Source: Dickeya solani IPO 2222 (lineage in GTDB: Bacteria > Pseudomonadota > Gammaproteobacteria > Enterobacterales > Enterobacteriaceae). Taken from it: DNA of 32,000 nt. Position numbers and translations under genes: made by a program. The stretch is from contig NZ_CP015137.1 in the NCBI RefSeq assembly GCF_001644705.1, positions 3,840,001 to 3,872,000 on the forward strand, in the 5' to 3' direction. This document shows, piece after piece, positions 1 to 32,000 of this stretch; the first letter of the stretch is position 1, and every line of letters starts with the position of its first letter. The notes under the pieces are model-generated. The model was not told where the DNA came from. It did not search any database and saw nothing but the letters and a program-made list of their open reading frames with translations.

Positions 1-1142
1 CGCGTATCGCCATTGCGCTGGATAACGCGCTGGCCTATGAGCAGATCACCCGGCTGAAGGATTCGCTGATCCATGAAAACTTCTACCTTACCGAACAGCT
101 TACCGAGCATATCCATCAGCGCAGCGGCGATGAGTTTGGCGAAATCATCGGCCGCAGTGCGGCGATCCGCCAGGTGCTGGAACAGGTAGAGATGGTGGCG
201 GCCAGCGACAGCACCGTGCTGATTCTGGGGGAAACCGGCACCGGCAAGGAACTGATTGCCCGCGCTATCCATAGCCTGAGCCAGCGTAAAGCCCAGCATA
301 TGGTGAAAATGAATTGCGCCGCCATTCCGTCCGGCCTGCTGGAAAGCGACCTGTTCGGCCATGAAAAGGGCGCGTTTACCGGCGCCACCAGCCAGCGTCA
401 GGGGCGGTTTGAACTGGCGGATAGCAGTACGTTGTTTCTGGATGAGGTGGGCGATATCCCGCTGGAATTGCAGCCCAAACTGCTGCGGGTGCTGCAGGAG
501 CGGGAGATCGAGCGGCTGGGCGGCAGCAAGGTGATTCCGGTGGATGTGCGGTTGATCGCCGCCACCAACCGCGACCTGAAGCAGATGGTGGCGGACCGCG
601 AGTACCGCAGTGACCTTTATTACCGGCTCAATGTCTTTCCCATCGTCATTCCGCCGTTGCGCGAGCGGCCGGAAGATATTCCACTGCTGGTGAAGTTTTT
701 CACCCGCAAGATTGCCCGTCGTATGAACCGTACCATCGACAGCATTCCGTCCGACATGTTGCGTCAGCTGAGCCGTTTGCCGTGGCCCGGCAACGTGAGG
801 GAGTTGGAAAACGTGGTAGAGCGCGCGGTGATCCTGACGCGCGGCACCACGCTCAATCTGCAAATGGATGAATTGCAGCATCACCTGTCGCCGCTGGAGG
901 TGCCCAAACCTGCGCACCGCGACCTTACGCCGCCGCCGGTGGCGGCCGAGCCGTCATCCGGGCAACTGGATGCTGAAGAGGAATCGGAGCGCGAGCGTAT
1001 TATCCGGGTACTGAGGGAAACCAACGGTATCGTCGCCGGCCCGAAAGGCGCCGCCGCCCGGCTCGGGCTTAAACGCACCACGCTGTTGTCGCGCATGCAA
1101 CGCATGGGGATTTCCGCCCGGGAAATCGAGGGAATTTCCTGA
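1..1142 (+). CDS. fhlA: Sigma54-dependent formate hydrogenlyase transcriptional activator (FhlA/HyfR type), C-terminal part. The 5' end lies outside the window (frame 3, first full codon at 3).
   Basis: Frame 3 is open from the window edge to TGA 1140-1142. The translation carries AAA+ sigma54-activator hallmarks: GETGTGKE (Walker A), EKGAFTGA (GAFTGA loop), FLDEVGD (Walker B). It ends in a Fis-type HTH ([21 protein letters not shown]). It is near-colinear with the central and C-terminal domains of E. coli FhlA as I remember them. It could equally be named hyfR. Confidence 0.9.
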
Positions 1143-1180
1143 TTTTGGTGATTGAAACGATGAGGTTGTGAGACGGACTG

Positions 1181-1213
1181 AAAAAGCCATCCTCCCCGAA
1201 CGAGGAGGATGGC
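1181..1213 (-). terminator. Rho-independent terminator downstream of fdhF, possibly bidirectional between the convergent fhlA and fdhF
   Basis: GCCATCCTCC (1186-1195), 8-nt loop, GGAGGATGGC (1204-1213): a perfect 10-bp stem. Read on the minus strand it is followed by TTTTT (1185-1181), about 20 nt after the fdhF stop at 1234-1236. Confidence 0.65.
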
Positions 1214-1233
1214 GAAGGGTTGATGGCGAAGGA

Positions 1234-3384
1234 TTAACCGGCCACTTCCGCTTCTTTACGCAGACGGGCCTTCAGTGCGCTGTACTCCTGTACGACGTAG
1301 TTCTCCGCCCAGTTTTGGTCGGCGATCGGTTCCAGTTTCACCGCGCAATGCTTGTATTCCGGTGTTTTGGCGATCGGGTCCACTTCGTCCAGCGTCAGCT
1401 CGTTACAGGCACCAATCCACCACTGATAGGTCATGTAAACCGCGCCTTTGTTGATGCGCTCGCTGACCATCGCCCGGCTGATTACCTTGCCGCGGCGTGA
1501 CGCTACCCACGTCAGTTGCTGATCGCGAATGCCGAGATGAGCGGCGTCTTCCGGGTTCATCTGCACGTAGCCCGGTTCGTCCGCCAATGTTTGCAGCGCG
1601 GTGCAGTTGCCGGTCATGGAACGGCAGGAGTAGTGACCGACTTCGCGCACCGTGGAGAGTACCAGCGGGTAGTTGGCGTCGGTCTGCTCCATCGGCGGGT
1701 GCCATTCGGTCGCAAACAGCAACCCTTTGCCGTTCGGGCGGTCGAACTGGTTACCGGCGTACAGCCACGGCGTGCCTGGGCTGTCTTCGGTCAGGCACGG
1801 CCACGGTACATAGCCTAGTCCGCCCATTTTCTCATAGGTAGCGCCGTAATAGAGCGGGCACAGATTGCGCAGCTCATCCCAGATTTCATGCGTGTTGTTG
1901 TAGTGCATTGGGTAGCCCAGCGCGGTCGCCATCAGGCTGATGATTTCCCAATCCGGTTTCACATTGCCCTGCGGTTCTACCGCTTTGTAGAAACGCTGGA
2001 AGCCACGGTCGGCGGCCGAATACACCCCTTCATGCTCGCCCCAGGAGGTAGCGGGGAAGATCACGTCCGCCACGGCGGCGGTCTTGGTCATGAAGATGTC
2101 CTGAACGATCAACAATTCCAACTGGTTGAAGGTTTCGCGCACCACCGACAGGTCCGGCTCGGTCTGCAGCGGGTCTTCGCCCATCAGGTAGTTGGCCTTG
2201 ATCTTGCCTTCCTTGATCATGTGCGGCACGTCGGTCAGCGAGTAGCCGATGCGGTCGGACAGCGACGGCACGCCCCAGGCCTTGGCGAATTTTTCGCGCA
2301 CGTCCGCGTCGGTGACTTGTTGGTAGCCGGGGAATTGGTTCGGCAGCGCCCCCATATCGCAGGCACCCTGTACGTTGTTCTGACCACGCACCGGGCCGAC
2401 GCCGACATTCGGGCGGCCGAGATTACCGGTGAGCAACGCCAGGCCGGACAGACCTTTCACCACGTCCACGCCCTGCGTCCACTGGGTGACACCCATGCCC
2501 CACAGAATGGTGGCGGACGGCGCGGCGGCGTACAGGCGGATGGCGTCGCGGATCAACTGCGGGTCGAGACCGGTGATGTCCGCCACGTATTCCGGCGTGT
2601 ATTTCGCCACCAGATTGCGGTATTCCTCGAACCCTTCGGTATGCTGCGCCACGAAATTGGCGTTATACAGCCCTTCATTGATCAGCACGTTGGCGAAGGC
2701 GTTGACCAGCGCCATATTGGAGCCGTTCTTCAGCGGCAGCCACAGGTCGGCGATGCGGGCGGTTTCGATATGACGCGGGTCGCAGACGATGATTTTGGCA
2801 CCGCGTTCTTTAGCCTTGATGATGCGACGCGCCACAATCGGGTGAGAATCGGCAGCGTTGTAACCGAACACCAGAATGCAGTCGGTGTGTTCGATTTCGC
2901 AAATCGAGTTACTCATCGCGCCGTTGCCCAGCGTCACCTGCAGGCCGGAGACCGAAGGGCCGTGGCAGACGCGGGCGCAGCAGTCGATGTTGTTGGTGCC
3001 GGTGACCGCGCGGGCGAATTTCTGCATCACATAGTTGGTTTCGTTGCCCGGCCCGCGGGACGAACCGGTGTGCATGATGGCGTCCGGACCGTATTTCTCC
3101 TTGATGGCTTTCAGGCGGGAACTGGCGAAGTCGATGGCTTCGTCCCAGGACACCACCTCAAACGGCGCGCCTTTCTGGCGGCGGATCATCGGTTGCTTCA
3201 GCCGCGGGGTTAACAGCTTGGTGTCGTTGAGAAAATCCCAGCCGTAATAGCCTTTCAGGCACAGCTCGCCTTCGTTGGTCAGGCCGTTGGCGCCTTCCGC
3301 GCCGACCACTTTGCCGTTTTCCACCAACAGGTTAATTTTGCAGCCTGACCCACAGTAAGGGCAGACGGTAATTACTTTCTGCAT
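1234..3384 (-). CDS. fdhF: Formate dehydrogenase H, molybdopterin catalytic subunit, cysteine (selenium-free) variant
   Basis: The ORF track gives 1234-3402. I place the start at the second ATG (3384) because AAGGAG lies 9 nt upstream. The 716-aa product then begins MQKVITVCPYCGSGCKINL, like E. coli FdhF (MKKVVTVCPYC...). It is colinear throughout: CCARVCHGPS, GQNNVQGACDMGALP, STVREVGHYSCRSMTGNC, MTYQWWIGACNEL. Codon 140 (2965-2967) is TGC (Cys), where E. coli has TGA (Sec). Confidence 0.95.
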   Translation of the reverse strand: MQKVITVCPYCGSGCKINLLVENGKVVGAEGANGLTNEGELCLKGYYGWDFLNDTKLLTPRLKQPMIRRQKGAPFEVVSWDEAIDFASSRLKAIKEKYGPDAIMHTGSSRGPGNETNYVMQKFARAVTGTNNIDCCARVCHGPSVSGLQVTLGNGAMSNSICEIEHTDCILVFGYNAADSHPIVARRIIKAKERGAKIIVCDPRHIETARIADLWLPLKNGSNMALVNAFANVLINEGLYNANFVAQHTEGFEEYRNLVAKYTPEYVADITGLDPQLIRDAIRLYAAAPSATILWGMGVTQWTQGVDVVKGLSGLALLTGNLGRPNVGVGPVRGQNNVQGACDMGALPNQFPGYQQVTDADVREKFAKAWGVPSLSDRIGYSLTDVPHMIKEGKIKANYLMGEDPLQTEPDLSVVRETFNQLELLIVQDIFMTKTAAVADVIFPATSWGEHEGVYSAADRGFQRFYKAVEPQGNVKPDWEIISLMATALGYPMHYNNTHEIWDELRNLCPLYYGATYEKMGGLGYVPWPCLTEDSPGTPWLYAGNQFDRPNGKGLLFATEWHPPMEQTDANYPLVLSTVREVGHYSCRSMTGNCTALQTLADEPGYVQMNPEDAAHLGIRDQQLTWVASRRGKVISRAMVSERINKGAVYMTYQWWIGACNELTLDEVDPIAKTPEYKHCAVKLEPIADQNWAENYVVQEYSALKARLRKEAEVAG

Positions 3385-3418
3385 GACATTGCTCTCCTTC
3401 ATCGTACCGACGGCACGC

Positions 3419-3961
3419 TCAGAATTTCATTTCCGCGGCTTCATCGAGTGCTGCGCGCCGCTGTTTACGTTGGATCATTTCCTGAATGTCCTCCCGGCTG
3501 ATCAGGCGCAGGGCGTTGGTCGGGCAGACCTCAACGCAGGCCGGACCGTTGGCGCGTCCTTCGCACAGGTCGCACTTGTGCGCTTCCGCCTTGATGCAGT
3601 TACCCAGCGTTTGATAATGGCTGATACGCGCCACCGGTTTACTGATCACCGTCATGGCGCCGTACGGGCAGGCCACCACGCAGGTTTTGCAACCAATGCA
3701 TTTTTCCTGCTGCACCCGGATATGATCGCCGGCATGTACGATCGCCCCGTTAGGGCAAACATTGGCGCAGGGCGCATCTTCACAGTGGCGACATTGGATC
3801 GTGGTGCTGACATTCAGCCCCTTCACCACTTTCAGGCGCGGTGTGAAATGTTCTGGCGACAGCGACGACGGGTTGCCGTCGCTGTGCGCCAGCACGCAGG
3901 CGACTTCGCAGGTACGGCAGCCAATACATTTCCTGGGGTCTGCTAAAACGAACCGGTTCAT
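3419..3961 (-). CDS. hydN: HydN-type 4Fe-4S ferredoxin (electron transfer partner of FDH-H)
   Basis: 180 aa starting MNRFVLADPRKCIGCRTCEVAC. Four Cys-cluster motifs are present: CIGCRTCEVAC, CRHCEDAPCANVCP, CIGCKTCVVACP, CDLCEGRANGPACVEVCP. It is colinear with E. coli HydN as recalled. AAGGAG lies 8 nt upstream of ATG 3961, and there are 34 nt to the fdhF start. Confidence 0.9.
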   Translation of the reverse strand: MNRFVLADPRKCIGCRTCEVACVLAHSDGNPSSLSPEHFTPRLKVVKGLNVSTTIQCRHCEDAPCANVCPNGAIVHAGDHIRVQQEKCIGCKTCVVACPYGAMTVISKPVARISHYQTLGNCIKAEAHKCDLCEGRANGPACVEVCPTNALRLISREDIQEMIQRKQRRAALDEAAEMKF

Positions 3962-3996
3962 GACAGGGTCTCCTTCCGCGGCTCTGATGGACTAAG

Positions 3997-4031
3997 GGTG
4001 ATGTCGACGGCTCGGCCGCCGACACATCACC
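3997..4031 (-). promoter_or_regulatory. GC-rich inverted repeat in the predicted 5' leader of hydN-fdhF (RNA hairpin or protein-binding dyad)
   Basis: GGTGATGT (3997-4004) and ACATCACC (4024-4031) are perfect 8-bp complements. Pairing is extended inward by CGACGGC / GCCGCCGAC with a 2-nt bulge and one mismatch. The element lies between the predicted -12 element (4041-4042) and the hydN ATG (3961). Confidence 0.4.
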
Positions 4032-4038
4032 ACATATA

Positions 4039-4055
4039 AAGCAGGGTTTATGCCA
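4039..4055 (-). promoter_or_regulatory. Sigma54 (-24/-12) promoter for hydN-fdhF
   Basis: The minus strand reads TGGCATaaaccCTGCTT. GG and GC are 12 nt apart, as in the consensus TGGCAC-N5-TTGCW. It lies 78 nt upstream of the hydN ATG. The same TGGCAT...TGCTT form occurs at the hyfA and hypC promoters. Confidence 0.6.
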
Positions 4056-4125
4056 GAATGAACGCTTATGGTTTAGTAATTTGATTTATAAGAAATTTAA
4101 AGTGATTTCTTTGGAGAAAGACCGC

Positions 4126-4183
4126 CAGTGACCGGCCGGTGACGAGTGTCAGTCGACGAGGTTCGGCAGATTTGACGACGTGT
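4126..4183. promoter_or_regulatory. Candidate upstream activator (FhlA/HyfR) binding region for the hydN-fdhF promoter
   Basis: Hexamers TGACGA (4140-4145, 4173-4178) and GTCGAC (4152-4157) lie 70-130 bp upstream of the sigma54 promoter. The same hexamers are clustered in the hyfA-hypC intergenic region. An AT-rich tract with a 12/13 IHF-like match (minus strand AATCAAATTACTA, 4074-4086) lies between this region and the promoter. Confidence 0.35.
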
Positions 4184-4424
4184 GCCCGGCGCGGTGTAGG
4201 CCACGGCGACAGACAGATAAAAACCGATCTGTTGCGAAGCGCGTTCCATCTCTGAAAACAGCCTATCGAGGTTAGAAAGCCTGGCCTTTATTGTGGCTTC
4301 AGGATTGTGGTTTCAGGGCCAGGGCGCTTTACCTGCATACTTCAGCGGCGCGCAATGGCTGTTTATTGTTCAGTGAAATCAACATGAAGCCTTTTACCGG
4401 CGATAAGACTGAAAATAGGATGAT

Positions 4425-4442
4425 TGTATCCTTTGGGATACA
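4425..4442. promoter_or_regulatory. Perfect 7-4-7 palindrome, candidate operator of the DUF4160/DUF2442-HTH cassette
   Basis: TGTATCC (4425-4431), tttg, GGATACA (4436-4442). It overlaps a plausible sigma70 promoter: TTGTAT 4424-4429, 17-nt spacer, TACTCT 4447-4452 preceded by TGT. It lies 32 nt upstream of ATG 4474. Confidence 0.4.
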
Positions 4443-4473
4443 GTGTTACTCTGCTCATTGACAAGGAGTGCCA

Positions 4474-4731
4474 ATGCCTGAGGTTGATAGACTGGCAGGG
4501 CTAATTTTCCATTTGTACTTTTATGATGATGAGCGGCACTACTTGCCGCATGTACATGTCTGCTACGGCAACCATGAGCTGATCATCAGTATTCGTACTG
4601 GAACCGAGATCGAAGGATATCTGCCGAATAACAAGCGCAAGATGGCGCTTGCGCATATCAGGGCCCATCGGGAACAACTGCTGAGTATGTGGGAACGGGC
4701 GGTAGTGGGGAGAAATCCAGGAAAATTGTGA
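4474..4731 (+). CDS. DUF4160-family small protein (85 aa), function unknown
   Basis: The ORF track starts at GTG 4468, but AAGGAG (4463-4468) fits ATG 4474 with a 5-nt spacing. The product is MPEVDRLAGLIFHLYFYDDERHYLPHVHVCYGNHELIISI...QLLSMWE. This shows the typical DUF4160 pattern (MP...G..F.FY...H.PPH.H. .YG..E..I.I; C-terminal ...L...W). It is AT-richer than its neighbours. Confidence 0.8.
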   Translation: MPEVDRLAGLIFHLYFYDDERHYLPHVHVCYGNHELIISIRTGTEIEGYLPNNKRKMALAHIRAHREQLLSMWERAVVGRNPGKL

Positions 4732-4738
4732 GGCATTT

Positions 4739-5254
4739 ATGCATAAAATCGTGGAAGTTGACGTTATTGGTGATTTTTCGTTGCGCCTGACCTATGACGA
4801 TGGTCTGGTTTGCGACATTAATCTTTATCAATATGCGTCCAGCCCAGTATTTTCGGACGTCAGCCTATTTATCAAGTTTGGGTTGTTGCCGGATGGCGCG
4901 TTGGAATGGCTGCCGGATATTAAGATTTCCGCGTCAGAATTGCGGAAAAAAGGGGAGTATGTCAGCCACACGCTGGCGGTGCGAGAAAGGCACTTCGCCG
5001 ATGTCATCTCGCGCGCCTTCTATGATGCCGTGATTGAAAACCGGCCGGAAATTCTGCAAGCAGCGTTGAAAATCGCGGTGGAAAAACATGGCAACAGCAC
5101 CGTAGCCAAAGAGGCGGGGGCGAAAAGTCGCACCAGCTTGTATAAGTCGCTGAATAAAAATACCCATGTCAGCCTGGCGACGGTGGTCAGCCTGGCGCAT
5201 ACCGTGCTGCAGTTGGAAGAGTTGCAATTGGAAGATCTGCAATTGGAAGAATAA
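4739..5254 (+). CDS. DUF2442 domain fused to a HigA/TIGR02684-like 'addiction module antidote' HTH domain, with a C-terminal (LQLEE)x3 tail
   Basis: 171 aa. GAGG lies 5 nt upstream of the ATG, and the gene starts 8 nt after the DUF4160 stop. The N-terminus (KIVEVDVIGDFSLRLTYDDGLVCDINL...GALEWLPDIKISASEL) matches the DUF2442 pattern. Residues ~95-160 (ENRPEILQAALKIAVEKHGNSTVAKEAGAKSRTSLYKSLNKNTHVSLATVVSLAHTV) resemble the antidote-type HTH (...IAKDTGLSRESLYKALS..GNP.F.TVLKVL.ALG). Confidence 0.75.
   Translation: MHKIVEVDVIGDFSLRLTYDDGLVCDINLYQYASSPVFSDVSLFIKFGLLPDGALEWLPDIKISASELRKKGEYVSHTLAVRERHFADVISRAFYDAVIENRPEILQAALKIAVEKHGNSTVAKEAGAKSRTSLYKSLNKNTHVSLATVVSLAHTVLQLEELQLEDLQLEE
5207..5251 (+). 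repeat. 3 x 15-bp tandem repeat encoding LQLEE-LQLED-LQLEE at the C-terminus of the DUF2442-HTH protein
   Basis: ctgcagttggaagag / ttgcaattggaagat / ctgcaattggaagaa, immediately followed by TAA 5252-5254. Confidence 0.95.
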
Positions 5255-5332
5255 ATAGGCTGCGGGATTGCGGTCAGGGGCGGCTGGCGTCTGCTCCGCC
5301 CGCCGCCATATCAGGTCAATTGCGCGAGCGCT

Positions 5333-5830
5333 TCACCTCAGCACGTCAAAGCCGCCATTTGCCTCCCAGCCGGATAATCGCTGGTACAGAGTGTCCACCG
5401 CCCGGGTGACTTCCGGGCTGATGGGAAAATAGAACGCCACCAGCGCCGGCTGAATGCCGACGAAAATCACCTCGGGAATGTCCTCCTTCAGGCTGTCGAT
5501 CAGGTAGTTCAGCGGCAGGCTGTGGGTATTCATCAGCATGTCTTCGGCGATACGGTCCGGATCGACGATGCGAATGTCGCCCGGCGTCAGCCCCATGTCG
5601 GTGGCGTCTACCACCAGCAGGCGCCGAGGCTTCAGTTCCCGCAGCGTGTGAGCGGCATTTTCCGGAATAGCGCCGCCGTCAATCACCGACCAGCCCGCCA
5701 CCGGCTGTTGGCTCATGCGTTCCGCCAGCAGCGGGCCGGCGCCGTCGTCCCCCATCAGGGTGTTGCCGACGGTCAGCACGATATTTTCGATGTATAAAGG
5801 GGCGTCGGTGTGTAAAGGATGTTCAATCAT
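5333..5830 (-). CDS. hycI: Hydrogenase large-subunit C-terminal maturation endopeptidase HycI
   Basis: 165 aa containing GNTLMGDDGAGPLLAERM, VVDATDMGLTPGDIRIVDPD and HSLPLNYLIDSLKEDIPEVIFVGIQP, colinear with E. coli HycI as recalled. I use ATG 5830; the ORF track begins one codon earlier at TTG 5833. The start overlaps the hyfJ stop by 8 nt. Confidence 0.9.
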   Translation of the reverse strand: MIEHPLHTDAPLYIENIVLTVGNTLMGDDGAGPLLAERMSQQPVAGWSVIDGGAIPENAAHTLRELKPRRLLVVDATDMGLTPGDIRIVDPDRIAEDMLMNTHSLPLNYLIDSLKEDIPEVIFVGIQPALVAFYFPISPEVTRAVDTLYQRLSGWEANGGFDVLR

Positions 5831-6221
5831 CAAGGCGCTTCACCATCAGATAAATAGCCGGTTCCCGTTGCATCGCGGCCAGATAGTCCACCAGCGTAGC
5901 AGTCCATTCCGGGTAGCGATCCGCCGCTGCCAGTGCGGTGAACGCACTGCCCAGCAGCACGGTGTGGGTGTGGTCGATGGTGATTTCGCCAAAGCGCAGC
6001 AAACCCAGCATCTTGCGGCGGGCCTCCTCATCACTCAACTGGCCGACCCAGCCTTCGTACTCCGCCAGCGGGCAATGCAACACCTGTTTCAGGCAGTCGA
6101 TGACGCCGACATGATGACCGATAGCCAGCGAGTAATACATCACCTGCTGTGCCTGCTCCGGTATCTTGTCGCGGCTGTCGAGAAACTTGCGGTTCAGGGC
6201 ATAAAAACGCACGCTGCTCAT
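5823..6221 (-). CDS. hyfJ: HycH/HyfJ formate hydrogenlyase maturation protein
   Basis: 132 aa containing [21 protein letters not shown] and AIYLMVKRL near the C-terminus, as in HycH/HyfJ. ATG 6221 overlaps the hyfI stop (ATGA). Confidence 0.85.
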
Positions 6222-7009
6222 GACAGGATCTCCCCGCGCAGCATAGCGTGATAAATCTGTAGCAGATGGCCGACAATCTCGTTCAGCCGTGGGTCGTCAT
6301 ATTGGTTGAGCCAACGGTTGACGCGGTGTTCAAAGCCTTCCAGCGGCTGGTTTTCCAGCAAATCGAGGAAACGGTCGCTGATTTCACGCCCCTGACGATA
6401 CCCCGCCATCAGACGGGCTTCCCGTTCTACCCGCACCCGCAAATCCAGCGGCACTGCCGGATGAATCAGCGTCGCTTGTTCATGCTCGGCCTGCTGGTGG
6501 TCGCTGCCGTGCAGTTTCTGTTCCAGCAGCCCCAACGCTACCGCAAAACCGTAAATCGTCGCCGCCGGGGTCGGCGGGCAGCCGGGGATGTAGACGTCGA
6601 TCGGCACGATTTTGTCGCTGCCGCCCCATACGCAGTACAGGTCGTGGAAGATGCCGCCGCCGCAGCCGCAGGCGCCGTAAGAGATGCAGATTTTCGGATC
6701 CGGCGCCGACTCATAGGCGCGCAGCGCCGGGCTTCGCATGGCGCGGGTCACCGCGCCGGTAAACAGCAAAATGTCGGCGTGGCGCGGCGACGCCACCACC
6801 TTGATGCCGAAGCGTTCGGCGTCGAACAGCGGCGTAATGGCGGAGAAGATCTCGATTTCGCAGCCGTTGCAGCCGCCGCAATCCACGCGGTAGACGTAGG
6901 CGGAACGCTGGATATCCTTCAGCAGCGTCTTTTTCAGCTGTTGGGCCTGTTCGTCGAGCGTAATTGGGGTAGTACGGTAGTGATCGACCCCGTTGGGCAG
7001 CATACTCAT
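6218..7009 (-). CDS. hyfI: Hydrogenase-4 small subunit (HycG/NuoB-like)
   Basis: 263 aa from ATG 7009 ([11 protein letters not shown]...). Fe-S ligand motifs are [11 protein letters not shown] and IPGCPPTP, plus [10 protein letters not shown]. The start overlaps the hyfH stop (ATGA at 7006-7009). The 115 extra N-terminal codons in the ORF track overlap hyfH and read as Arg/Gly/Ala-rich nonsense. Confidence 0.9.
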
Positions 7010-7575
7010 TGCGCATTCCCCTTGTGAGTGGTCGGGGCGGGCAGGTGCTGGCTCAGCCGCACGTTGCCCTGATGGTTCATATTCTGTTTGCGTTTGCAGT
7101 CCGGACAGGTTTCGAACTGATGGCGACGCGCTTCCACCTCGTTTTCCGGCACCCCGGCGTGCGCCAGCAGCGCCATGGCGTACTCCACCTCTTTCTGCGG
7201 CGCGAACGGCCGCTGGCAGACATGGCAGTTCAGCAATTGGAAGGTGGCGCGCTGATACAGGTCGGCCTTGCTGGCGACCGCCATTTCGAAATCCTGCGAC
7301 AGTACGATGGCGCGGGTCGGGCACACTTCCTCGCAGCGGCCGCAGAAGATGCAACGGCCGAGGAACAACTGCCAGGTACGGGTGCCGTTGTCCAGGTCGT
7401 TAGCCATCGTCAGGGCATTGGCCGGGCACGCCATGGTACAGGCGGCGCAGCCGATGCACTGCGCCGGGTCGTACTCCGGCTTGCCGCGAAATCCGGCGGG
7501 TACCGCCAGCGGCGCAAACGGGTATTTCACCGTGCTGTTGCCCGCTTTGAGGATGGTTTTGAACAGTTTAATCAT
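7006..7575 (-). CDS. hyfH: Hydrogenase-4 2x[4Fe-4S] ferredoxin subunit (HycF/NuoI-like)
   Basis: 189 aa with [12 protein letters not shown] and [12 protein letters not shown], and a C-terminal Cys pair region (CHVCQ...CPDCK) typical of HycF/HyfH. Confidence 0.9.
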
Positions 7576-7585
7576 GGGGCCTCCC

Positions 7586-9313
7586 TCATTTCAGCGGCGA
7601 ACGGGTGCGTTCCAGTCCGTAGCGCTCGATCTCTTTGTACGGCACGGTGGTGACTTTCTTCTTGCGGACATCCACCAGCGTGACGCGGTCGGTACAGGAA
7701 TAGCAGGGGTCGAGGCTGCCGATGATCAGCGGCGCGTCCGACACCGTGTTGCCGCGCAGCATAAAGCGCAGCACCGGCCAGTTGGCGTAGGTAGCGGCGC
7801 GGCAGCGCCAGCGGAACAGCTTCTGGTTGTCGCCGGTCATGCTCCAGTGGATGTCTTCGCCGCGCGGCGCTTCGGTAAAGCCCAGCGCGAACTTGTGCGG
7901 CTGATAATGGATATGCTCGTTGAGAATCGGCCCGTCCGGCATGTTGTCCAGCCCGAACTCGATCATCGCCAGCGAGGTGAACACCTCACGCACCCGCACC
8001 AGTACGCGGGAGTAAACGTCGCCGCCGTCGAGATGATGCAACTCCATCGGCAGGTCCAGATAGCCGGCGAACGGGTGGTCGACGCGCACGTCGCGTTGAA
8101 AACCGCTGGCGCGAATCATCGGTCCCACCGGGCTGTAGTCACGCGCCACCTGACGGTTCAGCACGCCGACGCCCTGGGTGCGTTGCGCCATGTTGGCGGT
8201 GTTGAGCAACATATCGGTCAACTGCGTGACTTCTTCGCGCATTTCACGGATCAGCTTGATGGTCTTCAACCGGTCCTCTTTCAGGATGTCGCGGCGGATG
8301 CCGCCGATCAGGTTAAGACCGTAGGTTTTGCGCGCACCGGTGAGCATCTCGGCGATCTGCATCGATTTTTCGCGTACCCGGAAGAACTGCATGAAGCCGG
8401 TGTCGAAACCGACAAAGTGGCTGGACAGCCCGATATTCAACAGGTGACTGTGCAGGCGTTCCACCTCCAGCAGAATGCTGCGGATAGTATGCGCGCGCGC
8501 CGGCACCACCACGCCCAAGGCGTTCTCGATGGACGAGGTGTAGGCCACGCTGTGGGTGAAACCGCAGATACCGCACACCCGGTCGGACAAAAATGTCACT
8601 TCGTTGTAGCCCATGCGGGTTTCCGCCAGTTTTTCCATGCCGCGATGGACATAGAACAGGCGGTAGTCGGCATCGATAATCTGTTCACCGTCGACAAACA
8701 ACCGGAAGTGACCCGGTTCGTCGGAAGTGATGTGCAGCGGGCCGATCGGCACCACCCGGGTGTCGCGGGTCGCCTCATTGATGAAGGTGTAGGACTCGTC
8801 GTCGCGGGTGGGGGCAGGGCGCTGACGGTAATCCATCGCGTCTTTGCGCAGCGGATAGAGATCGTCCGGCCAGTCGTCCGGCAGCACCAGCCGGCGTTCA
8901 TCCGGCAGGCCGACCGGGATCAGCCCGTACATGTCGCGCACCTCGCGCTCTCCCCACACGGCGGCGGGCACGCGCGGCGTCACCGACGGAAACTCCGGCA
9001 CCGTCGGGTTGACCAGCGCTTTCACCACCACCCAGCACTTCTCGCCTTGTTCCATCGACAGCACATAGTAGATGGCGAAATGGCCGTTGAGGGTGCGCTC
9101 GTCATTGCCGAACAATACCGACAGCCAGCCGCCGTGCTGGTAGTAGAGGTATTCCACCACCTCCGGCAGCTGATGCAGTTTGACGGTGAGGGTCAGCTGA
9201 TTGGCGGTTTGCCGTTCCTCTTCCAGAATCGCCGTCGGAAACTGTTGTCTGACATGGGCGACATAATTAGCACCTAAATTTTCAGCGCTGGTCGCGGCGG
9301 ATGAATTAATCAC
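7586..9313 (-). CDS. hyfG: Hydrogenase-4 [NiFe] large subunit (HycE-like NuoC-NuoD fusion)
   Basis: 575 aa. GTG start at 9313 with AGGAG 7 nt upstream. The N-terminal NiFe motif is [11 protein letters not shown] and the C-terminal motif is DPCYSCTDR. That motif is followed by a 32-aa extension, the length removed by HycI from E. coli HycE. It is colinear with E. coli HyfG as recalled. Confidence 0.95.
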
Positions 9314-10982
9314 GGTACATCTCCTGACGGGAAGGGGTTAACGATGAAGCAGGCGCGGTGTCCGGCGTGGTAGTACCCAGAGTGGTGGTACCCAGAGTGA
9401 TGGTACTCAGAGTAGTCGTACCCGGCGTGTTGGCGCGGGCGCTCAGCGACGGCCAGCCCAGACTCGGCGGCGTTGGCTCGCCGGCATGGTTGCCGTTTAA
9501 AACAATCGCGGTGGCCTGCTCCAGCAAATGGATGACCGGCTGCGGAATGCGGGTGCCCATCACCAGCATCAACACCAGTAAAATCAGCATCGGCGCGGTG
9601 GTCAGCCAACCCAGCTCGCCCTTGCTGACCGCTTCCGGCTGGCTGCCCAGCACGCTGGTGGCGATCATTCGCACCAGCCCGGCCAGTACCACGGTCAACA
9701 GCGCCAGCAACACCAGCACCAGCGCTAAATGACCGGCGTGGATGCCGGCGGTAACCGTCATGAATTCGCTCAGAAATATGTTGAACGGCGGCATACCGCC
9801 GAGCGCCAGCGCGCCGCCGGCCAGCAGCGCGCCTGTCACCGGCGCGACGCGCAGGATGCCTTTCACCGCGTCCATATCACGAGTGCCGTATTTCAGCAGT
9901 ACATTGCCGGAGCCGCAGAACAGCAGGGTTTTCGCCAGACTGTGATTCAGCGTGTGCAGCAGCGCCGCCAGAATGCCGAGCGGGCCGCCGATGCCGAGCG
10001 CCACGGCGATCAGCCCCATGTTTTCCACGCTGGAGTAGGCCAGCAGGCGTTTCATGTCGCGCTGTACCAAAATCAGGAACGCGGCGACGGCCACCGACAG
10101 CAAACCGAACACCAACAACAGCCGTTGCGGAAATTCCGGGCCGATGGCAGCGCTGATCAGGATGGTGTAGCGCACGATCACCAGCAGCGCGCAGTTGAGC
10201 AGCACGGCGGAGAGCAGGGCGCTGGTGGGGCTGGGCGCCTCGCTGTGGGCGTCCGGCAGCCAGGCGTGCATCGGGAACAGGCCGGTTTTGGTGCCAAACC
10301 CGATCAGAATAAAGATGAACGCCAGATGCATCAGCGTACTGTCCAGTTCGCCGGCGTGTTGCAGCACCTCGGTCCAGAAAATGGCGTTGCCCGGCTCCGC
10401 CATGACGTTGGCGGCGTTGGCGTACACCAATACCGTGCCGTACAGGCCGAAAGCGACGCCGACGGTGCAGATGATGATGTATTTCCACGCGGCTTCCAGC
10501 GACGAGCGCTGGCCGTACAGGCCCACCAGAAACGCCGAACTTAGCGTGGTGGCTTCAATCGCCGCCCACATCAGGATCAGGTTGTTGCTGGTGATCACCA
10601 ACAACATGGTGAACAGAAACAGATGGAAGAAGCCGTAGTAGTGGCACAGCGTGGTGACGCTGATCTCGCCGCCGTCCACCTCGTGACGCATATACCCCAT
10701 CGAGTAGAGGCCGGTGAGAAAGCCAATCACCCCGAGAATAGCCAGAAACAGCGCGCTCAGGCTGTCGAGATGCAGCCAGCGGTGGGCCGCCAGCAGTTCG
10801 CCCTGTTGGTACACCGTCCATACTGCCAGCAACGCCAGTAGCAGCAGCGCGCTGATACCGAGCAGATGAATCAGGCTCACCAGCCCGCGCGCCGCCGTGC
10901 CGGTAAAGCGGCAGGCGAACGCCAGCAGGGCGACGACAAACGGCACGCCCAGCAGCAGGGAAAAAAGATCCAAAGTCGTCAT
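9306..10982 (-). CDS. hyfF: Hydrogenase-4 antiporter-like membrane subunit (NuoN/M-like) with a Thr/Pro/Gly-rich C-terminal extension
   Basis: 558 aa from ATG 10982 ([15 protein letters not shown]...), with an AGGA-type SD upstream (AAAGGATAATCACC-ATG). The upstream part of the ORF track (to 11219) overlaps hyfE out of frame. The protein is polytopic and hydrophobic, with [12 protein letters not shown] and [11 protein letters not shown] motifs typical of the family. The stop at 9306-9308 lies 8 nt inside hyfG. Confidence 0.9.
9369..9428 (-). repeat. 4 x 15-bp tandem repeat inside the hyfF 3' end, encoding [19 protein letters not shown]
   Basis: Plus-strand units are ggtagtacccagagt / ggtggtacccagagt / gatggtactcagagt / agtcgtacccggcgt. 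The minus-strand translation is [24 protein letters not shown]. Confidence 0.9.
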
Positions 10983-10987
10983 GGTGA

Positions 10988-11638
10988 TTATCCTTTCAGC
11001 GCGGTCAGTTGCTGAACATCCAACGTGTGCAGCGTGCGGTGGATTTTGCGCGCCATCAGCGCCATCACGATGACGGCGAAGATGGCGTCGGTGGCGATGC
11101 CGATCTCCACCAGCTCCGGCGCGCGGTAGGCCAGCAGCGCCAGCGTCAGGTGGGCGCCGTTTTCCATCAGGCAGTAGCCGAATACCTGTTTGAGGATGTT
11201 GCGCTGGCTGACGATGCACAGCAGGCCGATCAGGAAGTGGCCGAGCGACACCGCCAGTACCGGTTTAAGGTCGTTAACCATCGGCAGTTTCACCGGTGCG
11301 ACGGCAAAGTAGCTCAGCAACACAATCAGGGTGGCGATCAGTATCAGGGTCGCGGTGCCGATTACGCCGCCGTCGGCTTTCGGGTCAGCCAGCCGGCAGA
11401 AGGCGAAGCTCATGATGGCGGGTACCATCACCACCTTGGTGATGAAGGCGGTCAGCGACCACAGATACAGCTCGTGGGAGCCGAGCAACCCGCCCAGCGC
11501 CACAAAGATCAGCACCAGCACCAGCGACTGCAACGCGTACAGCGCGGCGGACACTGTGGGTTTTCTGGCGGCGATCACCAACAGCGAGGTGATGATCAGC
11601 AGACCAGCCAGATTGTTGACAAGAAGAGAACCAGTCAT
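10988..11638 (-). CDS. hyfE: Hydrogenase-4 small membrane subunit HyfE
   Basis: 216 aa. [19 protein letters not shown]... and ...[39 protein letters not shown]...LTALKG are near-colinear with E. coli HyfE as recalled. AAGGA lies 6 nt upstream of ATG 11638. Confidence 0.9.
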
Positions 11639-11647
11639 GGGAGTTCC

Positions 11648-13087
11648 TTATTTCAGCCAGAGTGCGGCGATAACGCTGGAGCACAGCGACATCACTATCA
11701 GCACCAGCAGCACCAGATTCATCGACGTCGGCACCGCCGTAGCCGACGCGACCTCCTCGGACGGCTCGCCCGGCACGGTACGTCCAAACCAGTAGAGGAA
11801 CCAGGCGAAGCTGGCGACCGATTCCACCAGCGCGATGATCAGCAGCGGCAACAGCCACCAGACGTCGCGTGACAACGCGAACCCGGCGGCGAACAGCGGG
11901 AACTTACTGAAAAAGCCGTTGAACGGCGGCACGCCGGTGATCGCCAGCGCCGCTACGCAGAAACCCACGCCCAGCAGCGGCAGACGTTTCATCATGCCGC
12001 GCAACTGCGGCAGCATGCGGGTGCCACAGCTGTAGCTGAGCGCGCCGGCCACCAGAAAGAACAGGCTTTTGGCGTAAGCGTGGTTGAAGATGTAGGCCAT
12101 ACCGGCGTCGAAGGCCATGCGCGAGCCGAAGATAGACAGCGACAGCGCCAGAAAAATGTAGGCGAGCTGGGTGATGGTGGAGTAGGCCAGCAGTCGCTTC
12201 ATGTCTTTTTGCGGCAGGTACATCAGGAAGCCGTACACCAGCGTAATGGTCGCCATGATGACGCCAACCACGCCGATGATGTGCGGCACCTCGACGGCGG
12301 ACAGAATGGCGCGGGCAAAAATATACACGCCGACTTTCACCATCGAGGCGGCGTGCAGGTAGGCGCTCACCGGCGTCGGCGCTTCCATTGCGTCCGGCAG
12401 CCAGACATGCAGCGGCAACTGGGCCGACTTGCCCCAGGCCGCGAACAGGATGCCGCCGAACACAATGATTTTGCTGCTATCGTCCAACTGCGCGATGGCG
12501 CTGAGCGCGAAGGTGCCGGTGGTGGCGAACAGCCAGGCCGCCGCCAGATACAGGCCGACGGACGCGATATGCGTCACCAGCAGCGCTTTGAGCGCCGAGC
12601 GCAGCGATTTCGGTTTCTGGTAGTACCCGATCAACGCCCAGGAACAGCCGCCGGTGATTTCAAAGAACAGCAACTGGCCGAGGATGGTGGATGACAGCGT
12701 CAGCCCGGCCATTGCGCCGATGAATACCAGCAGGAAGGCGTAGTAACGGTTGCTGCCGTCGTGCGGATGCTCGCGGTTGCCCAACGTCAGGTAGCCGCAG
12801 GAGTAAAGGCTGACCAGAAAGCCGAGTGACACCACCGCAAAGCCGATCAACAGGCTGATACGGTCGAACAGGAAACCGAACAGGTCCGCCTGACCATAAC
12901 GATAAAGGGTGACGACCTGGTCGGTTTTGCCGCCGTCAAGATAGCGCCAGGCCAATAGCGCCATGCCGAGCGTCGCCAGCAGGGCGAACAGCGTGCATAA
13001 CCCTTTGGCGAGGCGTTGCGGTGCGAAAGCTATCCACAGCGCGCCGAGAAACGGCAGCAACAGGGTCGCAAGAGCAATATTCTCCAT
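11648..13087 (-). CDS. hyfD: Hydrogenase-4 antiporter-like membrane subunit HyfD (NuoM/L-like)
   Basis: 479 aa. MENIALATLLLPFLGAL..., WLPDAMEAPTPVSAYLHAASMVKVGVY and ITGVPPFNGFFSKFPLFAAGFALS are colinear with E. coli HyfD as recalled. Confidence 0.9.
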   Translation of the reverse strand: MENIALATLLLPFLGALWIAFAPQRLAKGLCTLFALLATLGMALLAWRYLDGGKTDQVVTLYRYGQADLFGFLFDRISLLIGFAVVSLGFLVSLYSCGYLTLGNREHPHDGSNRYYAFLLVFIGAMAGLTLSSTILGQLLFFEITGGCSWALIGYYQKPKSLRSALKALLVTHIASVGLYLAAAWLFATTGTFALSAIAQLDDSSKIIVFGGILFAAWGKSAQLPLHVWLPDAMEAPTPVSAYLHAASMVKVGVYIFARAILSAVEVPHIIGVVGVIMATITLVYGFLMYLPQKDMKRLLAYSTITQLAYIFLALSLSIFGSRMAFDAGMAYIFNHAYAKSLFFLVAGALSYSCGTRMLPQLRGMMKRLPLLGVGFCVAALAITGVPPFNGFFSKFPLFAAGFALSRDVWWLLPLLIIALVESVASFAWFLYWFGRTVPGEPSEEVASATAVPTSMNLVLLVLIVMSLCSSVIAALWLK

Positions 13088-13103
13088 GATGGATGCCGAC
13101 TCC

Positions 13104-14051
13104 TTATAGTCCGGTCAGGTAGAAAACGAACGCCAGCGCCGCCACGCCGAAGCCGAGCCAGGTCACCCGGCCGGTCAGCAGAAAGCGCCCGCGAGCCAGG
13201 CTGTTTTCGATAACGGCGGCGATGACGAACACCACCACCAGCTTGATGATCAGCGCCAGCGCTCCCCACAGCAGGCCGGCCGCCGTGAGCGTTTCGGCCT
13301 TGCCGAACGGCACGAAAATCGACAGGAACAGCGTGGCGACCACCACCTGTTTGAGGCTGATGCCCCATTTCACCAGCGCCAGCCCGGCGCCGGCGTACTC
13401 GGTCAGCGGGCCTTCCTGCAGCTCCTGTTCCGCTTCCGCCACGTCAAACGGGATTTTGCCCATCTCGATAAAGGTGGCGAAGGCGCAGGCCAGCAGCGCC
13501 AGCGCGGTGGCGGTGGGGGACACCCAGTGACCGCTCGCCAGTTTGACGCTGATATTGCCGATGTTGGTGGAGCCGGCGACCAGCGCTACCACCAGTAACG
13601 CCAGCATCAGAATCGGTTCCACCAGAATGCCAAGCGTTAGTTCGCGGCTGGCGCCGATGCCGGCAAAGGTGCTGCCGGAGTCCAGGCCGGACAGGGAGAA
13701 GAAAAAGCGAAATACCGCAAACAGGTACAGCAGGGTGATGACGTCGCCCGCCGCGCCGAACGGGGAACTGTCGGTCACGGCCGGCAGCGTCATCGCCACC
13801 AGCAGCATGGTGCCGAGCAGGATGAACGGCATCAGACGAAACACGCCGCCGCTGTGTTCGGGCGCGATTTCCTGACGGCGCAGCAGTTTGACGATGTCAC
13901 GATAATCCTGCAGTACGCCCGGCCCCTGGCGGGAGTGCATTTTGGCGCGGATCACGCGCGACAGGCCGGACAGCAGCGGCGCTGCCGCCATCAGCAGGAC
14001 GGCCTGCAATAGCGCGCCCAGCAGCGGAAAAACGAGTGAAGCGTATGTCAT
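13104..14051 (-). CDS. hyfC: Hydrogenase-4 membrane subunit HyfC (HycD/NuoH-like)
   Basis: 315 aa. RAKMHSRQGPGVLQDYRDIVKL, GASRELTLGILVEP and FDVAEAEQELQEGPLTEYAGAGLAL are colinear with E. coli HyfC. Confidence 0.9.
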   Translation of the reverse strand: MTYASLVFPLLGALLQAVLLMAAAPLLSGLSRVIRAKMHSRQGPGVLQDYRDIVKLLRRQEIAPEHSGGVFRLMPFILLGTMLLVAMTLPAVTDSSPFGAAGDVITLLYLFAVFRFFFSLSGLDSGSTFAGIGASRELTLGILVEPILMLALLVVALVAGSTNIGNISVKLASGHWVSPTATALALLACAFATFIEMGKIPFDVAEAEQELQEGPLTEYAGAGLALVKWGISLKQVVVATLFLSIFVPFGKAETLTAAGLLWGALALIIKLVVVFVIAAVIENSLARGRFLLTGRVTWLGFGVAALAFVFYLTGL

Positions 14052-14063
14052 GTTCCGGTCTCC

Positions 14064-16103
14064 TTAAGCCAGAGTGGCCAGTAGCAGGGCAACCAGCGCC
14101 GCCACCACATACAGGCAGTACACCCGGAAATCGCCGTGCTGAATCCATTGCACCGCGCGGCTGATGCGCTGCACGCCGCTGACCACCGGCATCACCACGT
14201 GGTCGTCCCATACCGGTTCGATGCGCGCCGCCGCCTGCGTGGTCTTTTCCAACGCCTGCTGCATCGCGGGCGCCGGGTTGAGGATTTTGCGCACACGGTA
14301 CAGCGGCGCGAACATCACCCGCAGCGGCTGGGTAAAGCTGCCGGCCGAGGCCGACATGGCGGACTCATAGCCGTAGCCGCAGGCCCAGGGCGTGCCTTTA
14401 TGACGAAAACCGAGGCGCGGGCCGCGCAACAGGCTGTAGAGCATCAGCGGCAGCAACGGCAGCGCCAACAGCAGGATGAAGATCAGCGGCGTATTGAGGC
14501 GGGTTTGCAGGTGGTCGCCGGGGAAGACGCCCAGCCCCGCGGCCATCATGACGGCCGGGGTGTGCGCCAGATCCGCCGCGATGCGGGTCATCACCGGTAC
14601 CACCACGCTGGCGCCGACGCCAAGCAACACGCACAGCAACGCCAGCAGTAACATGGCGAGCGTCATCGGCCAGGGGACCTCACGGGCGTGAGCGGCTTTC
14701 TCGCTGCGCGGCGCGCCGCAAAAACTGATGCCGTACACCTTGACGAAACACATCGCCGCCAGCGCGCCGGTGATCGCCAGCATCACGATAGCGATCGGTG
14801 CGACCAGCCGCAGACCGATGCTGCCGTCATGGCTGAGGGTGAACAGCGACTGGTAGGTAAACCATTCGCTGACGAAACCGTTGAGCGGCGGCAGGGCGGA
14901 GATCGCCATACACCCGACCAGAAACGCCAGCGCGGTACGCGGCATCAGCCGTGACAGGCCGCCCATTTTTTCCATGTCTTTGGTGTGGACGCGGTAGATC
15001 ACCGCGCCGGCGCCGAGAAACAGCAGTCCCTTGAACACCGCGTGGTTGAGCAGGTGATACAGCCCGCCCAGCAGGCCAAGCAGCGCCAGCAGCGGGTGAT
15101 GGGTAGCGATGCCGATCATGCCGACGCCGACCCCCATCAGAATGATGCCGATGTTCTCCACCGTGTGGTACGCCAGCAGGCGTTTGATATCGTGCTCGGC
15201 CAGCGCGTACAGCACCCCCAGCACCGACGACACCGCGCCGAACGCCAGCACCACCACGCCCCACCAGGCTTCGGTAGCGCCCAGCAAATCAACACCGACT
15301 TTGATGATGCCGAATACGCCGATCTTCACCATCACGCCTGACATCAGCGCCGAGGCGTGCGACGGCGCGGCCGGGTGCGCGCGCGGTAGCCAGCCGTGCA
15401 GCGGCAACATCCCGGCTTTGGCGCCGAAGCCGAAGAATGCCAGCAGGAACACCACCGAGGCCTGCGGCGCCGACAACGCGGCGTGGCGGAAATCGGCGAA
15501 GTCGAGGCTGCTGCTGTGGCGATAGAGCAGGAAGAAGGCGATCATGATCAGCACCGAACCGGCATGGGCGATCAGGAAATACAGCAGCCCGGCGCCGACA
15601 GCCTCTTCATCCTGATCGGCGATCACCAGAAAGTAGGAACTGAGCGACATCACTTCGAACAACACAATGAAGTAGAAGGCGTTGTCCACCACCACCAGCG
15701 CCACCATAGAGGCGACAAACAGGTTCATGAAGAACCCCATCGCCCAGGCGCCGCGCCCGCGGTACTCCTCCAGATAAGCCAGCGAATACAGGGCGGACAC
15801 CGCCACCAGCAGCGAGATCACTAGCGTCATGAACGCGGCCAGGGTATCGAAGCGCAGCGTGAGGTGAGCGAACGCGTTAAACGGCCCGTCGAACATGGCG
15901 GTCAGCACGCCGCCGCCGAGCAGGACGGGTGCCGCTGCCAGCGCACCGGCACAGCCGCCCGCCAGCGCGCACAGCCCGCTTAAGCGAATCGCCAGTGATT
16001 CCTGGCGGCACAGACATAACGAAAGCAGCGCGCCAGCCAGATACAGCGCTAGCGACAGGCCCAGCCATTGCAGTGGCGTGAACAATTGCAGTGGCGTCAT
16101 CAT
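14064..16103 (-). CDS. hyfB: Hydrogenase-4 antiporter-like membrane subunit HyfB (HycC/NuoL-like)
   Basis: 679 aa. WLPRAHPAAPSHASALMSGVMVKIG, EHDIKRLLAYHTVENIG and the C-terminal GDFRVYCLYVVAALV are colinear with E. coli HyfB. Its tandem ATGs (16103, 16100) overlap the hyfA stop. Confidence 0.9.
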   Translation of the reverse strand: MMTPLQLFTPLQWLGLSLALYLAGALLSLCLCRQESLAIRLSGLCALAGGCAGALAAAPVLLGGGVLTAMFDGPFNAFAHLTLRFDTLAAFMTLVISLLVAVSALYSLAYLEEYRGRGAWAMGFFMNLFVASMVALVVVDNAFYFIVLFEVMSLSSYFLVIADQDEEAVGAGLLYFLIAHAGSVLIMIAFFLLYRHSSSLDFADFRHAALSAPQASVVFLLAFFGFGAKAGMLPLHGWLPRAHPAAPSHASALMSGVMVKIGVFGIIKVGVDLLGATEAWWGVVVLAFGAVSSVLGVLYALAEHDIKRLLAYHTVENIGIILMGVGVGMIGIATHHPLLALLGLLGGLYHLLNHAVFKGLLFLGAGAVIYRVHTKDMEKMGGLSRLMPRTALAFLVGCMAISALPPLNGFVSEWFTYQSLFTLSHDGSIGLRLVAPIAIVMLAITGALAAMCFVKVYGISFCGAPRSEKAAHAREVPWPMTLAMLLLALLCVLLGVGASVVVPVMTRIAADLAHTPAVMMAAGLGVFPGDHLQTRLNTPLIFILLLALPLLPLMLYSLLRGPRLGFRHKGTPWACGYGYESAMSASAGSFTQPLRVMFAPLYRVRKILNPAPAMQQALEKTTQAAARIEPVWDDHVVMPVVSGVQRISRAVQWIQHGDFRVYCLYVVAALVALLLATLA

Positions 16104-16726
16104 AATTTTTGCTCCCTGTCAGTCCCGGTGGAGGAAAAAGGGATGTTGCCTTCGGGCCATTCCGCCGCCTGACGGCGTTTGGCGGCGATAGCGTCGTCCA
16201 GCGCGGCGTCATCCACCAGATACAGCGCGCGTGTCGGACAGACGCGCACGCATTCCGGCCCCTGTTCGCGGAAATCGCACAAGTCGCATTTCACCGCGAT
16301 GCTGCGCACCCCGGCGTTCCACGCCAGCATCGGGTGAACCGACGGCGGACTCACCGGTACATCGGACAGCAGCGACAGCGGGATGTGGTGATCAAACGTG
16401 GTCGGGATTGCCAGCGGCGTGCTGCCGGATGGCGTGATGGCGCCGAACGGGCAGGCGATGGCGCACAGTTTGCAGCCGATGCAGGTGTTTTCGTCCAACA
16501 GCACGGCGTGGTCCTGATGCCTGATGGCGTTGACCGGGCACACTCTGGCGCAGGGCGCATCCTCACAGTGACGGCATAACACCGGCGCTGTGCCGCTGGC
16601 ATCGCGCTCGACCGCCAGCCTCGGATGAGACTGCAGGCCCTGCTGGCGATGCACCTGCGTACAGGCCGCCATACAGGTGTTGCATCCGATACAACGCGTT
16701 GGCTCCGCAATGACGAAGCGGTTCAT
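16100..16726 (-). CDS. hyfA: Hydrogenase-4 4x[4Fe-4S] ferredoxin subunit HyfA (HycB-like)
   Basis: 208 aa from ATG 16726 (MNRFVIAEPTRCIGCNTCMAAC, like E. coli HyfA MNRFVVAEP...). GGAGG lies 8 nt upstream. The ORF-track start at 16780 would fall inside the sigma54 promoter. Cys motifs: CRHCEDAPCARVCP, CIGCKLCAIACP, CDLCDF...CVRVCP. Confidence 0.9.
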   Translation of the reverse strand: MNRFVIAEPTRCIGCNTCMAACTQVHRQQGLQSHPRLAVERDASGTAPVLCRHCEDAPCARVCPVNAIRHQDHAVLLDENTCIGCKLCAIACPFGAITPSGSTPLAIPTTFDHHIPLSLLSDVPVSPPSVHPMLAWNAGVRSIAVKCDLCDFREQGPECVRVCPTRALYLVDDAALDDAIAAKRRQAAEWPEGNIPFSSTGTDREQKL

Positions 16727-16767
16727 AGCCATACCCTCCGGGGTGATAGAAATGTTTACTGCGCCGG

Positions 16768-16784
16768 AAGCATATTCCATGCCA
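16768..16784 (-). promoter_or_regulatory. Sigma54 (-24/-12) promoter of the hyfABCDEFGHIJ-hycI operon
   Basis: The minus strand reads TGGCATggaatATGCTT with correct GG/GC spacing, 42 nt upstream of the hyfA ATG. It has the same form as the hydN and hypC promoters. Confidence 0.6.
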
Positions 16785-16869
16785 TAAGAAAAATAGTGGA
16801 GTGATGGTTTTTAAAATCAGTTAGTTAGATAAAGCTGTTCCATCAGCGGTAGCCAGCCGAACCTGCCGC

Positions 16870-16965
16870 TCGACATTAGTGACGACGTTTTGCCGCCGGT
16901 TTTTACCCGATTATCGTCACCGTCGACAGCATCGGATGGGGGTGAAAACTCGACACTTTTGACGA
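16870..16965. promoter_or_regulatory. Candidate shared upstream activator region between the divergent hyfA and hypC sigma54 promoters
   Basis: There are three composite sites. The first is TCGACAttagTGACGA (16870-16885). The second is TCGTCAccgTCGACA (16914-16928, inverted orientation). The third is TCGACActttTGACGA (16950-16965). The region is flanked on both sides by the 10-mer CAGTTAGTTA (16819-16828 and 16995-17004). The first copy forms a 12/13 IHF-like match (AATCAGTTAGTTA, 16815-16827). Confidence 0.4.
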
Positions 16966-17061
16966 GTCCCGCCGGTTTTTTTAGGGGATAACGACAGTTA
17001 GTTACAACATACTATCGAACTGCCAACCCTTTGCTCGCGGGTTGGGCGGGATCATGTCGGC

Positions 17062-17077
17062 TGGCATCAAATTTGCT
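17062..17077 (+). promoter_or_regulatory. Sigma54 (-24/-12) promoter of hypC
   Basis: TGGCATcaaatTTGCT(T), with GG at 17063-17064 and GC at 17075-17076 in consensus spacing, 49 nt upstream of the hypC ATG. Confidence 0.6.
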
Positions 17078-17125
17078 TAAGCTGTCGGGTAGAAACGTGT
17101 GACTTCAAATAACAGGATGGGTGTT

Positions 17126-17401
17126 ATGTGTCTGGGAATTCCGGGGCAGGTGGTGGAATGGGCGTCAGCGGATCATCAACTGGCGTGGGTGGATGTGTGC
17201 GGCGTGCGGCGCGAGGTCAATGTGGCGCTGGTGTTGGAAGACGGGCAACCGTCATCGCTGATCGGCCAGTGGGTGCTGGTGCACGTCGGGTTTGCCATGA
17301 GCCGGCTGGACGAGCAGGAAGCGCGCGATACGCTGGATGCGCTACGGCAGATGGAAGAAGTGGAGTCGGATGTCGGCGTTTTTCTTGCCAAATCAGTTTA
17401 G
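17126..17401 (+). CDS. hypC: HypC/HybG-family [NiFe]-hydrogenase maturation chaperone
   Basis: 91 aa from ATG 17126, giving the obligatory N-terminal Met-Cys ([11 protein letters not shown]...). AGGA lies upstream. [12 protein letters not shown] and [11 protein letters not shown] are near-identical to E. coli HypC as recalled. The ORF-track GTG start at 17099 would bury Cys2. Confidence 0.9.
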
Positions 17402-17521
17402 GCTGTGTCTCTTTACTATGTGTGATTACGGTACGACAGGGCTTGCCAGCGGCAGGAATAATCACAAGGCGCGGCGGTTCATCCTGACAAGCGACGCCTC
17501 TCGCCACCTGGCGGTGTCGCG

Positions 17522-18496
17522 TCAGGCGCCGGATATATCAGGAGAATGCCGGGTGACGACCGGTTCAAGCTTAATGCGCATGGCGTAAATCACGCCGACG
17601 ATCAGGCACAGAATACCGGTCAGGGTCATCAGCGGCGGCCATGACTGGCGCAATATAAAGGTATACGTCAGCGCCGACAGGGTTTCAAACACCAGTAGTG
17701 GCCCCACCAGTACGGTGGGCAGACGCTGGCTGGCGGCATTCCAACATAGGGTGCCGAGCCAGGAACTGAACAGGCCGATGACCGCTATCAGCGTGACGAA
17801 ACGCCACGGCTGTGGGCCGAACGGCAGCGCAAAATCCGGTGTCGTGACGGCGAGGTAACTGTTGACCAGGATGAACCCGACCAGTGCGGTCGGCAGCGTC
17901 GCCAGACCCTGCGCGGTGGCCCAGGTGGAAGGCTGTCGCTGCGGGTTCTGGCGCAGCCAGCGCGCGTTGCGCAGCGGATACCATGTCCAGCAGACGAGCG
18001 CCAGCAGCGCCAGTGCCATACCGCCAAGGTAACGCCCGGTTGGCACGTCGGCCGCTTCACCGTTCAGCTCCGCCAGATTTACCAGCAGTAAACCCAGCGC
18101 GATCAGCAGCAGCGCCGGAACCAGCCGCCGCCAGGGCATGCGCCCATCGTGGCGGCCGTACAACAGGTTGGCGCTGACCGCCATCACCACCGGCAACGTG
18201 CCGATCAGCATACTGGTAATCGGCACGCCGATGCGTTGAATCGCCGCGGTCAGGAACAGGTAATAAAGCAGATTGCCCACCGTCGCCAGCTTGAATGCCT
18301 CCAGCCAGTCGCGGTGCGTCAGTTGTTGCAACCGTTTTCGGTCCACCCATGCCAGCGGCAATACGATTAGCCCGAACGCCAGGTAGCGCCCGGTGGACAA
18401 CTGCATGGCAGGATAGTCCGGCACCAGCAGCGGCGCGACAAACACCAGTCCCCACATCAGCCCGGCGGATAGGGCAAAAAAAATCCCACTTAGCAT
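17522..18496 (-). CDS. ytfF: EamA/DMT-family inner membrane transporter, YtfF-like
   Basis: 324 aa, with about 10 hydrophobic segments. MLSGIFFALSAGLMWGLVFVAPLLVPDYPAM, RNARWLRQNP and LPTVLVGPLLVFETLSALTYTFILRQ are colinear with my recollection of E. coli YtfF. Confidence 0.75.
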   Translation of the reverse strand: MLSGIFFALSAGLMWGLVFVAPLLVPDYPAMQLSTGRYLAFGLIVLPLAWVDRKRLQQLTHRDWLEAFKLATVGNLLYYLFLTAAIQRIGVPITSMLIGTLPVVMAVSANLLYGRHDGRMPWRRLVPALLLIALGLLLVNLAELNGEAADVPTGRYLGGMALALLALVCWTWYPLRNARWLRQNPQRQPSTWATAQGLATLPTALVGFILVNSYLAVTTPDFALPFGPQPWRFVTLIAVIGLFSSWLGTLCWNAASQRLPTVLVGPLLVFETLSALTYTFILRQSWPPLMTLTGILCLIVGVIYAMRIKLEPVVTRHSPDISGA

Positions 18497-18709
18497 GTTT
18501 TTTCCTGTTGATACTTTTATATGCCCGCCATCACGCGTGTGGCGAAAAGCAACCGCACACTATAGCCGTGCGACGGACAAGCTGTGCGACGGATAATACG
18601 CAGCGATATATCACAAAAAGTTATAAATAGTAAGTTTTCCTTATTTGTACGGAATAACAATACTTCGTATGAATAGTGATAACAAGAACGACGGACAAGG
18701 GACAAGGGC

Positions 18710-19663
18710 GTGAACTTTCAACAACTGAAGATTATCCGTGAGTCGGCGCGGTGCAACTATAACCTGACCGAAGTCGCCAATACCCTGTTCACTTCCCAGT
18801 CTGGCGTGAGTCGCCACATCCGCGAGCTGGAAGAAGAACTGGGTATTGAGATTTTTATCCGCCGCGGCAAGCGCCTGCTGGGCATGACGGAACCGGGCAA
18901 AGAGTTGCTGGTCATGGCCGAGCGTATTCTCAACGACGCCAACCATATCAGGCGGTTGGCGAATCTGTTCAGCGACAATGACGTCGGGCAACTGGTGATC
19001 GCCACCACCCACACCCAGGCGCGCTACAGCCTGCCGGGGGTGATCAAGGAGTTTCGCGCGCTCTATCCGCAGGTGCAACTGGTGCTTAATCAGGGCACGC
19101 CGGACGAAATCGTGGCGATGCTGGAATCCGGCGAGGCGGACATTGGCATCGCCACCGAGCAACTGATGAACGTGAATTCGCTGGCGGCATTTCCTTATTA
19201 CCGCTGGCATCATGCCATTCTGGTGCCGGAAGGGCACGCGTTGGCGGAAGAGCCGGTGGTCACGCTGGATAAGCTCAGCGCGGTGCCGCTGATTACGTAC
19301 CGGCAGGGCATCACCGGCCGCTCCCGTATCGATCGGGCGTTCGCCGCCGCCGGCCTGACGCCGCATATTTCCATCAGCGCGCAGGACTCGGATGTGATCA
19401 AGACCTATGTCGAACTGGGGCTGGGGGTGGGCATCGTCGCCGACATGTCGTTTGACGCCACGCGCGATCCCGGTCTGGTGCGGCTGGATGCACACCATCT
19501 GTTTGAAGCCAGCACGGTCTGGCTCGGTCTCAAACGCGGGCAGTTGCAGCGCAACCACACCTGGAAGTTCATTCAACTGTGCAACCCGGAACTGACGCAG
19601 GATGACATCAAAGCCCGGGTGTTCGCTGAAGATAACGAACCGGCGATCGATTATCAGATCTGA
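18710..19663 (+). CDS. cbl: LysR-type regulator Cbl (CysB-like, sulfonate-sulfur utilisation)
   Basis: 317 aa with a GTG start. MNFQQLKIIRESARCNYNLTEVANTLFTSQSGVSRHIRELEEELGIEIF...WLGLKRGQLQRN...IDYQI is almost colinear with E. coli Cbl as recalled. AAGGG lies 8 nt upstream of the GTG. Confidence 0.85.
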   Translation: MNFQQLKIIRESARCNYNLTEVANTLFTSQSGVSRHIRELEEELGIEIFIRRGKRLLGMTEPGKELLVMAERILNDANHIRRLANLFSDNDVGQLVIATTHTQARYSLPGVIKEFRALYPQVQLVLNQGTPDEIVAMLESGEADIGIATEQLMNVNSLAAFPYYRWHHAILVPEGHALAEEPVVTLDKLSAVPLITYRQGITGRSRIDRAFAAAGLTPHISISAQDSDVIKTYVELGLGVGIVADMSFDATRDPGLVRLDAHHLFEASTVWLGLKRGQLQRNHTWKFIQLCNPELTQDDIKARVFAEDNEPAIDYQI

Positions 19664-19693
19664 CAAGCGGCGATTCAGCCGCCCGCACCCAAA

Positions 19694-19740
19694 ATCCCGG
19701 CCGCGTGATGTTCCTGCGCGGTCGGATTTTTTTGTGTTTT
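19694..19740 (+). terminator. Rho-independent terminator of cbl
   Basis: ATCCCGGCCGCG (19694-19705) pairs with CGCGGTCGGAT (19717-19727), with one bulge and one G-U pair. It is followed by TTTTTTTGTGTTTTT. Confidence 0.65.
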
Positions 19741-20099
19741 TCGGCGGCGTAAGGTCAGCCAGCGCACAGTGACGAAACGCATAATTATGAAAAAATCCCC
19801 GAACGTAGCGCTTGATCTCAGGGGGAGGGGATAGTAGCATGCCGCGGCATAACAACAGGTTATGCCTTTTTATTTTCTTTTGCGATACAAATAGTTGCGC
19901 GTTTTAATTGAATAACTATTTGATTACGCACTCTGTTTTGGTGAGTCACGTGTTTGCCTGTGGGTCACGTAATTGTGCAAAAAATAACCTTCACCTCTCC
20001 CCTTCATCTGTAGTCGTTCAGCATTCGCAGGAATGTCCGGTGGCAGTGATGTAGCCATCGGCAAGTCGTCGCAGGGAGTACAGACAATGGATTCGTATC

Positions 20100-21416
20100 A
20101 TGAAAAAACAGAAAGTTAGCCTGGCCTGGCAAATTCTTATCGCGTTGTTCATCGGTATTGCCGTTGGCGCCTGGTTGCATGAAAACCCGGCCGACAAACA
20201 ATGGTTGATCGCCAACGTCCTGAGCCCGGCCGGGGATATTTTTATCCGGTTGATTAAGATGATTGTGGTACCGATTGTTATCACCACGCTGGTGGTGGGC
20301 ATCGCCGGCGTCGGCGACGCCAAAAAACTGGGGCGCATCGGTTTCAAAACCATCCTGTATTTTGAAATTATTACCACGCTGGCGATTGTGATCGGCATTA
20401 CGCTGGCCAATGTATTCCAGCCGGGGCACGGCATTGATATGTCGATGCTCACCCGGGTGGACATTTCCCAGTACGAGAAAACCACCGAGCATGTGCAAAG
20501 CGGTTCGCACAGTCTGGTGAACACCATCCTGTCGCTGATTCCGTCCAACATCTTCGCCGCGCTGGCCCAAGGCGAAATGCTGCCGGTGATCTTCTTCTCG
20601 GTGCTGTTCGGTCTCGGGTTGTCGTCGCTGGCGCGCGAACAGCGTGAACCGTTGCTGAACGTGTTCCGCAGTGCGTCGGAAACCATGTTCCGCGTCACCA
20701 ATATGATCATGCGCTACGCGCCGGTCGGGGTATTTGCGCTCATTTCCGTTACTGTCGCCAACTTCGGTTTCGCCTCGTTGTGGCCGCTCGCTAAGCTGGT
20801 GATTCTGGTGTATATCGCGATTTTGTTCTTTGCGCTGGTGATAATGGGCACGGTGGCGCGGCTGTGTGGGTTGCGCATCACGACGCTGATCCGCATTTTG
20901 AAGGATGAGTTGATCCTGGCTTACTCTACCGCCAGCTCGGAAACGGTGCTGCCGCGTATTATCCAGAAGATGGAAGCCTATGGCGCGCCGAAAGCCATCA
21001 CCAGCTTTGTGGTGCCGACCGGTTATTCGTTCAATCTGGACGGCTCCACGCTGTATCAGAGTATCGCCGCTATTTTCATCGCCCAGTTGTACGGCATCGA
21101 TCTCAGCCTGTGGCAGGAACTGGTGCTGGTGTTGACGTTGATGATCACCTCCAAAGGCATTGCCGGTGTGCCGGGCGTTTCCTTTGTGGTGCTGTTGGCG
21201 ACGCTGGGTAGCGTCGGCATTCCGCTGGAAGGGCTGGCGTTTATCGCCGGGGTTGACCGCATTCTGGATATGGCGCGCACCGCGCTTAACGTAGTAGGCA
21301 ATGCGTTGGCGGTGCTGGTGGTCGCCAAATGGGAAGGGCAGTTCGACGAAGAAAAAGCGCGCGCGTACGAGCAGGAACAGGCGGCGCTGGCGGCACGTCC
21401 CGCCGGTCAGGAATAA
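20100..21416 (+). CDS. gltP: Proton/glutamate-aspartate symporter
   Basis: 438 aa. LSPAGDIFIRLIKMIVVPIVITTLVVGIAGVGDAKKLGRIG, SFVVPTGYSFNLDGSTLYQSIAAIFIAQLYGIDLS and AGVDRILDMARTALNVVGNALAVLV are near-identical to E. coli GltP as recalled. Confidence 0.95.
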   Translation: MKKQKVSLAWQILIALFIGIAVGAWLHENPADKQWLIANVLSPAGDIFIRLIKMIVVPIVITTLVVGIAGVGDAKKLGRIGFKTILYFEIITTLAIVIGITLANVFQPGHGIDMSMLTRVDISQYEKTTEHVQSGSHSLVNTILSLIPSNIFAALAQGEMLPVIFFSVLFGLGLSSLAREQREPLLNVFRSASETMFRVTNMIMRYAPVGVFALISVTVANFGFASLWPLAKLVILVYIAILFFALVIMGTVARLCGLRITTLIRILKDELILAYSTASSETVLPRIIQKMEAYGAPKAITSFVVPTGYSFNLDGSTLYQSIAAIFIAQLYGIDLSLWQELVLVLTLMITSKGIAGVPGVSFVVLLATLGSVGIPLEGLAFIAGVDRILDMARTALNVVGNALAVLVVAKWEGQFDEEKARAYEQEQAALAARPAGQE

Positions 21417-21437
21417 TCCTGCCGTGTGACGTCAAAT

Positions 21438-21462
21438 AACCGGGCTTCGGCCCGGTTTTTTT
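21438..21462 (+). terminator. Rho-independent terminator of gltP
   Basis: AACCGGGC-ttcg-GCCCGGTT, a perfect 8-bp stem with a tetraloop, followed by TTTTTTT. Confidence 0.85.
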
Positions 21463-21553
21463 ATGGCGGCAGACCGCGGCCTTTCATCATGTGCGGTCGC
21501 CAGCGGCGGTGGGGGAGAATGGAATGGTGCATACTGATGGCAGGAGAGGTGTT

Positions 21554-22324
21554 ATGGATTTATCCGATGAAATGATTCACGACCTTAACGGTATCGCAAA
21601 CTGGCTGGCGCTGGATGATTTTCCGCAGGCGAAAACCATGAATCCCGACCTGATGATCATCGCCGGTCATGCCATTTTGCCCAATATTTTCGGCGCGCTG
21701 ACACTGGCGAAGAACGCGGATATTCCGGTCTTATTGAGCGGCGGGTTCGGGCATTCAACGGTGTTGTTGCAACAGGCGGTAAAAAATAACCGCCTGACCG
21801 CCGCGATTGATACTGCGGGTAAAGGCGAGGCAGAAATCCTTTTCAGCATCGCCATGACCGTATTCGATATCGCCGCGGATAACCTATTTATTGAGAGCGC
21901 CTCCAGAAACTGTGGCGAAAACGCCGACTTTAGCCGGGAGTTGGTGCTTGATAAAAAAATAGCGCGCCAGGAAATTATTCTGGTGCAGGATCCCCTGATG
22001 CAACGGCGTACGACAGAAACCTTCCTGTTCAGCTGGAATAAGAAGGGAATGCACAGCCGGTTTATCAGTTGGCCGGTGTTTACCCCTTCGATCATTATAA
22101 TTGGCGGCGAACCGATGATTACCGGCGGACAGATGCCGGAGGTGTGGGAGATGGAGCGTTATATCGCGATGGTTTTAGGTGAGGTTAAACGCCTGAGAGA
22201 TGACCAGAACGGCTATGGCCCGTCAGGCGCCGGTTTTATTGGGCATGTGGATATACCTGACGACGTCACGCGGGCATGGGAACGACTGATGAGAAATCCG
22301 TGGCTGAGTGAGAGCGTCAGATAA
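21554..22324 (+). CDS. YdcF-like DUF218 family protein
   Basis: 256 aa from ATG 21554 (AGGAGAGG upstream); the ORF-track GTG 21491 is unlikely. IANWLALDDF, IPVLLSGGFGHSTVLL, SRNCGENA, ILVQDPLMQRRT and RLRDDQNGYGPSGAGFIGHVDIPDDVTRAW parallel E. coli YdcF as recalled. The gene is AT-richer than the core genes. Confidence 0.75.
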   Translation: MDLSDEMIHDLNGIANWLALDDFPQAKTMNPDLMIIAGHAILPNIFGALTLAKNADIPVLLSGGFGHSTVLLQQAVKNNRLTAAIDTAGKGEAEILFSIAMTVFDIAADNLFIESASRNCGENADFSRELVLDKKIARQEIILVQDPLMQRRTTETFLFSWNKKGMHSRFISWPVFTPSIIIIGGEPMITGGQMPEVWEMERYIAMVLGEVKRLRDDQNGYGPSGAGFIGHVDIPDDVTRAWERLMRNPWLSESVR

Positions 22325-22340
22325 CGGTTCTTCCATGCTG

Positions 22341-22368
22341 ACAGGCCACGCGATGTGGCCTGTTGTTT
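22341..22368 (+). terminator. Rho-independent terminator after the ydcF-like gene
   Basis: ACAGGCCAC-gcgat-GTGGCCTGT, a perfect 9-bp stem, followed by TGTTT. Confidence 0.6.
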
Positions 22369-22446
22369 AAGACCCGATGGCTATAACCGATAGCGACTAT
22401 CTTGTATAGTCAGCGGTATTCCGGTAATACGCTCAGGAGTTATCCC

Positions 22447-23436
22447 ATGAAAATCGCGCTGGTAGGGGCAGGTAAAATTGTGCTGTCCTGCCTTGATGCA
22501 TTAAAAGACATTGAGGGCATTGATATTGCGGCCTTATGCGTCCGGCAGGGAAGTCTGCAAAAAGGCGAAGCATTAAAAAGCCAATATAATATTCATTCGA
22601 TTTATACCGACTATGATCTCCTGTTGCAGGATAGCAACATTGATTTTGTTTATCTTGGTATACCCAATCACCTGCATTTTTCCTATTCGCATAAAGCGTT
22701 GTCCGCCGGAAAGCATGTCATTTGTGAAAAACCGTTCACGTCGAATTATGCGCAATTGCTGGAACTGGTCACACTGGCAAAATCAACGGGACGTTATCTT
22801 TTTGAAGCCATCACTTCGATCCACACGCCCGGCTTTGTTTACCTGGAGGCTAATGTCGCTGAAATTGGTGAAGTTAAGCTTGTACAGGCAAATTATTCTC
22901 AATATTCAAGCCGCTATAATGACTACGTTAACGGCACGGTACATCCGGCGTTTGACCCTGCCAAATCAGGCGGCGCGCTTTACGATATCAACTTATATAA
23001 TATTTATAATGTCTGCGCCTTATTTGGGGCGCCGGAGAGCGTGAGTTATCGCTGTAATAAGGGACATAACGGCATTGACACTTCCGGTATTCTGGTCATG
23101 AATTACGGGGGATTTATTGCTGTTTGTAGCGGTGCGAAAGATTCAGCCAGTCCGGGTTATTTCACCGTTCAGGGGACGGCTGGCTATGTGAAAGTTACCG
23201 ATATACCGAGCGTATGTAAGCATGTTGAATTTTCGAAAGCGGGAACACTGATAAAACATGACGACACGACTGATAAGAATCACATGATTTATGAATTTGA
23301 GGCGTTCAGGGATATTGCCAACGCACAGGATATGTCCCGGTGCTATGAATTGCTGGATATTGCCCTGAATGTCTCTAAGGTGCTGGAGCAGGCCAGAGAA
23401 TGTTGTGGCATTGATTTCCCTCTCACACAGCAATAA
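22447..23436 (+). CDS. Gfo/Idh/MocA-family NAD(P)-dependent oxidoreductase
   Basis: 329 aa from ATG 22447 (AGGAG 7 nt upstream). It has an N-terminal Rossmann motif MKIALVGAGKI and the family EKP motif (HVICEKPF). A spot count on 22621-22680 gives 22/60 G+C. Confidence 0.85.
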   Translation: MKIALVGAGKIVLSCLDALKDIEGIDIAALCVRQGSLQKGEALKSQYNIHSIYTDYDLLLQDSNIDFVYLGIPNHLHFSYSHKALSAGKHVICEKPFTSNYAQLLELVTLAKSTGRYLFEAITSIHTPGFVYLEANVAEIGEVKLVQANYSQYSSRYNDYVNGTVHPAFDPAKSGGALYDINLYNIYNVCALFGAPESVSYRCNKGHNGIDTSGILVMNYGGFIAVCSGAKDSASPGYFTVQGTAGYVKVTDIPSVCKHVEFSKAGTLIKHDDTTDKNHMIYEFEAFRDIANAQDMSRCYELLDIALNVSKVLEQARECCGIDFPLTQQ

Positions 23437-23463
23437 CCCGCCGCCGGTCTGCGCGGCGGCGGG
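23437..23463. terminator. GC hairpin between the convergent oxidoreductase gene and yghU (possible bidirectional terminator)
   Basis: CCCGCCGCC (23437-23445), 9-nt loop, GGCGGCGGG (23455-23463). It starts directly after the TAA and ends 10 nt before the yghU stop. There is no clear U-tract on either side. Confidence 0.4.
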
Positions 23464-23473
23464 ATGAGCGCGA

Positions 23474-24337
23474 TCAGCGTGGGGTCGACAGTTTGTCCTG
23501 CGTTTGCGTCTCGAAGTCGCTGGCGTCGTGGCGCTCATGCAACTGGGTGGCAGGATCGCCGCTCAGGCGGTTGACCATGCGGCCGCGCTGAACCGCTGGG
23601 CGAGCGAGAATGGCGTCCGCCCAGCGCTGCACATGCGGGTATTCGTGGACGGACAGAAATTCGGCGCCGTCATAAAGCCAGCCTTTCACCAGACCGCCGT
23701 ACCAGGGAAACGCGGCGATGTCGGCGATGGTGTAGTGGGAACCGGCCAGGTATTCGCTTTGCGCAAGCCGCTGATCGAGGACATCGAGCAGGCGTTTGGT
23801 TTCCATTGCGAAGCGATCAATGGCGTATTCGATCTTGATCGGCGCATAGGCGTAGAAATGGCCGAAGCCGCCGCCAAGATAGGGTGCGCTGCCCATCTGC
23901 CAGAACAGCCAGGACAGGCATTCGGCGCGTTCAGCGGCGTCGGTCGGCAGGAATTCGCCAAACTTCTCCGCCAGATAAAGCAAAATAGCGCCTGACTCAA
24001 ATACCCGCACCGGCTGCGGCCCGGAGTGGTCCACGAGCGCCGGGATCTTAGAATTGGGGTTGGCTGCCACGAAGCCGCTGCTGAACTGATCGCCGTTGCC
24101 GATTTTGATTAGCCAGGCGTCGTATTCCGCACCGCTATGACCCCGCGCCAGCAGTTCTTCCAGCAAGATCGTCACTTTCTGGCCGTTTGGCGTCGCCAGC
24201 GAATAGAGCTGGAGCGGATGACGACCAATCGGCAGGGCTTTGTCGTGCGTGGCGCCGGCGATTGGGCGATTGAGGCCGCCGCTGGCTTTATTCCAGGTCC
24301 AGACTTTCGGTGGTACGTATTCGGATGAATCAGTCAT
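23474..24337 (-). CDS. yghU: Nu-class glutathione S-transferase / disulfide-bond reductase YghU
   Basis: 287 aa. KVWTWNKASGG, HPLQLYSLATPNGQKVTILLEELL, AEYDAWLIKIGNGDQFSSGFV, GGGFGHFYAYAPIKIEYAIDRF and LHERHDASDFETQT are colinear with E. coli YghU as recalled. Confidence 0.9.
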   Translation of the reverse strand: MTDSSEYVPPKVWTWNKASGGLNRPIAGATHDKALPIGRHPLQLYSLATPNGQKVTILLEELLARGHSGAEYDAWLIKIGNGDQFSSGFVAANPNSKIPALVDHSGPQPVRVFESGAILLYLAEKFGEFLPTDAAERAECLSWLFWQMGSAPYLGGGFGHFYAYAPIKIEYAIDRFAMETKRLLDVLDQRLAQSEYLAGSHYTIADIAAFPWYGGLVKGWLYDGAEFLSVHEYPHVQRWADAILARPAVQRGRMVNRLSGDPATQLHERHDASDFETQTQDKLSTPR

Positions 24338-24620
24338 GCAAACCTCCTGATAATCACATTCGGCAGGGAAAGGACACTTAACGAAGTGGACGTACCAGAT
24401 TAACCTACGCCTACACCGGTAGTGTTGCTATTGGTGCCGGGCGTATTTTTCCAACTGTGGCGTTACGTTGTCGTCGTTCATTACCCGCCGGTTTAGCATC
24501 AGCGCGAGCTGTTATCGGCATAGCGCTGATATCGCCGCGCTTCTTCGGCCGGTTCCTCTGCCCGCTGGCGTATCAAGGCTGACGTGTCTCGTCCCCATTT
24601 CGGTAGATCACCTGCGTTCA

Positions 24621-24665
24621 TTATCTGAATACGCACTATCTGAATACGCGCTATCTGAAGGCATA
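24621..24665 (-). repeat. 3 x 15-bp tandem repeat spanning the stop codon of the autotransporter gene; each unit ends in an in-frame stop
   Basis: Plus-strand units are ttatctgaatacgca / ctatctgaatacgcg / ctatctgaaggcata. The minus strand reads tat gcc ttc aga TAG | cgc gta ttc aga TAG | tgc gta ttc aga TAA. Confidence 0.9.
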
Positions 24666-26546
24666 TTCAAGACCGGCGCTGACACCATAATCACCTTTTC
24701 TGGCGTTACCACCAAACTGACTGGAATATTGCAACCATGTGTGCAGATTGGAGGTGATATTCAGCATAATCCCGGCATCTGCCGAGTCCCAGTTTTTCTC
24801 TGAAACCGCCCCCGACATAGAGAAAGAACCATTCATGGTGTTCAACCCGGCCGTTACCTGCGGGGCATGAGTCATGTAGTCATGATTCCTGGCGATCTCT
24901 GCGAAAGGGCTGATATCCAAACCGAATACCGACCACTGCCCCTGAGCTCGCCAGCCAAGACCGGAAACCAGTGAATTACGACGTTGCGCGGAGAACCACA
25001 TGGCGGAACTGTCATCCCCACGCTCACTGTAGCCGTATACCTTGACGAACTGGCGTTCCAGACGGGCAAAAGGGCCTGTTTTAACTGGCCCCAGATTGAA
25101 CCACCAGCCACCATCAATGCCGCCGCCCAGGTGATGTCCTTTCACTGAGCCGGACTCTCGGCGATTTGCAGGACCTATATGGAGGGTTCGATAAACATCA
25201 TCAAAGTTGGATCGACCGGTGTTGAAGAATGCGCTCAGCCAGGCGTTATCGATGTGATAGACCTCGTAAAGCGCGATGCTGTCGTCATAGAGCTTATAAC
25301 CTGCATCATCAATAGCGGCCTGTTGACTAGAAAGCGTCACCACCGCGCCTGCGTTAACGTTTTCACTAAATTTCAGGTCGCCGCCGATCGAAATAAAGCG
25401 GTTATTACCGCTGGTTGACGGGATATTGTCGGGTGAGCTGGCGTGGCTGTAATCACCGCCAAGGAATACTCGGGTCGCGCTCCCGCGTGTATCGGCCAGG
25501 ATTTCATTGCGCAGCAGCGTGTACTGCGATTGGGTGGCCGCTAATGGGCCTTTGCTCAGCAGTGAGATTTTACCGGGTGCGGCAATTTCAGATAGCACGA
25601 CACTGGCAAGCATCTTGTTGACACCCGTTGTGGGGTGAAGATTATCAGCGAAAAAATAAGTATATTCTGTTCCGCTGGTGTAATCATCCGGGGTGCAGAA
25701 AAGTGATGATATTGTATCGCAGGCGCCGCTGGTGGTGTTGATAATGCCATAGGCCGATGGGTTCGCCATTATTTCATTCAGTAGTTCATAGGTATTTACC
25801 GGAATGATATTAAGCCCATTTTTACTCAGTGCAGTAAGGCCATGATTTAAGGTCTGATTGTATTGCGTCACGACTTCTTGATATTTTTCCTGGCGGTCAT
25901 TAATCTTTGCGTCAGGCGTTGTGCTAAGGTTCGATAGATTATAAACCACAGCATATTTCGCCCCTGCATTGTACAGGCTACTCAATAATGATATTTCAGC
26001 CTCTGCCACCGGAATAATTTCAGCGGTTGCGGTATCGGGCGCCGACTCATAAAGAGCATATATATCATTGGAACCAGCCCACATTTGATAAAGTGTTGAC
26101 GCGTTGACAGTATTATCTCTCAGGTAATTGTTAACCTGAGCCTGGATAGTCGGTGAGAAAATCGTACCCAATGCGTAATTATTAAGCACACCGGCACCCC
26201 CCCAGGCATTGTTAGTTCCCCCAGAGGATGAATCTGTAGCCGACAGACCTAAACCCTCTGCTACATACATGACGGCGGTTTCTCCGGGGTTGGTTGTAAA
26301 CCTTGTAATACCAAGCCCTAAGGCCTGTGAAAGATTACCCGCGTCGCTTAAGCTATCGCCAAAAACGACCGTGCTATTGAACGTTTCCGCCTCTCCGGTC
26401 AGGGTATAAAGGAATAGGACAGTAATAGTAAGTAATACATAGGCTTTATCTCGCACACTAAATACATAAGCCAAATACCAACAGATATACAGATTAATGA
26501 CATTGACAGGATAAGGCATTTTGAAGGCTTTTCGGATCAGTGACAT
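24651..26546 (-). CDS. GDSL/SGNH esterase-lipase autotransporter (EstA/ApeE-like): passenger hydrolase plus C-terminal beta-barrel
   Basis: SGNH blocks are present: VVFGDSLSDAGN (block I, Ser nucleophile), WAGSNDIY (block III) and FADNLHPT (block V, DxxH). The C-terminal ~270 aa have alternating-hydrophobic beta-strand character and end in GVSAGLEYAFR. The start is ambiguous: ATG 26546 has AGGAG 10 nt upstream, and the alternatives are ATG 26588, ATG 26519 or GTG 26456. A spot count on 25801-25860 gives 23/60 G+C. Confidence 0.85.
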   Translation of the reverse strand: MSLIRKAFKMPYPVNVINLYICWYLAYVFSVRDKAYVLLTITVLFLYTLTGEAETFNSTVVFGDSLSDAGNLSQALGLGITRFTTNPGETAVMYVAEGLGLSATDSSSGGTNNAWGGAGVLNNYALGTIFSPTIQAQVNNYLRDNTVNASTLYQMWAGSNDIYALYESAPDTATAEIIPVAEAEISLLSSLYNAGAKYAVVYNLSNLSTTPDAKINDRQEKYQEVVTQYNQTLNHGLTALSKNGLNIIPVNTYELLNEIMANPSAYGIINTTSGACDTISSLFCTPDDYTSGTEYTYFFADNLHPTTGVNKMLASVVLSEIAAPGKISLLSKGPLAATQSQYTLLRNEILADTRGSATRVFLGGDYSHASSPDNIPSTSGNNRFISIGGDLKFSENVNAGAVVTLSSQQAAIDDAGYKLYDDSIALYEVYHIDNAWLSAFFNTGRSNFDDVYRTLHIGPANRRESGSVKGHHLGGGIDGGWWFNLGPVKTGPFARLERQFVKVYGYSERGDDSSAMWFSAQRRNSLVSGLGWRAQGQWSVFGLDISPFAEIARNHDYMTHAPQVTAGLNTMNGSFSMSGAVSEKNWDSADAGIMLNITSNLHTWLQYSSQFGGNARKGDYGVSAGLEYAFR

Positions 26547-26694
26547 AATGCTGGCACTCCTGGTATTTTGATTAAAGATAATAATCATCGCCTTTTCGTA
26601 ACTTAAATAAGTTCATAATTTACATGCTGTGATGGTAAATCAAGGTGTTTTAGTTGGGTTTGCGATTATTATTGACGCAATAAGAAATAAATTC

Positions 26695-26710
26695 ATAAGA
26701 CATGTCTTAT
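26695..26710. promoter_or_regulatory. Perfect 16-bp palindrome upstream of the autotransporter gene
   Basis: ATAAGACATGTCTTAT equals its own reverse complement. It lies ~150 bp upstream of ATG 26546. A related half-site occurs in GAGATATGTCTC at 26723-26734. Confidence 0.3.
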
Positions 26711-26910
26711 ATGTGGATTTATGAGATATGTCTCAGGTGGTGGTATATTCCAGATGTTATGGTTTTTATGTGTTTTATTTTTTTTCGTTAGTGCCCTGGG
26801 GAATTACTGCTAAATTAAGTAATTCAGCAGGTCTAAATTATCCCGGTTCATATTGTGTTGGCGATATTCGATTATTTAAATCGTGTCGACATCTTATCTG
26901 CGCGTTCGTC

Positions 26911-27816
26911 TCAGGATTCCAGGCAGTTGGAAAGCTCCGCGGCGAGTACATCTATCGCCAGTCTGCAGCGTAAGGGCAGGTGCTGCGCCGCAGGCCAGAC
27001 GGCGTAGCATTCCATAACCGCGCCCGGACGGTCGCCCCAGATTTCGACCAGCTCGCCGCGTTGTATCCGTTCCCTGATGAGCCAGTGAGGAAGCCAGGCA
27101 ATCCCCATCCCTTCGACGGCGGCATCCGCGATGACTTCAAGATCATTGGAGTGTATCCGTGAACGGACCTGAATATCGACCAGTTCGCCTGTCGAGTCCG
27201 GCAGCCGCCAGGGCATGCCGTTATCCTTTCGCCAGTAGGCGAGCAGGTCGTGATCCGATAAGTCTTCGAGCGAACGCGGTTCGTTTTTCGCGGCCAGATA
27301 AGCCGGAGCTGCGCAGAGAACCTTGCGCTGGCTAACCAGCCGGCGGGCGCGTAGTGACGATTCGTTGCCCAACGTACCGTTGCGCAGCGCAAGGTCGAAT
27401 CCGTCCGCAATGAGGTCGACATAGCGGTCGCTAAAATTCAGCTCGAGTTCGAGCCTGGGGTGCTGGCGCGCGTAGTTCCGCAGGATCGGCGCCACGCAAT
27501 AACGCCCGAACAGAACCGGGAGCGAAACCCGTAGTTTGCCAGCCACTTCCCGGCGCCCTGACTCCAGAAGCGCTTCACCGGCCCGCAGTTCGTCAATGGC
27601 GCGAATACACCGTTCGTAATACTGCTGCCCATCTTCTGTCAGGCTCTGGGTCCTCGTGGTTCGTTGAAACAGTTGGACGCCAAGCCTTTCCTCAAGACGC
27701 GCAATCGCCTTACCCACTGCCGAGCGCGTCAGCGAAAGCCGTTCACCGGCTTTTGCGAAGCCGCCCGCTTCCACAACCTCGACGAACAGTTGCACGCCAT
27801 CGAATCTATTTAGCAT
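26911..27816 (-). CDS. LysR-family transcriptional regulator
   Basis: 301 aa from ATG 27816 (GAGGGG upstream; the ORF-track start is at 27852). The N-terminal wHTH is FVEVVEAGGFAKAGERLSLTRSAVGKAIARLEERLGVQLFQRTTR, followed by a LysR substrate-binding domain. It is divergent from the 28217-32000 operon. Confidence 0.85.
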   Translation of the reverse strand: MLNRFDGVQLFVEVVEAGGFAKAGERLSLTRSAVGKAIARLEERLGVQLFQRTTRTQSLTEDGQQYYERCIRAIDELRAGEALLESGRREVAGKLRVSLPVLFGRYCVAPILRNYARQHPRLELELNFSDRYVDLIADGFDLALRNGTLGNESSLRARRLVSQRKVLCAAPAYLAAKNEPRSLEDLSDHDLLAYWRKDNGMPWRLPDSTGELVDIQVRSRIHSNDLEVIADAAVEGMGIAWLPHWLIRERIQRGELVEIWGDRPGAVMECYAVWPAAQHLPLRCRLAIDVLAAELSNCLES

Positions 27817-27854
27817 GTAATTCCCCTCGGTTTGTAGAAGTTTAGGAAGCATTA

Positions 27855-27872
27855 AGTGGAATTTAATCCACT
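27855..27872. promoter_or_regulatory. Dyad AGTGGA-N6-TCCACT, candidate LysR-type regulator binding / autoregulation site
   Basis: AGTGGAatttaaTCCACT has perfect 6-bp arms and an AT-rich centre. It lies 39 bp upstream of the LysR ATG. Confidence 0.4.
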
Positions 27873-27976
27873 AATCGTGATTCTAATTCTACTTTATAGT
27901 GCCTGAAGGACAAACAAAAGTTCGTGGTGACAGTTTGTAGCGACAGAGGGAGTGGGTGATGCAACGACTCGTCAAG

Positions 27977-28061
27977 CAACGCTGATGAGCAGCCAACGCT
28001 GATGAACAACCAACGCTCATGAACAGCCAACATTCATGAACAGCCAACAACGCAAGACACA
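27977..28061. repeat. 17-bp tandem repeat (4 good units plus 1 degenerate) in the LysR/operon divergent intergenic region
   Basis: caacgctgatgagcagc / caacgctgatgaacaac / caacgctcatgaacagc / caacattcatgaacagc / caacaacgcaagacaca. A 15-nt degenerate unit (caacgactcgtcaag, 27962-27976) precedes them. The unit length is not a multiple of 3 and no ORF covers the array. Confidence 0.9.
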
Positions 28062-28216
28062 ACCGATGTTAATTTCGATCGTTTATGACCGCGAATAGGG
28101 TCACACCGTCTGGCAGCGATCTGAAGACCGCACAATACTTTGGTCGCCGTGTGGCGAAAATCACCGGCCGATTTCATTACGCCTGACCCATGCTATCCCC
28201 GAACAGGAGACTGACT

Positions 28217-28516
28217 ATGAAACTGCTCTGCCTTGATATCCCCCAGCCCGATGCAACCCTGGCGCAGTACGAACCCTATATGCTGGATGAAGTCCGGCAC
28301 GGCTGGGAATTGTACAAAAGCGGCCTGGTTCGCGACATTTACTTCCGACAGGATCGCCCGGGCGTTGCCATTATCGCCGAGTGCGAGTCTGTCGAGGCCG
28401 CGAAGACGGCGCTGGCCGAGTTTCCGCTCGCCAAAGCCGGGTTAATTGGCTGGGATATCATCCCGCTTGGCCCCTTTACGAACTGGGAAGCGCTGTTTGC
28501 CCGGGATAACGCCTGA
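28217..28516 (+). CDS. Small muconolactone-isomerase-like (dimeric alpha/beta-barrel) family protein
   Basis: 99 aa from ATG 28217 (AGGAGA 6 nt upstream). The pattern ...GLVRDIYFRQDRPGVAIIAECESVEAAKTALAEFPLAKAGLIGWDIIPLGPF resembles the MIase-family core (G..R.WR....G..F...S.E.....L...PL.....EV.PL). The functional call is tentative. Confidence 0.55.
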   Translation: MKLLCLDIPQPDATLAQYEPYMLDEVRHGWELYKSGLVRDIYFRQDRPGVAIIAECESVEAAKTALAEFPLAKAGLIGWDIIPLGPFTNWEALFARDNA

Positions 28517-28604
28517 GCGCCGAATTTGCTATTCCAGTCTCGCCCTGTCTCGCGCCGCGTTGCCGGAGCGGCGGCATCTGGCGAAAGATGAAAGAGGACC
28601 ATTC

Positions 28605-29654
28605 ATGAATGTATTAGGTTTTGCCGCACAATCGGCTGTCAGCCCGCTCGAAAAATTCGCCTTCACGCGACGCGCTCCGCAAGCGGATGATGTGGTTATT
28701 GATATTCTGTATTGCGGCGTCTGCCACACCGACCTGCACCTTGCCCGCAATCATGGCGGATTCTCGACCTATCCCATCGTGCCTGGACACGAAATTATCG
28801 GTCGGGTGCGGCAGGTCGGTCATCAGGTCACCCGTTTCCGCGTGGGCGATAGGGTCGGCGTCGGCTGCATGGTCGATTCCTGTCAGCACTGCGAGCCCTG
28901 CCAGCAGGGCTGGGAGCAGGACTGTATTGAAGGCGCCACATTCACCTACAACAGTACCGACAGGCATGATGGCAGCGTGACCTATGGCGGCTATTCTGAT
29001 TCCATCGTGGTTCGCGACAAATTCGTTCTGTCTCTGCCTGATAGCCTCGACCCAGCCGGCGCCGCGCCGCTCCTGTGCGCAGGTATCACCACCTGGTCGC
29101 CTTTGCGCCGCTGGAACGTAGGCAAAGCCAGCAAGGTTGCGGTGATCGGTCTCGGCGGGCTGGGACATATGGCGTTGAAACTGGCCAAAGCGCTGGGTGC
29201 CGATGTCACGCTGTTCACACGATCCGCCGGCAAGGAGGAAGATGCCTTCCGCCTTGGCGCCGATCATGTCGTGCTATCGAGTGAGCCGGAGCAGATGAAG
29301 GCTGTCGCGGGCCGTTTCGACGTCATCATCGACACGGTTCCCTACGACCACGATATCAATCCTTACATGCCGACCCTGACGCTGGAAGGCGTACTGGTGC
29401 TCGTGGGTTACATGGCGCCCCTGAGTACCCCTGTGAACGCCGGCTTATTGGTGCGGGGCCGTCGCGCGGTATCGGGGTCGTTCATTGGCGGGGTGCCGGA
29501 AACCCAGCAAATGCTCGATTTCTGCGGCGAGCACGGCATTGTCTCCGATGTCGAAATCATCCCCATCCAGAACATTAACGACGCTTATGAGCGCATGTTG
29601 AAGAGCGACGTCAAGTATCGCTTTGTCATCGACATGGCGTCGCTCAAAGCATGA
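28605..29654 (+). CDS. NADP-dependent zinc alcohol/aldehyde dehydrogenase, YahK / cinnamyl-alcohol-dehydrogenase type
   Basis: 349 aa from ATG 28605 (AGAGGA 7 nt upstream). Catalytic Zn motifs are CGVCHTDLH and GHEIIG. The structural Zn motif is CQHCEPCQQGWEQDC. The cofactor loop is GLGGLGH. Confidence 0.9.
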   Translation: MNVLGFAAQSAVSPLEKFAFTRRAPQADDVVIDILYCGVCHTDLHLARNHGGFSTYPIVPGHEIIGRVRQVGHQVTRFRVGDRVGVGCMVDSCQHCEPCQQGWEQDCIEGATFTYNSTDRHDGSVTYGGYSDSIVVRDKFVLSLPDSLDPAGAAPLLCAGITTWSPLRRWNVGKASKVAVIGLGGLGHMALKLAKALGADVTLFTRSAGKEEDAFRLGADHVVLSSEPEQMKAVAGRFDVIIDTVPYDHDINPYMPTLTLEGVLVLVGYMAPLSTPVNAGLLVRGRRAVSGSFIGGVPETQQMLDFCGEHGIVSDVEIIPIQNINDAYERMLKSDVKYRFVIDMASLKA

Positions 29655-29665
29655 GGAACCCAGAC

Positions 29666-30355
29666 ATGAGCGGTACTATCAAACCCATTCTTTGCGTTGT
29701 GACCAGCCACCCAATCCGGGGCGACAGCGGTGAACCCACCGGATTTGCGCTGGTTGAGCTGACTCATCCGCTTGACGTGTTCGAAAAAGCCGGTATTCCG
29801 GTGGAGATCGCCTCAATCCGCGGCGGCCACCCGCCGATTGACTTCTTCGACCTTTCCGATCCGGTTAATGCTCGCTTCTGGCAAGACACGGCCTTTCGTG
29901 ACGCGCTGGCGCACTCACTGGTGCTTGGCGAGCTGGACCCGTCCCGCTATTCAGCGGTCTTCTTTGCCGGTGGTCATGGCACGATGTGGGATTTTGCCGA
30001 CAGCCCGGCCGTACAAACCATCATTCGGGACATCTGGGAAGCCGGCGGTATCGTTTCTGCCGTCTGCCACGGCCCCGCTGCTCTGGTGAACGCCACACTG
30101 TCAGACGGCACCTACCTCGTTGCGGGCAAGAACGTCGCCGCCTTTACGGACGATGAAGAAGCCGCGGTCGGGTACAGCGCGGTGGTGCCTTATCTGCTGG
30201 CGAGCACCCTTAAACAGCGCGGCGCGCTGCATCAGCCCGCGCCAGACTGGGCCGAAAACGTGGTAACGGATGGTCGGCTGGTAACCGGTCAAAATCCGGC
30301 ATCGGCGCATGGCGTCGGCGTGGCGGTCGTCAACCAGCTCAAGGCAACAGTTTGA
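29666..30355 (+). CDS. DJ-1/PfpI (class I glutamine amidotransferase-like) family protein
   Basis: 229 aa from ATG 29666 (GAGGAA 7 nt upstream). The alternative ATG 29651 overlaps the ADH stop. The nucleophile-elbow motif is SAVCHGPAAL, and FFAGGHG is typical of the family. Confidence 0.85.
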   Translation: MSGTIKPILCVVTSHPIRGDSGEPTGFALVELTHPLDVFEKAGIPVEIASIRGGHPPIDFFDLSDPVNARFWQDTAFRDALAHSLVLGELDPSRYSAVFFAGGHGTMWDFADSPAVQTIIRDIWEAGGIVSAVCHGPAALVNATLSDGTYLVAGKNVAAFTDDEEAAVGYSAVVPYLLASTLKQRGALHQPAPDWAENVVTDGRLVTGQNPASAHGVGVAVVNQLKATV

Positions 30356-30399
30356 CGGGGAATCTGTCGGGGAAGATGGCTGCCGGCAGGCCGCGATAA

Positions 30400-31503
<1,104 letters not shown>

Positions 31504-31567
31504 CACAACACAAGCATGGTCGGCACGTTAGTAATAAACCGGACCTCAGCTGACCTTGTTTCGAGTT

Positions 31568-31588
31568 TGTAGGCCCGCCCGGCCTACA
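31568..31588. repeat. REP-like hairpin between the AKR and CMD genes
   Basis: TGTAGGCC-cgccc-GGCCTACA, a perfect 8-bp stem. The GGCCTACA end resembles enterobacterial REP termini. Confidence 0.4.
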
Positions 31589-31614
31589 GGTCGCATCGCA
31601 TCAGGAGGGACACC

Positions 31615-32000
31615 ATGAAACGTATCGTATTGGCCGCAGCGGTCTCGCTCGTGCTGAGTGAGCCCGCGTTGGCGAAAGAGAGAACAGGAGGCACCAACAT
31701 GCCAGAAAGCGTATCGTCATTGTCGATTAGCGACATTCAATCCGTATCCCCGGCGCTTGCCCGCTACGCCCGCGAGGACGTGCTGGCGGACCTGTGGCAA
31801 AGACCACTGTTGTCGCCGCGCGACCGCAGTATTGTTACCGTCGCCACCCTGATTGCCCGCAACCAACCCGCCGAGCTCCGGCACTATGTTGGCGTGGCGC
31901 TCGATAACGGTGTGACCCCGGCCGAGATTTCCGAAATCATCACTCACCTGGCTTTCTACGCCGGCTGGCCGAATGCGATGTCTGCGATTGCCGTCACTAA
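31615..32000 (+). CDS. Carboxymuconolactone decarboxylase (CMD/AhpD-like) family protein, 3' end outside the window
   Basis: It is absent from the ORF track because it has no stop in the window. Frame 1 from ATG 31615 (AGGAGG 6 nt upstream) reads MKRIVLAAAVSLVLSEPALAKERTGGTNMPESV...LADLWQRPLLSPRDRSIVTVATLIARNQ...ALDNGVTPAEISEIITHLAFYAGWPNAMSA. That is the CMD core motif, preceded by a Sec-type signal peptide. A second in-frame ATG at 31699 also has AGGAGG 7 nt upstream. Confidence 0.75.
   Translation, partial: MKRIVLAAAVSLVLSEPALAKERTGGTNMPESVSSLSISDIQSVSPALARYAREDVLADLWQRPLLSPRDRSIVTVATLIARNQPAELRHYVGVALDNGVTPAEISEIITHLAFYAGWPNAMSAIAVT

Follow-up and report, generated by a model that had tools for sequence, protein, structure and literature searches.

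Identity and setting of the dhiTA operon

Two tightly spaced genes in the window (the whole 32-kb stretch of Dickeya solani IPO 2222 DNA that was analyzed) very probably represent, as read here from sequence, the orthologue of dhiTA, a known chromosomal type II toxin-antitoxin operon. The module is real, yet it is already known, the family having been named, tested and provided with annotation models. The toxin matched the toxin_DhiT equivalog model NF048015 over its full length with 133.9 bits (E = 2.3e-39), against an NCBIfam equivalog cut-off of 100 bits, while the antitoxin matched NF048016 (antoxin_DhiA equivalog) over residues 1-159 with 208.2 bits (E = 9.2e-62), a narrow margin over the cut-off of 200 bits. 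Both proteins are identical to D. solani proteins, and the same sequences were present on 48 contigs. Compared with the D. dadantii 3937-type pair, identity was 75% for DhiT and 89% for DhiA, and the 3937-type DhiA (WP_033111743.1) likewise lies between hydN and hycI. With DDA3937_RS07415/RS07420 as the reference loci, both orthology and synteny were found, the setting fdhF-hydN / dhiT dhiA / hycI-hycH being common to D. solani and the 3937-type locus.

The D. dadantii 3937 operon was named and tested in 2021 (Boss et al. 2021, Int J Mol Sci 22:5932; PMC8198452). In that work dhiT and dhiA were co-transcribed, DhiT was toxic in both Dickeya and E. coli and was neutralized by DhiA, and a 100-bp upstream fragment had promoter activity that was repressed by DhiA and more strongly by the DhiT-DhiA complex, while the cassette did not improve plasmid maintenance (PMC8198452, Figure 8 legend). 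The sequence-only reading had described the D. solani cassette as having no described function and had held that DUF4160/DUF2442 genes have no experimentally established role. This was wrong, given the 3937 experiments and the two NCBIfam models, and it is also contradicted by the validated DUF4160/DUF2442 pairs of the Bacteroides prophage Wilby 1 (bioRxiv 10.64898/2026.06.25.734096) and of a Thermus thermophilus plasmid (PMC12724237), across which toxicity with rescue, or addiction behavior, has been demonstrated. The same reading had also proposed an autoregulated, toxin-first type II module, which probably holds for D. solani given the equivalog matches and the experiments on the 3937 orthologue. 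As a discovery the locus carries little weight, since the family had been described before the present scan. The source records consulted label the D. solani proteins only 'DUF4160 domain-containing', 'DUF2442 domain-containing' or 'DNA-binding protein', and these entries could be relabelled DhiT and DhiA.

The genes dhiT (4474-4731) and dhiA (4739-5254) are both on the plus strand, separated by a 7-nt gap, and the pair lies between hydN and hycI. All of the neighbors are minus-strand formate hydrogenlyase (FHL) genes, encoding an FdhF-type formate dehydrogenase, a HydN-like protein, HycI and the hydrogenase-4 subunits B, D and F, so the earlier description of two coupled plus-strand genes inside a minus-strand FHL locus was accurate, as was the remark that the cassette differs from its neighbors in composition. 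GC content is 0.49 for dhiT (GC3 0.55) and 0.50 for dhiA (GC3 0.60), compared to 0.58-0.61 (GC3 0.70-0.80) for the neighboring genes. The layout is bicistronic with the toxin gene first, a GAGG ahead of dhiA overlaps the dhiT stop codon, and in relatives the two genes are either 7-9 nt apart or overlap by 7 nt. A GC-rich hairpin that forms on both strands (5277-5301) lies in the gap where dhiA and hycI converge and is a weak candidate for a two-way terminator, with a stability not above that of shuffled sequence (z = -0.7 and -1.4) and without a T-run. RNA folding of 4185-4423 and of 5255-5332 was likewise not better than for shuffled sequence.

The DhiT toxin

The 85-aa toxin gave a clear match to DUF4160 (PF13711), scoring 64.7 bits where the gathering score is 23, which bears out the domain first assigned to it by eye. 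Two starts are available, a GTG at 4468 and an ATG at 4474, and the ATG is the likely one because a Shine-Dalgarno AGGAG (4464-4468, plus strand), invariant in four Dickeya species, stands 5 nt upstream of it and because the alignment to the DhiT model begins at residue 3 of the GTG form. The gene is conserved at the protein level (dN/dS 0.06-0.16), and in a comparison of dhiTA loci from seven genera, residues H22, H26, H28, D18 and E35 did not vary. An AF2 model of DhiT (pLDDT 84.6) has five strands followed by two helices and found no solved or viral structural relative among the structures compared, RelE and ParE included; a sequence search of PDB chains returned a single chance-level match (E = 0.85). 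The expectation that a RelE/ParE-type killer is absent from the locus was therefore borne out, the toxin being a DUF4160 protein with a model unlike the solved RelE/ParE structures.

Our best guess for the activity of DhiT, a speculative one that falls somewhat short of an even chance, is RNA cleavage or binding. Since no solved or viral structure resembles the DhiT model, the guess is made by association only. In Menshen NsnC, DUF4160 takes the position of the C-terminal effector, and the other domains that can stand there are mostly RNases (PMC12065111); in addition, Grad-seq in Synechocystis placed a DUF4160 protein on a shortlist of RNA-associated proteins (PMC8136920). With a toxicity validated in its orthologue, a confident model and no structural relative, DhiT is a reasonable candidate in which to find a new toxic activity.

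The DhiA antitoxin

The 171-aa DhiA consists of a putative N-terminal DUF2442 domain (aa 4-71, nt 4748-4951), a linker, and a putative C-terminal HI1420-type helix-turn-helix (HTH; aa 95-155, nt 5021-5203). The sequence-only reading had proposed a DUF2442 domain joined to a HigA/TIGR02684-like HTH. In the single protein these assignments fall below threshold, with DUF2442 at 21.0 versus 23.9 bits, PF21716 (HI1420-type antidote HTH) at 23.2 versus 27 and TIGR02684 at 29.4 versus 53.7, but they hold across aligned relatives, where DUF2442 was detected in 11 of 13 (best E = 6.5e-10) and the HI1420-type HTH in 12 of 13 (best E = 3.1e-10). Selection differs between the two halves, dN/dS being 0.025 for the HTH half, which is nearly invariant within Dickeya, and 0.147 for the N-terminal half; dhiT and dhiA together are under purifying selection (dN/dS 0.04-0.16). 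At the 3' end of dhiA, three tandem 15-nt units (5207-5250) encode LQLEE-LQLED-LQLEE and account for the length of 171 aa, versus 161-163 aa in the other Dickeya compared. A sequence search of PDB chains with DhiA gave no match, and its AF2 model (pLDDT 47) was set aside as unusable.

A conserved layout of probable operator and putative promoter

A putative dhiTA promoter was recognized by eye at 4424-4452, with a -35 box TTGTAT (4424-4429), a 17-nt spacer and an extended -10 element TGt-TACTCT (4444-4452). Both hexamers keep 3 of 6 consensus positions, and a consensus scan missed it; in distant dhiTA relatives the -10 boxes are better (TATAGT, TATACT). The -35 box and some of the spacer are covered by a perfect 7-4-7 palindrome, TGTATCC-tttg-GGATACA (4425-4442), which has no second match in the window even when 2 mismatches are tolerated (0.05 expected). 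The earlier claim of a perfect palindrome over a plausible promoter is thereby upheld. In D. undicola, D. oryzae and D. dadantii the arms are kept, in contrast to a variable 4-nt spacer and variable flanks, and the 100-bp reporter fragment of 3937 is 97% identical in D. solani, palindrome included. More widely, seven genera have a TGTMTCY-N4-RGAKACN pattern at -49 to -57 relative to the dhiT start codon, with paired A>C / T>G changes in the two arms in Edwardsiella, Marinomonas and Oceanospirillum. The layout, with the -35 box within the left arm, was found at all 11 dhiTA loci examined, which come from seven gammaproteobacterial genera (Dickeya, Edwardsiella, Vreelandella, Vibrio, Rheinheimera, Pseudoalteromonas and Marinomonas) and of which three were added once the pattern was already set. 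We infer that the palindrome is probably the DhiA operator. To what was known, the present analysis adds the Dickeya specificity of the cassette at this site, the confident DhiT model and the conserved palindrome/promoter layout across the dhiTA family, which offers a concrete, testable DNA target for DhiA family-wide.

In the proposed working of the module, the weak sigma70 promoter would give a bicistronic mRNA with the toxin gene first, and dhiT and dhiA would be translationally coupled. Free DhiT would inhibit growth and would be neutralized by the N-terminal DUF2442 domain of DhiA, while the C-terminal HTH, as a dimer, would bind the palindrome overlapping the -35 box, with DhiT as co-repressor. 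The assignment of toxin binding to the DUF2442 domain draws on the Thermus plasmid antitoxin, a single-domain DUF2442 protein of 92 aa (PMC12724237), which shows that this domain can neutralize by itself.

Distribution and insertion site

The DhiA subfamily is small: it numbers 18 representatives in a set of 1.84 billion proteins, and 117 clusters at 90% identity. Its members with a source name are almost all from Gammaproteobacteria. A DUF4160 gene directly precedes dhiA in every distant locus that retains a toxin. Searches of phage and plasmid record sets returned no DhiA-type protein by tblastn and, for DhiT, only DUF4160 genes of 30-38% identity, on 28 plasmids and in 3 phages. Between D. 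solani and D. dadantii, dhiT and dhiA exceed the flanking genes 3- to 10-fold in synonymous divergence, with a dS of 1.07 for dhiT versus 0.10-0.20 in the flanks.

The cassette is absent from the hycI-hydN spacer in Brenneria and other Pectobacteriaceae and at this site is specific to Dickeya, where it occupies the same position in all five species examined. The suggestion of an insertion therefore stands as regards the foreign composition and the absence of the cassette from this spacer in relatives, but the cassette is not a recent or strain-specific arrival, being shared by the five species, and the acquisition of dhiTA is, on these sequences, old. An imperfect 17-nt direct repeat (4295-4311/5258-5274) was considered as an insertion scar and rejected, as it is not kept in D. 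undicola.

Upstream of the cassette, similarity to other Pectobacteriaceae ends at about 4190, and the sequence from 4191 to 4423 is a Dickeya-specific non-coding spacer in which indels disrupt reading frames between Dickeya species. The stretch of some 230 bp (4190-4420) previously flagged as unexplained is thus real and specific to Dickeya; the searches gave no explanation for it, with no Rfam match over 3800-5500 at a permissive threshold, no unusual folding (z = -0.4 and -0.6) and no relic of the chemotaxis-receptor gene that occupies the hycI-hydN spacer in relatives. The left boundary of the cassette is set by the hydN control region (3962-4190, minus strand), which lies outside it and contains two conserved blocks: a sigma54-type promoter TGGCAT-N5-CTGCT (4040-4055), recognized by pattern match and conservation, and an upstream block TTCGGCAGATTTGACGA (4162-4178) that is a putative FhlA binding site. 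Both are kept in Dickeya, Brenneria, Pectobacterium, Symbiopectobacterium and Serratia, with and without dhiTA. Sigma54 patterns are in no excess in the window (23 found versus 21 expected), so that the evidence for the hydN promoter is its conservation and position.

Comparison with known systems and alternative explanations

The D. solani operon resembles that of D. dadantii 3937 in gene order, sizes, domains, position between hydN and hycI and the 100-bp promoter fragment. It differs in a 9-residue C-terminal extension of DhiA, which derives from the 15-nt triplication, and in a markedly diverged toxin allele, in which 25% of residues differ and which is known here from sequence. The generic pairs of Thermus and Bacteroides share the order of a DUF4160 toxin followed by a DUF2442-containing antitoxin, but the Thermus antitoxin has no HTH, whereas the DhiA subfamily adds one of the HI1420 type. 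HI1419/HI1420 (TIGR02683/TIGR02684) and HigBA are also toxin-first and have an HTH homologous to the C-terminal half of DhiA, and this homology is what would favor reading dhiTA as such a module after the replacement or loss of a RelE/ParE-type toxin. That origin is highly improbable. DhiA is paired with a DUF4160 protein whose predicted strand-then-helix fold matched no RelE or ParE structure, it carries N-terminal to its HTH the DUF2442 domain proposed to neutralize, which HigA does not have, and its whole-protein scores fall below the TIGR02684 and PF21716 cut-offs. Scarcely more probable is that DhiA was recruited as a regulator of the surrounding FHL genes (hydN-fdhF or hyf-hycI), for which position alone speaks, the cassette having the hydN control region on one side and the end of the hyf-hycI operon on the other. 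Against it, the window contains a single operator motif even at 2 mismatches, taxa without dhiTA also keep the hydN control blocks, and relatives of the cassette lie in unrelated settings, namely in a prophage, beside metabolic genes and, in Vibrio, within a run of small unrelated genes. It is also very unlikely that the pair is a non-functional, decaying leftover from an old insertion. Loss of the toxin is indeed common, dhiT being absent or shortened in Edwardsiella-type prophages and in Oceanospirillum, with DhiT entries of only 62 and 75 aa in some Dickeya strains and a call of only 42 aa in one D. solani-type assembly. Against decay, both genes are intact here, the same on 48 contigs and under the purifying selection described above, the promoter, operator and ribosome-binding site are all conserved, and the 3937 orthologue is transcribed and active (PMC8198452).

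The biological role of the module may be stabilization of the region, phage defense or selfish persistence. A phage-defense role deserves more weight than the alternatives above, although we consider it rather unlikely as the main role of dhiTA. Infection would free DhiT and the cell would stop, an abortive infection that is compatible with a toxin-antitoxin mechanism. DUF4160 is one effector domain of the Menshen anti-phage system, where it forms the C-terminus of NsnC, fused to an inactive PIN domain and working with NsnA and NsnB (PMC12065111). DhiT belongs to the same toxic domain family, but is a stand-alone single domain with a dedicated antitoxin; neither NsnA (ParB-DUF262) nor the NsnB ATPase adjoins it, the neighbors being hydN and hycI. 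With PADLOC 2.0, neither DhiT nor DhiA matched any family at E up to 1, and published reports describe no phage phenotype. Relatives of dhiTA do occur in Edwardsiella prophages and in a Bacteroides prophage, but the Bacteroides copies have been read as prophage-maintenance genes (bioRxiv 10.64898/2026.06.25.734096). In favor of defense, the raised dS of dhiT and dhiA is what allele exchange would give, and in D. undicola a 2-kb island of GC 0.34 adjoins dhiA and encodes a match to the PADLOC candidate PDC-M48B (E = 9.5e-31). The island and the synonymous divergence also fit a bolder and still less likely reading, in which DhiT would have a fold without solved relative and a new activity, and dhiTA would be a phage-defense module under diversifying allele exchange. 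If so, the hycI-hydN spacer would be a small defense spot in Dickeya.

Identity of the DUF4160/DUF2442 pair

The first gene of the cassette, dhiT, matched Pfam DUF4160 at 64.7 bits (gathering score 23), a clear result for the domain that the sequence-only reading had assigned, and also passed the NCBIfam equivalog "type II toxin-antitoxin system toxin DhiT" (133.9 bits, cut-off 100). The second gene, dhiA, narrowly passed the equivalog "antitoxin DhiA" (208.2 bits, cut-off 200), and with both models passed, the earlier interpretation as a toxin-antitoxin module is correct. The proposed fusion of DUF2442 (residues 4-71) to an HI1420-type antidote HTH (residues 102-155) was sub-threshold against Pfam in this protein alone but was recovered across relatives, with DUF2442 matched by 11 and PF21716 by 12 of the 13 that were aligned (best E-values near 1e-10); at the family level, the predicted two-domain architecture holds. 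Only 18 members of the DhiA subfamily emerged at E <= 0.001 when 1.84 billion representatives were searched exhaustively, and a profile search of a larger collection returned 117 clusters, many already labelled DhiA and, where a source name was carried, almost all from Gammaproteobacteria. The DhiT and DhiA of the window are identical to the D. solani proteins, each of which was present on 48 contigs, and this identifies the window as D. solani DNA. The D. solani entries seen in NCBI and UniRef are named only "DUF4160 domain-containing", "DUF2442 domain-containing" or "DNA-binding protein", despite passing the equivalog cut-offs.

The dhiTA pair was named in D. dadantii 3937 (DDA3937_RS07415/RS07420, domains DUF4160/DUF2442), where the genes are co-transcribed as judged by RT-PCR, DhiT inhibits growth in D. 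dadantii as well as in E. coli, and DhiA co-expression rescues it (Boss et al. 2021, PMC8198452). In the same study, toxin overexpression in D. dadantii did not cause filament formation and the cassette did not improve plasmid maintenance (PMC8198452). For a DhiTA pair from a Bacteroides prophage, toxicity and its neutralisation were later observed in E. coli (bioRxiv 10.64898/2026.06.25.734096), and a Thermus plasmid DUF4160/DUF2442 pair improved plasmid persistence, with no transformants of T. thermophilus obtained when the plasmid lacked its DUF2442 antitoxin gene (PMC12724237). Because dhiTA and related pairs have been tested in these studies, the statement that such genes have no experimentally established role was wrong; the system, its genus and its position were all known already, and the claim of novelty fails. 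The locus of the 3937-type pair (DhiA WP_033111743.1) has the same arrangement as the window, fdhF-hydN / dhiT dhiA / hycI-hycH, and the D. solani proteins are 89% (DhiA) and 75% (DhiT) identical to it.

Gene organization and composition

The dhiT (4474-4731) and dhiA (4739-5254) reading frames lie on the plus strand between hydN (3419-3961) and hycI (5333-5833), both on the minus strand, as are the other formate hydrogenlyase neighbours, which include an FdhF-type formate dehydrogenase, the HydN-like protein, HycI and hydrogenase-4 subunits B/D/F. The start of dhiT is most likely the ATG at 4474 (85 aa) rather than the alternative GTG at 4468, given the plus-strand Shine-Dalgarno AGGAG at 4464-4468, 5 nt before the ATG, and family models that align from that residue. 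The genes are separated by 7 nt with a GAGG across the dhiT stop codon, and translational coupling is therefore plausible; reading frames and neighbours agree with the description of two coupled genes against the direction of the locus. The AT-richer composition was also borne out, with GC of 0.49 for dhiT (GC3 0.55) and 0.50 for dhiA (GC3 0.60) compared to 0.58-0.61 (GC3 0.70-0.80) in the neighbour genes. Towards its 3' end, dhiA carries a tandem array of three 15-nt units (5207-5250), adding a 9-residue LQLEE-type extension to D. solani DhiA, which is 171 aa long compared to 161-163 aa in the DhiA proteins compared from other Dickeya species.

Insertion site and boundaries

The pair occupies the same hycI-hydN spacer in D. 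solani, D. dadantii, D. undicola and D. oryzae, and proteins of the same names occur in D. chrysanthemi, D. dianthicola, D. fangzhongdai, D. zeae and D. poaceiphila. The spacer is only ~260-420 bp in two Brenneria genomes and is filled by a ~560-aa ORF in other Brenneria, Pectobacterium, Symbiopectobacterium and Serratia, the Pectobacterium copy, the only one scanned, being a methyl-accepting chemotaxis protein. In Atlantibacter it holds two ORFs of ~670 and ~290 aa. The proposal of an insertion stands in that these other genera lack dhiTA at this site, with the qualification that acquisition is old and the site shared by four Dickeya species; sequence comparison indicates purifying selection (dN/dS 0.04-0.16).

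Only two blocks of the window spacer, 4021-4058 and 4159-4190, are shared with Brenneria, Pectobacterium, Symbiopectobacterium and Serratia, and therefore the hydN control region ends near 4190, and 4191 to ~5332 is Dickeya-specific. The first block contains a conserved minus-strand sigma54-type promoter, TGGCAT-N5-CTGCT (TGGCATAAACCCTGCT, 4040-4055), and the second, also read on the minus strand, holds TTCGGCAGATTTGACGA, probably an FhlA site by prediction. On its hydN side, the promoter is flanked by an imperfect inverted repeat, GATGTCGAC...GACACATC (4001-4028, minus strand). Pectobacteriaceae retain all three elements whether or not they carry dhiTA. The ~230 bp upstream of the cassette (4190-4420), first described as unexplained, is non-coding on sequence grounds, its reading frames being interrupted by indels from one Dickeya species to another; it gave no Rfam match, no unusual RNA folding and no relic of the spacer-filling gene of relatives. 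A second sigma54-like match within it (TGGAACGCGCTTCGCA, 4233-4248, minus strand), kept in D. undicola and with its GC element lost in D. oryzae, is probably due to chance.

Candidate operator and promoter

The perfect 7-4-7 palindrome TGTATCC-tttg-GGATACA noted at 4425-4442 is present and is the sole match in the window (0.05 expected). Within Dickeya, the arms of this candidate operator are kept and the 4-nt spacer and flanks vary. Loci were gathered from Edwardsiella, Vreelandella, Vibrio, Rheinheimera, Pseudoalteromonas and Marinomonas, and in all 11 loci with both genes an inverted repeat, TGTMTCY-N4-RGAKACN, lies 49-57 nt upstream of the dhiT ATG, with a TTGTMT in the left arm usable as a -35, a 17-nt spacer and a TAnnnT -10. 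The pattern had already been fixed when three of these loci were retrieved, and each of the three fitted it; by our own arithmetic, using the same degeneracy and a 110-nt stretch, the pattern has a chance of ~3.5e-4 per locus. Symmetric A>C / T>G arm changes in Edwardsiella, Marinomonas and an orphan Oceanospirillum dhiA would be the behaviour expected of a dimeric HTH site.

In D. dadantii, promoter activity resides in the 100 bp upstream of dhiT, DhiA represses this promoter by ~50% and the DhiT-DhiA complex represses it more (PMC8198452). The region upstream of dhiT, including that reporter fragment, is 97% identical between D. solani and D. dadantii and holds the palindrome, the ribosome-binding site and a putative -10 box. 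In Dickeya both hexamers are weak (3/6 each, with an upstream TG) and were not called by a consensus promoter scan; the promoter is therefore assigned from conservation and the published reporter data.

Toxin and antitoxin mechanism

The AF2 model of DhiT was confident (pLDDT 84.6, pTM 0.74), with five strands followed by two helices, and Foldseek found no relative among PDB or viral models at E <= 0.001. The Menshen study describes DUF4160 as an effector domain without a confident structural homologue, and cites dhiTA (PMC12065111). Residues invariant across dhiTA loci of seven genera include D18, H22, P25, H26, H28, E35 and E47. The H-x-x-P-H-x-H cluster, the Menshen slot of DUF4160, mostly held by RNases (PMC12065111), and a cyanobacterial DUF4160 protein whose sedimentation was RNA-associated (PMC8136920) are weak pointers to RNA, and action of DhiT on RNA is a guess. 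Since a single-domain DUF2442 protein neutralises its toxin in Thermus (PMC12724237), the N-terminal domain is likely the neutralising part of DhiA, with the HTH an added DNA-binding part.

Allele divergence, toxin loss and other loci

Between D. solani (4474-5254) and the D. dadantii locus (L051, 2235-2989), dS was 1.07 for dhiT and 0.63 for dhiA, compared to 0.10 for hydN and 0.20 for hycH, and D. solani DhiT is nearer to that of D. undicola (95%) than of D. dadantii (75%). High dS beside a promoter that is 98% identical suggests either allele exchange or an old polymorphism, affecting the coding part only. In D. undicola, a 2-kb island of GC 0.34 with two ORFs lies between hycI and dhiA (L001, 4490-6458); its 286-aa ORF matched the PADLOC candidate defence protein PDC-M48B (E 9.5e-31) and its 236-aa partner had no match. 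The hycI-hydN spacer may be a small defence-gene hotspot.

Several dhiA loci carry the antitoxin without an intact toxin. In Oceanospirillum, dhiA has its own operator-like palindrome, lacks dhiT and adjoins a yefM-yoeB pair; in Edwardsiella-type prophage contigs (L040-L046), dhiT is absent or reduced to its 3' end; and in the D. solani-type assembly GCA_013339845.1, dhiT was called at just 42 aa. Other Dickeya strains also have DhiT entries shortened to 62 and 75 aa. The V. cholerae pair lies amid a run of small unrelated genes, and GCCCCTTAGGCGGGCGTTA upstream of it resembles a V. cholerae integron repeat; this likeness would suggest an integron cassette. In E. tarda, dhiTA lies among the prophage-type genes AntA, YbcO, DUF1367 and DnaB.
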